Assembly (NCBI GenBank): GCA_040901985.1
Contig: JBBDYC010000019.1
Location: 111,770 to 175,769, forward strand
Reading direction: 5' to 3'
DNA length: 64,000 nt
From: Gemmatimonadaceae bacterium
GTDB taxonomy: Bacteria; Gemmatimonadota; Gemmatimonadetes; Gemmatimonadales; Gemmatimonadaceae
Shown: positions 1 through 64,000 of the stretch, in pieces
Layout: the number at the start of each line of letters is the position of its first letter
How positions within the stretch are numbered: position 1 is the first letter of the stretch
Program-made: the position numbers and the translations under genes
The notes under the pieces: model-generated
Seen by the model: only the letters and a program-made list of their open reading frames with translations
Told to the model about the DNA's origin: nothing
Database searches by the model: none

Positions 1-1829
1 CTTCCCGCGCCGGGGCTGCTCGTGACGCCGATCGTCCCGCCGGCCTCGATGACGATGGCGTACGTCGTCGCGAGCCCGAGCCCCGTGCCCTGGCCGGCCG
101 GCTTGGTGGTGAAGAACGGCTCGAACAACCGTTCCTGGACCTCGGCACTCATCCCGTGGCCGGTGTCCTCGACCGTCAGGACGGCACGCTCCGGTCCCCC
201 CGTCTCGGCCGGCGGCGCGGCAGACGTGCGGATCAGCAGCGTCCCGCCGGTCGCCATCGCGTCCACGGCATTGATCGTCAGGTTCATCAGCACCTGTTCC
301 AGTTGGCCCGCATCCATCCGGACCACGAGCGGCGCGGTCGCGAGCTCGAGTTTCAGCTGCACGTCCTGTCGGAGCAGCCGGCGCAGGATCAGGTCGAGGC
401 CGAGGATCACCGCGTTGACGTCCACGTCGCGCGGGATGATCACGTCGCGCCGGCTGAACGCAAGGAGTTGGCGGGCGAGCGCCGTCGCGCGGTCGGCGGC
501 GCCGCGAATGGCGTTCACCTCCTCGCTGTGCCGGCCGTCCTCCTCGAACTCGAAGGCGAGGACCTCGGCGTAGCTCTGGATCACCGTGAGGACATTGTTG
601 AAGTCGTGCGCGATCCCACCGGCGAGCCGGCCGACCGCCTCCAGCTTCTGCGCCTGGCGCAATTGGTGCTCCACGCGCTGCTGCTCCGTCACATCCAGCA
701 CCATGCAGCCGACGCCGCCGGAGGGCTCGCCGGGCCGGGCAATCGGGTAGTACGTCGCCAGCCACCGACGTCGCTCGCCGGCGTGCGCCGGCGTCTCCCC
801 CTCGACGACCACGTCGGCCCTCGCGATCCCGGTGACGAGCACCTGTTCCATTATCGGCCGGATCGTTGGCGCGAGCGCGGGAATCATCTCCTCGATCGTC
901 CGGCCCAGGTGGGCCTCCGCCGGTGCGCCGTTGATCCGCGCCAACGCCTCGTTGATGCGCTGGAACCGCAAGCCCCGATCGTAGAAGGCGATGCCGAACG
1001 GCGCGCTCTCGAGCGCCGAGTCGAGAAACGTGGCGGTCTGTCGGAGCAGGCGGTTGGTCTCGTCGCGCTCGACGATCCGCTCGCGCAACTCGTTTGCCTG
1101 GGCCTCCAGTTGCGCCGCCTGCTTCTCCAAAAGGACCGCTTGCTGCTCAAGTTCCGTGGACTGGTCCTCGATCTGGCGCTGGCGTGCGAGGGTGTGCGCG
1201 GCCTCGGCCCCGAGCGCCTGCGTGAGGTGCGCCGCTGCCGCCCCGAAAAGGCCGAGGGCCACGAGGACCACGGTCAATCCGAGCCACGCGACGCGCTGCT
1301 GGGCCCGCAGGCGCTCCGTCCGTAGCGCGGTCTCGACGGCGATGAAGGCGTCGAGGTGTCGGGACACCTCGTCGAAGGCGATCGTCCCGTCGAGCGCGAG
1401 CGCACGGGTCAGCTGCCGACCGGAGAGAAGCGGCGTGACAAAGGTCGAGTCCCAGCGCGCCAAGGCGGCGGTCAGGTCGTCGAGACGCCGGTGCTGGGGC
1501 GGGTTGTCGCCGGTCAGCGCGTGCAGGCGCCCGACCAGCGCGGCTGCGGAGTCCTGCTCGACTCGCACGCGCGCCGGCGCCCCGGAGTCGGCTCTGAGGC
1601 CGAACCTGCGCGTGCCCGACTCGGCCTCCCAGATGCTGCGCTGCGCTGCAGTCGCCGTCCGCAGCACGGTGCCGGTATGCGACGCCCAGCGCGCCGTGTA
1701 GCGGTCGGCGGCAAAGCCGGCGATCGCGAGCAGGGCCAGCACCGCGACGGAGACGAGCAGGAGCCATCGCCAGCGGTGGAGTCCGCGGGTCAGCGCGTCG
1801 TCAACAAGCGGCGGGGGGGAATCGGACAG
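1..1829 (-). CDS. Membrane sensor histidine kinase (CHASE3-like/PAS/HisKA/HATPase), 3' end runs off the window
   Basis: Not in the ORF track. Manual minus-strand translation gives H-box GRLAGGIAHDFNN, N-box QVLMNLTINA, G-boxes DTGHGM and FEPFFTTKPAGQGTGLGL, and an N-terminal TM helix WLLLVSVAVLALLAIAGF. Start uncertain (CTG at 1829 behind GAGAGGGA). Confidence 0.9.
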   Translation of the reverse strand, partial: MSDSPPPLVDDALTRGLHRWRWLLLVSVAVLALLAIAGFAADRYTARWASHTGTVLRTATAAQRSIWEAESGTRRFGLRADSGAPARVRVEQDSAAALVGRLHALTGDNPPQHRRLDDLTAALARWDSTFVTPLLSGRQLTRALALDGTIAFDEVSRHLDAFIAVETALRTERLRAQQRVAWLGLTVVLVALGLFGAAAAHLTQALGAEAAHTLARQRQIEDQSTELEQQAVLLEKQAAQLEAQANELRERIVERDETNRLLRQTATFLDSALESAPFGIAFYDRGLRFQRINEALARINGAPAEAHLGRTIEEMIPALAPTIRPIMEQVLVTGIARADVVVEGETPAHAGERRRWLATYYPIARPGEPSGGVGCMVLDVTEQQRVEHQLRQAQKLEAVGRLAGGIAHDFNNVLTVIQSYAEVLAFEFEEDGRHSEEVNAIRGAADRATALARQLLAFSRRDVIIPRDVDVNAVILGLDLILRRLLRQDVQLKLELATAPLVVRMDAGQLEQVLMNLTINAVDAMATGGTLLIRTSAAPPAETGGPERAVLTVEDTGHGMSAEVQERLFEPFFTTKPAGQGTGLGLATTYAIVIEAGGTIGVTSSPGAG

Positions 1830-1983
1830 CGGTGTTCCCTCTCGAAGTGGAGGTGGTGGGCAGTGTACCGGGAAGGGCAGGGGCCGTCAACTGAACCCGT
1901 TCGCAACGGCGCTGCGGGTGTGGACAGCGGGTCGCGTCGTTGCGCAACCTCCCCGAAGTCGCTCCGGGCGGATATCGTATGGG

Positions 1984-4161
1984 ATGATTCGAATCGCCGT
2001 CCACGCGTGGCGGGCCTGTGTGGCCGGCGGCGCCCTTGCCGTGTCGGCGGCCGCGCTCGCCGCGCAGTCCCCAGTGCCCACGGCGCCGGACACCGTGCGC
2101 ACCGACAGCGGGCGCGCGCCACTGCTCGCCGTCGTCCGCGTCGAGGGCGCCCGTGACGCGTTGTCCGACCGGCGTCGCCCGTGGGCGGTCGGCACGCAGA
2201 GCGCGCACGACCTCCGCCGCGGCCAGGCCACGATCGGCGTGGACGAGGCGCTGTCGAACATCCCCGGGGTCGTGGTCTCCAACCGGTACAACTACGCGGT
2301 GGACCAGCGCATCTCCATCCGTGGCGCCGGCAGCCGCGCGAACTTCGGCCTCCGCGGGTTGAAGGTCCTGCTCGACGGCGTGCCGCAGTCGCTGCCCGAC
2401 GGCCAGAGCCAACTGACCAACATTGATCTCGCGGCCATCGGCCGCGTGGACGTGCTGCGCGGCGCCGCGTCGTCGCTCTACGGAAATGGCTCGGGCGGCG
2501 TGATCGCCTTCACATCCGACCTGTCGGCGCCGGACCGGTTCGGCGCCAGCGTGCGCGCCACCGCGGGGTCGTTCGGACTCGCCAAGACACAGGCCCGCCT
2601 GAGCGGTCGGAGCGGGAGCACCCTCGGCGCGCTCTCCTACTCGCGCACCACGATTGACGGCTCGCGGCGGTACAGCGCCGCCGACACGCGCCAGCTGATG
2701 ATCGCGATGGACCATCAGCGCGACGACGGCGTGCTCCTCGCGCTGCGCACCGGCACGTCGGAGACGCCGAAGTCGCTCAACCCCGGTGCCCTCACGCCTG
2801 CCGAGTACGCCGCCGATCGCGACGCGGCGTCGCCGACCAACGTGAATCGCGGCGCGAGCAAGGAGGTCACGCAGGCCTACCTCTCGCTGCGCGCCTCGCG
2901 CGAGAGCGACCGGGGCGCCTGGGGAGTGGCGCTCTACGGGCAGGACCGCTTCCTGACCAACGCACTCGCCGCACCGCCCCCGACCACCGGCCCCGCGCCG
3001 GCCACCGCGGGCACGCTGAACAGGATCAGCCGCGGCGTCGGCGGCGTACGGCTCGACGGGCTGCGGCTACTCAGTGGCCGATGGAATCCGCGCGTCGCCG
3101 GCGGGCTCGACATCCAGCGCGCCGCCGACCTGCGGATGAACGAGCGCACCACCGGTGGCCGCCCCACCGCGCCCGAGGACACGGTGCTCCTGCTCCAGCG
3201 CGAGGTGATGACGGGCATCGGTCCGTTCGCGCACCTGCAGCTCGAGCCGAGCGACCGGCTCACGCTGAGCGTGGGCGGGCGCTGGGACCGGATCGGCTTC
3301 TCGGTGGAGGATCGCTTCCTCAGCGACGGCGCGGACAACAGCGCCGAGCGCACGATGACGGCGGCCAGCGGTCACCTCGGCGCCGTGTGGGCCGCCACTG
3401 CCTCCCTCGCCGCGTACCTGAACGTCTCCACCGCGTTCGAGACGCCGACCACCACCGAACTGGCGATCCGGCCCGACGGCACGGGGGGATTCAACCCCGA
3501 CCTCGACCCGCAGCGGTTGCGGACGTTCGAGGTCGGCGCGCGCGGGGACCTTGGGGCGCGCGTGTCGTACGATGTCGCGCTCTTCGAGACCGTGACCACG
3601 GACGCGATCGTCCAGTACCTCGAGACGGGGACGCGCGCCTACTTCCGCAATGCGGGGCGGACGCGGAACCGCGGGATTGAGCTCGGGCTCCGGGGGCGAC
3701 TGGCCGAGTGGCTCGCTCTGCAGGCGGCGTGGACGCACGCCGACTACCGGTTCGTCGAGTACCGCATTCCGGGAGCCGTGGCGCCCGCGGTGGACACGCT
3801 CGACGGCAACGCGCTCGGCGGTGTTCCGCCGAACGTCGTGCGACTCGGCCTGCGCACCGAGTGGCGCGGGTTCGCGCTCGATGCGGACCACACGCTGCAG
3901 GGAAAGATGTGGGCGGATGACCGCAACACTGCGGCGTTGCGCGCCGACGATTGGGGGGACGGCGTGCTGAACGTTCGCGCATCGTGGCGCGGGATGCTCG
4001 GCGCGATGCGCCTGGAGCCGTTCGTGGCGGTGCAGAATGCGCTGAGCGTGGACTACGTCGGGGCGGTCACGCTCAATGGGGCGTTCTCGCGGGTGCTGGA
4101 GCCGGCGCCGCTGCGGAACTGGTACCTCGGGATCGAGCTGGGGATGCCGGTCGTCCGCTGA
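1984..4161 (+). CDS. TonB-dependent receptor, YncD/PqqU-like
   Basis: Signal peptide; plug motif RISIRGAGSRANFGLRGLKVLLDGVPQSLPDGQSQLTNIDL...VLRGAASSLYGNGSGGVI; C-terminal beta strand EPAPLRNWYLGIE. Confidence 0.9.
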   Translation: MIRIAVHAWRACVAGGALAVSAAALAAQSPVPTAPDTVRTDSGRAPLLAVVRVEGARDALSDRRRPWAVGTQSAHDLRRGQATIGVDEALSNIPGVVVSNRYNYAVDQRISIRGAGSRANFGLRGLKVLLDGVPQSLPDGQSQLTNIDLAAIGRVDVLRGAASSLYGNGSGGVIAFTSDLSAPDRFGASVRATAGSFGLAKTQARLSGRSGSTLGALSYSRTTIDGSRRYSAADTRQLMIAMDHQRDDGVLLALRTGTSETPKSLNPGALTPAEYAADRDAASPTNVNRGASKEVTQAYLSLRASRESDRGAWGVALYGQDRFLTNALAAPPPTTGPAPATAGTLNRISRGVGGVRLDGLRLLSGRWNPRVAGGLDIQRAADLRMNERTTGGRPTAPEDTVLLLQREVMTGIGPFAHLQLEPSDRLTLSVGGRWDRIGFSVEDRFLSDGADNSAERTMTAASGHLGAVWAATASLAAYLNVSTAFETPTTTELAIRPDGTGGFNPDLDPQRLRTFEVGARGDLGARVSYDVALFETVTTDAIVQYLETGTRAYFRNAGRTRNRGIELGLRGRLAEWLALQAAWTHADYRFVEYRIPGAVAPAVDTLDGNALGGVPPNVVRLGLRTEWRGFALDADHTLQGKMWADDRNTAALRADDWGDGVLNVRASWRGMLGAMRLEPFVAVQNALSVDYVGAVTLNGAFSRVLEPAPLRNWYLGIELGMPVVR

Positions 4162-4193
4162 CCGGCACCGGAGCGGATGTTAGATTTCGAGTG

Positions 4194-4703
4194 ATGAGCG
4201 ACACACCTCCCTTCGAGATCCGCGGCTCCGACATCGCCGGCAAGGGCGCCTTCGCCACCCGGGACATCCCCCAGGGCGAACGCATCATCGAGTACGTTGG
4301 CGAGCGCATCACCCACGCCGAGTCCAACCGCCGCTACGACGACGCGGCGATGGACGAGCACCACACCTTTCTCTTCACCGTGTCCAGCCGCACCGTGATT
4401 GACGCCACGCGCGACGGGAACGACTCGCGCTTCATCAACCACTCCTGCGACCCGAACTGCGAGTCGGAGATCGTAGGCGGGCGGGTGTTCATCTCCGCCC
4501 TCCGTGACATCCCCAAGGGCGAGGAGCTCCACTACGACTATGCCTACGAGCGGAGCGGGGACGAGTCGGAGGACGACGAGGAGCGTTACCGCTGCCGCTG
4601 CGGCGCCCCGCAGTGCCGCGGCTCGATCATGGAGCCGATGGAGAGCTTCCTGGAGCGGAAGCGCGCATCCAGTCGCGGGCCGCGTCAACGTCATCGCGTC
4701 TGA
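4194..4703 (+). CDS. SET domain protein-lysine methyltransferase with post-SET cysteines
   Basis: GKGAFA, RFINHSCDPN, ELHYDY and CRCGAPQCRG motifs. Confidence 0.92.
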   Translation: MSDTPPFEIRGSDIAGKGAFATRDIPQGERIIEYVGERITHAESNRRYDDAAMDEHHTFLFTVSSRTVIDATRDGNDSRFINHSCDPNCESEIVGGRVFISALRDIPKGEELHYDYAYERSGDESEDDEERYRCRCGAPQCRGSIMEPMESFLERKRASSRGPRQRHRV

Positions 4704-5286
4704 GCTGGTGGCCGGCGTCGCTCCAGCGCACCGTCACGGCGGCGCCGGCCGACCGTAGCATCGCCGCCAGGGCGTCGCTGTTGGCCGGCGGGATGATCGG
4801 GTCGTGGCGGCCGGCGGCGAGAAAGACGCGCGTCCCGGCGAGGTCGGGGGAGGTCGCCGGCGTCAGCGGCACCATCGCGCGGAGGAGCACGGCCTGACGG
4901 ACGGTCCCCGGGCGGAGGAGGAGCATCGCCGCCGCGATGTTGGCCCCGTTCGAGAAGCCGACCGCCGTCACCCCCGCCGCGTCGAACGCATACATCGCGG
5001 CCGCTGCCGCCACAAAGTCGGCAAGCTGCTGCGTCCGGGCCGTGAGGTCCTCGAGGTCGAACACGCCCTCGGCCAACCGCCGGAAGAACCGCGGCATCCC
5101 ATTCTCGAGCACCTGGCCCCGCGGACTCAGGAGATTCGCGCCCGGGTCGAGGAGGTCGCCGAGCGGGATGAGATCGTCCTCGTCGGCGCCGGTGCCGTGC
5201 AACAGCAACAGGGTCCGCTCGCTTTCCGGCCGCGGCTCCCAGCGATGCGTGAAGGAAAGCGCCACGCTCAGCGCGAGGACGGCCAC
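4627..5286 (-). CDS. Alpha/beta hydrolase (phospholipase/carboxylesterase, MhqD-like)
   Basis: LLHGTG, PRFFRRLAEGVFD, GFSNGA nucleophile elbow, D(P) and GH triad residues. Start may be GTG 5265. Confidence 0.88.
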   Translation of the reverse strand: MAVLALSVALSFTHRWEPRPESERTLLLLHGTGADEDDLIPLGDLLDPGANLLSPRGQVLENGMPRFFRRLAEGVFDLEDLTARTQQLADFVAAAAAMYAFDAAGVTAVGFSNGANIAAAMLLLRPGTVRQAVLLRAMVPLTPATSPDLAGTRVFLAAGRHDPIIPPANSDALAAMLRSAGAAVTVRWSDAGHQLRRDDVDAARDWMRASAPGSSPSAP

Positions 5287-6008
5287 ACGCGGATCACGCG
5301 CGCGGTCACGATCTGGTCGAGCCGCGGGAACTCCGCCGCCAGGTACGCCTCGCCCTCGCGCGAGATCCGGCCCTGGTCGGGGCTGCTGCCCGGCGGCCCG
5401 CCATCGCCGTAGCCCGTATGGATCGCGTCCACCGCGTCCATGCCGCGGATCACCTCGCCGATCGGCGCAAAGCCCAGCGCGTCGAGCCGGGCGTTGTTCC
5501 GCAGGTTGATGAAGAGCTGCACCGTGCGCGTGGCCGGCCCGCCGCTGGCGAAGACCACCGTCCCGCGGCTGTTGCTCTCGGTCACCGGGTCGTCGTCAAT
5601 CCGGCGCTCGCTCCACTCGGCAGTCACCGCCGGGTCGGCCGCGATGCCGAACTGCACGACGAAGCCACGCAACGCGCGGAAAAAGCGCGCGCCGTCGTAC
5701 ACGCCCATCGAGACGGCCTCATAGAAGCGCGCGACGCCGAGCGGCGCCCAGTAACGCCGGACCATCAGGTCCACCTCCCCCTGCGTCGTCGTGAACCGCA
5801 CGACGAACGAATCGGGGACCACGCCGGGCTCGTAGACGATGCGCGGCGCGAGAATGGCCGTCTCCATCCCGCCCGACGCGCCGGCGCACGCACCGGCGCC
5901 GATCAAGAGCGCCGCGGCAAGTGCGGCGGCAAGCGTCGAGGCCCGAGTCGAGGCCCGCGTCGCGGCCCGTGTGGCCGAACGTCGGTCCGCACAAGTGCGG
6001 GCGATCAC
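5268..6008 (-). CDS. Cyclophilin-type peptidyl-prolyl cis-trans isomerase (probably exported or lipoprotein)
   Basis: YDGARFFRALRGFVVQFG, SNSRGTVVFA, RTVQLFINLRNNARLD, GEVIRGMDAVDAI. Confidence 0.9.
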   Translation of the reverse strand: MIARTCADRRSATRAATRASTRASTLAAALAAALLIGAGACAGASGGMETAILAPRIVYEPGVVPDSFVVRFTTTQGEVDLMVRRYWAPLGVARFYEAVSMGVYDGARFFRALRGFVVQFGIAADPAVTAEWSERRIDDDPVTESNSRGTVVFASGGPATRTVQLFINLRNNARLDALGFAPIGEVIRGMDAVDAIHTGYGDGGPPGSSPDQGRISREGEAYLAAEFPRLDQIVTARVIRVWPSSR

Positions 6009-6580
6009 AGGAAGTCGTCCCGGCGACGCATCACGAGCGTCCGTTCCCGCTGCTGCGTGCCATTGCGATAGTGGAACGGGATGGTCAACTCGCGGAGCCC
6101 GCGCACCGTCCCGCTGAGCATCTTGAGTCCGCGCGTATCCGACGACGGGTCGGGGAAGAAGCGGATGCCGTCGAGCACGATCTCGAACGTGCCGGCGACG
6201 TTCATGGACTGCAGCGGCGTCGGCCGCGAGCGACCGTGCGTGTCGCCCGCAAAGAGCGTCCGCCGGTAGCGCACCGCCGCCCGGAAGCGGAAATCCGCCT
6301 GCAGCGAGAGCACCAGCCGGTCGAACTCGATCACATAGAGCGTGCCATCGTTGTCCACCACGCGGTCGGCGAGGGGGAGCGTGTCGCGGTCAATCAGCGT
6401 GGCGACGAAGGTGCCGACCGGGATCACCGGGGCCTCGCGCTGTCTCGGCTGGCCAGCCTCCGGCGGGCGTTCGCTCGTGGGAAGGCGTTCGGGCGTCGCG
6501 GGCCGTTCCTGCGCGCCGGCGGACACGCCAAGCGCCGCGAGGACGATCAGTGACCACGTGACGGGGGTGCGGAAGCTCAT
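6005..6580 (-). CDS. Hypothetical exported protein
   Basis: 191-aa ORF with signal peptide (..VSAGA-Q); stop overlaps the next start. Confidence 0.7.
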   Translation of the reverse strand: MSFRTPVTWSLIVLAALGVSAGAQERPATPERLPTSERPPEAGQPRQREAPVIPVGTFVATLIDRDTLPLADRVVDNDGTLYVIEFDRLVLSLQADFRFRAAVRYRRTLFAGDTHGRSRPTPLQSMNVAGTFEIVLDGIRFFPDPSSDTRGLKMLSGTVRGLRELTIPFHYRNGTQQRERTLVMRRRDDFL

Positions 6581-6695
6581 TGTCGGAAACTACCCCGCAC
6601 CTCGCGCGCGGGCCACGGGTGCCGCCGGCGATGGACGGATGCGGCTCGGGAGAGACGGGTGCCGCCGCACCCCCCGCTCGCCGCCATCGTCTCCC

Positions 6696-8219
6696 GTGCT
6701 CGCCGCCATCCGCTCCGCCGCCGTCCTCGGGATCGAGGCCTTCACGGTCACGGTCGAGGTGGATGCCGCCCCGGGACTCCCCGGCTGGACGATGGTCGGA
6801 CTCCCGTCCGGCAGCGTCAAGGAAGCGCGCGAACGCGTCGGGGCGGCGTTGGTGAACGCGGGGTTCGTCCTCCCGCCGCGCCGCTGGACGATCAACCTCT
6901 CCCCCGCCGACGTCCGCAAGGATGGCACGGCCTTCGACCTCCCGGTGGCGCTCGGCGTGCTGGTGGCGAGCGGCCAGCTCGACGCGGCCGCCGTGGACGG
7001 CCTGCTCTGCGCCGGTGAGCTCGGCCTCGACGGGACGATCCGTCCGATCCGCGGCGCGCTGCCCTTGGCCCGCGCGGCGCGTGAGAGCGGGGCGCGTGCG
7101 CTGGTGCTTCCCGCCGCCAACGCCGCCGAGGCCGGGCTGCTTCGCGAGGTGCGCCTCGCGCCCTGCGACACCCTCGGGGCACTGGTGACGCTGCTCCGTG
7201 CCGGCGCACTCCCCGCCGCGCCTCCGCCCACCCAGCCCGCCGTTGCGGCGCCCGAGGCCTGCTTCAGCGAGGTCGTCGGCCAGCCGATTGCCAAGCGCGC
7301 GCTGGAGATCGCGGCCGCGGGTGGCCACAACCTGTACCTCGTCGGCCCGCCCGGGGCGGGGAAGACGATGCTCGCCCGGCGCCTCCCCTCGATCCTCCCG
7401 CCGCTCGACGACGATGCGCTCCTCGACGTCGTGGCGATCCACTCGGTGGGCGGCATCCTGCCTGCCGGCCGTGCGCCGAGCCGGACGCCGCCATTTCGCG
7501 CCCCGCATCACACGATCAGTCTCCCCGGTCTCATCGGCGGCGGCCCCGGTCCACGCCCGGGCGAGGTCTCGCTGGCGCACCGCGGCGTCCTTTTCCTCGA
7601 CGAACTGCTCGAGCTGCCGCGCTACATCCTCGATGCGATGCGCCAGCCACTGGAGGATGGGCGCGTGGTGATCGCCCGTGCGTCGCAGTCGGTGGCGTTT
7701 CCAGCGCGCGTGTTGCTCGTCGGCGCCGCGAATCCCTGTCCCTGCGGGCACGACGGCGAGCCCACCGGCCGTTGCCGCTGCTCCGCCGCCGACATCGCCC
7801 GCTACCGCGCGCGGCTCTCCGGCCCGCTCGCCGATCGCATTGACCTCCACGTGCGCGTCGGCGCCGTTGCCCTCGCCGCGCTCGGCGAGATGGCGCGTGA
7901 GGAGACGAGCGCCGCCATCCGCGTCCGCGTCGGCGCCGCGCGCGAGCGACAGCGGGTGCGCTACCGGGTCCTCCCCGGCATTCACCTCAACGCCGAGGCG
8001 CCCGGGCGATGGCTGCAGGCGCACGGCGGCCTCACCACGCCGGCACGTGAGCTCCTCGGGACCGCCGCCGAGCGGCTCCGGCTCTCGGCGCGCGCCTTTC
8101 ACCGCGCGTTGCGCGTGGCCCGCACCGTCGCCGACCTCGAACGCCACGACCTGATCGAACCGCCGGCGATAGCCGAGGCGCTGATGTTCCGGCCGGCGGA
8201 GTCGCCCCTGGAGGGGTGA
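6696..8219 (+). CDS. comM: YifB/ComM family Mg-chelatase-like AAA+ ATPase
   Basis: INLSPADVRKDGTAFDLPVA, Walker A GPPGAGKT, PFRAPHH, GEVSLAHRGVLFLDEL, NPCPCG. Confidence 0.93.
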   Translation: MLAAIRSAAVLGIEAFTVTVEVDAAPGLPGWTMVGLPSGSVKEARERVGAALVNAGFVLPPRRWTINLSPADVRKDGTAFDLPVALGVLVASGQLDAAAVDGLLCAGELGLDGTIRPIRGALPLARAARESGARALVLPAANAAEAGLLREVRLAPCDTLGALVTLLRAGALPAAPPPTQPAVAAPEACFSEVVGQPIAKRALEIAAAGGHNLYLVGPPGAGKTMLARRLPSILPPLDDDALLDVVAIHSVGGILPAGRAPSRTPPFRAPHHTISLPGLIGGGPGPRPGEVSLAHRGVLFLDELLELPRYILDAMRQPLEDGRVVIARASQSVAFPARVLLVGAANPCPCGHDGEPTGRCRCSAADIARYRARLSGPLADRIDLHVRVGAVALAALGEMAREETSAAIRVRVGAARERQRVRYRVLPGIHLNAEAPGRWLQAHGGLTTPARELLGTAAERLRLSARAFHRALRVARTVADLERHDLIEPPAIAEALMFRPAESPLEG

Positions 8220-8256
8220 GCCCCTAACTTCCGCCCCATCTCCACCAACGCGAGGT

Positions 8257-9960
8257 GTGTGGATGCGGCGGTCCCTCTGGATGTTGCTCGTGTCGGTGAT
8301 CGTGGTTCGCCCTGCCGGCGCGCAGGCCGCGCCGGCCGACTACGACCTGCTCATCACCGGCGGGCGGGTGGTGGATGGCACCGGCGCCGCCTGGTTCTAC
8401 GGTGACGTGGCCGTGCGCGACGGCCGGATCGCCGCGGTGGCCGCGCGCGGTGCGCTCGGCGCGCGCACGGCGCGCGACACGATGGACGCGCGAGGGCTCG
8501 TTGTCGCGCCGGGCTTCATTGATATCCAGGGCCACAGCGGATGGTACTTCCTCCACGGCGACGCGCGTGTGATTGCCAAGGTCTCGCAGGGCGTGACCTC
8601 CGAGATCCTCGGCGAAGGGAACACGCCGGCACCGCTCCACCCCCAGCGGTCGCTCGCCACGACGGCCGACTCGCTCACCCGCAGCTTTGCCGAGCCGCGT
8701 GGCTTTGCCGCCTGGCTGAACGCGATGGAAGCGCGTGGCGTCTCGGTGAACGTCGGGTCGTTCGTCGGCGGGAGCACCATCCGGCAGTACGGGATGGGGC
8801 TCCGCGCCGGTCGCGCCGACTCCGCGGCGATGGAGGAGATGCGCGGCGCGCTCCAGCGCGCGCTCGAGGACGGCGCCTTCGGCCTCGCCACGGCGCTCAT
8901 CTATCCGCCCGGCATCTTTGCCGACACCGATGAACTGATTGCCCTCGCGCGGGCGATGGCGCCGTACGGGGGGCTCTACATCTCGCACATCCGGTCCGAA
9001 GGCGACCAACTGCTGGACGCGGTGGACGAGGCGATCCGGATCGGCCGCGAGGGCGGCGTGGCGGTCGAGATCTACCACCTCAAGGCCGGCGGGCCGCGCA
9101 ACTGGGACAAGGGGCCGCAGTCCATCGCGCGCATTGACGCCGCGCGCGCCGAGGGGCTCGACGTGCAGGCGAATATGTATCCGTACCCGGCTGGCGGCAC
9201 GGGCCTCACCTCTTGCCTCCCGCCCGCCGCGCAGGAGGACGGCCGCCTCTTCGAGCGCCTCGACAGCCCGGCCGGGCGTGCGAGCATCCGCGCCGAGATC
9301 GAGCGCCCGACGACCGCGTGGGAAAACCTCTGCGACCTCGCCGGCCCCGAGGGCGTCCTCATCGCCCGGCTCGGCAGCGACTCGCTGCAGCGCTACTCCG
9401 GCCTGCGGCTCTCCGCGATAGCGGCGGCGCGCGGGACCGACTGGATCGAGACCGCGATGACCCTGATCCGCGCCGAGCGGAACCGCGTGGAGACGCTCTA
9501 CTTCCTGATGAGCGAGGAGAACGTCGCGCTCAACCTGCGTCAGCCGTGGATGAAGATCGGGACCGACGCTGGTGGGCCGAATCCCGCCGCGGCGCAGGGG
9601 CTTGTGCATCCTCGCGCCTACGGCACGTTTCCGCGGATCCTCGGCCGGTACGTGCGCGACGAACAGGTCGTCACGCTCGAGGACGCGGTGCGCAAGATGA
9701 CCTCCGCCACCGCGCGCCGACTCGGCATCACCGACCGCGGGACGCTCGCGGTCGGGATGCACGCCGACATCGTGGTCTTCGATCCGGCGCGGATTGCCGA
9801 TCGCGCCACCTTCGAGCAGCCGCATCAGGTGTCGGTCGGCGTCATTGCCACATATGTGAACGGCGTCGCCGTCTGGAAGGACGGACAGCATACCGGCGCC
9901 AAGCCGGGCCGTGCGCTGCGGGGACCGGCGGCGCGGAACGAAATTCCCGCTCGGCCGTAG
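8257..9960 (+). CDS. N-acyl-D-amino-acid deacylase (D-aminoacylase family amidohydrolase)
   Basis: YDLLITGGRVVDGTG, APGFIDIQGHS, YISHIRSEG, HPRAYGTFPRILG; signal peptide. Confidence 0.9.
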   Translation: MWMRRSLWMLLVSVIVVRPAGAQAAPADYDLLITGGRVVDGTGAAWFYGDVAVRDGRIAAVAARGALGARTARDTMDARGLVVAPGFIDIQGHSGWYFLHGDARVIAKVSQGVTSEILGEGNTPAPLHPQRSLATTADSLTRSFAEPRGFAAWLNAMEARGVSVNVGSFVGGSTIRQYGMGLRAGRADSAAMEEMRGALQRALEDGAFGLATALIYPPGIFADTDELIALARAMAPYGGLYISHIRSEGDQLLDAVDEAIRIGREGGVAVEIYHLKAGGPRNWDKGPQSIARIDAARAEGLDVQANMYPYPAGGTGLTSCLPPAAQEDGRLFERLDSPAGRASIRAEIERPTTAWENLCDLAGPEGVLIARLGSDSLQRYSGLRLSAIAAARGTDWIETAMTLIRAERNRVETLYFLMSEENVALNLRQPWMKIGTDAGGPNPAAAQGLVHPRAYGTFPRILGRYVRDEQVVTLEDAVRKMTSATARRLGITDRGTLAVGMHADIVVFDPARIADRATFEQPHQVSVGVIATYVNGVAVWKDGQHTGAKPGRALRGPAARNEIPARP

Positions 9961-9985
9961 GGACGAGGACTAGCTTTCCGACGCG

Positions 9986-10849
9986 ATGACACTTCCCGCC
10001 ACCAGCGACCCCGTGGTCCCCGACGACCTGCGCGCGAAGGAGCGCCGGCTCGCCGAGTGGTGCCGCGCCCACGGGTCGGTCCTGGTCGGCTTCTCGGGAG
10101 GCGTGGACTCGGCGTACCTCGCCTGCGTCGCCCGCGACGCGCTCGGCGCCGGTCGAGTGCTCGCCGTGATCGGTCGCAGCGCATCGTATCCGGCGGTGCA
10201 GTGGAAGCGCGCGCGCGAGGTCGCCGACGCCTTTGCGATTCCCGTGCTCGAGGTGGATACCGACGAGCTCGCCGACCCGCGCTACGCCGCCAACCCCACC
10301 GACCGCTGCTACTTCTGCAAGTCGGAGCTCTGGTCGCGGCTCGCGCCCGTCGCCGCCGAGCGCGGCCTCGCGGTGATCGCGGATGGCACCAACGCCGACG
10401 ATCGCACCGAGCATCGGCCGGGGGTGCGGGCGGCACGCGAGCGCGGGGTGGCGTCGCCGCTCGCCGAGCTCGGCTTCACCAAGGCGGAGATCCGTGTACT
10501 CTCCCGGGCACGGGGCATTTCCACCTGGGACCAGCCGTCGTCGCCCTGTCTCTCGTCACGCCTGCCGTATGGCACCGCCGTGACGCCGGAGCGCTTGCGC
10601 GCGGTCGAGCGGGCCGAGGCGGCGCTCCGCGAGCTGGGCATCACGGGGAACCTCCGCGTGCGCCACTTCGGCGAACGTGCGCGCGTCGAACTCGACCGGG
10701 AGCTGGTCGCCCACTGGAGCGACGGTGCCGCGCGCGCCGCGCTCGACGCGGCGGTCTCCGCGGCCGGCTTTGCCGTCGTCGAGCTCGATCCGCGCGGGTT
10801 CCGCTCGGGCGCGCTCAATGTCCTGGCCGGCGTGCCGGGCGTGGGATGA
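9986..10849 (+). CDS. larE: ATP-dependent sacrificial sulfur transferase, LarE family
   Basis: PP-loop SGGVDS, NPTDRCYFCK, DGTNADD..HRPG, PSSPCLSSR, RVRH, GFRSGALN. Confidence 0.9.
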   Translation: MTLPATSDPVVPDDLRAKERRLAEWCRAHGSVLVGFSGGVDSAYLACVARDALGAGRVLAVIGRSASYPAVQWKRAREVADAFAIPVLEVDTDELADPRYAANPTDRCYFCKSELWSRLAPVAAERGLAVIADGTNADDRTEHRPGVRAARERGVASPLAELGFTKAEIRVLSRARGISTWDQPSSPCLSSRLPYGTAVTPERLRAVERAEAALRELGITGNLRVRHFGERARVELDRELVAHWSDGAARAALDAAVSAAGFAVVELDPRGFRSGALNVLAGVPGVG

Positions 10850-11502
10850 CGACGTGCCTCGGTCGGATCGGCTGCGGCGCGCTGCTCGTCGTCTTCGGCG
10901 CGGTCAGCTGGCACTATCGCGACGCCTGGCTCCCGCGCCTCCGATCCGTCGTCCAGGCCGAGATGCCGTGGCAGCACGACGATTGGACGGTGGTCACCGC
11001 CGAGGGCGCCGGGCGCGCGGCCGCGCGGATCGACCGCCTGCGGGGCCGCACGGGCCCGTCGTACGTGAACATTGACGGCGCGGACTTCGTGGCGTACGCG
11101 CTCCGCGACGCGCTCGCCGGGATCCACCAGGTGGACTCGGTTCCCGAGGCGTTGATTGACGACGGTCAGGTCTATCTGCGGATGCGCGTCCGGCTCGCCG
11201 ACCTCGGCGGGAGCGAGGCCCTCGGCGCGATGGCCGGGAAATTCTCGGAGCCTGAGTTGGTGACGATAGCGGGCCGCCTCGAGTCCGTGCGGCCGGGACT
11301 CGTGCAGTATCGCCCCACCGACGTGGCGGTCCGGGACCTGAAGATCCCGCCCGGTGCACTGGCCCGACTACTCGGTCGCTGGGGGCCGAGCGCCCGTCCC
11401 GAAGGCGTCGGCGCCGACGCGCTCCCGATCGTCCTGCCCGAGTTTGTCGCCGACCTCCGGGTCGGGGGCGGCCGCGTCACCCTGTACAAGCAGGGCCCGT
11501 GA
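10846..11502 (+). CDS. Hypothetical membrane-anchored protein
   Basis: ATG overlaps larE stop; N-terminal hydrophobic segment; stop overlaps the next start. Confidence 0.7.
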   Translation: MTTCLGRIGCGALLVVFGAVSWHYRDAWLPRLRSVVQAEMPWQHDDWTVVTAEGAGRAAARIDRLRGRTGPSYVNIDGADFVAYALRDALAGIHQVDSVPEALIDDGQVYLRMRVRLADLGGSEALGAMAGKFSEPELVTIAGRLESVRPGLVQYRPTDVAVRDLKIPPGALARLLGRWGPSARPEGVGADALPIVLPEFVADLRVGGGRVTLYKQGP

Positions 11503-12866
11503 GCCGCCGCGTCCTGATCGTTGACGACGAGGCGGGGGTCCGCGCCGCGCTCGTCCAGCTCCTCGAGTACGAGGGGTACGACGTGAAGGCGGTGGCGAGC
11601 GGCCGCGAGGCGATCACGCTCTACGAGAGCTGGCGACCGCAGCTCGTTTTTCTCGACGTCAAGATGGAGGGGATTGACGGCCTCGAGACGCTGAAGCGGA
11701 TCCGCGCGCTCGACCCCGCGGCGACGGTCGTGATGATCTCCGGCCACGCGACGATCCAGGACGCCGTCGCGGCTACGCACAGCGGCGCCTACGACATCCT
11801 CGAGAAGCCACTCGATACCGATCGCATCCTCGTCACCATCCGCAACGCGATCGGTCACCTCGACCTGCGCGCGGAGAACGAGCGGCTGCGGCAGCACATC
11901 GAGGCGCACGGCGAGATTGTCGGCGACTCGGCGCCGGTGCGCGCGTTGCTCGACCAGGTCCGGCGCGTGGCCGCCACCCCGGCGCGCGTCCTGATCACCG
12001 GCGAGAACGGCACGGGGAAGGAGCTCGTCGCGCGGGCGCTCCACGCGCAGTCCACGCGCGCCAAGGGACCGTTCATCGAGGTGAACTGCGCCGCGATCCC
12101 GTCGGAACTCATCGAGAGCGAGCTCTTCGGCCATATGAAGGGGTCGTTCACCGGCGCCGTCCACGACCACGCCGGCAAGTTCGAGCAGGCGCACGGCGGG
12201 ACGCTCTTCCTCGACGAGATCGGCGATATGTCGCTCGCCGCGCAGGCCAAGGTGCTCCGGGTCCTGCAGGACGGCGAGGTCACGCGGATTGGCGGCGCAA
12301 AGGTCCACAAGGTGGACGTGCGCGTCATTGCCGCGACCAACAAGCGGCTCGAGGACGAGATCGGCGCCGGCCGCTTCCGCGAGGACCTGTATTATCGAGT
12401 CAACGTCGTGCCGATCGCCGTGCCGCCGCTGCGTGAGCGGCGTGGAGATGTGCCGATGCTCGTCCAGCACTTCCTTGATCGCGTCAGCCGCGACAGCGGA
12501 CTCCCCGCCAAGCCGGTCGAGACGACGGCGATGGACCGGCTGCGCGAGCTCGACTGGCCCGGCAACATCCGGGAGCTGCGCAACACGGTCGAACGCCTGC
12601 TGATCCTCGCGGCGGGGCCGCGGATCGTCCTCGCCGACGTCGAGCGGCTCGTCGGCGTCCGCGCCGGCGACGGCGACGTCGCCATCGGGTCGCTCGAGGA
12701 ATTCGCCACCTTCGAGGAGTTCAAGCTCGCCTCCGAACGCGCGTTCCTCCTCGCCAAGCTGCGCCAATTCGACTGGAACGTGGCCGAGACGGCGCGGGTG
12801 ATCGGGATGCCGCGGTCGAACCTCTACAAGAAGATCGAGCGCCACGGGCTGGCGCGGGAGCAATGA
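11499..12866 (+). CDS. Sigma-54-dependent response regulator (NtrC/NtrX family)
   Basis: REC domain (LIVDDE, FLDVKM), [22 protein letters not shown]-terminal Fis-type HTH. Confidence 0.95.
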
Positions 12867-13324
12867 TGTCCGAGCGAGACTGGGACCGGGAACTGCGGAA
12901 GATTGACGAGCAGATGGAGCGCGCGGCGCGGGAGCCCGCGCCGACCGCCGGCGCCCCGCCGGCCGTCCCGCGCGCGTCGGCGCCGGTGGGCGCTGCCGGC
13001 GCGGCCGGCGCCCCGCCGTCCAGCAGCTTTGGCGTCTTCGTGCGCCTCGCGCTCGCGACGGCACTCGGGGTCGGGATCATCTTCTGGCCCTACGGCGCGC
13101 GCTGCGGCTTCGGCCTCGCGGCGTACCTCGCGGCGGTCCTCACGGTGATCGTCAGTGGCGCGTGGTCGGCGCTCTGGACCTGGCGGTACCGCTGGGGCCG
13201 CGCCCATCTCCTCGGACTCCTGCTCGTTGTCTGGGGGTCGCTCCTCGCAGCGGTGGACGTCCTCCCGCGCGTAGGCTACGCCATTCCGACGGTCGAGCAC
13301 CCGGCGTCTTGGAGCTGCCGCTGA
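12863..13324 (+). CDS. Hypothetical membrane protein (3 TM)
   Basis: Coupled ORF with three hydrophobic segments. Confidence 0.7.
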   Translation: MMSERDWDRELRKIDEQMERAAREPAPTAGAPPAVPRASAPVGAAGAAGAPPSSSFGVFVRLALATALGVGIIFWPYGARCGFGLAAYLAAVLTVIVSGAWSALWTWRYRWGRAHLLGLLLVVWGSLLAAVDVLPRVGYAIPTVEHPASWSCR

Positions 13325-13341
13325 CGGGTTAGATTCCCGGG

Positions 13342-14823
13342 ATGCGGACCTTCCAGAACTTCATTGACGGCGAGTGGGTCGCGCCGGGCACCGGGGCGTA
13401 CTTCGACAACACCAACCCGGCCGACACGACGGACCTGGTCGGCCGGTTTCCGAAGAGCGGCGCCGACGACGTCGCCCGCGCCGTGGCCTCGGCTAAGCGG
13501 GGCTTCGAGCGCTGGCGGCGCACGCCGGCACCGGCGCGCGGAGACGTCCTCCGCCGCGTCGGCGAGATCCTGACCGCACGCAAGGAGGAACTCGCCGACC
13601 TGATGACGCGCGAGATGGGCAAGCCCCTCGCCGAGACCCGCGGCGACGTGCAGGAGGGAATCGACACCGCCTTCTACGCCGCCACCGAGGGGCGCCGCCT
13701 CTTCGGCCACACGGTCCCCAGTGAGCTGCGCGACAAGTGGGCGATGAGCTTCCGGCGGCCGATCGGCGTCGCCGGGATCATCACGCCGTTCAACTTCCCG
13801 CTCGCCATCCCCACCTGGAAGATCTTTCCGGCGCTCCTCTGCGGAAACGCGGTGATCTTCAAGCCGGCCGAGGACGTGCCGCACACCGGCCACGTCTTCG
13901 TCGAGATCCTCCTCGAGGCGGGACTCCCACCCGAGGTCGTCCAGCTCGTCCACGGCGACGGCGAGGTCGGCGCGGCAATCGTCAGCCACCCGGCGATCGG
14001 GCTCATCTCGTTCACGGGATCCACCGAGACCGGGAGCAAGGTCGGCGAGACCTGTGGCCGGATGCACAAACGCCTCTCGCTCGAGATGGGCGGGAAGAAC
14101 GCCCAGATCGTACTCGACGACGCCAAGCTCGACCTTGCCCTCGACGGGGTGCTCTGGGGCGCCTTCGGCACCACGGGCCAGCGCTGCACGGCGACGAGTC
14201 GGTTGATCCTGCAGGACGGAATCCACGACGCCTTCGTCGCCCAGCTCATCGCGCGCGCCAAGGCACTCCAGCTCGGCGATGGCCGCAAGGCGGGGACCGA
14301 CGTCGGGCCGGTGATCCACGCCGACAGCATCACCAAGATCGAGCGCTACGTCGAGATCGGACTCTCCGAGAAGGCCGAACTCGCCCTCGGCGGCCGGCGT
14401 GCGACCGGCGGCGGCCTCGAGCGCGGCTTCTTCTTCGAGCCGACGATCTTCACCGGCGTCAAGGCCGGGAGCCGGATTGAGCAGGAGGAGATCTTCGGCC
14501 CCGTACTCTCCGTGATCCGCGTGCAGGACGCCGACGAGGCATTCCGCGTGAACAACGGCGTGAAGTATGGGCTCTCGTCCTCGCTCTACACGCAAGACGT
14601 GAACCTCGCCTTTCGTGCGTTGAACGAGCTCGACAACGGGATCACCTACGTCAATGCGCCGACCATCGGCGCCGAGGCGCACCTTCCGTTCGGCGGCGTG
14701 AAGCAGACCGGCAACGGCCACCGCGAGGGTGGGTGGGAGGTCTTCGAGTTCTATTCGGAGACCAAGGTGGGGTATGTGGATTACAGCGGCACGCTCCAGC
14801 GCGCGCAGATTGACAACTATTAG
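13342..14823 (+). CDS. Aldehyde dehydrogenase family protein
   Basis: ITPFNFP, FTGSTETG, LEMGGKN, catalytic GQRCTA, EEIFGP, PFGGVKQTG. Confidence 0.95.
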   Translation: MRTFQNFIDGEWVAPGTGAYFDNTNPADTTDLVGRFPKSGADDVARAVASAKRGFERWRRTPAPARGDVLRRVGEILTARKEELADLMTREMGKPLAETRGDVQEGIDTAFYAATEGRRLFGHTVPSELRDKWAMSFRRPIGVAGIITPFNFPLAIPTWKIFPALLCGNAVIFKPAEDVPHTGHVFVEILLEAGLPPEVVQLVHGDGEVGAAIVSHPAIGLISFTGSTETGSKVGETCGRMHKRLSLEMGGKNAQIVLDDAKLDLALDGVLWGAFGTTGQRCTATSRLILQDGIHDAFVAQLIARAKALQLGDGRKAGTDVGPVIHADSITKIERYVEIGLSEKAELALGGRRATGGGLERGFFFEPTIFTGVKAGSRIEQEEIFGPVLSVIRVQDADEAFRVNNGVKYGLSSSLYTQDVNLAFRALNELDNGITYVNAPTIGAEAHLPFGGVKQTGNGHREGGWEVFEFYSETKVGYVDYSGTLQRAQIDNY

Positions 14824-14893
14824 TAGGTGACGGTCGGGCCTTGCCCGTGCCGTCAATCCCGGTGTATCTCCCAGCAGACCGGAGTCGAGACCC

Positions 14894-15685
14894 TTGACCG
14901 ACGACGCACGGCCCGACCTGAGCGACGAGATCCGGACCGGCCCTGACGCGCCGTGGCCGGAGGCGCCGGACGCGCCGGTCGTCGTCGCGCCGCGTCGCTT
15001 CCCGGTCCTGCGGACAACCTGGGAGTGGGCCAAGTCCATCTCGATGGCCATCATCCTCTTCCTCCTCGTCCGCGCCTTCCTCGTCGAGGCGTTCAAGATT
15101 CCCAGTGGATCCATGGAAGGCACGCTCCTGGTCGGCGATTTCCTCCTCGTGAACAAGTTGGTGTACGGCGCCGAGGTGCCGATCCTGCGGAAGCACCTGC
15201 CGGCGGTGCGCGATCCACGCCTCGGCGACGTCATCGTCTTCCAATGGCCGGAGGACCCCGAGAAGAGCTTCGTGAAGCGGCTGGTCGGCCTTCCGCACGA
15301 CACCGTGGAGATGCGACGCGGCGTGCTCTTCCGGAACGGCCGGGCGCAGCTGGAACCGTACGCGGTGCGCAGTGCCGCGGCTGGCGACCCGCCGAGCGAG
15401 GAGTTCCGTTGGCAGCGCGACTACGTCCCGCCGGCGGTGGACGTGCGGCGTTATCATCCGTCCCGCAACAATTGGGGTCCGCTGGTGGTTCCCGCCGACC
15501 ATTATTTCGTCCTTGGCGACAATCGCGACAATTCCAGTGACAGTCGCTACTGGGGCTTTCTTCCCGACACCCTGGTACGCGGCACGCCGATCCTGGTGTA
15601 TTACAGCTACGCGCCCGACAGTGGCCACGCCTTTGATTGGCTGACCCGCGTACGCTGGCAGCGGTTGGGAGAGTTGATCCGCTAG
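14894..15685 (+). CDS. lepB: Signal peptidase I
   Basis: IPSGSMEGTLLVGD, FVKRLVGLP, GDNRDNSSDSRYWG. Confidence 0.95.
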   Translation: MTDDARPDLSDEIRTGPDAPWPEAPDAPVVVAPRRFPVLRTTWEWAKSISMAIILFLLVRAFLVEAFKIPSGSMEGTLLVGDFLLVNKLVYGAEVPILRKHLPAVRDPRLGDVIVFQWPEDPEKSFVKRLVGLPHDTVEMRRGVLFRNGRAQLEPYAVRSAAAGDPPSEEFRWQRDYVPPAVDVRRYHPSRNNWGPLVVPADHYFVLGDNRDNSSDSRYWGFLPDTLVRGTPILVYYSYAPDSGHAFDWLTRVRWQRLGELIR

Positions 15686-15783
15686 TGTTGGTCGAGTGAC
15701 GCGCGGGGGAGCTTACGCCCCGCTGCGCGACTCTGCACATTCCGCGAGTGAGCGGAGACGTACAACGCCGGGCGCGAGGTGGT

Positions 15784-16641
15784 ATGGCGGGAGTCCAGGG
15801 CAGGCGACAGGGGTACGAGGAAGGCTCCCTCGACCAGTATCTGCGGGACATCAGCGTCTTTCCGCTGATTTCGCGCGACGAGGAGGTGCGTCTCGCCCAG
15901 CGCATCCGCGCCGACGACCAGGAGGCGCTCGACACCCTCGTCCGCTCCAACCTCCGATTCGTGGTCTCGGTCGCCAAGAAGTACCAGAATCAGGGCGTGT
16001 CGCTCTCCGACCTGATCAACGAGGGCAACCTCGGCCTCATCCGCGCCGCCCACAAGTTCGACGAGACGAAGGGCATCAAGTTCATCTCCTACGCCGTCTG
16101 GTGGATCCGCCAGGCGATTCTCCAGGCGCTCGCCGAGCAGAGCCGGATCGTCCGCGTGCCGCTCAACCGCGCGGGGACGCTCCACCGCATCGGCAAGCGT
16201 GCCAACGCGCTGCTCCAGGAACTGGGCCGCGAGGCCACCCACGCCGAGATCGCCGAGGGGATGGAGATCACCGAGGAAGAGGTCGCGAAGACGATGTCCA
16301 TCTCGCAGACCCACCTCTCGCTCGACGCGCCGATGGCGCCGGGCGAGGACAACCGCCTCCTCGACTACATCCCCGACACGCAGAGCGCCACGCCCGACGA
16401 GGAGACGTTCGAGAAGGCGCTCATTGACTCGGTGCACGAGGCGCTCGCCGGCCTCAAGGAGCGCGAAGCCAAGATCCTCCGGCTCTACTTCGGGCTCGAC
16501 GGCTCCGATCCAATGACCCTCGAGCAGATCGGCGCGGTGCTCAACATCACCCGCGAGCGCGTCCGGCAGATCAAGGAAAAGGCGCTCTCCCGGCTCCGGC
16601 ACGTCAGCCGCGCACGGGCGCTCGAGTCGTACCTCGGGTAG
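15784..16641 (+). CDS. RNA polymerase sigma-70 factor, short RpoD/SigA-like lacking region 1.1
   Basis: SLDQYLRDI, NLRFVVSVAKKY, DLINEGNLGL, KFISYAVWWIRQAI, TRERVRQIKEKAL. Confidence 0.93.
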   Translation: MAGVQGRRQGYEEGSLDQYLRDISVFPLISRDEEVRLAQRIRADDQEALDTLVRSNLRFVVSVAKKYQNQGVSLSDLINEGNLGLIRAAHKFDETKGIKFISYAVWWIRQAILQALAEQSRIVRVPLNRAGTLHRIGKRANALLQELGREATHAEIAEGMEITEEEVAKTMSISQTHLSLDAPMAPGEDNRLLDYIPDTQSATPDEETFEKALIDSVHEALAGLKEREAKILRLYFGLDGSDPMTLEQIGAVLNITRERVRQIKEKALSRLRHVSRARALESYLG

Positions 16642-16725
16642 CAAACCGCAGCCCGACCGGCGAGCTTTCGGGGTACGATGCGGGTGCCGTGACCTCCCGT
16701 CTCCCCCTCACCTCTCCCCGCTGCC

Positions 16726-17229
16726 GTGGCCAAGGACGCTTCCTTCGACGTGACCACCGGCGTGAACCTCCAGGAGGTTGACAACGCCGTCAACCAGGCC
16801 TCCAAGGAGATCGCGCAGCGCTACGACTTCAAGGACGCCAAGCTGGCGACCGTCGAGTTCAAGCGCGCCGAGGGGTTGATCAAGCTCTCCAGCGACGCCG
16901 ACATCCGGCTCCGCGCGATGTGGGACATCCTCCAGTCCAAGCTCATCAAGCGCGGCGTCCCGGTGAAGAACCTCGACGCCGGCGATCCGACACCGGGTGG
17001 CGGCGACACCTGGCACCGCGACATCAAGCTCAAGCAGTCCCTCGACGGCGACACCTGCAAGCAGGTCGTCGCCGCCATCAAGGAGCGGAAATTCAAGAAG
17101 GTCCAAGCGAGCATCCAGGGCGACACCGTCCGCGTCGCCTCGCCAAGTCGCGACGAACTGCAGGCCGTGATGACGTTCCTGCGCGGGGAGGACTTCGGCG
17201 TCCAGCTCGACTTCGGCAACTACCGCTGA
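16726..17229 (+). CDS. yajQ: YajQ family cyclic di-GMP-binding protein
   Basis: SFDV, EVDNAVNQASKEIAQRYDFK, KVQASIQGDTVRV, RDELQ, FGNYR. Confidence 0.93.
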   Translation: MAKDASFDVTTGVNLQEVDNAVNQASKEIAQRYDFKDAKLATVEFKRAEGLIKLSSDADIRLRAMWDILQSKLIKRGVPVKNLDAGDPTPGGGDTWHRDIKLKQSLDGDTCKQVVAAIKERKFKKVQASIQGDTVRVASPSRDELQAVMTFLRGEDFGVQLDFGNYR

Positions 17230-17266
17230 CCCGCCCGTCTCCCCCCCCCCGCATCTCCCGCCCCCG

Positions 17267-18658
17267 ATGAAGTTCTCGCTCGTCACACTTGGCTGTGACA
17301 AGAATACGGTGGACAGCGAGCGCTACCTCGCGCAGTTGCTCGACCACGGCGCGGTCGAGGTCGCCGACTTGGCGGACGCGGAACTGATCATCGTCAACAC
17401 CTGCGGCTTCATTGACGCCGCCAAGCGCGAGTCCATTGACGCGATTGTCGCCGCCGGCCGCCTCAAGTCCTCCGGGAGCGCCACCGCCGTCGTCGCGGTC
17501 GGCTGCATGGTCGAGCGCCACAAGGCGGAGATGGGCGAGGCGCTTCCCGAGGTGGACCTCTTTCTCGGCGCGTCGGAGACCGACCAGCTCCTCCCGCGGC
17601 TGCGCGAGCGCGGACTGGTCGGCGACCCGGTCACGCAGCATCCCGGCGTGCGGGTCCACGCCGGCGATACGCCGTTCGTGCGCTACCTCAAGGTGAGTGA
17701 GGGGTGCGACCACGGCTGCGCCTTCTGCGCGATCCCGCTGATGCGCGGCCGGCACCGCTCGTTTGCGCCCGACGAGATCGTGCGCGAGGCGCAGCTGCTC
17801 GAACTGCAGGGCGCGCGCGAGGTGAACCTGGTGGCGCAGGACCTGGCGCACTACGGCCGCGACCGCCGTGACGGGGTGCGGCTTCCGGAGCTCCTCGAGG
17901 CGCTCCTCCGCGAGACGTCCATTCCGTGGATCCGGAATATGTACCTCTATTCGGCTGGAATCACGCCGCGCCTGCTCGAGGTGATCGCCGGCGAGCCGCG
18001 CATCCTCCGCTATCTCGACATGCCCATCCAGCACGCGTCGGATACGGTCCTCGAACGGATGCGGCGTCCCGAGCGGAAGCGCACCATCCGCGAGAAGGTC
18101 GCCCGCTTCCGCGACGCGGTGCCCGGCGTCGCAATCCGCACGACCGGCATCGTCGGCTTTCCCGGCGAGACCGAGGACGACGTGGCCCAGCTGGTCGAGT
18201 TCCTGCAGGAGATCCAGTTCGAGCGCGTCGGCGTCTTCACCTACTCGCCGCAGGAGGGGACGCGCGGCGCCGAGCTTGACGACGACGTGCCGGACCTCCT
18301 CAAGCGCGAGCGGCTCGAACGGGTGCAGGAGGCGCAGCGCCACATCACGGCCGAGCGCTACGAGTCGCGGATCGGCAGCGTCGCGCCGGCGCTGGTGGAG
18401 GCCGCGGCGCCCGTCGGCGGCGCGGCGCGCACCCGGCTTGCCTGGCAGGCCGATGACGTTGACGGGGTCACGCTGGTCCGCACCGACGCCCCGGCGGGGA
18501 GTCTGATCGAAGTGGACGTGCGCGCGGTGGTGGACGACTACGACTTCGTGGCCGATTTCCGTCGCCTGATCTCGCTGCCGCCGCCGGCCGACGCCGCACC
18601 GCGCCGCGGTCGGTCGCTGCCGATGCTGGCGACGACCGTTGGGAGCTTCGGCCGGTGA
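17267..18658 (+). CDS. rimO: Ribosomal protein S12 methylthiotransferase RimO
   Basis: LGCDKNTVDSE, NTCGFIDAAKRES, radical SAM CDHGCAFC, IVGFPGETE, DVDG in TRAM region. Confidence 0.95.
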   Translation: MKFSLVTLGCDKNTVDSERYLAQLLDHGAVEVADLADAELIIVNTCGFIDAAKRESIDAIVAAGRLKSSGSATAVVAVGCMVERHKAEMGEALPEVDLFLGASETDQLLPRLRERGLVGDPVTQHPGVRVHAGDTPFVRYLKVSEGCDHGCAFCAIPLMRGRHRSFAPDEIVREAQLLELQGAREVNLVAQDLAHYGRDRRDGVRLPELLEALLRETSIPWIRNMYLYSAGITPRLLEVIAGEPRILRYLDMPIQHASDTVLERMRRPERKRTIREKVARFRDAVPGVAIRTTGIVGFPGETEDDVAQLVEFLQEIQFERVGVFTYSPQEGTRGAELDDDVPDLLKRERLERVQEAQRHITAERYESRIGSVAPALVEAAAPVGGAARTRLAWQADDVDGVTLVRTDAPAGSLIEVDVRAVVDDYDFVADFRRLISLPPPADAAPRRGRSLPMLATTVGSFGR

Positions 18659-19929
18659 GATGGCGCGTCGCGCTCCTCGGCGCGGCGGCCGTGCTCGCCT
18701 GCACTCCGCGCGTCCGCGACGGCGGCGAGGGCGCGATCCGCGCCGCGCGGGGCGTCCCGCCGGTCCGCGTGGCGCTCGCGACCGGACTCGGCACCGTGCC
18801 GCTCGCGGCGAGCGGTGGCTGGACCCTCACCGACGCGCGCGGCGACGTGCTCGTGCGCGCGAGGGCCGGGGAGCGCTGGGAGGTCCAGCGGCGCGGCTCC
18901 GAGCTGCGCGCCATCCGCGACATCGGCACCGCCACCGCGTGGCGCGCCGGCCCGCTCACGCAACGGCCGGAGCGCGGCGGCGCCGTGCGTCACGCCGGCA
19001 AGTCCTACCGCGGCGCGCTGCGCATCGTCACGACGGAGTCCGGGCTCGCGGCGGTCAATGTCGTTCCGCTCGAGGACTACCTGCGCGGCGTGGTGCCGCT
19101 CGAGCTCGGCCCGCGTCCGCGCGCCGAGCGCGCCGCGGTCGAGGCGCAGGCAATCGCGGCGCGGTCGTACACCGTCATCCGGATGGCCGCGCGGGGAGCG
19201 CGGGCGGCCCCCTTCGACCTCGGCGCGACCGTCGCCGACCAGGTGTACGGCGGCCGCGACGCCGAGGATCCAGTCGCCGATGCGGCGGTGGCCGGCACCG
19301 CCGGCCGCGTCCTCCTCTACGGCGGCCGCGTGGTCACCGCCCCGTTCCACTCGACCTGCGGCGGCGAGACCGCGGCGGCGCAGGAGGTCTGGCGCTCCGA
19401 CGGCGAGCCCCACCTGCGCCGCGTCAGCGACCGGATCCCGGGACGCGACCGCTACTACTGCGACATCGCGCCGCGCTTCGCCTGGACTCGCGAACTCTCG
19501 GGCGCCACGCTCAACGCGGTCGTCGCGCGCTACCTCGCCGCCTTCGTCACCGTGCCGACTGGCGGCCCCGGCGAGGTGGACGCGGTGAGCGTCGTCGGGC
19601 GGACGCCGAGCGGGCGGGTGGACCAGCTACGGATCCGCGCCGTCCGCGGCACGTTCGCGGTGCGCGGGAACGACGCGCGCTCCGTCCTCCGCAGCGACGC
19701 TGGCGAGCCGTTGCCGAGTGCCTATTTTGAAGTGCGGGCGGTGCCCGCGTCGGGGGGCGGCATCGGCCGGCTCGTGATCCGTGGCAACGGGTTCGGGCAC
19801 GGCGTCGGGATGTGCCAGTGGGGCGCCATCGGCCGGGCCCGCGCCGGCCAGTCGGCGCGAGCGATTCTCCGGACGTACTATCCGGGCACGACCATCGGCC
19901 CGATTCCCTCAGGGTCATTCACCCAGTAA
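18655..19929 (+). CDS. SpoIID/LytB domain lytic transglycosylase (lipoprotein)
   Basis: Lipobox VLAC, LEDYLRGVVPLE, AQAIAARSY, DQVYGG, GHGVGMCQWGA, YYPGT. Confidence 0.92.
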   Translation: MRWRVALLGAAAVLACTPRVRDGGEGAIRAARGVPPVRVALATGLGTVPLAASGGWTLTDARGDVLVRARAGERWEVQRRGSELRAIRDIGTATAWRAGPLTQRPERGGAVRHAGKSYRGALRIVTTESGLAAVNVVPLEDYLRGVVPLELGPRPRAERAAVEAQAIAARSYTVIRMAARGARAAPFDLGATVADQVYGGRDAEDPVADAAVAGTAGRVLLYGGRVVTAPFHSTCGGETAAAQEVWRSDGEPHLRRVSDRIPGRDRYYCDIAPRFAWTRELSGATLNAVVARYLAAFVTVPTGGPGEVDAVSVVGRTPSGRVDQLRIRAVRGTFAVRGNDARSVLRSDAGEPLPSAYFEVRAVPASGGGIGRLVIRGNGFGHGVGMCQWGAIGRARAGQSARAILRTYYPGTTIGPIPSGSFTQ

Positions 19930-19941
19930 CGAATTTCCAGC

Positions 19942-20973
19942 GTGCCATCCACCCCACCATCCGGGACCGCGCGTCCGCCCCTCCGCCTTGGCGTCCTCGG
20001 CCTTGGCGCCATCGCCCAGATGGCGCACCTGCCCGTGCTGAGCAAGATGCGCGGGGTCCAGATTGCGGCGCTCTGCGACAACGACTCGGCCAAGGCCCGC
20101 TCGCTCGCCCAGCGCTTTGGCGTCCGCGACACCTGCTCAGACATTGATGAGCTGCTCGAGATTGACGGACTCGACGCGGTCATCGTGGCGACCCCCAACC
20201 ACCTCCACGAGGTGCACGTGCTCTCGACGCTGCGCGCCAAGCTGCACGTGCTCTGCGAGCGGCCCCTCGCCCTCAACGCGCGCGGCGTCGAACGGCTCGT
20301 CACGGCCGCCGAGAAGGTGGACCGGGTGATGATGGTCGCCAACAATCACCGCTTCCGACACGAAGCGCAGACGCTCGACGCGTTCCTCCGCGGTGGGGAA
20401 CTCGGCAAGATCAGTGCGGTGCGCGCCGGGGCGTATCGGCGCCGAGGCGAGGTGGCGCCGTGGCGGCTGCGCCGCCCCGAGGCGGGGGGCGGCGCCTTCC
20501 TCGAGCTCGGGCTGCCGCTGCTGGACCTCGCCGGCTGGCTGACCGACTTTCCCCGCGTCGTCCGCGTCAGCGCCTCGATGGAGCGCGCGCGCGGCGCCAC
20601 GGCGGTCGAGGAGGCGGCCATTGTCTTCATCGAGTGCCAGGGCGGCTTCACCGTCACCATTGATGTGCGCTGGAACTACGTCGGGGACGATGACCGGTGG
20701 TGGTTCGAAGTGATCGGCTCACAGGGCTCGGCGCGCCTCTCGCCGTTGCGCATCACCAAGGAGATCCACGGGAACGCGGTGGACGTCTCGCCGAGCGGCG
20801 CCGCGCAGCGCGACACCCTGTTCATCCAGTCGTACCGCTCGGAGCTCGCCCACTTCCTGGCGGCGGTCCGCGGCGAGACGCCGTACGAGCCGGCGAAGGA
20901 CCAAGTCCGTGTCTACAAGCTGCTCGACCTCATCTACAAGGCGGCCGACGACGCGAAGGAGCAGCGCCTGTGA
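19942..20973 (+). CDS. Gfo/Idh/MocA family oxidoreductase
   Basis: GVLGLGAIA, ATPNHLH, HVLCERP, GGGAFLELG. Confidence 0.9.
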   Translation: MPSTPPSGTARPPLRLGVLGLGAIAQMAHLPVLSKMRGVQIAALCDNDSAKARSLAQRFGVRDTCSDIDELLEIDGLDAVIVATPNHLHEVHVLSTLRAKLHVLCERPLALNARGVERLVTAAEKVDRVMMVANNHRFRHEAQTLDAFLRGGELGKISAVRAGAYRRRGEVAPWRLRRPEAGGGAFLELGLPLLDLAGWLTDFPRVVRVSASMERARGATAVEEAAIVFIECQGGFTVTIDVRWNYVGDDDRWWFEVIGSQGSARLSPLRITKEIHGNAVDVSPSGAAQRDTLFIQSYRSELAHFLAAVRGETPYEPAKDQVRVYKLLDLIYKAADDAKEQRL

Positions 20974-22223
20974 GGATCCGCGGCGCGCTCGCGGCCGCCG
21001 TCGCCTGGTCCCTTGCGACCGCATCCCTCGGCGCCCAGGGACCCGGCGCCCGAGCGCCGGGGGCCCCGGTACCCGGCGCGACCATCCGCATCTCGGTGCT
21101 GACGATCGGCCAGGGCGACCTCGTCTTCGAGAACTTCGGCCACAACGCGCTGCGGGTGCAGGACCCGTCCATCGGCCTCGACATCGCCTATAACTGGGGG
21201 AGCTTCTCGTTCGAGCAGCCGCGGTTCATCCGACGCTTCCTCTCCGGCGACACGCAGTATTGGGTCGAGGGCATCGCAACCGACCGGCTCGTGCAGGCCT
21301 ATGTGTTCCGTGACCGGGAGATTCACGAGCAGGAACTGAACCTGACGCCGGCGCAACGCACGGAACTCGCGGCGCTCGCCGCCGAGAACGCGCTCGAGGC
21401 CAACAAGTACTATCGCTACGACTACTTCCGCGACAACTGCTCGACGCGCCTGCGCGACATCCTCGACACGGTGCTCGGTGGCTCCCTCGAACGGAGCTTC
21501 TCGCCGTTGCGCACGAGTTGGACCTACCGGAGCGAGGCGGTGCGCCTGACCGCGCCGAGCCGCTTCCCGCAGGCCGGCATTGATGTGGCGCTGGGACAGA
21601 AGGCCGACGTCCAGCTGACGGCGTGGGAGGCGATGTTCATCCCGATGCGGCTCCGCGACTACCTCCGCGACGTCACGGTCGCCGGGCCGGACGGCCGCGC
21701 CGAGCCGCTCGTGCTCGATGAGCGCCTCCTCTACCGGGCGCAGCGCGCGCCGGAGCTGCCGGAGCGCCGCGGCCTCGCCCTCGGCGCCTGGGGCCCCGTC
21801 CTTGGCGCCTGGATGCTCCTGCTCGCGCCGGTGAGCGCCGCCTCGCGGCGCCGGTCGCGCATTCCCGCCGCGGTAATGGCCTTCGTCTGGTATGCCCTGG
21901 TTGGCGTCATCGGCCTCCTCGTGCTCGCGATGTGGGTGGGGTCGGCGCACGTCTTCTGGTACAACAACCTCAACCTGCTGATTGTCTCGCCGCTCGGCCT
22001 CGTCGCCGCCTATCCGGTGGCGCGCGCCGTCTTCCGCGGGTCGCTCGACCTCGTCGCGCTGGGCCTGCTGACGGCGCTGACCGCGATGGCGGTGATTGCG
22101 CTCGTGATCGCGCCATTCGTGTCGCAGCGGCTGGGCGGGCCGCTCCTGCTCTTCCTTCCGGCGCAGCTCGGATTGGCGGTGGCGGTCTGGCGTCACACCC
22201 GGCCCGTCGCGGCGGCCGCCTGA
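20970..22223 (+). CDS. DUF4105 domain membrane protein (Lnb-type lipoprotein N-acyltransferase-like)
   Basis: FGHNALR, YNWGSF, YRYDYFRDNCSTR, MFIP, followed by C-terminal TM helices with WYNNLNLL. Confidence 0.82.
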   Translation: MRIRGALAAAVAWSLATASLGAQGPGARAPGAPVPGATIRISVLTIGQGDLVFENFGHNALRVQDPSIGLDIAYNWGSFSFEQPRFIRRFLSGDTQYWVEGIATDRLVQAYVFRDREIHEQELNLTPAQRTELAALAAENALEANKYYRYDYFRDNCSTRLRDILDTVLGGSLERSFSPLRTSWTYRSEAVRLTAPSRFPQAGIDVALGQKADVQLTAWEAMFIPMRLRDYLRDVTVAGPDGRAEPLVLDERLLYRAQRAPELPERRGLALGAWGPVLGAWMLLLAPVSAASRRRSRIPAAVMAFVWYALVGVIGLLVLAMWVGSAHVFWYNNLNLLIVSPLGLVAAYPVARAVFRGSLDLVALGLLTALTAMAVIALVIAPFVSQRLGGPLLLFLPAQLGLAVAVWRHTRPVAAAA

Positions 22224-24151
22224 GCCGGCCGGGACTCGCCGCCGGGGTGGACGTCGGCGGCACCTTCACCGATCGCGCCGGCATCGCCCCCGACGGCCGG
22301 GTCTGGGCGCACAAGGTGCTCTCCACGCCGGCCGACCAGGGCGACGCCGTCGTCGCGTCGCTTCTCGGCCTGCCGGGGCCGCTCGAGCGCCTCGTGCACG
22401 GGACCACCGTCGTCACGAATCTCCTGCTCGAACGCAAGGGTGCGCGGGTGGTGCTCTGCGCGACGGCGGGCGCCAGCGACCTGCTCGAACTCCGGCGGCA
22501 GGACCGCGCGTCCCTCTACGACCTCGCCGCACGGCATCCGGCGGCGCTCGTCCCGCCGGAGCGCGTCGTTGCCGTGGGCGAGCGCCGCACGCCGACCGGC
22601 GTCGCGCTCGCGCTCGACGCGACGGAGATCGCCCGCGCGGTGCGGGCCGCGCTCGAGCGCGACCCCGAGGTCGTCGTCGTGGCCTTCCTCCACGCCTACG
22701 AGGACGACGCGCACGAGCGCGCGCTGGCCGACGCGTTGCGCGCGGCGCGGCCGGCGCTCGTCGTCGTCAGCGCCACCGCGGTGTTGCCCGAGATCCGCGA
22801 GTACGAGCGGACGGCCACCGCGGTCGCCGAGGGCTACGCGCGGCCGGCCGTCCAGCGCTACCTCGAGCGCCTCTCGGCGCGCCTGCGCGCGGCCGGCCAC
22901 CCGACGCCGGCGGTGATGACCTCCAGTGGCGGGATGCGAAGCGCCGACGAGGCCGCCACGCACGCGGCGTCGCTCGCGCTCTCGGGGCCGGCAGGCGGCG
23001 TCGTCGGCGCGGCGGCGGTGCTGCGCGCCCTTGGGCGCGACGACGCGTTGACGATTGACATCGGCGGGACCAGCGCGGACGCCGGCCTGGTGCTCGGCGG
23101 CGAGCCGCTGGTCGAGCCGGGCGGCGAGGTGGCCGGCGTGCCGATTGCGTTGCCCCGGGTGCTCGTCGAGACGGTCTCGGCCGGTGGCGGGAGCATCGCC
23201 TGGGTGGACGACGGCGGCGCGCTGCGCGTCGGGCCCGCGAGCGCCGGCGCGCACCCCGGGCCGGTCGCGTTCGGCCAGGGCGGAGTCGAGGTCACCGTCA
23301 CCGACGCGCAACTGGCGCTCGGCCGGATCGGCGACGGCGCGATGAGCGGTGGCGTGACGATTGACCGCCGCGCCGCCGCGCGCGCGGTCGCGGCGCTCGC
23401 CGAGCGCCTCGGTGCGCCGGCCGATCGCACGGCGCAGGCCATCGTTGACATCGCCGACGCCGGGATGGCGCGCGCGCTCCGCCGCGTGAGCGTGGACCGT
23501 GGCGTGGATCCGCGCTCCTGCACCCTGGTCGCGTTCGGCGGCGGTGGACCGCTGCACGCCTGCGCCCTCGCCGATGCGCTGGCGATGCCGACCATCCTCG
23601 TGCCGCCGCACGCCGGGGTGTTGAGCGCGGTGGGGCTGGCGCTCGCGCCCGAGCGCCGCGAGACCGCGATGAGTCTGCTCCTGCCGACCGACGCGCTGGA
23701 CGTGGCGGGGCTCGCCGCGCACTGCGCGGCGCTCGCGTCTGGCGTCAGCGGCGCCGACCGCCAGTGGATTGCCCGAATGCGCTTTGTCGGCCAGGGACAC
23801 GAACTCGACGTCGCCGTCACCACAGGGGACGACGGCGCGGCGCTCCGCGCGCGCTTCGTGGCGCAGCATCAGGCGCGCTACGGATTTGCGCTCGACCGTG
23901 CCGCCGAGGTGGTGGCGCTGCGCCACGTCGCGGGCGAGCCGGGGGCGACCGCGCGGTTCTCGCGGGACGCGGTCGCCCCGGCGTGGGATGCGCGCACCCG
24001 CACCGACCACGGTGGCCCGGCGCCGGATGTCATCGTCGTCGGCCCGGCGACGATTGTCCTCCCCGACGCCACGCTCTGGGTGGCCGACGGCTGGACTGCG
24101 TCGGCCCTGCCGATCGGCGGCTGGCTCCTCGAACGCGGCGCGGCGCGATGA
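22220..24151 (+). CDS. Hydantoinase/oxoprolinase subunit A
   Basis: GVDVGGTFTD, HGTTVVTN, EIREYERT, LSGPAGG, DIGGTS, SAGGGS, FGGGGPLH. Start probably CTG overlapping the upstream TGA. Confidence 0.9.
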   Translation: MSRPGLAAGVDVGGTFTDRAGIAPDGRVWAHKVLSTPADQGDAVVASLLGLPGPLERLVHGTTVVTNLLLERKGARVVLCATAGASDLLELRRQDRASLYDLAARHPAALVPPERVVAVGERRTPTGVALALDATEIARAVRAALERDPEVVVVAFLHAYEDDAHERALADALRAARPALVVVSATAVLPEIREYERTATAVAEGYARPAVQRYLERLSARLRAAGHPTPAVMTSSGGMRSADEAATHAASLALSGPAGGVVGAAAVLRALGRDDALTIDIGGTSADAGLVLGGEPLVEPGGEVAGVPIALPRVLVETVSAGGGSIAWVDDGGALRVGPASAGAHPGPVAFGQGGVEVTVTDAQLALGRIGDGAMSGGVTIDRRAAARAVAALAERLGAPADRTAQAIVDIADAGMARALRRVSVDRGVDPRSCTLVAFGGGGPLHACALADALAMPTILVPPHAGVLSAVGLALAPERRETAMSLLLPTDALDVAGLAAHCAALASGVSGADRQWIARMRFVGQGHELDVAVTTGDDGAALRARFVAQHQARYGFALDRAAEVVALRHVAGEPGATARFSRDAVAPAWDARTRTDHGGPAPDVIVVGPATIVLPDATLWVADGWTASALPIGGWLLERGAAR

Positions 24152-25703
24152 GCGACGCGCTCTCGCTCGCCGTCTGGTCCTCCGCCCTCTCGATGATTGC
24201 CGAGGAGATGGGAGGCGTGCTGGTGCGCGGCGCGCTCTCGCCCAATATCCGCGAGCGGCGCGACGCCTCGTGCGCCCTCTTCGACGCCGAGGGCCGGATG
24301 ATCGCGCAGGCGGCGCACATCCCGGTGCACCTCGGCGCGCTCCCCGAGGCCGTGCGCGCGGTGCGTCGGCGCGACCCGCGGCCGGGCGATCTCTTCCTGC
24401 TCAACAGTCCCTGGGATGGCGGGTCGCACCTCCCCGACCTCACGATGATCGAGGCGATCGCCGACGGCGGGAGGCTGGCGGGCTACGCGGTGGTCCGCGC
24501 GCACCACGCCGACGTCGGCGGGATGAGTCCCGGCTCGATGCCGCAGGGTGTCACCGAGCTCGTGCAGGAAGGGCTGATCCTGCCGCCGGTGCGCCTGGAA
24601 CGCGAGGGCGTGCCCGATGCCGACCTCCTGGCGCTCGTGCTGGCGAACGTGCGCACCCCCGACGAGCGGCGGGGTGACCTGGCGGCCCAGCGCGCGGCCT
24701 GCGCGGCCGGCGCCGCCGGATGGCGCGCCCTGCTCGCGCGGGAGGGGCGCGCGCGCGTGGACGCCGCCGCCACGGCGCTCCTGGACTACGCCGAGCGCCG
24801 GGCCGCGACGCGCCTGACCGAGCTGGGCGCCGTGACCGGCGTTGCCGAGGATGCCCTCGAGGGCGACGGCGTGAGCGACGCGCCGGTGCCGCTCCGCGTG
24901 GCGCTTGCGGTGCGCGACGGCGCGTTGCATCTCGACTTCGCCGGCACCGCCCCGATGGTGCGCGGCAACGTGAACTGCCCGGTCCAGGTCACACGCGCCG
25001 CCGCGCTCTTCGTCCTCCGTTCACTCCTCAGCGACGACGTCCCGACCAACGACGGCGTCGCCCGGGTGATCCGGATCGTCACGCCGGACGACTGTTGCCT
25101 CGCCGCGCGGGCGCCCGCCGCCGTCGCGGCCGGAAACGTCGAGATGAGCCAGCGCATCACCGATCTCCTCTTCGCCGCCTTCGCGGCCGCCGGCGTGGCG
25201 GTCCCGGCCCAGGGGCAGGGGACGATGAACAACGTGACCTTCGGCGGAGCGGGGTGGACCTTCTATGAGACGCTCGGCGGCGGCCAGGGGGCGAGCGCGG
25301 CGGGCCCGGGGCCCGACGCCGTCCACGTCGGGATGAGCAACACGCGTAACACGCCGATCGAGTCGCTCGAGCGTGCCTACCCAATCGTCGTCGAGGCCTA
25401 TGCGATCCGGCGCGGATCGGGCGGGGCAGGACGCCACGCGGGCGGCAACGGGGTCGTGAGACGCTACCGGGTGCTCGAGCCCTGTACCGTCACCCTGCTC
25501 ACCGAACGGCGCCGGCGGGCCCCCCAAGGCGCCGCCGGGGGCGCCCCCCCCCCCCCCCCCCCGGGGGCGCCCCCGGCGCGACCGGCGAGAACCTGCTGAA
25601 CGGCGAACCCCTGCCGGCCAAGTGTCACCGCGAGTTGCGGGCCGGCGATGTGCTCGAGATCCGCACGCCCGGCGGCGGCGGCTGGGGCGCACCCGCCGCC
25701 TGA
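24148..25703 (+). CDS. Hydantoinase B/oxoprolinase subunit B, frameshifted at poly-C tract 25544-25562 (artifact or pseudogene)
   Basis: [47 protein letters not shown]. The conserved end GENLLNG...TPGGGGWG lies in another frame, ending TGA 25701-25703. Confidence 0.88.
25544..25562 (+). repeat. C19 homopolymer between two copies of CCGGGGGCGCCCCC
   Basis: Read directly; copies at 25535-25548 and 25561-25574. Confidence 0.95.
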
Positions 25704-25713
25704 CGCGCGCCGG

Positions 25714-27702
25714 TCAGGGCTGCGTGGGGGTCGCCGACGTGAGCCGCCGCTTCGTCCCCTCGCTCGGCGTCACGCGCGAGAACACCTTGGCGTCAATGAA
25801 GGTCTGGAGCAGCGTCTGGTCGATCAACCCACCCTTGGCCTCGGCCTGCAGGATGTCGAGCGCGCGGTCGTTGGACACGGCGCGCTTGTACGGCCGGTCG
25901 GTCGCGGTCAGCGCGTCGTAGATGTCGGAGATCGTCATCATCCGCGTCTGGATCGGGATCTCCGCCGCCGGGACGCCGCGCGGGTAGCCCGTGCCGTCGA
26001 GCTTCTCGTGATGGCCGAAGGCGATGGACGGGATGCCCCGCAATTCGCGCGTCCACGGGATCTCGTCGAGAAAGCGATACGTGTGCGTGACGTGCGACTC
26101 GATCTCCCGCCGCTCGCGGGCGTCGAGGTTCCCCTTGTTGATCATCAGGAAGCGCAGCTCGTCCTCCGAGAGGAGCGCACGCACCACCCCGTCGAAGTCC
26201 GTGTAGGTCTGCTGGTTGATCACCGTGAGCTCGTCAAACGTCCCCTCGGGGAGGATCGTCGGCTCGTTGGCGCGGACGATCGCGTCGAGCCAACGCATCA
26301 GCTCGTCGCGCCGTACGCGCCGCAGCTCATCGAGTCGCGCCACCGTCTCGCCGTAGTCACGCGGCCCGTGCGAGGCGAGGTGCTCGGCGCGTTCGCGCTC
26401 AAACTCAAGGTCCGCCTGCTGCAGCAGGTAATGGAACCGGTGGCGGACGATCGTCAGGTCGTGATGGTAGAGCTTCTTCTGCTTGACCAGCACCTGTTCG
26501 CGCACGCCGACCTTCCCGAAGTCGTGGAGCAGCCCCGCGTAGCGCAACTCCCGGAGCTGCTCGCGCGTGAACGTCACGTCGCCGTACGGTCCGGCGCGGT
26601 AGCCATCCACCGCCTCGGCGAGGCCCGTGGTGAGCGTCGCCACCCGGAACGAATGGCCCGAGGTGGTGGGGTCGCGCGACTCGATCGCGGTGACGGCCGC
26701 GGTGACGAATCCCTCGAAGAGGCGCTCGATGTCCTCGTGGAGGCGGCTGTTCTCGATCGCCACCGCGGCCTGGGCGGCGAGTGCCGCCACCAAGTCGGCC
26801 GAGCGCTGGTCGAACGGCAGGACCTGCGCGTCCACCACCGCCGACGAGGTCAGCTGGACCTCCGGGTTGCGCTTGCGGTTGATCAGCTGGACGACGCCGA
26901 TCACCTCGTCGCGCAGGGTGTGCATCGGGAACACGAGCACGGACTTCGTGCGATACCCGAACTTGTCGTCAAACGACCGGTTCTGCCGGTACGACACGTT
27001 CTCCGGCAGGAGGTAGACGTCGGCGATCGTCAGCGGCTCGCCGGTCGCCGCGACGTGCCCCGCGAGACTGGTGTGGTCAATCGGGATGGTGTACTCGCTG
27101 AACGGCAGGTCGGGGAGGGTCGCGTTCTGCGAGAGCTTGAAGCGGAGCGCCGTGGCATTGCCCTCCTCGTCGTCGCGCTCGGCGAGGTAGAGCGAGCCGG
27201 CGTCGGCGCCCGAGAGCCGCCGCGCCTGCGTCAGGATCATCCCCAGCAGCGTGTCGAGGTCGCGTTCCGTGCCGAGCGCGGCGCCCACCCGCGAGAGTTC
27301 CCGGAGGTCGTCTGCCGAGGAGCGTTCGAGGCGGTTGGCGCGGTCCGCCGCGAGCAACGCCGAGGCGTGGCGGAGGGCGCCGTGGAGCGCCGCTCGGCCT
27401 TGGCCCGGCGTCGCCGTCGCGGGGAGCCACGAGGTGAGCCCCGCCTCGCGAAGCACGTCCGACGGCTCGAGCTGTCCGGCGTCGCCGACGCCGATCAGCG
27501 CCGTACACTCGGCCAGCGCCGCCAGCTCCCCGGACGGCGCCGCCAGCGCGTCGTCCACCACGATCACCGTCAGGCGCTCCCGGTCAATGGACGCCGCGGC
27601 GGGAAGACTCGCGATGCGGCGCACCTCGAGCGTGCCTCCCGCACCGAGCGTGGGGAAGGCGGTGAGGGTGCGGCCTTCAGGGACGAGAACGAGTGGCTGC
27701 AC
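25714..27702 (-). CDS. GAF + HD-GYP domain cyclic dinucleotide phosphodiesterase
   Basis: GAF (GSLYL, SLAGHVA, IGVVQLINRK), SGHSFRV, LLHDFGK, HHEKLDGTGYP, DIYDALTATDRPYK. Confidence 0.92.
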   Translation of the reverse strand: MQPLVLVPEGRTLTAFPTLGAGGTLEVRRIASLPAAASIDRERLTVIVVDDALAAPSGELAALAECTALIGVGDAGQLEPSDVLREAGLTSWLPATATPGQGRAALHGALRHASALLAADRANRLERSSADDLRELSRVGAALGTERDLDTLLGMILTQARRLSGADAGSLYLAERDDEEGNATALRFKLSQNATLPDLPFSEYTIPIDHTSLAGHVAATGEPLTIADVYLLPENVSYRQNRSFDDKFGYRTKSVLVFPMHTLRDEVIGVVQLINRKRNPEVQLTSSAVVDAQVLPFDQRSADLVAALAAQAAVAIENSRLHEDIERLFEGFVTAAVTAIESRDPTTSGHSFRVATLTTGLAEAVDGYRAGPYGDVTFTREQLRELRYAGLLHDFGKVGVREQVLVKQKKLYHHDLTIVRHRFHYLLQQADLEFERERAEHLASHGPRDYGETVARLDELRRVRRDELMRWLDAIVRANEPTILPEGTFDELTVINQQTYTDFDGVVRALLSEDELRFLMINKGNLDARERREIESHVTHTYRFLDEIPWTRELRGIPSIAFGHHEKLDGTGYPRGVPAAEIPIQTRMMTISDIYDALTATDRPYKRAVSNDRALDILQAEAKGGLIDQTLLQTFIDAKVFSRVTPSEGTKRRLTSATPTQP

Positions 27703-27796
27703 GGGAGGGGGATGAGGAAACCGCCGACACCCCTTGGTTCAGGGCGTCGGCGGCTCCAAGGTTATCGCGGGGGTGCGGCGCCCCGCCAGTGACCGC

Positions 27797-28510
27797 TCAG
27801 CCGCCGGCTTCGAGTTTGGCCTTCGCCGTCTTCGCGTCCTCGAAGTCCGGGAAGCGCGCGATGGTCTGATTGAAGAGCGAGATCGCCTCCTGGCGGTTCC
27901 CGGCGTCCTGGGCGCTGATCGCGCGCGAGTACATCATCACGGCCTGGAACGGAACGCGCTGTTGCCGCTCCGCGCGCGCCTCGCTCGACTGCCGCGCCTG
28001 CGGCGTCAGGTCGGGGAGCTTGAGTCCGCGATTCGCCGCGGCGGCGACCTTCGCGACCAGCGCGAGGAAGTTGTCTGTCTTGTCCCGATCCATATGTGTC
28101 CACTCGATCCGCGACGTCTCGACGTCAATGGACTTGAGCGTCAGCACCATCGTGCCGGAGCGGTCGGTGATGAACGACCCGGTCACCATATGCTTCGCGC
28201 CGAGGAGGCGACCGATCCGCGCCGCCGTGGCGTCGTCCACCCGACCGTCGCGGGCCAGGTTCTGCTCCTCAAGGAGACGCTGGATGTTCTCCCGCTCCAC
28301 CACGCGGATCGCCGGATTCTGCGCCAGCTCGGTGAGCAGGAGGTCCGCGATCCCCTTGGAGAGCGGGGCCAATTCGTCGGTCGCGGTGCCGATCGCGCTG
28401 TTCACGAACGGCAGCACGGCCACCGTGGGCCGCAGGTCCGCCTGCTGTGCCGCGGCCGAGGCCGAGAGCAGCGACAGGACAGCGGTGGCTCGAGCGATCT
28501 GCTTCAGCAT
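27797..28510 (-). CDS. Exported CsgG/HfaB-like (TolB-N-like) protein with C-terminal TPR-like helices
   Basis: Signal peptide; TVAVLPFVN, IRVVERENIQRLLEEQ, AARIGRLLGAKHMVTGSF. Confidence 0.8.
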   Translation of the reverse strand: MLKQIARATAVLSLLSASAAAQQADLRPTVAVLPFVNSAIGTATDELAPLSKGIADLLLTELAQNPAIRVVERENIQRLLEEQNLARDGRVDDATAARIGRLLGAKHMVTGSFITDRSGTMVLTLKSIDVETSRIEWTHMDRDKTDNFLALVAKVAAAANRGLKLPDLTPQARQSSEARAERQQRVPFQAVMMYSRAISAQDAGNRQEAISLFNQTIARFPDFEDAKTAKAKLEAGG

Positions 28511-28527
28511 CACGTCCTCCGGAGAGG

Positions 28528-29403
28528 TTAGAGAGTCAGGGCCATGCCTTCCGCCGCGGCGATCACCTGCACCTTCCCGCCGCGGTCCTTCACCTGCGCC
28601 CGGCACTGGGCCAGGCAGGTCTCCAACTGGTCGTCCGTCCGCCGCGGCTCGTGGTGAAACAACACCAGCGTCCGCACCTCAGCGTCCAGCGCCAGCTCCA
28701 CCGCGTCGGCGTACGTCGAATGCCCCCACCCGCGATGATGATCGTACTCCTCGGTCGTGTACGTGGCGTCGTGGATCAGGACCGATGCCCCCCGCACGAA
28801 CCCCACCATATTCGCCCGCCAGTCGGCGGCCGAGCCGTACCGGTCGTGTGGTGCCAGCTCATTGTCCGACACGTACACCAACGCCCCGTCACTCGCGCCC
28901 GGATGGATGAACCGATAGCCCAGCGCGCCCCCCGGATGCTGCACGGCGAACGCCGTCACCTCGTAACCCGTCCCCTCACACCGGGTCCCCACCGCCAGAT
29001 CCCGGAAGTCAATCGTCGATTCGAGCTGCTCGAACGTCACCGGAAAGACCACCGGCGACATCTGGTCCCGCACCACCTTGCCAACGCTCTGTTCAAGCGA
29101 CTCCGACCCCCAGATGGTGAAGTGGTTCCCCTTGCCGAAGATCGGCGCGAAGAACGGGATCCCCTGGATGTGGTCCCAGTGCGCGTGCGTCAGGAAGATG
29201 TCTCCCCGGATCGGCGCGCCATTCGACCGCTCCAGCAGCGTCCGCCCCAGCTCGCGAATCCCCGTCCCGGCGTCCAGGATGATCAACCACCCGGCCTCGG
29301 TCCGCAGTTCCACGCACGGGGTGTTCCCGCCGTACCGCACCGTCTGCGCACCCGGCGTCGGGATGGACCCCCGCGTTCCCCAGAAGCGAACCCGCCAGGT
29401 CAT
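28528..29403 (-). CDS. MBL-fold metallo-hydrolase (phosphodiesterase-like)
   Basis: FWGTRGSIP, YGGNTPCV, LDAGTG, THAHWDHIQG, WGHST, LFHHEP. Confidence 0.92.
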   Translation of the reverse strand: MTWRVRFWGTRGSIPTPGAQTVRYGGNTPCVELRTEAGWLIILDAGTGIRELGRTLLERSNGAPIRGDIFLTHAHWDHIQGIPFFAPIFGKGNHFTIWGSESLEQSVGKVVRDQMSPVVFPVTFEQLESTIDFRDLAVGTRCEGTGYEVTAFAVQHPGGALGYRFIHPGASDGALVYVSDNELAPHDRYGSAADWRANMVGFVRGASVLIHDATYTTEEYDHHRGWGHSTYADAVELALDAEVRTLVLFHHEPRRTDDQLETCLAQCRAQVKDRGGKVQVIAAAEGMALTL

Positions 29404-29487
29404 CGCGGCACCGAATGCACGCTGTAACTTGGCGTCCGGGGATGGCGGCGGCAAAGGCGAGGCATCACGGGGTCCTGGTGATGACGG

Positions 29488-30162
29488 TCACAGGCGCTGC
29501 TGGGACCGCTTTTCGAGCGCCGGGCGGTCGGTCACCCGGATCCGCCGCCGCTCGGTGGTGATCCAGCCGGACTCGACGAATTCCCGCATCGCTCGCGACA
29601 CCGTCTCCCGACTGGCCCCGATCACGTGGGCGATCGTCTGGTGCGTCAGCGCTGCCTCGATCACGTCGGACCCAGCCTCCGCCGCCGCATCGAGGATGAG
29701 ACGCGCAATGCGTCCGGGCACGTCGAGGAGCACCAGCGAGCCGATCTTCTCATCGGCCCGGCGCAGGCGGAGCGAGAGGTCGATCAGCAGCGCCCACGCC
29801 ACCGCCGGATTCTGCTCCACCCGCTTCCGAAAGTCGTCCCGCCGCAGCACCAGCAGGGTGCTGTCCTCCATCGCCACGACGTGCGCCGAGCGGGGCTGGT
29901 CGTCAATCAGCGCCAACTCGCCGAAATACTCGCCGACGCCGAGAATCCCAAGAATCACCTCCCGCCCGTCCTCGGCCACCAGCACGACCTTCACGCGCCC
30001 CTCGCGGACGACGAAGAGCGAGTCGCCGGGGTCGTCCTCGAAGAGGATCACGCTGCCCTTCGGGTAGGTCTTCTCGCGCGCCAGCAGGGAGAACGCCGCA
30101 ACCTCGTTGGGGGCGAGCGACTTGAAGAGCGGAACAGTGGAGAGGAAGTCGGCGGTGCTCAT
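29488..30162 (-). CDS. Crp/Fnr family transcriptional regulator (cNMP-binding)
   Basis: [14 protein letters not shown] cNMP pocket; HTH SRETVSR. Confidence 0.93.
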
Positions 30163-30212
30163 CGGGCGCGGAGGGAGTTCGGCGGATTGTCGGACGCAGG
30201 GGACCCGGCGCG

Positions 30213-30241
30213 AAGGTATCCTCCCACGTGGGGGCTGTCAA
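30213..30241 (-). promoter_or_regulatory. Sigma-70-type promoter for the crp-like operon
   Basis: TTGACA-17 nt-TACCTT on the minus strand. Confidence 0.7.
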
Positions 30242-30261
30242 ACGTTCAAGGTGTTGTCACC

Positions 30262-30291
30262 TTGCGTTTTACCTCCTGTTCCCGGTATCTT
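30262..30291 (+). promoter_or_regulatory. Putative sigma-70-type promoter for rpmE-prfA-prmC
   Basis: TTGCGT-18 nt-TATCTT. Confidence 0.5.
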
Positions 30292-30326
30292 TCCCCGTTC
30301 GCTCCGAATCCGTTTCCGAGGCACCA

Positions 30327-30532
30327 ATGAAGGCCGATATCCATCCGACGTACGCGACCGCCACCGTGACCTGCGCCTGCGGGAACACCTTCCTCACGCG
30401 CTCCACGCACGCCGAGTTGCACACCGACATCTGCGCCGCCTGCCATCCGTTCTTCACCGGCAAGCAGAAGCTCATTGACACCGCCGGCCGTGTGGAGCGG
30501 TTCCGCCAGAAGTACGGGACCAAGGCCAGCGC

Positions 30533-30536
<4 letters not shown>
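30327..30536 (+). CDS. rpmE: 50S ribosomal protein L31 (Zn-ribbon type)
   Basis: [32 protein letters not shown]. Confidence 0.97.
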
Positions 30537-31609
<1,073 letters not shown>

Positions 31610-31631
31610 GCGTCGCGGCGATGGGACGTGC

Positions 31632-32498
31632 ATGACCGCACTCACAATTGGCGCACTGCTCGACGAGCTCGCGGCGTCCCTCGTCGGCCCCGGCGTGCCG
31701 CCGGCCCGCGCCGCCGCGCGCGACGTCATTGCCGGCGTGCTCGACCGGCCGCGTTTCTGGCCGTCGGCACACCGCGACGATCCGCTTGACGCGGCGACGC
31801 TCGCGGCGATCCGCGGCGCCGCCGCTCGACTCGGCGAGGGTATGCCAATCCAGTACGCCATCGGTCGCGCGACCTTCCGCCACCTCACGCTGGCGGTGGA
31901 CCGGCGCGTGCTGATTCCCCGGCCCGAGACCGAACTCCTGGTGGACCTCGTGCTCGCCGCGCAGCGCGGCGGGAGTGGGACGGTGGTGGACGTCGGTACC
32001 GGTTCGGGTGCGATCGCGCTCGCCCTCGCCTCCGAGGGTGCCTTCGATCGGGTGATCGGCACCGACCTTTCGGCCGATGCGATCGCGGTCGCGACCGCCA
32101 ACCTCGGCGCCATCGCCACGGACCGGCGCGCCCGCGTCGAGTTCCTGGTGGGAGACCTGCTGGCCCCGATTGGGGGTCTCCGAGTGGACACCATTGTCAG
32201 CAACCCGCCGTATATTTCGCCGGCTGAGGAGGCGGAACTGCCGCAGGTGGTGCGCGACTGGGAGCCGCCGTCGGCGCTCTTCGCCGGGGAGGACGGGATG
32301 GCGGCAATCCGCGCCCTGGTGCCGCAGGCGGCGGCCGCGTTGCGACCGGGCGGCCTGCTGGCGCTCGAGGTGGACTCCCGCCGGAGCACCCTTGCCGCCG
32401 CCGCGGTGTCCCAAGAAGGGCGATTCACCGAGGTCGAGACCCGAAACGACTTGACCGGCCGTCCACGCTTCGTGATGGCCAGACGACAGGAGCTGTGA
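31632..32498 (+). CDS. prmC: Release factor glutamine methyltransferase
   Basis: VLIPRPETE, DVGTGSGAIA, SNPPY; follows prfA. Confidence 0.95.
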   Translation: MTALTIGALLDELAASLVGPGVPPARAAARDVIAGVLDRPRFWPSAHRDDPLDAATLAAIRGAAARLGEGMPIQYAIGRATFRHLTLAVDRRVLIPRPETELLVDLVLAAQRGGSGTVVDVGTGSGAIALALASEGAFDRVIGTDLSADAIAVATANLGAIATDRRARVEFLVGDLLAPIGGLRVDTIVSNPPYISPAEEAELPQVVRDWEPPSALFAGEDGMAAIRALVPQAAAALRPGGLLALEVDSRRSTLAAAAVSQEGRFTEVETRNDLTGRPRFVMARRQEL

Positions 32499-32851
32499 TG
32501 CTGAGCGAGAAAGCGATGGACGTGGGCCGCTTGATCGGCCAGAGCCCCGAGTACCAGGCCGTCAAGCGGGCCAACGAGGCGCTCAACGCCGACAAGGAGG
32601 TTGTGGCCGCGCTCCAGCGGATGGAGGCGCTGCGCCACGAGGCGCAGGCCGTCATCGAGCGCGGCGAGCAGCCTTCGGCCGAGATGGAGCAGGAGCTCGA
32701 CCAGCTCCTCACCAAGGTGCAGGCGAGTATGCTCTACCAACGGTTCATCGCCGCCAACGAGAACTTCGACAAGGTGATGGTCCAGGTGAACCAGTGGATG
32801 CTCGACGGCATCAAGAAGGGCGCCGCGAGTTCGATCATCACCCTCGGCTGA
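32495..32851 (+). CDS. YlbF/YmcA-like helical regulator
   Basis: KAMDVGRLIGQSPEYQ and all-helical ~118 aa pattern resembling the YlbF family. Confidence 0.7.
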   Translation: MMLSEKAMDVGRLIGQSPEYQAVKRANEALNADKEVVAALQRMEALRHEAQAVIERGEQPSAEMEQELDQLLTKVQASMLYQRFIAANENFDKVMVQVNQWMLDGIKKGAASSIITLG

Positions 32852-32858
32852 CGCAACG

Positions 32859-33527
32859 GTGCGCGGGCGGCTGGTCGTCTTCGAGGGCGGCGAGGGGGTG
32901 GGGAAGTCCACCCAACTCCTGCGGCTCGCGTCGCGCCTCGCCGCGGCGGGGGTCGCCCACAAGACCTACCGCGAGCCGGGTGGCACGGCGGCGGGCGACC
33001 GGATCCGCGACCTCCTCCTTCACGGGGATGCGCCGCTCGCCCCGGCGACCGAGGCGGCGCTCTTCATCGCGTCGCGCGCCCAGCTCGTCGCGACGGCGGT
33101 CCGGCCGGCGCTCGCGCTCGGCGAGCACGTGTTGCTCGATCGATTCCTCCTCTCGACCTATGCCTACCAGATGCATGGGCGCGGTCTGCCCGAGGCGGAC
33201 CTGCGCGCGGCCAACCACCTCGCCACGGGGGGCCTCGTGCCCGACCTGACGCTGCTCTTCCAGCTACCGGCGGCGGTCGGCCTCGAACGCGCCGGCGCCC
33301 GCGGCGGGGCCGACCGGATGGAGCGCGCGGATGCCGCGTTCCACGAGCGCGTCGAGGCGGCGTTCGCGTCGTTCGCGACCGACGCGTGGCAGGCGGCGCA
33401 CCCCGAGTGTGGGCGGATTGCGGCGGTGTCGGCGGCCGGCGACGCGTCGGTGGTGGCCGAACGCGTCGCGGCGGCGATTGCGCGGGAGTGTCCGGCGCTC
33501 CTTGAGCCGCAGGGAGCGGGCGCGTGA
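32859..33527 (+). CDS. tmk: Thymidylate kinase
   Basis: FEGGEGVGKSTQ, REPGGT, LDRFLLSTYAYQ, PDLT. Confidence 0.95.
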   Translation: MRGRLVVFEGGEGVGKSTQLLRLASRLAAAGVAHKTYREPGGTAAGDRIRDLLLHGDAPLAPATEAALFIASRAQLVATAVRPALALGEHVLLDRFLLSTYAYQMHGRGLPEADLRAANHLATGGLVPDLTLLFQLPAAVGLERAGARGGADRMERADAAFHERVEAAFASFATDAWQAAHPECGRIAAVSAAGDASVVAERVAAAIARECPALLEPQGAGA

Positions 33528-35077
33528 GCCGGATGCGGTTGCTCCCGTCGGCCGTGCTCGTCGGCGCGGCGCTCGTCGCCGGCGGCTGGCTCGTCCAGAA
33601 CGCCGTGCGCGGCGAGGCGCGCCGCGAGCGCGACGGCGCCCGGCTCCTCGACGCCGTGATGGAGCGGCTCCGCGAGGCGTATGTGGACACGATCGCCGAG
33701 GACGAGCTTTGGACCTACGCCGTCACGGGGATGCTTGCCGGGCTTGGCGACCCCAACTCGGCGTACCTGACGCCGGAGCGGCTGGAGCGGCTCGGACAGT
33801 CGGCGGCCAACTCGTACCGCGGCGTGGGGCTCCAGGTGGACATCCGCGACGGCTGGATCACCGTGGCGCAGCCGCGTCCGGGGTCGCCCGCCGAACGGGC
33901 CGGCCTGCAGCCGGGAGATCGGCTGATCGAGGTGGACGGCCGCTCGATGCAGGGGTGGACCGTCGAGGAGGCACGCAACGCGTTGCGCGGACCACTCGGC
34001 ACGACCGTCCCGGTGGTGATCGAGCGCGGACAAGGGAATCGGATCCCGGTGCGACTCAAGCGCGCCGACATCCGCGTGAGTGCGGTGCCGCGGGCGATGG
34101 TCCTCAGTGGCGGTGTCGGCTACGTCGCGGTGACGGCGTTCAGCGACTCGACCGAGGCGGAACTCGTGGCGGCGGTGGAGTCGCTGCGTACGGCGGGTGC
34201 CACTTCGATGATCGTGGACCTGCGCGGCAATCCCGGGGGGCTCCTCACCCAGGGCGTCGGCGTCGCCGACCTCTTCCTCGACGCGGGCAAGCGGATCGTG
34301 ACGACGCGGGGGCGCGTCCCGGAGGCCAACGCCGCCTACGTGGACGAGACGGCCGAACGGTGGCCGGAGATGCCGATGGTGGTCCTCGTGAACGGCGCCA
34401 CCGCGAGCGCGGCCGAGATCGTCGCCGGCGCCCTGCAGGATCACGACCGGGCCTTGGTGATGGGTCGCGTGACCTTCGGCAAGGGCAGCGCGCAGGCGGT
34501 CTATCCGCTCGACAACGGTGCCGCGATCATGCTCACGCACGCCCGGTGGTTCACGCCGCTCGGGCGGAGTCTCGAAGTCGCCGCCGAGAACGAACTGCGC
34601 CTGGCGGACGCCGACACCGCGCGCCCGGTCTTCCGTACGGTGTCCGGCCGCGCGGTCTACGGCGGCGGTGGCATCGTGCCCGACCGCATCGTCGGCGACA
34701 GCGCGCCCGACCCGGACGAGCGGCGCTTCTTCGCCGAGCTCGGGGCGGACGTCCCACGATGGCGCGAAGCCCTGACGGCGCAGGCCAGGGCGTTGATCGC
34801 CGAGGGCGCGATCCGCGATTCGCTGTTCGTCGTCCGGCCGGAATGGCGCGCCCGGGTGCGAGCGCAGCTCGTGCGGTTCGGCCTCCGGGTCCCGGCGACC
34901 GCCTTTGCCGAAGTGCCGGCGCTGGTGGATCGGTCGCTCGGCAACGAGATCGCGCGCCAGGCGTTCGGGATCCCGTACGCCCAGCGGCGCCAGGTGCGCG
35001 CCGACAGCGTGGTGCAGCGGGCGGCGGAACTGCTCCGGCGCAGCCGCACGCCGATGAGCGTCTTCGCCGCCGAGTAG
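33524..35077 (+). CDS. S41 family carboxy-terminal processing protease (PDZ)
   Basis: PDZ domain, DLRGNPGGLL, ASAAEIVAGALQD, TFGKGSAQ, GGGIVPD. Confidence 0.93.
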   Translation: MSRMRLLPSAVLVGAALVAGGWLVQNAVRGEARRERDGARLLDAVMERLREAYVDTIAEDELWTYAVTGMLAGLGDPNSAYLTPERLERLGQSAANSYRGVGLQVDIRDGWITVAQPRPGSPAERAGLQPGDRLIEVDGRSMQGWTVEEARNALRGPLGTTVPVVIERGQGNRIPVRLKRADIRVSAVPRAMVLSGGVGYVAVTAFSDSTEAELVAAVESLRTAGATSMIVDLRGNPGGLLTQGVGVADLFLDAGKRIVTTRGRVPEANAAYVDETAERWPEMPMVVLVNGATASAAEIVAGALQDHDRALVMGRVTFGKGSAQAVYPLDNGAAIMLTHARWFTPLGRSLEVAAENELRLADADTARPVFRTVSGRAVYGGGGIVPDRIVGDSAPDPDERRFFAELGADVPRWREALTAQARALIAEGAIRDSLFVVRPEWRARVRAQLVRFGLRVPATAFAEVPALVDRSLGNEIARQAFGIPYAQRRQVRADSVVQRAAELLRRSRTPMSVFAAE

Positions 35078-35080
35078 CGG

Positions 35081-35818
35081 CTACGGCGAGCGCGGCGGGG
35101 CGGACCCCCCGAAGAGCGCCGCCTGATCGATCACCCGGACACCTTCCGGGGGCGTAAAGACGAATGCGTCGGCGGGGAGCGCGGCCCCGACCCGGATCGC
35201 CGTGAAGAGGATCGTGCGTTGCATCCCCGTCGCCTCGGTGATGATCGCCCGCCGGACCAGCGCCTGCGCGGGGTCGATCCAGAGCGTGGCCTTGGTGAAG
35301 GCGCCGCCGCCCACCCGCGGGACGAGTTCGATCCCCTGCGTCGGGTGACCGTCCAGCTCGGCGGGGCTCACCGCGCGCACGCGGTATCGCGTGGCCGGAT
35401 CCCGGAGCACTTCGCTTGCGATATCGAGGCCGGCGCCGGCGGCGCGTGAGAGTTTGAGCGCCTGACCGGGCGCGTTGCTCGGGAGGTAGAGCCAGAGCGC
35501 CGCGGCGTCGGCGACGATCCGGTCGCCCACGGGATCGCTGAACCGGAACGCGAAGTGCGTCGTGCCGCGCTGGAGGAACTCGCCGCTCGCGCGGTATTCC
35601 GTCCCCGTCCGCGGGTTCATCAGCGTCTGCTGGAACGTCGCCTGGAGCGTGCGCGCCGAAGCGTAGGCGACGGCCGCCCGTTCGACGAGCCGGAGCGCGA
35701 CGGAATCGGCGGCAGACATCGGCGAAGCCGCCGGTGCCCCTTGGGCCCCGACCGCGGTGGACGCCAGCGCCAGCCCGATGAGCGCGGCGAGCGGCGAACG
35801 AACTCCCTGCCCTGTCAT
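35081..35818 (-). CDS. lolA: Outer membrane lipoprotein carrier LolA-like
   Basis: LQATFQQ, GEF, IVAD...LWLYLP, C-terminal FVFTPPEGVRVID; signal peptide. Confidence 0.82.
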   Translation of the reverse strand: MTGQGVRSPLAALIGLALASTAVGAQGAPAASPMSAADSVALRLVERAAVAYASARTLQATFQQTLMNPRTGTEYRASGEFLQRGTTHFAFRFSDPVGDRIVADAAALWLYLPSNAPGQALKLSRAAGAGLDIASEVLRDPATRYRVRAVSPAELDGHPTQGIELVPRVGGGAFTKATLWIDPAQALVRRAIITEATGMQRTILFTAIRVGAALPADAFVFTPPEGVRVIDQAALFGGSAPPRSP

Positions 35819-36855
35819 CAATGCGCTCCCGAAGTGTCGGTGATCCGACGATCCACCGCGTCGGCGACGCGACGCAACTGGGTCATACACTCGACGAACT
35901 GTTCCGGTGTCAGGGACTGCGCGCCGTCGGAGAGGGCCTTCTCCGGCTGGGGGTGGACCTCGATCACGATGCCGTCGGCGCCTGCGGCGACGGCGGCACG
36001 GGCCATCGCCGGCACCTTGTCGCGGCGGCCGGTGCCGTGGCTCGGGTCGGCGACGATCGGCAGGTGCGAGAGTTGCTGGACCACCGGGATCGCCGTCAGG
36101 TCGAACAGATTGCGCGAGGTGGGGTCGAAGCTCCGCAGGCCGCGTTCGCAGAGGATCACCTGCCCGTTGCCCTCGGCGAGTATGTACTCGGCCGAGAGGA
36201 GGAGGTCCTGGATCGTCGCCGCCATCCCGCGCTTGAGCAGGACCGGCTTGCCGATCTTCCCCGCCGCCTTGAGCAGCGAGTAATTCTGCATGTTGCGGGC
36301 GCCGATCTGCAGGCAGTCGGCATACTCGGCAACGATCTCAGCGCCGTGCTCGTCCATCGCCTCGGTGACGATGGCCAGCCCGGTCTCCCGCTTGGCGAGT
36401 GCAAGCAGCTCGAGCCCCGGCGTGCCGAGCCCCTGAAATGAGTACGGCGAGGAGCGTGGCTTGAAGGCACCACCGCGGAGCGCGACCGCACCGGCGGCCT
36501 TCACCGCGCGGGCCGCCGCGAGGATCTGCGCCTCGCTTTCCACCGAGCAGGGGCCGGCCACTACGGGGATGTCGCGTCCGCCGAACCGCACGCCCGGCGC
36601 GATCTCGACAATCGTGTTCTCGGGCCGCCACTCGCGCGAGACCTGCTTGTACGGATTCGAGACGTAGATGACCTCGGAGACGCCGGCGAAGTCGAGGAGG
36701 GGCGAGCCGTCCACGCGCCCGTCGTTGCCGATGAGCCCAATCGCGGTCCGCTGGGCGCCCGGCATCGGCTGCGGCGTGAAGCCCCGCTCGCTGATCCAGT
36801 CGCAGACGCGCGCGACGTCGGCCGCCGTCGCGCCGTGCTTCATCACCACGAGCAT
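35818..36855 (-). CDS. aroF: DAHP synthase type I-beta with N-terminal regulatory domain
   Basis: [44 protein letters not shown]. Confidence 0.95.
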
Positions 36856-36865
36856 CGGATCGTCC

Positions 36866-39800
36866 TCAGCCGACGGTGATCGCGGCGGCGCGCGCGGCGT
36901 CCGCCTCGTCCACCGCGACGCCGGTCATCCGGACGCTGACGAGCGACGAGACCCCGGGCTCCTGCATCGTCACGCCGTACACGGCGTCGGCGGCCTCGGT
37001 CGTCGTGCGCGGGTTGTGCGTGATCACGATGAACTGCGTCCGCTCCTTGAATCGGGTCAGCATCCGCACGAAGCGGCCGATGTTCTGGTCGTCGAGTGGC
37101 GCGTCCACCTCGTCGAGCAGGCAGAACGGGCTCGGCTTGGTGAGGAAGATCCCGAAGAGGAGGGAGAGCGCGACCAGCGCGCGCTCGCCACTCGAGAGCA
37201 GGTGGATCCGCTGCGTGCGTTTGCCGCGCGGGCTGGCGTGGATCTCGATGTCGCAGTCGAGCGGCCGTTCCGGGTCCTCCAGCCTCAGGTCGCACTCGCC
37301 GCCGTCGAAGAGCGTGATGAAGATCTCGCGGAAGTGCGCCCGGACCTGCGCGAAGGTGGCGAGGAAGAGGTCGCGCGCGGTGACGTCGATCTCCCGGATC
37401 GCCTGCTGGAGCTTGTGCTGGGCGTCCACGAGGTCGGTGCGCTGTGTCGTCAGGAACTCCAGGCGCCGCGTCTCCTCCTCGTGCTCCTCGATCGCCAGCG
37501 GATTGACCGGGCCGAGCTCCTCGACCTTCCGACGCAGCTCCTCAGCCTCGCCGCGCAGTGCCGCGTCGTCGGCGATGACCGGCTCGTAGCCGGCGAGCAG
37601 CTCGTCGAGCGGCCGGCGCCACTCGGCCTCGAGGCGCTCCTTGATCGCGGCGCGCTTGCCGGCGAGCTCGGTGAAGCGCAACTCGGCGAGGTGGAGCGCG
37701 TCGCCGGCGCTCCCGGCCTCGCGTCGCGCGGCGTCGAGCGCCTGGTCGGACGCCAGCAGCGCCGCGTCGGCGTCACGCACCTGCGCCTCCGCCGCCGTCA
37801 ACGCGCCGTCGGCCTCCCGCTGTGAGTCGCGCCGCGCCTGCAACTCCTCCTGCCAGACTGACATCTGCCGCTCGAGCAGGCCGTCCTCGTGGGCAATCGT
37901 CGCGAGTTCACGCTCGAGCGCCGAGAGCCGGTCAAAGGCCGCGTGGCGCTCGCGGTCGAGCCGCTCGCGGCGCTCGGCGGCCACCTGGCGGCGCGCGTCG
38001 GCCTGCGCGTGGGCGACCTGCTGGGCGGCGCGCGCCTCGCGCGCCGCGTCCTGCGCCCGCTCGGCCGTGCCGAGCGCCTCGCGCGCCGCCGCCGCTCGCC
38101 CGTCCGCCTCGTGCAACCGGTGCGCGATCTCGTCGTGGGCAATCAGGCTGGCGTTGACGCGGTCGCCGAGTTCGCTGTGCCGTCCGGCGAGGCGTTCCTG
38201 CAGCGCCACCGCGTCGGCGAGCTCGCGCACCGACCGCTCGCGCACGCGGTCGCGCTCGTTGCGGACCTTCGCCGCCTCGGCGGCGTGCTGCTGGGCGACC
38301 GCCGCCGCGTCGGCGGCGTGCGCGGCCGTCGCCTCGGCCTGCACCACGCCGTCGTGCACCTGTTGGGCGCGCGCCTGCACCGCCGCGCGCCGCGCGCCGA
38401 TGTCGGCGAGTGCGCTCCGGAGCGTCTCCAACTCGGCGCGGCGGGTCAGCGGTCCGGCGCCCGCGTCGCGCGCCGGCAACCAGACCGCGCCGCGAGCATC
38501 CACGAAGCCGGCGCCGTCGGCGGTGGCGCGCACCCTGCCGAGCAGCGCGCGCACCCAATGGCCGGCGGCGCCATCGGCGCGCACGCGCGCCACGAGATCG
38601 CCGGCGTCGGTGGCGTCGGCCGCCCCGCTGGTGCCCCGCAGGGCGTCGAGCGGCAGGAGGAGGAGCGCGCCCGGATTCTCGGCAGCGTGCCACGCGCGCA
38701 CCGCGTCGGCGGCGACCTGGTCGCGCACCACGACGGCGTGGACGGTCGGGCCGAGGAAGCGCTCCACCTGCGCCGCGACCGCGGCGTCGGCGCCGATGAA
38801 GTCTGAGAGTGGCCCGAGCACGGCATCGGGCCCGAAGCGCGCGCGGTCGCGGAGGAGGCGCGCGGCCGCGGGCGCGAGCCCCACGCGCTCGCGTTCGAGT
38901 CCCTCCAGCGCGTCGAGCCGCCCCTGGAGGGCGGTGTGCTCCTCCTCGACGCGCCGGACGTCGGCGCGGGCGGTGGCCTCGCGGTCGCGCGCCTCGCGGG
39001 CGGCGGCGCGCGCCAGCTCGAGGGCGGCCTCGGCCGCGGCGGCTGCCGCGCGCCCCGACGCCAGCGCCTCGTCGGCGCCGTCGAGGGTGCGCGACGCGAG
39101 CGCCAGGCGCGCCGCCGCCTCCGCGTGTTCGGCCACCAGCGCGGCGGAACGCTGGGCGACCTCGGCGAGTTCGCGCTCGGCGTTCTCGCGCTCGAGCTCC
39201 AGCCGCCGGGCGTCGTCGCGCAGTTGTCGCGACGTTCGGTCGGCGCCGTCGGCGGCCTCGCGCGCCACCGCCACCGCGAGGCGCGCCGACTCCTCGGCGG
39301 CGACGCGCTCGCGCAGCGTCCCGGCTGTTGCCTCGAGGGCCTCGGCGCCTCGCGCCTCCTCCTGCGTGGCCATCTCGAACTCGGTCCGCAGGCGGTCACC
39401 GAACGCGACGCCCTCGGCGCGCTCCTGTGCGGCACGCTCGCGGCGCGTCAGCGCGTTGCGATGGCGCTCGTCGGCGACCGCCAGTTCCTGTTGCAGTTCA
39501 AGCACCGCCTGGCGCGCGTTCGCCGCCACCGTGGCCCGGTCGTGCCGAGTCGTCTCGGCCGCCGCGCGCGCCGCCTGCGCGGCGTCGCGTACGCCTTCGG
39601 CCGAGCGCACCGCGTCCTGGCGCGCCGGGAGCGCCGCGCGGAGCGTCGCCAGCCGGCCCTCGAGGTCGGAGAGCTCCTGCTGCCAGGCCGCCATCTCCCG
39701 CGAGGCAAGCGTCAGTTCCACGGCAAAGCGGCGCGTGGTGATCTCGGCGTGTCGCTCGGCGCGCCGGCGCTGCCGGAGCAACGACCGCACCTGCGTCTGC

Positions 39801-40393
39801 ACCTCCGACGTCAGGTCGTCAATGCGGAGCAGGTCCGTGCTCGTCGCCTCGAGCTGGCGCTCCGTCGTGCGGCGCCGGTCGCGGTAGAGCCCCACGCCGG
39901 CCGCCTCCTCGAACAGCTCGCGCCGGTCGTCGGGGCGGTCGGAGAGCAGGGCGTCAATCATCCTGGCCTCGATCACCACGCCCGAGTCGGCGCCAAGGCC
40001 GGTGCCGCGCACGAGGTCGTGGATGTCCCGCAGCCGGCAGGGCGCGCGGTTGAGGAAGTACTCGCTCTCGCCGCTGCGGGAGAGGCGGCGCGTGATGACG
40101 ACCTCGCGAAACGCGACCGGGAGCTGCCCGTCCTCGTTGGAGAAGTGCAGCGAGACCTCGGCGATGTTCACCGCGCGCCGCGCCGACGAGCCCTGAAAAA
40201 TCACTTCCTCCATCTTGGCGCCCCGCAACAGGCGCGCGCGCTGCTCGCCGAGCACCCAGCGGACGGCATCGGAGACGTTCGACTTCCCGCATCCGTTCGG
40301 CCCCACGATCGCCGTCACGCCCGGCTCGAACGTGAGATGGGTCGGGTCCGCGAAGGACTTGAAGCCGTGCAACTCCAGCTTGGTCAACCGCAC
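36866..40393 (-). CDS. smc: Chromosome segregation protein SMC
   Basis: [14 protein letters not shown], long coiled coils, LSSGE signature, [16 protein letters not shown]. Confidence 0.95.
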
Positions 40394-41707
40394 TTAGAAC
40401 GTTCTCCCGGTTCGGTACGCCACTTGCGGTTCGACGCCGAGGTCGCGGAGCGACATCGCAAGGAGCACCGCCTGGCCTGAGGTCTCGAACGCGCCCGCAA
40501 AGAGGCGGACGCTGCCATCGTCCTGCACCAGCCCGTAGGCGCGGATCCCGCGCGCCTCCCACTCGGCCATCGCGCCCGGCGTCTCCGCCGGGCTGAGCCC
40601 GCGCGCGAGCAGCATCGCAAATGGCGCCGCCAGCACGCGTCCCCCATCCTCCTTCACCACGCCGCGCTGGCGCAGTGAGCGGAGATAGCCCTCCGCGTCC
40701 TGCCGATCCTGCCACGCGCCGGCGATGGCGCGGTACCACGGACGTCCGGCGCCGCCCAGCAGGACGGGGGCGAGTGTCGGCGCGGGGAGTTCCACGCCCC
40801 GCAAGGCCAGGCGGGAATTTGCACTCGCGAGGGTATTCGCCGCTACGAGTTCGACGGCGAATCTCGCCGCGCGCGCCGAATCGGCGGGGTTGACAACGGC
40901 CCCCAGCGTGATGCGCACCGGCTCGGGCGCCGGGGCTGGCGCCTCGGGCGTTTCGGGCGCCTCGGGCGTTTCGGCGCGGGGCGCGGCCGGCGTCGCGGAT
41001 GCCCCGCTGGCGAATGGCCACCGCCCGTCGCGGACGGCCCAGCCGGCGGTGCCGATCGCGGCCACCGAGAGTGCCAGGATCAGCGCGCGCCGCAGCGGCC
41101 GATGGCGCGCGACGACTGACGTTCCCCCCGGCCTCTGCCGCGGCACGCCGGCTACGATCGCCGGCAGCTCCGGCTCCGGTCGGTCCACCGTGGCGAGGAG
41201 CGGCCAGGTTCGCACGAACGTCGGCGGAAGGTCCACCGCGACGACGCCGTCCACGCGCGCAATGAGGGTGGCGAGTCCGGGCGCCGAGGGCGGTGCCACC
41301 AGGAGGAGGAGGGCATCCACCTCCCGAAACCCGCCGATGAGGCGCTCCCAGCGCGCACTCTCAAATACCCAGCGCTCGGCAATGGCGCCGCGGCCGGAGG
41401 GGAGGGCAAAGACTCCCGCCGCGCCAGGGACTTCGTGCGCAATCCCCGAGACCGCCTCGCCGTCGCGCAGGCATTCGACGAGTCCGGGCGAATCGAGCGC
41501 CGGGGTGAGCAGGGCGATCCCGCCGACCAGGTCGGCAATGGCCACGCGGCGTTGCGTGGCGTGGATGCGGGCGATGGCCAGGGCGACCAGCGCCGCCTCG
41601 TCGGGATCGCTGCCGCTGACGATCGCCGCGGCGACGTCGTCGAGTGCCGGTGCCACCCGCCGTCCCTCGGCCGCCCAGGCATCGGGCGGCACGGGGTGTG
41701 GCATCAC
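40394..41707 (-). CDS. Membrane protein: degenerate MinD/ParA-like N-domain, TM helix, SPOR-like C-terminus
   Basis: RVAIADL..PGLVECL..VFALPSG, TM LILALSVAAIGTAGWAV, WYRAIAGAW and VRLFAGAF SPOR-like strands. Confidence 0.6.
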   Translation of the reverse strand: MMPHPVPPDAWAAEGRRVAPALDDVAAAIVSGSDPDEAALVALAIARIHATQRRVAIADLVGGIALLTPALDSPGLVECLRDGEAVSGIAHEVPGAAGVFALPSGRGAIAERWVFESARWERLIGGFREVDALLLLVAPPSAPGLATLIARVDGVVAVDLPPTFVRTWPLLATVDRPEPELPAIVAGVPRQRPGGTSVVARHRPLRRALILALSVAAIGTAGWAVRDGRWPFASGASATPAAPRAETPEAPETPEAPAPAPEPVRITLGAVVNPADSARAARFAVELVAANTLASANSRLALRGVELPAPTLAPVLLGGAGRPWYRAIAGAWQDRQDAEGYLRSLRQRGVVKEDGGRVLAAPFAMLLARGLSPAETPGAMAEWEARGIRAYGLVQDDGSVRLFAGAFETSGQAVLLAMSLRDLGVEPQVAYRTGRTF

Positions 41708-43260
41708 GGCGCGCCCTCAAACACCCAGTATGAGCGCCGCGACGCCATCCCGGCACGTTCGGCTTCCTGCCGCGTGTCGAAGGGCCCCAGCAGCACCCGC
41801 CAGACGGTGACCCCGTCGCGATTGCCGAGCACCACGCGTGCATTCCGGTTCGCGTACCGGATCGAATCGGCCAGCGAGCGGGCGCGGTCCTCGGAGAGCA
41901 GGGTCGCGAACGACACGGTCCACGTGCCCCGGGCGGTTGGCTCGGCGCGGCGGGCCACCTCGGGTGGGGGGGGGACCGGTGTCACGGGCGCACCGACCGG
42001 CTGGCGCGCCTGCGGCGCCTGCGGCGCCCGCGGCGTCGGCGGAATCGGCGTCGGTCGGGCGAGGGCCGAGATGTCGCCGTACCGCGCGGCCAGCAACGCG
42101 GCGAGCGCCGAGTCGGCGGCGACGGAATCGGCCACGAAGTCCTCGAACTCGACCGGTCGGTCGAGACCCGCGGCACGCGGCCGGAATCCGTTCCAGCGGA
42201 CCAGCGACCAGACGTCGGCGGCCCCACGAGGGTAGCGCAGGCGTTCGCGGCCGCTCTCTGCGTCCACGATCACGGCGTCGGGGCCATCCACGACGACGAG
42301 TCGCCCGTCCGGCGTCACCAGGGGCAGGTCATCGCGCCACACCGACAAAAGCGCGTTCACGACCCGGGACGTGCCGATGGACACGACGTATACCGAGTCC
42401 ACGCCGCGGGCCCGCACCAGGAGGTAGCGACCGTCGGGGTCCATCCGCAGCGCGGCGGCCGGGGAGGGCAGGCGAATCTCCCCGCGAATGCGCTCGGCGT
42501 AGCGGTCGAGGATCTGCAGCGACGCGCGGTCCGTGGCGAGGAACACGCGGTCGCCGCTCGGCGTCGTGACGAGCGCCACGACCGAATCGCGGAGGGGGAG
42601 CTCCAGGACGGGCACGAGGTCGCGGCTGCGCAGGGAGAGCAGGCCACTGTCGGTCACGAACCAGAGCCGGTCGCCGGCCATGGTCTGGACTGCGTGGCGC
42701 ACCGCCGGGATGGACACCGAATCCACAATCCGGGTCTCCGGGGGGATCATGCGCCGCGCGGTCGTGCCGCCGGGGAGGACCGTCAGCAGGATGAGACTGC
42801 CGTCCGGATTGGGGAGCAGCCGCGTCACGCCGGGCGGCGGCTGCCAGCTCCAGGTCGCCACCGGCGTCAGCCGGAGGACGCGGCCCTGCACGTCCAGCCC
42901 GAAGACCGCGGCGCCCTCGGCGACGACCTCGCCGCGCACGCGCTCCTCGCCGAGCATCTCCACGGAGCCGAGGCGGAGATGGACCGCGACGACGCGGCCG
43001 GCCTGGTCCTGGGCACTGACCAGTCCCTGGAAGTCATCGAACCCGATGATTGCGGCGATCGGCGGCGTGGCGTCGCGGGCGCGCCAGAGCAGGCTGTCGC
43101 TGCCGCTGCGGTAGGCGGTGGCATAGCCACCGCCGGCCGGCATCCGCACAAGCACGGCGTCGGCGCCGGTCCCGCCCGTGGCGGTGCCGACGGAACGCAT
43201 CGGGTTGCCGCACGCGACAGCGGCGGCGAGGCCGAGCAGGAGGATCCGGGTGAGGGGCAC
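41704..43260 (-). CDS. Lipoprotein with beta-propeller and C-terminal SPOR domain
   Basis: Lipobox AVAC; repeats TPSGDRVFL, DPDGRYLL, TPDGRLVV; WTVSFA...WRVLLGPFDTRQEA. Confidence 0.75.
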   Translation of the reverse strand: MPLTRILLLGLAAAVACGNPMRSVGTATGGTGADAVLVRMPAGGGYATAYRSGSDSLLWRARDATPPIAAIIGFDDFQGLVSAQDQAGRVVAVHLRLGSVEMLGEERVRGEVVAEGAAVFGLDVQGRVLRLTPVATWSWQPPPGVTRLLPNPDGSLILLTVLPGGTTARRMIPPETRIVDSVSIPAVRHAVQTMAGDRLWFVTDSGLLSLRSRDLVPVLELPLRDSVVALVTTPSGDRVFLATDRASLQILDRYAERIRGEIRLPSPAAALRMDPDGRYLLVRARGVDSVYVVSIGTSRVVNALLSVWRDDLPLVTPDGRLVVVDGPDAVIVDAESGRERLRYPRGAADVWSLVRWNGFRPRAAGLDRPVEFEDFVADSVAADSALAALLAARYGDISALARPTPIPPTPRAPQAPQARQPVGAPVTPVPPPPEVARRAEPTARGTWTVSFATLLSEDRARSLADSIRYANRNARVVLGNRDGVTVWRVLLGPFDTRQEAERAGMASRRSYWVFEGAP

Positions 43261-43286
43261 GGGCGAAAGTTAGCCGCGTGCCCGCC

Positions 43287-46200
43287 CTAGAACGACTGCC
43301 CGAGCGTCCAGATCCAATACCCCTTCTTCGAGAGGCCGTTCAGGGGGACGGCATAGTCCCAGCGCACAAGTGCGAGGTTGAAGAGGTTGAGTCGGATGCC
43401 GAATCCATAGCTGCGCAGCGGGAAGCGCTGGGTCGCGAAGTCGTAGTTCTCGGGGCGCCGGAGGCTGACGCTCTGGCCATCCGACCACGCCATGCCGAAG
43501 TCGTAGAAGACCAGTCCGTCCACCGGCGGGAGCGAGACCGGGAGCAAGCCGAGGTCGAAGCGTCGGACAAGCGGAAAGCGCAGCTCGAAGTTGGCGTACG
43601 CCACGCGGCTGCCGAGGAGTTGCGCCGCCGAGCAGAGCGTCGGGTCGGCGGCGGAGCTGCCGCAGTCGGTGGACGCGTACGTCTCGCGGTCGTAGCCGCG
43701 GACGAAGTCGGGGCGCCCGATGTACTTCGGGAAGGCGTCCTCGTCGGGCCCGACCGAGATGTTCGTCGCGACGCGCGTCGCCACGGTGAGCAGGCTGAAG
43801 ATCAGCGCATCGTAGCGGCGATAGTCCACCGAGACGGTCGTCCAGTTCACGTTGCCGGCGGTCTGCTCGACCTGCAGGCGGTACCGGCGTCCATAGATGC
43901 CGCCGGTGGCGCCCATCAGTGCGTTGTCCGACACATAGGCGGTGAACGGCGAGGCGTAGTTCAGCGACGCCTCGTTCTGCAGCGAGTCAATGACCCAGGG
44001 ACTGGAGGCACCGGAGTTCGCATCAATGGCGCGGCTGATGAACATCAGCGTGCGGTCAATGTTGTTGAACGAGGCCCCGTATTCGAACCGACTGAACCGG
44101 TTGAGCGGATACTGGCCAAGCGCGAACGCATTGCGGACGATGAAGCGGGAGATCGCCTGCGATTGGAGGAAGAGGCCGCCTCCGAAGTCCCGTTGGTCGA
44201 ACCCGGAGAGGAAGAAATACGGGGACTGCTGCACCCCGAGGGCGTACTGCATCCGGCTCCCGAGGTCCGCGTACATCACGAAGACCTGGGCCTCGCTGAG
44301 CCGCCCATTGATCCCGCCCGCCAGCGCCAGCCGGCGATTGCCGACCATATCGGAGAGGATGATCGCGGTGCCACCATAGACGCCGCGCCCGTAGTTGTCC
44401 TGCGCGTATCCGACCTGCGGGCGCGCCACGTACTCGGGGCGAAGCTCGGCCCGGTAGCGCTCGGTCGTGAACGTCAACGGATCGGGCAGGGCGAGCGACG
44501 CACTGTCGAGCAGCGCCGCCACCGATACGGTCGGGCCGTTCGCCGCCGGAAGCGCGGCCCCCGGCCGCCACCCGGTCGCGCCTCGGTACTCCGAGCGTCG
44601 GCGGCCCGTCCGCTGGGCGTACGCCCGCGCCGTCGTCAGGCTGTCGGACTGCGCCCGGGCGATCGCGTTGATCTGGGTGATCGCCGCCGCGCGCGCGGCG
44701 CCCACGGTGTCCGCGGCGGGCACCGCGGCGGCCACCACCGGCGCGCGTTCGGGCGCCTGGTACGGCGCCTTCTTCAGCGACCGCGGATCCACGATGCTCC
44801 AAATGGAGTAGTCGCCGTCGTCGTGGTAGGTGAAGGCGAGTTTGTCGGCTTGCCGCGCCCAGGTGATTGCCGGGCTGTGCTCGGTCACCGAGAGGATGCC
44901 GCCGAGGAACCGTGTCAGCTGGTAGTGCTCGGCCGCCTCCCGCTCGTAGAGGAAGATCTGCGGGATTCCCGTGCGGTCGGAGATGAAGGCGAGGGACGTG
45001 CCGTCCGGCGCCCACATCGGATTGAGATTCTTGCCGGCCTGTCCCGGCACGAGCATCTCCTCGCCTGTCTCGAGGTCGTACAGGCTGATGCGCCACTCGC
45101 CGAAGCGGAGCTCCCGAAGGTCCGACTGCGGGCCGCGCTCGGTCGCGAACGCGATGTAGCGCCCGTCCGGCGACCACTGCGGCTGGAGGTCGCCGAAGAC
45201 GTCGTCGGTCAGCCGCTGGAGGTTCTGGCCGTCGGCGTCCACGATGTACAGGTCGGAGGTTCCCTGCTGCTGACCGCTGAAGACGAGCCGGCGCCCATCG
45301 GGGGACCAGGACGGGCTCAGCATCGTCTGCAGCGGCACGTCAATCCAGTGCGACACGCGCTTGCGCCGCAGGTCGTAGATGTAGAGGACGTCCTTCCCCT
45401 GCCGCTGGGCGGTGAAGGCGAAGAGGCGCCCGTCCGGCGAGAAGGCGCCCTGCGAGTACCCGAACCGCAACTCCTCGAACTCGGGGTCGAGGGTGCTCTT
45501 GGTCAGCCGGGCGATGCGCTTGCCGGTGGTGGCGTCGGCGAGGTAAAGGTCGAGGAAGACCTCGGCCCGGAAGAGACTGCCCATCGAGATGAAGGCGATC
45601 TGCCGGCCGTCCGGCGACAGGGCGGGGGAGACATAGACGGGGATCAGTCCGCCGGTGCGACGCTCGTTCAGGAGGGGATTGGCGACGCGCCGCGGCCGCT
45701 CGAGGTCGGCGACCTGCGGGAGGAACCGCAACTGCACGTCCTCCTTCCATTCGTCACCGAGGTCCTCGATGTCGAGTCCGGTATACCGGCGGAACGCGCG
45801 CTCCACCCCGAGCGACGTTGACGCGCCCATGATCTCGCCGATGATCTCGTCGCCCCAGCGCTTGGCGACGTAGATCCAGAACGAATGGCCGAATCGGTAG
45901 GGAAAGAAGAGGTCCGGCCGCTGCGTCATCTGCCGGACCGACGGGATGTTCCCGTTGACGGCGGCGTCCCGCATCACGGCATCGGTGTACGCGTGCACCG
46001 GGCCGATCGAGAGGTACTCGGCCATGCCCTCGATGAACCAGAGCGGCGGCGCGATTTGCGAGAGCTGCTGCAGGCCGCTGCCGGCACGTCCCTTCGCGAA
46101 GATGTCGTACTGGAACACGTGCACCATCTCGTGCGCCAGCACCTGCTCGGACTGCCCGAGGTCGTTCGTGAAGAAGAACATGTTGCGTTGCCGGAGCGCG

Positions 46201-46547
46201 TCGGTCACGCCGCCCGTACCCTCGCCCGGATCGCCGATGACGTTGTTCTGCGCGAAGTCGTTGCGCGACCCGTAGATGATGATCGGCTTTCGCTCGCGGA
46301 ATTCGTGGTTGAACACCTGACGCAGCCGTGCGTACGTGCGCTCCGCCATTTGTCCGGTGTACTCCGCGACCTGGCTGAGCTCGGGATAGTAGTGGACGTC
46401 GAAGTGCTCGGTCCGCAGCACCTGCCAGCGAAACTTGCGGTACTGGACCTGATTCTGTCCGAAGTAGCTGCCCTGCGCGCCGAGCGGGGCTGCGGCGCCG
46501 GCGGCGGCAAGGAGGAGCAGGGACGCGACGACGGAACGGGTTCGCAT
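43287..46547 (-). CDS. Omp85/BamA-family outer membrane protein with N-terminal Zn-peptidase-like domain and PD40 propeller
   Basis: FGQNQVQY, HEMVH...WFIEGMAEY, several (W)SPDG repeats, VRGY loop, ELRFPL, terminal GQSF. Confidence 0.88.
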   Translation of the reverse strand: MRTRSVVASLLLLAAAGAAAPLGAQGSYFGQNQVQYRKFRWQVLRTEHFDVHYYPELSQVAEYTGQMAERTYARLRQVFNHEFRERKPIIIYGSRNDFAQNNVIGDPGEGTGGVTDALRQRNMFFFTNDLGQSEQVLAHEMVHVFQYDIFAKGRAGSGLQQLSQIAPPLWFIEGMAEYLSIGPVHAYTDAVMRDAAVNGNIPSVRQMTQRPDLFFPYRFGHSFWIYVAKRWGDEIIGEIMGASTSLGVERAFRRYTGLDIEDLGDEWKEDVQLRFLPQVADLERPRRVANPLLNERRTGGLIPVYVSPALSPDGRQIAFISMGSLFRAEVFLDLYLADATTGKRIARLTKSTLDPEFEELRFGYSQGAFSPDGRLFAFTAQRQGKDVLYIYDLRRKRVSHWIDVPLQTMLSPSWSPDGRRLVFSGQQQGTSDLYIVDADGQNLQRLTDDVFGDLQPQWSPDGRYIAFATERGPQSDLRELRFGEWRISLYDLETGEEMLVPGQAGKNLNPMWAPDGTSLAFISDRTGIPQIFLYEREAAEHYQLTRFLGGILSVTEHSPAITWARQADKLAFTYHDDGDYSIWSIVDPRSLKKAPYQAPERAPVVAAAVPAADTVGAARAAAITQINAIARAQSDSLTTARAYAQRTGRRRSEYRGATGWRPGAALPAANGPTVSVAALLDSASLALPDPLTFTTERYRAELRPEYVARPQVGYAQDNYGRGVYGGTAIILSDMVGNRRLALAGGINGRLSEAQVFVMYADLGSRMQYALGVQQSPYFFLSGFDQRDFGGGLFLQSQAISRFIVRNAFALGQYPLNRFSRFEYGASFNNIDRTLMFISRAIDANSGASSPWVIDSLQNEASLNYASPFTAYVSDNALMGATGGIYGRRYRLQVEQTAGNVNWTTVSVDYRRYDALIFSLLTVATRVATNISVGPDEDAFPKYIGRPDFVRGYDRETYASTDCGSSAADPTLCSAAQLLGSRVAYANFELRFPLVRRFDLGLLPVSLPPVDGLVFYDFGMAWSDGQSVSLRRPENYDFATQRFPLRSYGFGIRLNLFNLALVRWDYAVPLNGLSKKGYWIWTLGQSF

Positions 46548-46556
46548 TGGAGATCC

Positions 46557-46916
46557 CTACGCGGAGAGGGCCACGGCCGGGGCATCGCCCCACAACCGTT
46601 CGAGCTGGTAATACGCGCGCAGCGTCGGATGGAACACGTGGACCACGAAGTCCACGTAGTCGAGTAGCACCCATCGCCCCTGCTCGAATCCCTCGACCGA
46701 CTCGACCCCAATCCCCTCGCGCTTGAGCGTCTCCACCACGTGGCCGGCGGTGGCGCGCACGTGCGTATCGGAGGTCCCGCTCGCGACGATGAAGAAATCC
46801 GTCATGTCCGACACCGGCCGGAGGTCGAGGACGACGACATCGGTCGCCTTGTTGTCCACGAGGACGGCGGCGGCGCGTCGGGCAGCGGTCAGGCTGTCAG
46901 CAGGGTTGGCGACCAT
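46557..46916 (-). CDS. rsfS: Ribosome silencing factor
   Basis: KATDVVVLDL, DFFIVASG, WVLLDYVDFVVHVF, YYQLERLWGDA. Confidence 0.95.
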   Translation of the reverse strand: MVANPADSLTAARRAAAVLVDNKATDVVVLDLRPVSDMTDFFIVASGTSDTHVRATAGHVVETLKREGIGVESVEGFEQGRWVLLDYVDFVVHVFHPTLRAYYQLERLWGDAPAVALSA

Positions 46917-47048
46917 CGCGTGGGCGGGAGACGGAGGATAAGGGAGCGAACCCAGTGGGTCTTGAAAGGTTCCCGGGCGTCGAGGGCGGGGCAAGGGCGC
47001 GCACCCGTACTACCTCGGGAGGACGGCGGAACCGCACGAATGTGAAGA

Positions 47049-47078
47049 GGGGCAGGCCGCGCACGCACGGCCTGCCCC
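47049..47078 (-). terminator. Probable intrinsic terminator after rplI
   Basis: 11-bp stem GGGGCAGGCCG/CGGCCTGCCCC followed by TCTTCACATT on the minus strand. Confidence 0.65.
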
Positions 47079-47116
47079 CGCGATGCGCACGCGACGCCCG
47101 ATCGCGACGCGCGCCC

Positions 47117-47563
47117 TCACCCCTTGATGACCCAGACCTTGATTTCCGGCCTGACGTCGGCGTGGAGGCGGATCGCCACCTTGTAGACGCCGAGCGCCTT
47201 GATCGGTTCGTGCAGGTCAATCATTCGCTTTTCCACCTCGGCGAACCCCTGCGCCTCGAGCTGGTGGGCGATGTCGGCGGTCGTGACCGAGCCGAAGAGC
47301 TTGCCCTCCTCCCCGACCTTGGCCGAGAAGGTGAGCGAGACCTCCTCGAGGCGCGCGGCAATCGTCGACGCGGCGTCACGCCGCGCGTTCTCGGCCGCCT
47401 CGAGCCGCCCCTTCTCCTGCGCAATGCGCTTCTTGTTGCCCGCGGTCGCCTCGTAGGCGATCCCACGCGGCAACAGGAAGTTGCGGGCATAGCCGGCCGA
47501 GACATCCACGATGTCGCCGGGGTGCCCGAGATTGTCCACCGCCTGCCGAAGGATGACTTCCAT
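47117..47563 (-). CDS. rplI: 50S ribosomal protein L9
   Basis: MEVIL, GYARNFLLPRG, GKLFGSVT, PIKALG. Confidence 0.97.
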   Translation of the reverse strand: MEVILRQAVDNLGHPGDIVDVSAGYARNFLLPRGIAYEATAGNKKRIAQEKGRLEAAENARRDAASTIAARLEEVSLTFSAKVGEEGKLFGSVTTADIAHQLEAQGFAEVEKRMIDLHEPIKALGVYKVAIRLHADVRPEIKVWVIKG

Positions 47564-47566
47564 GGG

Positions 47567-48595
47567 TTACTCCGAACGTTGGGATTTCGGCCGCGGTCGG
47601 CGGCGCCAGTCGAGCCACGTGTCGCCGAGTCCGATCCCGACGGCCACCAGTCCGACGATCTGTGAGAACAGGACGACGACGATGGTGAGGAGCACCATCA
47701 TCCATCGGCCCGGTGAAAGGTACCAGAGAATGACGCCGAGGCCACGCAGCGCGTAGAGGACGCCGAAAAACACCAGCAGATTCACGCCAAGCGCCCGGAC
47801 CACGCCGGGCACCGGCACGACCAACGCCAGCAGCCCGACGATGAAGCCCCAGACGAGCGCATCGTTGAACCGCAGGTCCCGCAACGACGCGAGCGGCGGA
47901 CCGAGCCGCACGCGTCCGAACCGGTGGTAGATGGCCCAGGCGAAGGCCAGTACCGCCAACGATTCGACCGCCAGCATCGCCGGAGCGATCCGTCGCGCCG
48001 TGGCCGGCCAGAGCGCAAACTGCCGCTCCACCTCCTCGGCGAGCTTCCCGGCGTCCGGGTTCTCCCGCACCAGGTCCTGCCACTGCGGCCGGTTCACGAA
48101 CTCCCGCCACGCCGCCTGCGCGATCTCCGACCGCCGGCTCACTTCCTCGGCGATGACCCCGCCGACCTCGGCGAACCCCGTCCCCGTGACGAGCAGGGCC
48201 AGCGCGCCGACGGCGAACGCGATCACCAACGCCAACAGGGCCCGCGGAAGGAACCGCTCCCCGATGCCGGCCAGGAGCACGCCGCCGAAACTCGCCGCCA
48301 GCAGGACGCCCCAGCCGCTCGAGAGCATGGCATACGTCCCCGAGCTTGCCGGGACCCACACCACCCAGAGCGCGAAGAGCGTCCAGAGCAGCGCCAGCGG
48401 AAGTCGCCCCCCGGCCCGCCAACCGACGATGGCGCAGACCGCGAGCGCCGGTGCCACGACCACGACGGTCTGCGCCACTGGCAGCATGATCCCCAACGGA
48501 GGCATCGCCGGGAGGATCAGCAGCAGGAGTCCGGCAGCGAGCGGTCCCCACCAGCCCTGCTCACGCGGTGGCGCCGCGTTCGCCTCCGTTGTCAC
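47567..48595 (-). CDS. DUF2232/YybS-like membrane protein
   Basis: Multi-TM; C-terminal GLGDTWLDWR; position between rpsR and rplI. Confidence 0.8.
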   Translation of the reverse strand: MTTEANAAPPREQGWWGPLAAGLLLLILPAMPPLGIMLPVAQTVVVVAPALAVCAIVGWRAGGRLPLALLWTLFALWVVWVPASSGTYAMLSSGWGVLLAASFGGVLLAGIGERFLPRALLALVIAFAVGALALLVTGTGFAEVGGVIAEEVSRRSEIAQAAWREFVNRPQWQDLVRENPDAGKLAEEVERQFALWPATARRIAPAMLAVESLAVLAFAWAIYHRFGRVRLGPPLASLRDLRFNDALVWGFIVGLLALVVPVPGVVRALGVNLLVFFGVLYALRGLGVILWYLSPGRWMMVLLTIVVVLFSQIVGLVAVGIGLGDTWLDWRRRPRPKSQRSE

Positions 48596-48607
48596 GACGG
48601 TGCGGCG

Positions 48608-48832
48608 TTACTGCGCCGTCTGACTGCGCCCGTACGGCAGGAGGGCCAGGTAGCGCGCCTTCTTGATGGCCTTCGCCAGCTGCCGCTGGTGACGTGAGTC
48701 CACGCCGCTGAGCCGGCTCGGGAGGATCTTCCCGGTGTCGGTGACGAAGCGCGAGAGGAAGCGCTCGTCCTTGTAGTCGATGTAGCGGATCCCGGCCTCG
48801 GTGACCGGGCAGGTCTTCTTGGGTCGGCGCAT
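48608..48832 (-). CDS. rpsR: 30S ribosomal protein S18
   Basis: [31 protein letters not shown]. Confidence 0.97.
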
Positions 48833-48834
48833 GG

Positions 48835-49200
48835 CTATTCCTCGTCGTCGTCGTCGTCGCCGTCACGCGCGCGGCGCGCGGCGAGTTGCTCTTCGGTCAT
48901 CGGCGGCGCGCCGAGCTCGTGCTCGTGCACCGAGATGAGATAGCGGATCACGTGCTCGTCGAGCCTGAGCGAGCGCTCGAACTCCGGCAGCGCCTTGCCC
49001 TCGGCCTGGAAGCGCGCGACCACGTAGTAGCCGGCCTCTTTGTTGCCGATCTTGTAGGCGAGTTGGCGGCGTCCCCAATGGTCGAGCGTGATGGGGTCCT
49101 TGGTGCCGAGAAGGGCGTGATGCTTGTCGAGCCTCTCGGCGATGGCGGCGTCTTCGAGCGACGAATCGAAGATGTACACCGCCTCGTATTCACGAGACAA
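48835..49200 (-). CDS. rpsF: 30S ribosomal protein S6
   Basis: [27 protein letters not shown]. Confidence 0.96.
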
Positions 49201-49204
49201 TGCG

Positions 49205-49262
49205 GCAATCCTCCCTTTGGTCGTGAACGCCCCCCGCGGGTTGCCGACGCAGGAGGAGAGTG
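49205..49262 (-). promoter_or_regulatory. Probable S6:S18 autoregulatory leader RNA
   Basis: Minus strand CTCTCCTCCTGC...CCC...GACCAAAGGGAGG: an anti-SD-like segment able to pair with the rpsF SD, as in known S6:S18 leaders. Confidence 0.55.
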
Positions 49263-49316
49263 CGCGTGGGCCGACGGGAGTCGGACACTTTGAACGCGCG
49301 GTGGTGACAACCCCTA

Positions 49317-49345
49317 AACGTAGGCGGGTCGGCGACTTGGGTCAA
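49317..49345 (-). promoter_or_regulatory. Sigma-70-type promoter for the rpsF operon
   Basis: TTGACC-17 nt-TACGTT. Confidence 0.6.
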
Positions 49346-49348
49346 CCC

Positions 49349-50203
49349 TCACGGTTGGAGTCCAAGGCGGCGGGCGGTCTGCTCGGCGGCGATGTAGCCA
49401 AAGCTCGCCGCCGGCCCGAGCGCGAGTACCTCGCGCAGCTTCAGTTCCGCGGCGGCGCCGTGCCCGCGCGCCAGGTACCAGTGCGCCACGCCGTTCCCCA
49501 CCGTCTGTCGCTCGAGAGCCGTGGCGTCGTCGGCGAGGAGTGCCGAGTCGGGAACCGTTCCCTTCATCCACAGCAGCAGGCGGTGGTACGAATGGTTCTC
49601 GAGGATGTCCCAGTCGGCCTGAATCGGTGCGAGGGCCGCGTACACCGCGTCCCACTGGTGCAGCTGGGCGAGGGAGAGCACCCACCAATAGGTCGCGGCG
49701 ACCCGATGGTCGAGGTTGGGCGCGAGCTTGGCGTCCTCGTCCCACGCCACCACCGCCTGCGGGAAGTCGCCGGTGACGAAGTAGGCGAGCGCGAGGTGGT
49801 AGCGGATGTTGGAATGGAGCGTGCTCGTCGGGATCCCGCGCGCGTTGGGCTGGCCGTCGGGCTCGACCTCGTCTGGGCGGCCGGTCACCAGCGCGCGCGC
49901 GCGGGTCAGGTCGGCGATCGCCGCCGGAAAGTCCCGGAGCGAGAGGTAGCGGTGGCCGCGATGGCGAAGGAGGCGCGGCTCGTTCGGGTGGAGCCGCAGC
50001 CCCTCGGTGTAGATCGCGACCGCGTCGTCGAACGCCCCGGTGTAGCCGACGCGCCGTCCGTACCAGATGATCGAATCGACGTTCTCGGGGTGCCGCTCCC
50101 AGGCCGCGCGCGCAGTGGCGAGGGCGTCGGGGGGCTGGGCCGGCACTGCACCGGGCACGGTCAGCGCCAGGAGCACCACGGATGCGACGAGGGCACGGGT
50201 CAC
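49349..50203 (-). CDS. Exported TPR-repeat protein
   Basis: Signal peptide; TPR-like AVAIYTEGLRLHP, AAIADLTRA, YHLALAYFVTGDF. Confidence 0.78.
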   Translation of the reverse strand: MTRALVASVVLLALTVPGAVPAQPPDALATARAAWERHPENVDSIIWYGRRVGYTGAFDDAVAIYTEGLRLHPNEPRLLRHRGHRYLSLRDFPAAIADLTRARALVTGRPDEVEPDGQPNARGIPTSTLHSNIRYHLALAYFVTGDFPQAVVAWDEDAKLAPNLDHRVAATYWWVLSLAQLHQWDAVYAALAPIQADWDILENHSYHRLLLWMKGTVPDSALLADDATALERQTVGNGVAHWYLARGHGAAAELKLREVLALGPAASFGYIAAEQTARRLGLQP

Positions 50204-50246
50204 GCGAATCCCTCCGAATGAAGTCTCATTGCTCCCATCTCCCTGC

Positions 50247-51347
<1,101 letters not shown>

Positions 51348-51354
51348 CAGTTCT

Positions 51355-51394
51355 TCAGGTGTCAGGTATCAGGTATCAGGTGTCAGGTATCAGG
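51355..51394 (+). repeat. Tandem heptamer array (TCAGGTR)x5 + TCAGG
   Basis: tcaggtg tcaggta tcaggta tcaggtg tcaggta tcagg. Confidence 0.97.
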
Positions 51395-51463
51395 AACAAC
51401 GAAAGGTAGTGGGGGGTGGTGCAACGATGACGGTGCGGTGACGGCGTAGGCTGAGCTTGTGGC

Positions 51464-51916
51464 GTGTACCCGTTCCGTCGCCTCGCCGTCTGGGAGAAGG
51501 CGCATGCCCTGACGCTCCGGTGCTTCCAAGTCACCGAATCGGTCACTGGGAGGCGCTTTCCTGGCCTTGTCGCTCAGTTCCGACGTGCGGTGGCGAGCAT
51601 TCCCGCGAACATCGCGGAAGGGGCCGGACATTCGACCGATCCGCAATTCAATCGCTTTCTCGAGATCGCGATCGCGTCGTCGCTGGAAGCTGACTATCAC
51701 CTCCTGCTCGCGCGCGACCTCGGGGTCATCTCAGGCAAGGACTATGCGCAACTCGAGGCCCGCCTCTCCGAGGTACGTCAGATGCTGACAGGACTGCGGA
51801 AACGCGTGCTGGAGCGAATGCGACTAGCAGGCACGAGACGCGAAGGTGAACGACCAACGCGTGCAAGACGCACGGAAGCAGTAGGAGCGGAAAGAGCGGA
51901 GCGGAGCGAGATGTGA
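51464..51916 (+). CDS. Four helix bundle protein (23S rRNA IVP / bAvd-like family)
   Basis: FRRLAVWEKAH, GLVAQFRRAVASIPANIAEG, FNRFLEIAIASSLEADYHLLLARDLG. Confidence 0.93.
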   Translation: MYPFRRLAVWEKAHALTLRCFQVTESVTGRRFPGLVAQFRRAVASIPANIAEGAGHSTDPQFNRFLEIAIASSLEADYHLLLARDLGVISGKDYAQLEARLSEVRQMLTGLRKRVLERMRLAGTRREGERPTRARRTEAVGAERAERSEM

Positions 51917-51925
51917 AAGGTGAAA

Positions 51926-51952
51926 GGGGGGAGGCCGTACCGGCCTCCCCCC
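51926..51952 (-). terminator. 12-bp GC hairpin, terminator-like for the hppA transcript
   Basis: GGGGGGAGGCCG-TAC-CGGCCTCCCCCC, followed on the minus strand by TTTCACCTTTCAC. Confidence 0.65.
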
Positions 51953-51982
51953 TGACACCTGACACCTGACACCTGACACCTG
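51951..51982 (+). repeat. Tandem heptamer array (CCTGACA)x4 + CCTG, reverse complement of the 51355-51394 array
   Basis: Read directly. Confidence 0.97.
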
Positions 51983-51996
51983 CAGTTGTAGGAGTA

Positions 51997-54057
<2,061 letters not shown>

Positions 54058-54091
54058 AAAGTGGTGGAGTGAAGGTGGGTGAGGTGCTGCG

Positions 54092-54670
54092 TCAGCGATT
54101 GAAGGTGTTCATCACGCGCTCGATCCCCTCGGCCGTCCAAAGCCGCAAGGCGCCTTCCAAGGTTGGCAGGAGCGCACGGACGGTCTCGCGCTCCCCCTTC
54201 CCGAACTCGTCCAGCACATAGTCGGCGAGGTCGCCGACGCCCCGCTCGCGCTGCGGCCCGGTCGGGCCGACCCCGATCCGGAGCCGCGCGTACTCCTGGG
54301 TGTCAAGCGCCTGCTCGATGCTCTTGAGGCCATTGTGCCCGCCCGCCGACCCGCGGGCGCGAAACCGGTAGGTGCCGGTTTCCAACTGCACCTCGTCCGC
54401 GACGACGATGAGGTCCGTCGAGGCCGCCCAAAACGGGCGGCGGAGCCAAGGCCTCAGCACCGCGCCCGAAAGATTCATGTACGTCAACGGCTTGACCACC
54501 CGCATCTTGATCCGGTCGACCGTGCCCGAGGCCGTCATCGCCTCGCCATCCTTGCGCCACGGATCGAGCCGCCACGCCTCGGCGAGGTGGTCGGCCAACC
54601 ACCAGCCCACGTTGTGGCGGGTATCGGCGTACTCCCGCCCGGGGTTGCCCAGACCGAGGATGACCTTCAT
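54092..54670 (-). CDS. pth: Peptidyl-tRNA hydrolase
   Basis: [30 protein letters not shown]. Confidence 0.97.
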
Positions 54671-54706
54671 CGCCGGTTCGACCGCGCCGCGGGCAGGAGG
54701 TCCGGC

Positions 54707-55363
54707 TCAGCTCGCTTCAGCCTCGTCCTCGTCCTTCGCCTTGCGGATCAGCTCAGGCTCGGCCGGCACCGCCTCTTCCGCCTCGGCAACGACCGGCTCC
54801 GCCTCGACCTTCGGCGCGGCGCAGACACAGACCGTCAACTCCGGATCGCTCAGGAGCTCCACGCCCTCGGGGAGCGGCACATCGCTGACGTGGAGCGAAT
54901 GGCCGATCGTCAGCGCCGTGACGTCCACCACGATGTAGTGGGGGATGTTGGACGGATCCACCCGGATCTCGAAGTCGTGCATGATCTGGTCGAGGATGCC
55001 GCCGCCGGTCCGGACGCCCTCGGCGGTGCCGCTGAACTGCAGCGGGACCTTCACCGTGACCTTCTCGCCGGCCACGAGCTCCTGGAAGTCCACGTGGAGG
55101 ATCTGCTTCTTGAACGGGTGGCGCTGGATCTCGCGGATGAGCGTGCGCGCTGTGGCGCCGTCAACAGTCAGCTCGATCACCGTACTCTGGTACGGATTCT
55201 TCTCGAGTAGGAGCTGCAGCTCGTGGGCGTTGAGCGCCAGCGACTGCGGCGCCCGGAGGTGCCCGTAGATCACGGCCGGGACCTGGCCGGCGGCGCGCAG
55301 CTTGCGAGCGACGCCCTTGCCGGTGGCCGAGCGGGTGGATGCGTTGAGATTTGCGGAAGCCAT
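54707..55363 (-). CDS. rplY: 50S ribosomal protein L25/Ctc
   Basis: GKGVARKLR, VPAVIYG, QRHP, HVDF, GVRTGG. Confidence 0.96.
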   Translation of the reverse strand: MASANLNASTRSATGKGVARKLRAAGQVPAVIYGHLRAPQSLALNAHELQLLLEKNPYQSTVIELTVDGATARTLIREIQRHPFKKQILHVDFQELVAGEKVTVKVPLQFSGTAEGVRTGGGILDQIMHDFEIRVDPSNIPHYIVVDVTALTIGHSLHVSDVPLPEGVELLSDPELTVCVCAAPKVEAEPVVAEAEEAVPAEPELIRKAKDEDEAEAS

Positions 55364-55436
55364 GTTCGTATTCTCGTGCTGATGGGATCAAGCGCCGTGC
55401 GGGTTCCCGGTAGGTCCGGCCCGGTGGGTCCAACCT

Positions 55437-56390
55437 TCATTCAAAGAGCGACGACACACTCTGATCCGAGTGCGTAAACCGAATTGCCTTCGCCAGCAGC
55501 TCGCCGACGCTGAGGACCGTGAGCCGGTCGAAGCGGCGTGACTCGGGGATGGCGATCGAGTCCGTGACGGCGACCTCGGTGATCGGCGCCTTGCTGAGCC
55601 GCTCGACGGCGGGGCCGCTCAGCAGGGCGTGGGTCGCGCAGACGTAGACGTCGCGGGCCCCAAGGTCCTTGAGCGCGCGGGCCGCTTCGGAGACCGTGCC
55701 GGCGGTGTCAATCATGTCGTCGGCGAGGAGACAATCGCGTCCCTCCACCTCACCGACCACGTTCACCACCTCGGCCACGTTCGCGGCCGGCCGACGCTTG
55801 TCAATGATCGCCAGCGACCCGTTGAGCCGCTTGGCGAACCCGCGCGCCATCTTGGCCGACCCGACGTCGGGCGCCACGACGACGACATCGTGCAGCTTCT
55901 TCTTGCGATAATGCGCGGTGAAGACCGGTGCCGCATAGAGATGGTCCACCGGGATGTCGAAGAACCCCTGCAGGGCGTGCTGGTGGAAGTCGAGGCCGAG
56001 CACCCGGTCGGCGCCGGCGCGCATCACCATGTTCGCCATCAGCTTCGCGCCGATCGCCACCCGCGGCTGGTCCTTGCGGTCCTGTCGCGCGTAGCCGTAG
56101 TAGGGCATCACGCAGGTGATGCGGGCCGCCGAGGCCCGCCGCGCGGCGTCAATCAGGAGCAGCAGCTCCAGGATGTTCTCGGCCGGCGGGTTGGTGGGCT
56201 GGATGATGAAGACGTCGGCGCCGCGCACATTCTCGTCGAGCCGGACGAAGACCTCGCCGTCGGAGAAGCGTGTCACGGTGGACTTGCTCAGCTCCGCGTC
56301 AAGCGACTTCGCGATCGCTTCGGCCAGCCCACGGTTCGCGTTGCCCGTGAGCAACCGATAACCGTGCAGAGGGACCGCGAGTCCGTCCAT
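55437..56390 (-). CDS. prs: Ribose-phosphate pyrophosphokinase
   Basis: [30 protein letters not shown]. Confidence 0.97.
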
Positions 56391-56535
56391 TGGGAAGTCG
56401 TGTAAGGGTAACGCGAGACTGGAGATAGCCCGGTCGGCCGGGAGCCGGGCCAAGGGCGTCGGGAGAGCCCCGAAAGATATTCCGAAATGCCGGGGAATGG
56501 CAGGGGGCACCCACACCACGGTATTCTGTCGGGAT

Positions 56536-57435
56536 ATGAAAGGGATCCTCCTCGCCGGGGGCTCGGGCACGCGGCTCTTCCCGATGACCCGGGTCGTGTC
56601 GAAGCAGCTCCTCCCGGTCTACGACAAGCCGCTCGTCTACTATCCGCTGAGCACGCTGATGCTCGCGGGGATTCGCGACATTCTCCTCATCAGCACCCCC
56701 GACGACCTGCCGCGCTTCGAGGCGTTGCTCGGCGACGGGAGCGCGTGGGGAATCACCCTGCGCTACGCCGCGCAGCCGGCGCCGGAGGGCCTCGCGCAGG
56801 CGTTCGTGATCGGCCGCGACTTCGTCGGGCGCGACCCGGTGGCGCTCATCCTCGGCGACAATCTCTTCTTCGGCGCCGGACTGCCGAGCCAGCTTCGCGT
56901 GGCGCGCGCGCGCGCCGAAGGGGCGTCGGGGGCCGGTGGGGCGACTGGAGCCACGATCTTCGGATACCGGGTCGGGAATCCGGAGCGGTACGGCGTGGTC
57001 GAGGTGGACAAGGCAGGGGCGGTACGGTCGATCGAGGAGAAGCCCCGCACGCCGCGGTCGTCCCTGGCGGTCACTGGGCTCTACTTCTATGACAACCGGG
57101 TGCTCCAGATCGCCGCGGGGCTGGGGAAATCGGCTCGCGGCGAGTACGAGATCACCGACGTCAACAACGCGTACCTGGCCGACGGGACGTTGCGGCTTGA
57201 GGTGCTGGGCCGCGGCATGGCCTGGCTTGACACGGGTACGGTCGGCGCCCTGCAGGAGGCGGCGCGGTTCGTCGAGGCGATCGAGACGCGCCAGGGGCTC
57301 AAGATCTCGTGTCCGGAGGAGATCGCCTACCGCCTAGGCTACATCGGGCGCGCGCAGCTGCTCGCGCTCGCGGCGCCTCTCGGCCCCAGCGAGTACGGGG
57401 CATACCTTCGTCGCGTGGCCGAGGAGGCGGAGTGA
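56536..57435 (+). CDS. rfbA: Glucose-1-phosphate thymidylyltransferase
   Basis: [42 protein letters not shown]. Confidence 0.96.
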
Positions 57436-58538
57436 GCGCGCGCGGCGGGACGACGCGTCCGGTGCCGGAGGTGGTGCTGGTGACAGGGGGCGCCGGCTTC
57501 ATCGGGGCGAATGCGGTGGGCTGGCTCCTCCGTCAACAGCCGACGGTGCGCGTGATCACGTACGATGCGATGACCTACGCGGCGCATCCCGAGACCCTGC
57601 CGATGGTCACCGCGGGCGCGGCGGACCGGCATCACCTGGTCCGCGCCGACGTGCGGGACCGCGAGGCGCTCTCCGCGGTCCTCGGCGGCACGGCGCGCGA
57701 CGGCGCGGGACGCGCGGTCCCGGTGCCGGACACGGTCTGGCACCTCGCCGCCGAATCACACGTGGACCGCTCGATCCTCGGGCCCGATGCCTTCGTCGAG
57801 ACGAACATCGTCGGCACCGAGCGGCTGCTCGAGGCGATGCGCCGTGCGCGGGGCGTCGGCCACCGGCCACTGCGCCTCGTGCACGTGAGCACCGATGAGG
57901 TCTACGGGTCGCTGGAGCCGCTCGACGCGCCGTTCACGGAAGCGCGGGCGCTGGCGCCGAGTTCGCCGTACGCGGCGAGCAAGGCGGCGGCGGACCTGCT
58001 GGTGCAGGCGTGGGCGCGCACGTACGGCCTCGACGCCGTGATCACGCGCTGCTCGAACAACTACGGACCGTTCCAGTTCCCGGAGAAGCTCCTGCCGCTG
58101 ATGGTCACGCGCGCGCTGGCCGGCGAACCGCTCCCGGTCTACGGCGATGGCCGGCAGGTGCGGGACTGGCTGCACGCCGAGGACCACGTCGCGGCGCTCT
58201 GGGCCGTCACCTGCCAGGGGGGAAGCGAGGGGCGCGTCTACAACATCGGCGGCAACGCCGAACGCGAGAACCTCGCGATCGTCCGGGCTGTGCTGCGCGC
58301 CCTGGGCAAGGACGAGTCGCTGATCGCCCACGTGCGCGACCGGCCGGCGCACGACCGGCGGTACGCGATGGACGCCAGCCGGCTGCGCGCCGAGACCGAC
58401 TGGCGCCCGCGCATCGCGCTCGACGACGGGCTCGCCGCGACAGTCGAGTGGTACGTGACCCACGAGCCGTGGTGGCGCGCGGTGCAGCGGGAGTCGGCGG
58501 TGGCCGCCGAGGCGCTCTACCTCGGGACGAAGGCGTGA
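57432..58538 (+). CDS. rfbB: dTDP-glucose 4,6-dehydratase
   Basis: [38 protein letters not shown]. Confidence 0.96.
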
Positions 58539-59389
58539 AGGTCCTCGCGATCGGTGCCCACGGGCTGCTCGGCACCGCCTTCCGCGACACGGCGCCGACG
58601 GACGTGACGCTGATTGCGCCGCCGCACCGCGAGCTCGACCTGACCGACGCCGACGCGGTGGCGCGCGCGCTCGACCAGGCCGAGCCGGCGTGGGTGGTGA
58701 ACTGCGCGGCGTTCACGGCCGTGGACGCGGCGGAGCAGGATCCGGAGGCGGCGGCGCGCCTGAACGCCGACGCGGTCGGGGCGCTCGGCCGCCTCGCCGC
58801 CGCGCGCGGCGTGCGGGTCCTCCTTCCCGGGACGGACTATTTGTTTGCCGGCGAGTCCACGCGCCCGTATCGTGAGGACGACCTACCGCAGCCGCGTTCG
58901 GTCTACGCGCGCACGAAGTGGGAGGGGGAACAGCTCCTGCAGGCGAGCGGCGCTCGCGCGCTCATCGTGCGCAGCGGATGGCTGTTCGGTCGCGGGGGGC
59001 GGAACTTCCCGGCGACGATGTGGGCCCGCGCGCGCGCACACACGCCCTCGGCGGTGGTGGACGACCAGCGGGGCGCGCCGACCGCGGCGCTCGACCTCGC
59101 CGAATGGTGTTGGCGCCTGATTGGACGCGGCGACGACGGCGTGGTGCACGCGACCAACGCCGGGTCGGCGACCTGGTTCGAGGTGGCGCAGGCGGCGTAC
59201 GCGGCGGCCGCGTGGCCCGAGGGCGTGACCGTCACGACCACCGCCGCCTTCGGTGCCCGCGCCAACCGCCCGCGCTACAGCGTGCTCGACTGCTCGCGCT
59301 TCGACGAGCGGTGCCCGGGCGGTCGTCGCGACTGGCGCGAGGCGCTCGCGCAGTACCTCGGGACGCTCGGCGCGGAGCGGGCGGCGTGA
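58535..59389 (+). CDS. rfbD: dTDP-4-dehydrorhamnose reductase
   Basis: GAHGLLG, NCAAFTAVDAAE, TDYLF, YARTK, VDDQRGAPT, RPRYSVLD. Confidence 0.94.
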   Translation: MKVLAIGAHGLLGTAFRDTAPTDVTLIAPPHRELDLTDADAVARALDQAEPAWVVNCAAFTAVDAAEQDPEAAARLNADAVGALGRLAAARGVRVLLPGTDYLFAGESTRPYREDDLPQPRSVYARTKWEGEQLLQASGARALIVRSGWLFGRGGRNFPATMWARARAHTPSAVVDDQRGAPTAALDLAEWCWRLIGRGDDGVVHATNAGSATWFEVAQAAYAAAAWPEGVTVTTTAAFGARANRPRYSVLDCSRFDERCPGGRRDWREALAQYLGTLGAERAA

Positions 59390-59958
59390 GCGCCGACATC
59401 CGGATCGAGCCGACGGAGATCCCCGACTGCGTCATCGCGCACGTCGCGGCGCATCCCGACGCCCGCGGCTCGTTTCGCGAACTCTTTCGTGCCGATCGGT
59501 TTGCCGCCGCCGGCCTGCCGGCGACGATTGCGCAGGTGAACCACTCGCGCTCGGCCCGTGGCGTGGTCCGGGGCCTGCATTTCCAGTGGGAGCCGCCGAT
59601 GGCCAAGCTGATGCGGGTCGGGCGCGGCGCTGCCTTCCTCGTGGCGGTGGACATCCGCCGCGGCTCACCGACCTGCGGTCGCGCCGTCTGGCGCACCGTC
59701 ACCGCCGGCGCCGACCTCTGGCTCGTCGCGCCGGCCGGATTCGCCCGCGGCCTTCAGGCGCTGGAGGACGCGACCGAAGTCGAGTACCTCTGCACGGCGC
59801 CGTACGCGCCGGCACACGAGGGGGGGATCCGATGGGACGACCCGGCGCTCGCGATCCCGTGGCCGATCCCGGACGCGATCCTCTCGCCGAAAGATCGCTC
59901 GGCGCCGACGCTCAGCGAGTGGCTGGCGGGTCCGACGGGCGGCGTCTTCGCGGTCTAG
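59386..59958 (+). CDS. rfbC: dTDP-4-dehydrorhamnose 3,5-epimerase
   Basis: DARGSFRE, NHSRS, RGLHFQ, VDIRRGSPT, GIRWDDP, LSPKD. Confidence 0.95.
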   Translation: MSADIRIEPTEIPDCVIAHVAAHPDARGSFRELFRADRFAAAGLPATIAQVNHSRSARGVVRGLHFQWEPPMAKLMRVGRGAAFLVAVDIRRGSPTCGRAVWRTVTAGADLWLVAPAGFARGLQALEDATEVEYLCTAPYAPAHEGGIRWDDPALAIPWPIPDAILSPKDRSAPTLSEWLAGPTGGVFAV

Positions 59959-60029
59959 TTGCCCCTGGTGGATTCGAACCACCATTCTCGCATCCAAAGT
60001 GCGATGTCCTGCCATTGGACGAAGGGGCA
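59959..60029 (-). tRNA. tRNA-Gln (TTG), CCA not encoded
   Basis: TGCCCCT-TC-GTCC AATGGCA GGAC-A-TCGCA CTTTGGA TGCGA-GAAT-GGTGG TTCGAAT CCACC-AGGGGCA-A cloverleaf. Confidence 0.96.
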
Positions 60030-60070
60030 GCGCTGGCAGGGTGACTGATTCGAAGCTAACGGAGGCCGCA

Positions 60071-60952
60071 TCAGTCGAGCAACCGCACGGCGGCGACGCT
60101 CGTGCAGGTGCGGGTATGGACGACCTGCGCGCCGCTGGGCAACCCAGCGATCTCGGCCGGTGGACGGCGGTCGAAGATCCCGAACACCGACGAGCCGGAC
60201 CCGCTCATCCGGGCAATCCGCGCCCCGGCGCCGCCGAGCGCGCCGACGCACTGCGCAATCTCGGGGTGGCGCGCGCTGACGACGGGCTCGAGGTCGTTTC
60301 CGGCCAGTCTCGCGACCGCGTCCCAGCGGTCGAGGTCGTCAATCGAGAGCGGGGCTGGTGCCGCCAGGGCCGAAGACGCGCGCGACTCGTCGAGCCAGCG
60401 GTAGGCGGCGGCCGTCTCGACGCCAAACGACGGCAGCGTCACCAGCACTTCGCGCGCGGGGAGCGAGCGGAGCGCCAGGATGCGCTCGCCGCGGCCCCAG
60501 GCGATGGCGAGCGCGGCGTCGGTCGCAAGGAACGGCACGTCGGCGCCGACCTGGAAGGCGACCGTGGCGAGCGCCGCCGCGGTCAACGGCGTGGGCGCGA
60601 GGGCGTTGAGGGCGCGCAGGACGGCGCCCGCATCGGCGCTGCCCCCGCCCAGTCCGCTGCCGACCGGGATCCGCTTCTCGACCGTGATCTGGAACCCGGT
60701 CGGCCACCCGCACGCCGCCGCAAAGGCGTCCGCGGCGCGCCAGGCGAGATTCTGTTCCACCGGGACCGACTCGAGCCCCGGACAAACGAGCTCGCGCTTG
60801 CCGGTATCCGTCGCGACGCGGATCGTGTCGGCAAGCTCGATCCGGACAAAGAGCGTCTCGATCTGATGGTAGCCCGATTCCTCGCGCGCAAGGACGCGCA
60901 GGACGACGTTGATCTTGGCTTGCGCCTCGACGCTGGCGGCGGACGCGGTCAT
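60071..60952 (-). CDS. ispE: 4-diphosphocytidyl-2-C-methyl-D-erythritol kinase
   Basis: AKINVVL, GYHQIET, KRIPVGSGLGGGSADA, GADVPF, NDLE, MSGSGS. Confidence 0.95.
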   Translation of the reverse strand: MTASAASVEAQAKINVVLRVLAREESGYHQIETLFVRIELADTIRVATDTGKRELVCPGLESVPVEQNLAWRAADAFAAACGWPTGFQITVEKRIPVGSGLGGGSADAGAVLRALNALAPTPLTAAALATVAFQVGADVPFLATDAALAIAWGRGERILALRSLPAREVLVTLPSFGVETAAAYRWLDESRASSALAAPAPLSIDDLDRWDAVARLAGNDLEPVVSARHPEIAQCVGALGGAGARIARMSGSGSSVFGIFDRRPPAEIAGLPSGAQVVHTRTCTSVAAVRLLD

Positions 60953-61971
60953 GGCGTTGCCGTCGGCGGGGGCGTCACGCCGCCGAGGTCGCGCAACCGC
61001 AGGTCGAGCCGGGCGACGTACCAGACCCCGATGACGGTGATGGGGATGAACGAGAGCAGGTGGAAGCCGATCGCCCAGCTCACCGCGTTGGCCGCCGGGA
61101 TGCCGTAGAGCCCGAGTCCGGCGGTGCCCGCCGCCTCGAAGAGGCCGAAGAATCCCGGCGACGACGGCAGTACGACGCTGATTGCGATCAACCCCTGGAC
61201 GAAGAACGCCGCGGTCAGTGGTGCCGCGATGCCCAGCGCGCGGAAGCCGAGGTAGAACGCCGCGGCGTTGGTGAGCCAGTGGAGGAGCGTCCACCAGAGC
61301 ACCTCGAGCACGAGCCGGGGTTCACGCAGCACGCGCAGCCCGCTCGCAAATCCGGTCAGCAGGGCGTGCACTTTCGTCACGCCGCGTGCCCAGACGGCGC
61401 CGGTGACGCGCTCCGCGACCTGGATGAACGGTTCCGGTTTCAGCACGAGCGCGTAGAGCGCGGCGATCGCGACGGTGAGTGCGAAGCCGGCCGAGACGGC
61501 GATGTTGCCGGCCGTGGCGCCAAGGACGGTGGCGTCGGCGGGGAACCGTGGGTCGAGCGTGGCGGCCACCATCAGCGCCAACACGACGATCCCGTCGAAC
61601 ACGCGGTCCACCACGAGCGAGCCGAAGGCGGCGGTGAACCGGACCTCGGGCCGTTCGCGCGAGAGGACGAAGGCGCGCGCCGGTTCCCCCGCGCGCGCGA
61701 GGAGGACGTTGTTGACCATCATTCCGATTGCTGTGGCGCGCCAGAGCGGGGCCACCGGCAGCCGGCCGACGAGTGGCACGAGGATCGCCTGCCAGCGACG
61801 CGCGCGGAGCGGGAAAATCACGGTGGCGGTGACGGCACTGAGCAGCCAGAGCGGGAGGCTCGACGTCGCAAGGATCCTCCAGACGGCGCGCAGGTCCACG
61901 CCGCGCAGCGTCAGCCAGAGGAGCAGGACACTGAGCGCGATCCCCAGCACCCCGCGCCAGTCAAGGCGCAC
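60949..61971 (-). CDS. Lysylphosphatidylglycerol synthase TM / flippase-like protein (UPF0104)
   Basis: LRARRW, NNVLLARAGE, VVDRVFDG, PSSPGFFGLFE. Confidence 0.88.
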   Translation of the reverse strand: MRLDWRGVLGIALSVLLLWLTLRGVDLRAVWRILATSSLPLWLLSAVTATVIFPLRARRWQAILVPLVGRLPVAPLWRATAIGMMVNNVLLARAGEPARAFVLSRERPEVRFTAAFGSLVVDRVFDGIVVLALMVAATLDPRFPADATVLGATAGNIAVSAGFALTVAIAALYALVLKPEPFIQVAERVTGAVWARGVTKVHALLTGFASGLRVLREPRLVLEVLWWTLLHWLTNAAAFYLGFRALGIAAPLTAAFFVQGLIAISVVLPSSPGFFGLFEAAGTAGLGLYGIPAANAVSWAIGFHLLSFIPITVIGVWYVARLDLRLRDLGGVTPPPTATP

Positions 61972-61976
61972 CGGCG

Positions 61977-63512
61977 TCAGTCCGCCGCTGCGAGCTGCAG
62001 CAGGTCGTACAGTTCGGCGAGGGTCTGTGGGTCCGGCGCGCCGTCCGCCGTCCGCAGCTCCTCGCCGAGCGCAGCGGCCCGGGCGAGCGCATCGCGGCCG
62101 CGGAAGAGGAGCTCGTCAATCGGGATGACATCGTCCTCCGGACCGACGAGGGGCTCGGCGAGATGCTCGGTGGCGAGCGGCGCGAGTCCGTCGAGTCCGG
62201 ACGCGAGGAGTCCGTGGAGGGCGGCGCCGGACAGGGCGGCGCCGGTCGTGGGCCCGCCGGTCGTGGGCCCGCCGGTCGTGGGCCCGCCGGTCGTGGCGGC
62301 GGCGGACGGGGCGCCGCCGGCGACCGTGGCCGTGGAAAGCTCGGCGCTCAATGCACCGAAGGACGCCGTGAGGGAACTCGGCTCGACCTCGGACGCGCTG
62401 AGCAGGGCCGCCGCCCGGTCGAGGACGTCGAGCGTGTGCGCCTCGAGCGCGGCGGCATTTCGCTCGGCGGCGATGAACACGTTGGCTATCTCGGTCGCGC
62501 CGAAACTCTGGGCGGCGCGGGCGATGGCGCGCACGGCGCCCCGCAGTTCGCGGCTCAGGCGCTCCCGCGTCGCGGCATCGGCGGCGCCGCGACCGTCGGC
62601 GACAAGGCGCCGCAGGTGCTCGGCCTGGCTCACCACCTCGAGACGGAACCGGTTGGCAGAGGTGGTCGGCGGATGCGACGCGGACTGGACTGCGCCGCCC
62701 GCGGCGTCGTCGGGGAAGAGGGAGGCGATCGGCACGACGTCGTCGCCGTCCCCCGCGTCGCGGCTCAGCGTGGCGGAGGCGTGGGCGAACTCGCGCACGG
62801 CGACCGAATCCGTCGGGGGCACCCCGCCGTTGCGGATGGCGTCGCCGCCTTCGAGGAGGACGCGGGCGGCGGTGCGGAAGAGCCGTCGCCGTTCGGCGGT
62901 CGCATCCTCGTGCCCGAGTTCGATTGCCTTGGCGGCGGCGTCCACGGCGTCCACGACCTCGCTGAGCGGCGGCAGGTCCTTGAGCGCGGCGACGCCGCGC
63001 AGGGCGCGGACCTTGCCCATCACGTCGCCGAAGCCCTCCCGCGACCCGGGTTGCTCGGCGTACTCGAGGAGTCCGGCGGCCGCGTCGGTGGCCGCGGCGG
63101 CGAGGTAAGCGGCACCGCTCTTGGCCGGCTCGGCGCTGGCGCGCTTCGGCGCGATCCGCTCGAGTTCGGCAATCCGCTCCGCGGCGCGCGCATCCTCGGC
63201 GGGTCCCCAGGTGCGGACGCCGCGGATGAGGATCTTGGCGTCGTCAATCGCGGCGATCGCGACGCCGCGCGACGACGCATCCCAGGCGAGGTCACCGTCG
63301 CGGACGCGCCGGGCGAGCCGCTCGAGGCCGTGGGCGACCTCGGCGACGCCGTTCACCTTGGCCATCGTCGCGCTGCCGCGGAGCGCGCGGATCGTGCGCG
63401 CGAAGGCGTCCGCGTCGGGCGGGGCCGCCGACGCGCGCGACACGAGGGCGTCGAGCTGCTCGACGTACTCGCTGGCCTCCAAGGTGAAGAAATCGAGCAA
63501 TCCGCCCGTCAT
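61977..63512 (-). CDS. Multi-Hpt-like domain protein
   Basis: LDFFTLEASEYVEQL...RALRGSATMA...AHGLE; repeated helical modules. Confidence 0.75.
   Translation of the reverse strand: MTGGLLDFFTLEASEYVEQLDALVSRASAAPPDADAFARTIRALRGSATMAKVNGVAEVAHGLERLARRVRDGDLAWDASSRGVAIAAIDDAKILIRGVRTWGPAEDARAAERIAELERIAPKRASAEPAKSGAAYLAAAATDAAAGLLEYAEQPGSREGFGDVMGKVRALRGVAALKDLPPLSEVVDAVDAAAKAIELGHEDATAERRRLFRTAARVLLEGGDAIRNGGVPPTDSVAVREFAHASATLSRDAGDGDDVVPIASLFPDDAAGGAVQSASHPPTTSANRFRLEVVSQAEHLRRLVADGRGAADAATRERLSRELRGAVRAIARAAQSFGATEIANVFIAAERNAAALEAHTLDVLDRAAALLSASEVEPSSLTASFGALSAELSTATVAGGAPSAAATTGGPTTGGPTTGGPTTGAALSGAALHGLLASGLDGLAPLATEHLAEPLVGPEDDVIPIDELLFRGRDALARAAALGEELRTADGAPDPQTLAELYDLLQLAAAD
62241..62296 (-). 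repeat. 15-nt in-frame tandem repeat (TTGGP) x~3.7
   Basis: gccggtcgtgggccc repeated on the plus strand. Confidence 0.92.
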
Positions 63513-63561
63513 CGCGCCTCCGCGCAGTCCGCGCTAATGGTGGCCGGAAGCACGACCCCGG

Positions 63562-64000
63562 TCAACGGGGCCGCGCCGCGTCCATCGCCGTGCGCATCGC
63601 GCGCACGGCCGCCTCGAGTCCGACGAAGACTGCATGACTGACGATCGAGTGGCCGATGTTCAACTCCTCGCACTCGGGAATCGCCGCCACCGGGCCGACG
63701 TTCTCGAGGGTCAGGCCGTGCCCGGCGTGGACGGCGAGGCCGAGCGCCTTGGCCTGGCGAGCAGCGTCCCGCAACGCCCTGAGCGCGCCGGGAATCCTCG
63801 GGAGGTGGCAGTAGCGGCCGGTGTGGAGCTCGATTGCGGGGACGCCAAGCGCGGCGGCGCGGGCCACCTGGTCGGCGTCGGCATCTATGAAGAGGGAGAC
63901 GCGGATTCCGGCGGCGGCGAGGGGGGCGATTGTCGCGGCCAGGCGCGCCGGATCGGCCGCGAGGTCGAGCCCACCTTCGGTCGTCACCTCTTCGCGCCGT
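63562..64000 (-). CDS. pdxJ: Pyridoxine 5'-phosphate synthase (5' part outside the window)
   Basis: EEVTTEGGLD, VSLFID, IELHTG, HAGHGL, ELNIGHSI. Confidence 0.95.
   Translation of the reverse strand, partial: RREEVTTEGGLDLAADPARLAATIAPLAAAGIRVSLFIDADADQVARAAALGVPAIELHTGRYCHLPRIPGALRALRDAARQAKALGLAVHAGHGLTLENVGPVAAIPECEELNIGHSIVSHAVFVGLEAAVRAMRTAMDAARPR

Follow-up and report, generated by a model that had tools for sequence, protein, structure and literature searches.

A horizontally exchanged four-helix-bundle cassette as a possible master locus for genome-wide heptamer hairpins in Gemmatimonadaceae

Why should a gene of the 23S rRNA intervening-sequence protein family lie between two protein-coding genes, antisense to both and bracketed by inverted arrays of a seven-nucleotide unit? 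The question is raised by a stretch of 64,000 nucleotides (the window) from a Gemmatimonadaceae genome, here G000 (G-labels denote genomes and L-labels the loci extracted for comparison). A preliminary description of the window had recognised a bAvd/23S-IVP-like gene in antisense within the hppA-ychF run, and profile searches bear this out: the ORF (51464..51916, plus strand; 150 aa, GTG start, pI 10.7) reaches 98.4 bits against TIGR02436 (cut-off 24) and 101.2 bits against PF05635 (cut-off 33.8), and its minus-strand neighbours are ychF (50247..51347; TIGR00092, 470 bits) and hppA, which encodes a membrane pyrophosphatase (51997..54057; NF001961, 992 bits, and PF03030). A TPR-repeat protein gene (49349-50254) lies directly downstream of ychF and overlaps its stop by a few bases. 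The arrays are as had been described, with 5.7 units of TCAGGTR on the left (51355..51394, plus strand; pyrimidine-rich on the ychF strand), where at least five had been claimed, and 4.6 units of CCTGACA on the right (51951..51982, plus strand; purine-rich in the hppA 3' UTR), where at least four had been; the coordinates also confirm that 7 nt separate the left array from the ychF ATG and 14 nt the right array from the hppA stop. The two arms form a 35-nt inverted repeat with 91% complementarity, and in silico they pair on a read-through RNA into a 33-bp duplex of -67 kcal/mol, in line with the arm-to-arm stem that had been proposed. A short inner arm of other, older unit types (51908..51927, plus strand, an inverted repeat) extends the terminator hairpin described below, and the local fold of inner arm and terminator, at -47 kcal/mol, competes with the long-range pairing of the right array. 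The minus strand of the region folds at z = -6.3, which together with the genome-wide excess of AGG heptamers argues that this layout is not a chance product.

Between its arms, the cassette at this fixed site encloses an apparent host terminator and an apparent host promoter. A putative ychF -10 box, TACCTT (51403..51408, minus strand), is separated by 17 nt from a GATGAC/GATGCG-like motif (51426-51431) that is conserved, and a TAnnTT box with the same spacing to a GATGCG-like motif recurs on the ychF strand in 29 of 44 loci, three of the four gene-less alleles included; judged from the position of this box, the left array would constitute the ychF 5' UTR. The -10 position of the ORF itself, of leaderless type, is occupied by the off-consensus GAGCTT in the window (51453..51458, plus strand), and in 36 of 39 loci a YAnnnT box precedes the ORF start by 5-7 nt, compared with 7 of 858 when other offsets are considered. 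On the minus strand, a GC-rich hairpin followed by a T-rich tail (51926..51952) is the probable hppA terminator; a GC hairpin on the hppA strand is present in 36 of 39 loci, with tails of 2-7 T in 8 nt, the tail of the window's copy being weak (4 T). A scan of the window at consensus thresholds called neither promoters nor terminators, and the assignment of these boxes and of the hairpin as ychF promoter, leaderless ORF promoter and hppA terminator, which we infer, draws on cross-species conservation and not on consensus scoring. Given its off-consensus -10 box and GTG start, the window's ORF copy may be weakly expressed. Since the apparent host terminator and promoter are enclosed, the cassette need not be polar.

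The protein consists of a conserved core of about 118 aa and a variable tail. A single-sequence model (pLDDT 76) contains four helices (5-28, 33-44, 60-85 and 91-118), the best fold matches of which are 2GSC and 2RLD, with E just above 0.001; Avd is a weak fold match only (E 0.65-0.73). The sole sequence match in the PDB is 2GSC (Xcc0516; E 2e-14), which has five chains, and by analogy the protein is probably a homopentamer; excerpts of PMC4990558 state a pentamer. The closest protein relatives are Gemmatimonas or Gemmatimonadaceae records. The family has a single copy in the genome and is present in 51 of 60 relatives and in 94 of 140 genomes of the phylum. With dN/dS at 0.04-0.23 in 13 of 15 pairs, and at 0.34-0.35 in the two pairs that involve the degenerate ORF of G020, the ORF is under purifying selection. 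In profile searches it matches, besides TIGR02436, PF05635 alone and no known catalytic domain, and searches of the genome, which is 99.97% complete by markers, for a catalytic partner recovered no match to a reverse transcriptase (PF00078), to a Y1 transposase (PF01797) or to PDDEXK_3.

Is this a resident gene or a visitor? Both, in a sense, because the site is kept and the allele is exchanged. The 48 genomes in which ychF was matched yielded 30 loci, 29 of them from relatives within the genus; 25 of these 29 hold the ORF at the same site and in the same orientation, and four lack it and retain the internal motifs. The preliminary description had called for a comparison with empty sites; gene-less alleles do exist, although these four look like deletions and not like clean empty sites. 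Simple vertical inheritance at the site, our initial reading, was overturned by the incongruence of the gene with its flanks: alleles have been replaced in place between species, each bringing its own unit in both arms. Across 38 loci, gene and host distances correlate at only 0.12. Between the host sisters G009 and L088, DNA identity is 84-97% in ychF and 90-97% in hppA versus 65-73% in the ORF, and between L086 and L092, also host sisters, it is 88-99% in the flanks versus 54-69% in the ORF, compared with 88-96% and 83-91%, respectively, in the vertical control pair G001/G034. Fourfold sites in five sister pairs differ by 0.54-0.66 in the gene and by 0.15-0.27 in the flanks, as opposed to 0.35 and 0.30 in one control and 0.04 and 0.10 in the other. 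In AU tests on clades that were named after the trees had been seen, five of seven host clades were rejected on the gene tree (the exceptions being G032+L076, p 0.17, and G000+G019, p 0.061) and four of four gene clades on the host tree. FastTree and quick trees were used, G018 being excluded from the gene trees for its long branch and G020 from the AU trees; the protein tree of ychF alone is poorly resolved, and the genomes are MAGs and kin. For the window's own copy the evidence of a swap is borderline (p 0.061 and 0.027): its protein shares 86% identity with that of L071 (YchF 88%) and about 67% with that of G019 (YchF 95%), which is suggestive, not decisive. The route of exchange would be ordinary homologous recombination through the conserved flanks. 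As a separate observation, the ORFs of G027 and L083 (loci L016 and L083) are 98-100% identical, with flanks at 92-100% and the adjacent end of ychF at 100%, possibly through recent transfer with co-conversion.

The heptamer units differ among genomes, and they follow the gene. Over 38 loci, with G012 excluded from the Mantel test for want of a right arm, arm distance is associated with gene distance given the host (partial rho 0.49; 0 of 2000 permutations as high) and not with host distance given the gene (partial rho 0.01), a pattern that could arise from linkage alone. The two arms covary as well, the right arm of the same locus ranking first in 17 of 38 cases. A test of other four-helix-bundle genes for flanking inverted 7-mer arrays had been proposed, and most of the 33 paralog loci read do show this layout, the gene being preceded by a purine arm and followed by the complementary one (the local profile missed 7 of 40 paralog loci, which were located by TIGR coordinates). 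A second subfamily keeps one shared unit in seven of seven genomes, often next to the same upstream gene (L032, L034, L036, L040, L043, L045 and L050). At one further site in G000, on C7 near 47955, a terminator and a short arm stand without an ORF; the same gap is filled by a gene in four relatives (L039, L041, L042 and L049), each with different arms.

How far do the arrays extend beyond the cassette? The genome contains 76 runs of three or more AGG-plus-4-nt units, compared with 3-7 at periods of 5, 8, 10 and 11 and with 112 at period 6, which is codon-driven. By the gene calls made in this analysis, 73 of the 76 runs are intergenic and occupy 51 of the 1160 gaps of 25 nt or more, so that the cassette arms are one of 51 such sites and about 50 carry arrays with no ORF. 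This speaks against the arms being a device specific to ychF, as had been suggested. Many of the sites are two-armed hairpins around a terminator or promoter and contain no gene. Purine arms lie closer to the left gene in 23 of 29 cases and pyrimidine arms closer to the right gene in 26 of 37, which places the purine strand in 3' UTRs and the pyrimidine strand in 5' UTRs, a polarity that matches excerpts on Xanthomonas/Nostoc (PMC4692102) and is compatible with those on Beggiatoaceae (PMC4679880). Arrays count 3-5 units in 65 of 73 cases, and ribosomal-like codon use is over-represented in the genes beside them (p 0.0006). Among the ORF-less sites, those of cassette type flank ribosomal-protein or elongation-factor genes in eight of nine cases, versus 2 of 41 for other types (Fisher 7e-7), an enrichment that is post hoc, being drawn from gene names and noticed after the list had been seen; the codon-use scores of the two classes are no different (p 0.13). 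Read by eye, the purine-rich strand suggests a unit skeleton R-G-N-N-R-N-N. Orphan arms do not as a rule end in a -10 box (4 of 73 did so by the criterion applied), and a loose RG-period-7 pattern was dropped after chance matches had swamped the signal. Several contigs of G000 end in heptamer arrays, and 16S rRNA motifs were not found in its assembly. In another family, heptamer arrays also stand just upstream of ychF (G045, C20, and G047, C2).

The unlinked sites offer a view of the unit away from the gene, and there, at fixed sites, arms that enclose no ORF tend to match the resident allele in their unit while the cores between them are conserved, a relation that is correlative. AGACNTG arrays number 137, 264, 30 and 96 matches in the four genomes with such cassette arms and 0-4 in 57 others; other units behave similarly but overlap more between genomes. 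All of 18 genomes have a hairpin or its remnant in the rpsJ-rplC gap, built of units that vary between them, and this hairpin ranks its own cassette among the top three in 14 of 19 cases (mean similarity 0.42 versus 0.13), with partial correlations of 0.29 for the gene (20 of 2000 permutations) and 0.14 for the host (252 of 2000). Five of the 19 rpsJ sites do not match their own cassette, one of which matches the arms of a paralog. The three sister genomes G061, G009 and G033 each have a different unit at one and the same orthologous gap, in every case that of the genome's own cassette, around a conserved terminator and promoter, and the gene-less sister G035 has decayed arms in the same place. 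Arms that change around a constant core indicate arm-wise replacement and not transposition of whole hairpins. Turnover is incomplete: when G061 was set against its sisters at five orthologous sites, two proved to be replaced, one unchanged, one different in length only and one a member of another repeat family, and relic arrays of the G061 type are present in G009 and G033, which blurs the direction of change. We count these relics against our preferred reading; they suggest that the ancestors were multi-type. A prediction made beforehand held in L088, where matches to its own unit number 23 versus 1 and those to the sister's type 7 versus 177, and it held in G009 and L086 too. It failed in the fourth genome, L092, whose swapped cassette is accompanied by 1 match to its own unit and 86 to the sister's type; thus, arms arrive with the cassette, and a genome-wide change is not automatic.

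Several further features were seen at these gaps. Downstream of the heptamer hairpin and before rplC (L119-L137), the rpsJ-rplC gap holds a conserved element of the form GTCCTCCGG...GCCGCGACTAA with a variable stem, a candidate ribosomal leader RNA. The tuf-rpsJ gap (L118 and relatives) has a GC hairpin in 16 of 18 genomes, G000 and G012 being those without. Relative to G061, G009 has a 1.35-kb insertion exactly at an array (L194), with a duplicated gene end, some 30 nt long, at its borders. A second repeat family, with another period, is represented by the inverted arrays of 8-9-nt units that G061 (L162:19480-19730) and G009 (L190) both have at an orthologous gap.

What happens to the arrays when the gene is gone? 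They decay where it is lost or degenerate, again as a correlation. Array matches number 189 and 158 in G001 and G034 versus 2 and 0 in G013 and G024, 141 in G036 versus 62 in G015, 107 and 139 in G033 and G009 versus 26 in G035, and 193 in G025 versus 1 in G020 with its degenerate ORF, so that four of four sister contrasts point in one direction. At the locus itself, the arms left after loss or degeneration of the ORF have period scores of 2-9 in six loci versus a median of 15 in 38. With a pattern that detects only units containing AG or GA, and among kin that are not independent and MAGs in which repeats assemble badly, at least 10 matches per Mb are present in 70 of 94 phylum genomes with the family versus 5 of 46 without it (G189 excluded), in 66 of 90 versus 4 of 15 within the order, and in 14 of 26 versus 2 of 5, not significant, within family f1. 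Exceptions run both ways, as G015, G131, G154 and G107 retain arrays although they lack the gene, and 15 of the 94 gene-bearing genomes have fewer than 5 matches per Mb.

We therefore favour, with a probability of roughly 0.55, the view that the locus is a horizontally exchanged master cassette for genome-wide heptamer hairpins, similar to RAYT/REPIN systems and operating without a transposase. How might such a cassette act? The basic and probably pentameric protein is predicted to bind its cognate purine-rich strand; excerpts of bioRxiv 10.1101/2023.10.23.563531 describe that Avd inserts flipped bases between protomers. The bound protein would then bias the copying of units into other arrays, highly transcribed operons first, with binding, copying and the link to transcription all belonging to the conjectural part of the scheme. 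In its strongest form, which we consider possible rather than probable, TIGR02436 proteins would be non-catalytic rings that, with host enzymes, copy an allele-specific 7-mer into intergenic arrays already in place, in a transcription-coupled manner, starting with ribosomal operons.

The preliminary description had offered another answer, namely that the cassette is an intervening sequence of the mRNA, which forms a loop and is removed from the hppA-ychF transcript, thereby hiding itself or regulating ychF. The strong in silico duplex, the weak terminator tail of the window's copy and the covariation of the two arms are what this would lead one to expect, and excerpts of PMC4990558 describe an intervening sequence in Coxiella with heptamer repeats at the RNase III site, where the enzyme excises it. 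Yet the RNase III domain PF14622, like PF00636, has no match in the genome, and PF00636 has none in 72 of 72 genomes of the class, single-contig ones included, compared with matches in five of six genomes of other classes of the phylum and in 8 of 14 controls (excerpts of PMC3071783 contain no statement that the class lacks RNase III). Another nuclease might act instead. Cutting without ligation would leave the two genes unjoined; moreover, the hppA terminator-like hairpin and the ychF -10 box are conserved within the cassette, so that nothing needs hiding, and the same arms enclose plain terminators or promoters at dozens of ORF-less sites. We consider excision from the mRNA highly improbable; what survives of the proposed mobile element is a transferable unit whose alleles are exchanged together with their arms. 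The missing RNase III may rather allow long mRNA hairpins to persist in this class. Nor are we much inclined to believe that there was no swapping at all and that convergence, old retained polymorphism or chimeric MAGs make a vertical gene look incongruent. The gene is short, all genomes are MAG-grade draws, GC3 differs among hosts and two of the seven AU tests are not significant; however, the genes on either side, in the same contig, agree with the host and the gene between them does not, fourfold sites of the five sister pairs differ far more in the gene than in its flanks, and retained polymorphism would still require recombination at the flanks. Such an account is very unlikely.

If alleles are indeed exchanged, do the arrays depend on the protein, and in what capacity? 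They might be a host regulon, with the pentamer an RNA-binding regulator of UTRs and with selection and slippage remodelling each site separately after a swap. TRAP works as a ring on a repeat, and arrays of mostly 3-5 units come near the valence of a pentamer. The strand placement close to ORF ends, the ribosomal-like codon use of the neighbours and the flipped-base binding of Avd would suit a regulator, and the same placement is reported in excerpts on Xanthomonas (PMC4692102) and Beggiatoaceae (PMC4679880). Against this, sisters separated by only 0.21 differences per fourfold site have units that disagree at about 3-4 of the 7 positions, one and the same two-variant unit recurs at about 19 loci, and 4 of 29 relatives do without the gene; the jumps between units and the 19 shared loci are hard to reconcile with independent point mutation at each site, and templated copying fits them better. 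On balance, a regulon of this kind appears unlikely. Alternatively, the arms alone may be selfish, spreading by slippage, hairpin correction and gene conversion, and the ORF a passenger with an unrelated job. Linkage predicts covariation in cis without any recognition, arrays do survive in some gene-less genomes, and the protein has no known catalytic domain. Selfish arms should not, however, decay after loss or degeneration of the ORF, nor should arrays have disappeared genome-wide in G020; in addition, the unit of each subfamily stays the same from host to host, and old and new units would seem too dissimilar for ordinary conversion. We regard this alternative as rather improbable.

The master-cassette reading has precedents in print, albeit as separate parts. 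Excerpts of bioRxiv 10.1101/2021.07.10.451892 describe RAYT/REPIN systems with a single-copy gene at a fixed intergenic site, a population of short inverted repeats outside genes whose spacers vary, and a repeat upkeep that depends on the gene; the cassette shares the first two, and its arrays tend towards the third, with the exceptions given above. It differs in having tandem heptamers as arms and no HUH/Y1 transposase, and in its incongruent gene tree, RAYT being congruent with the host according to the same excerpts; and since its arms change while the spacer stays, duplication of whole elements as in RAYT/REPIN offers no explanation. With the Coxiella S23p intervening sequence of 23S rRNA (PMC4990558, in excerpt), it has in common the protein family, terminal inverted repeats of tandem heptamers and a similar unit skeleton; unlike the latter, it resides between hppA and ychF and not in an rRNA gene, its ORF is antisense to the hosts with its own promoter box and a signature of purifying selection, and its host class shows no RNase III domain. 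The heptamers of Xanthomonas/Nostoc (PMC4692102) and Beggiatoaceae (PMC4679880), as far as excerpts of these papers go, are likewise intergenic 7-mers of about four units in inverted pairs, polarised with respect to starts and stops and found at ribosomal-protein operons; the excerpts propose G-quadruplexes or binding by S1, Csp or Csr and do not name a four-helix-bundle gene, whereas the units here are often not rich in G-runs and track a swappable gene. Avd of diversity-generating systems (DGR; bioRxiv 10.1101/2023.10.23.563531, in excerpt), Xcc0516 (2GSC) and the ORF have a related four-helix fold and a basic surface, but the reverse transcriptase of a DGR is absent from this genome. In the literature covered, mostly open-access papers, we found nothing that links TIGR02436/PF05635 to heptamer arrays outside rRNA. 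The locus contributes an in-place swap resolved to a single gene, a correlation in trans at sites whose cores are conserved, the contrasts between sisters with and without the gene, and a host class in which no RNase III domain was found.

Given that the design works without RNase III, it is separate from the role in rRNA intervening sequences behind the family's name. The function of a common protein family and the unexplained intergenic heptamer excess noted in excerpts of PMC4692102 and PMC4679880 thereby become one testable system, for which the locus supplies natural pairs of allele and unit in near-identical host backgrounds. If the idea of a repeat-writing ring were true, every horizontal exchange of this one 350-bp gene would give dozens of UTRs throughout the chromosome a new repeat type. 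Such a genetic element would be new in kind, and it would provide a cause both for the over-representation of heptamers in bacteria and for rRNA intervening sequences that bear an ORF.
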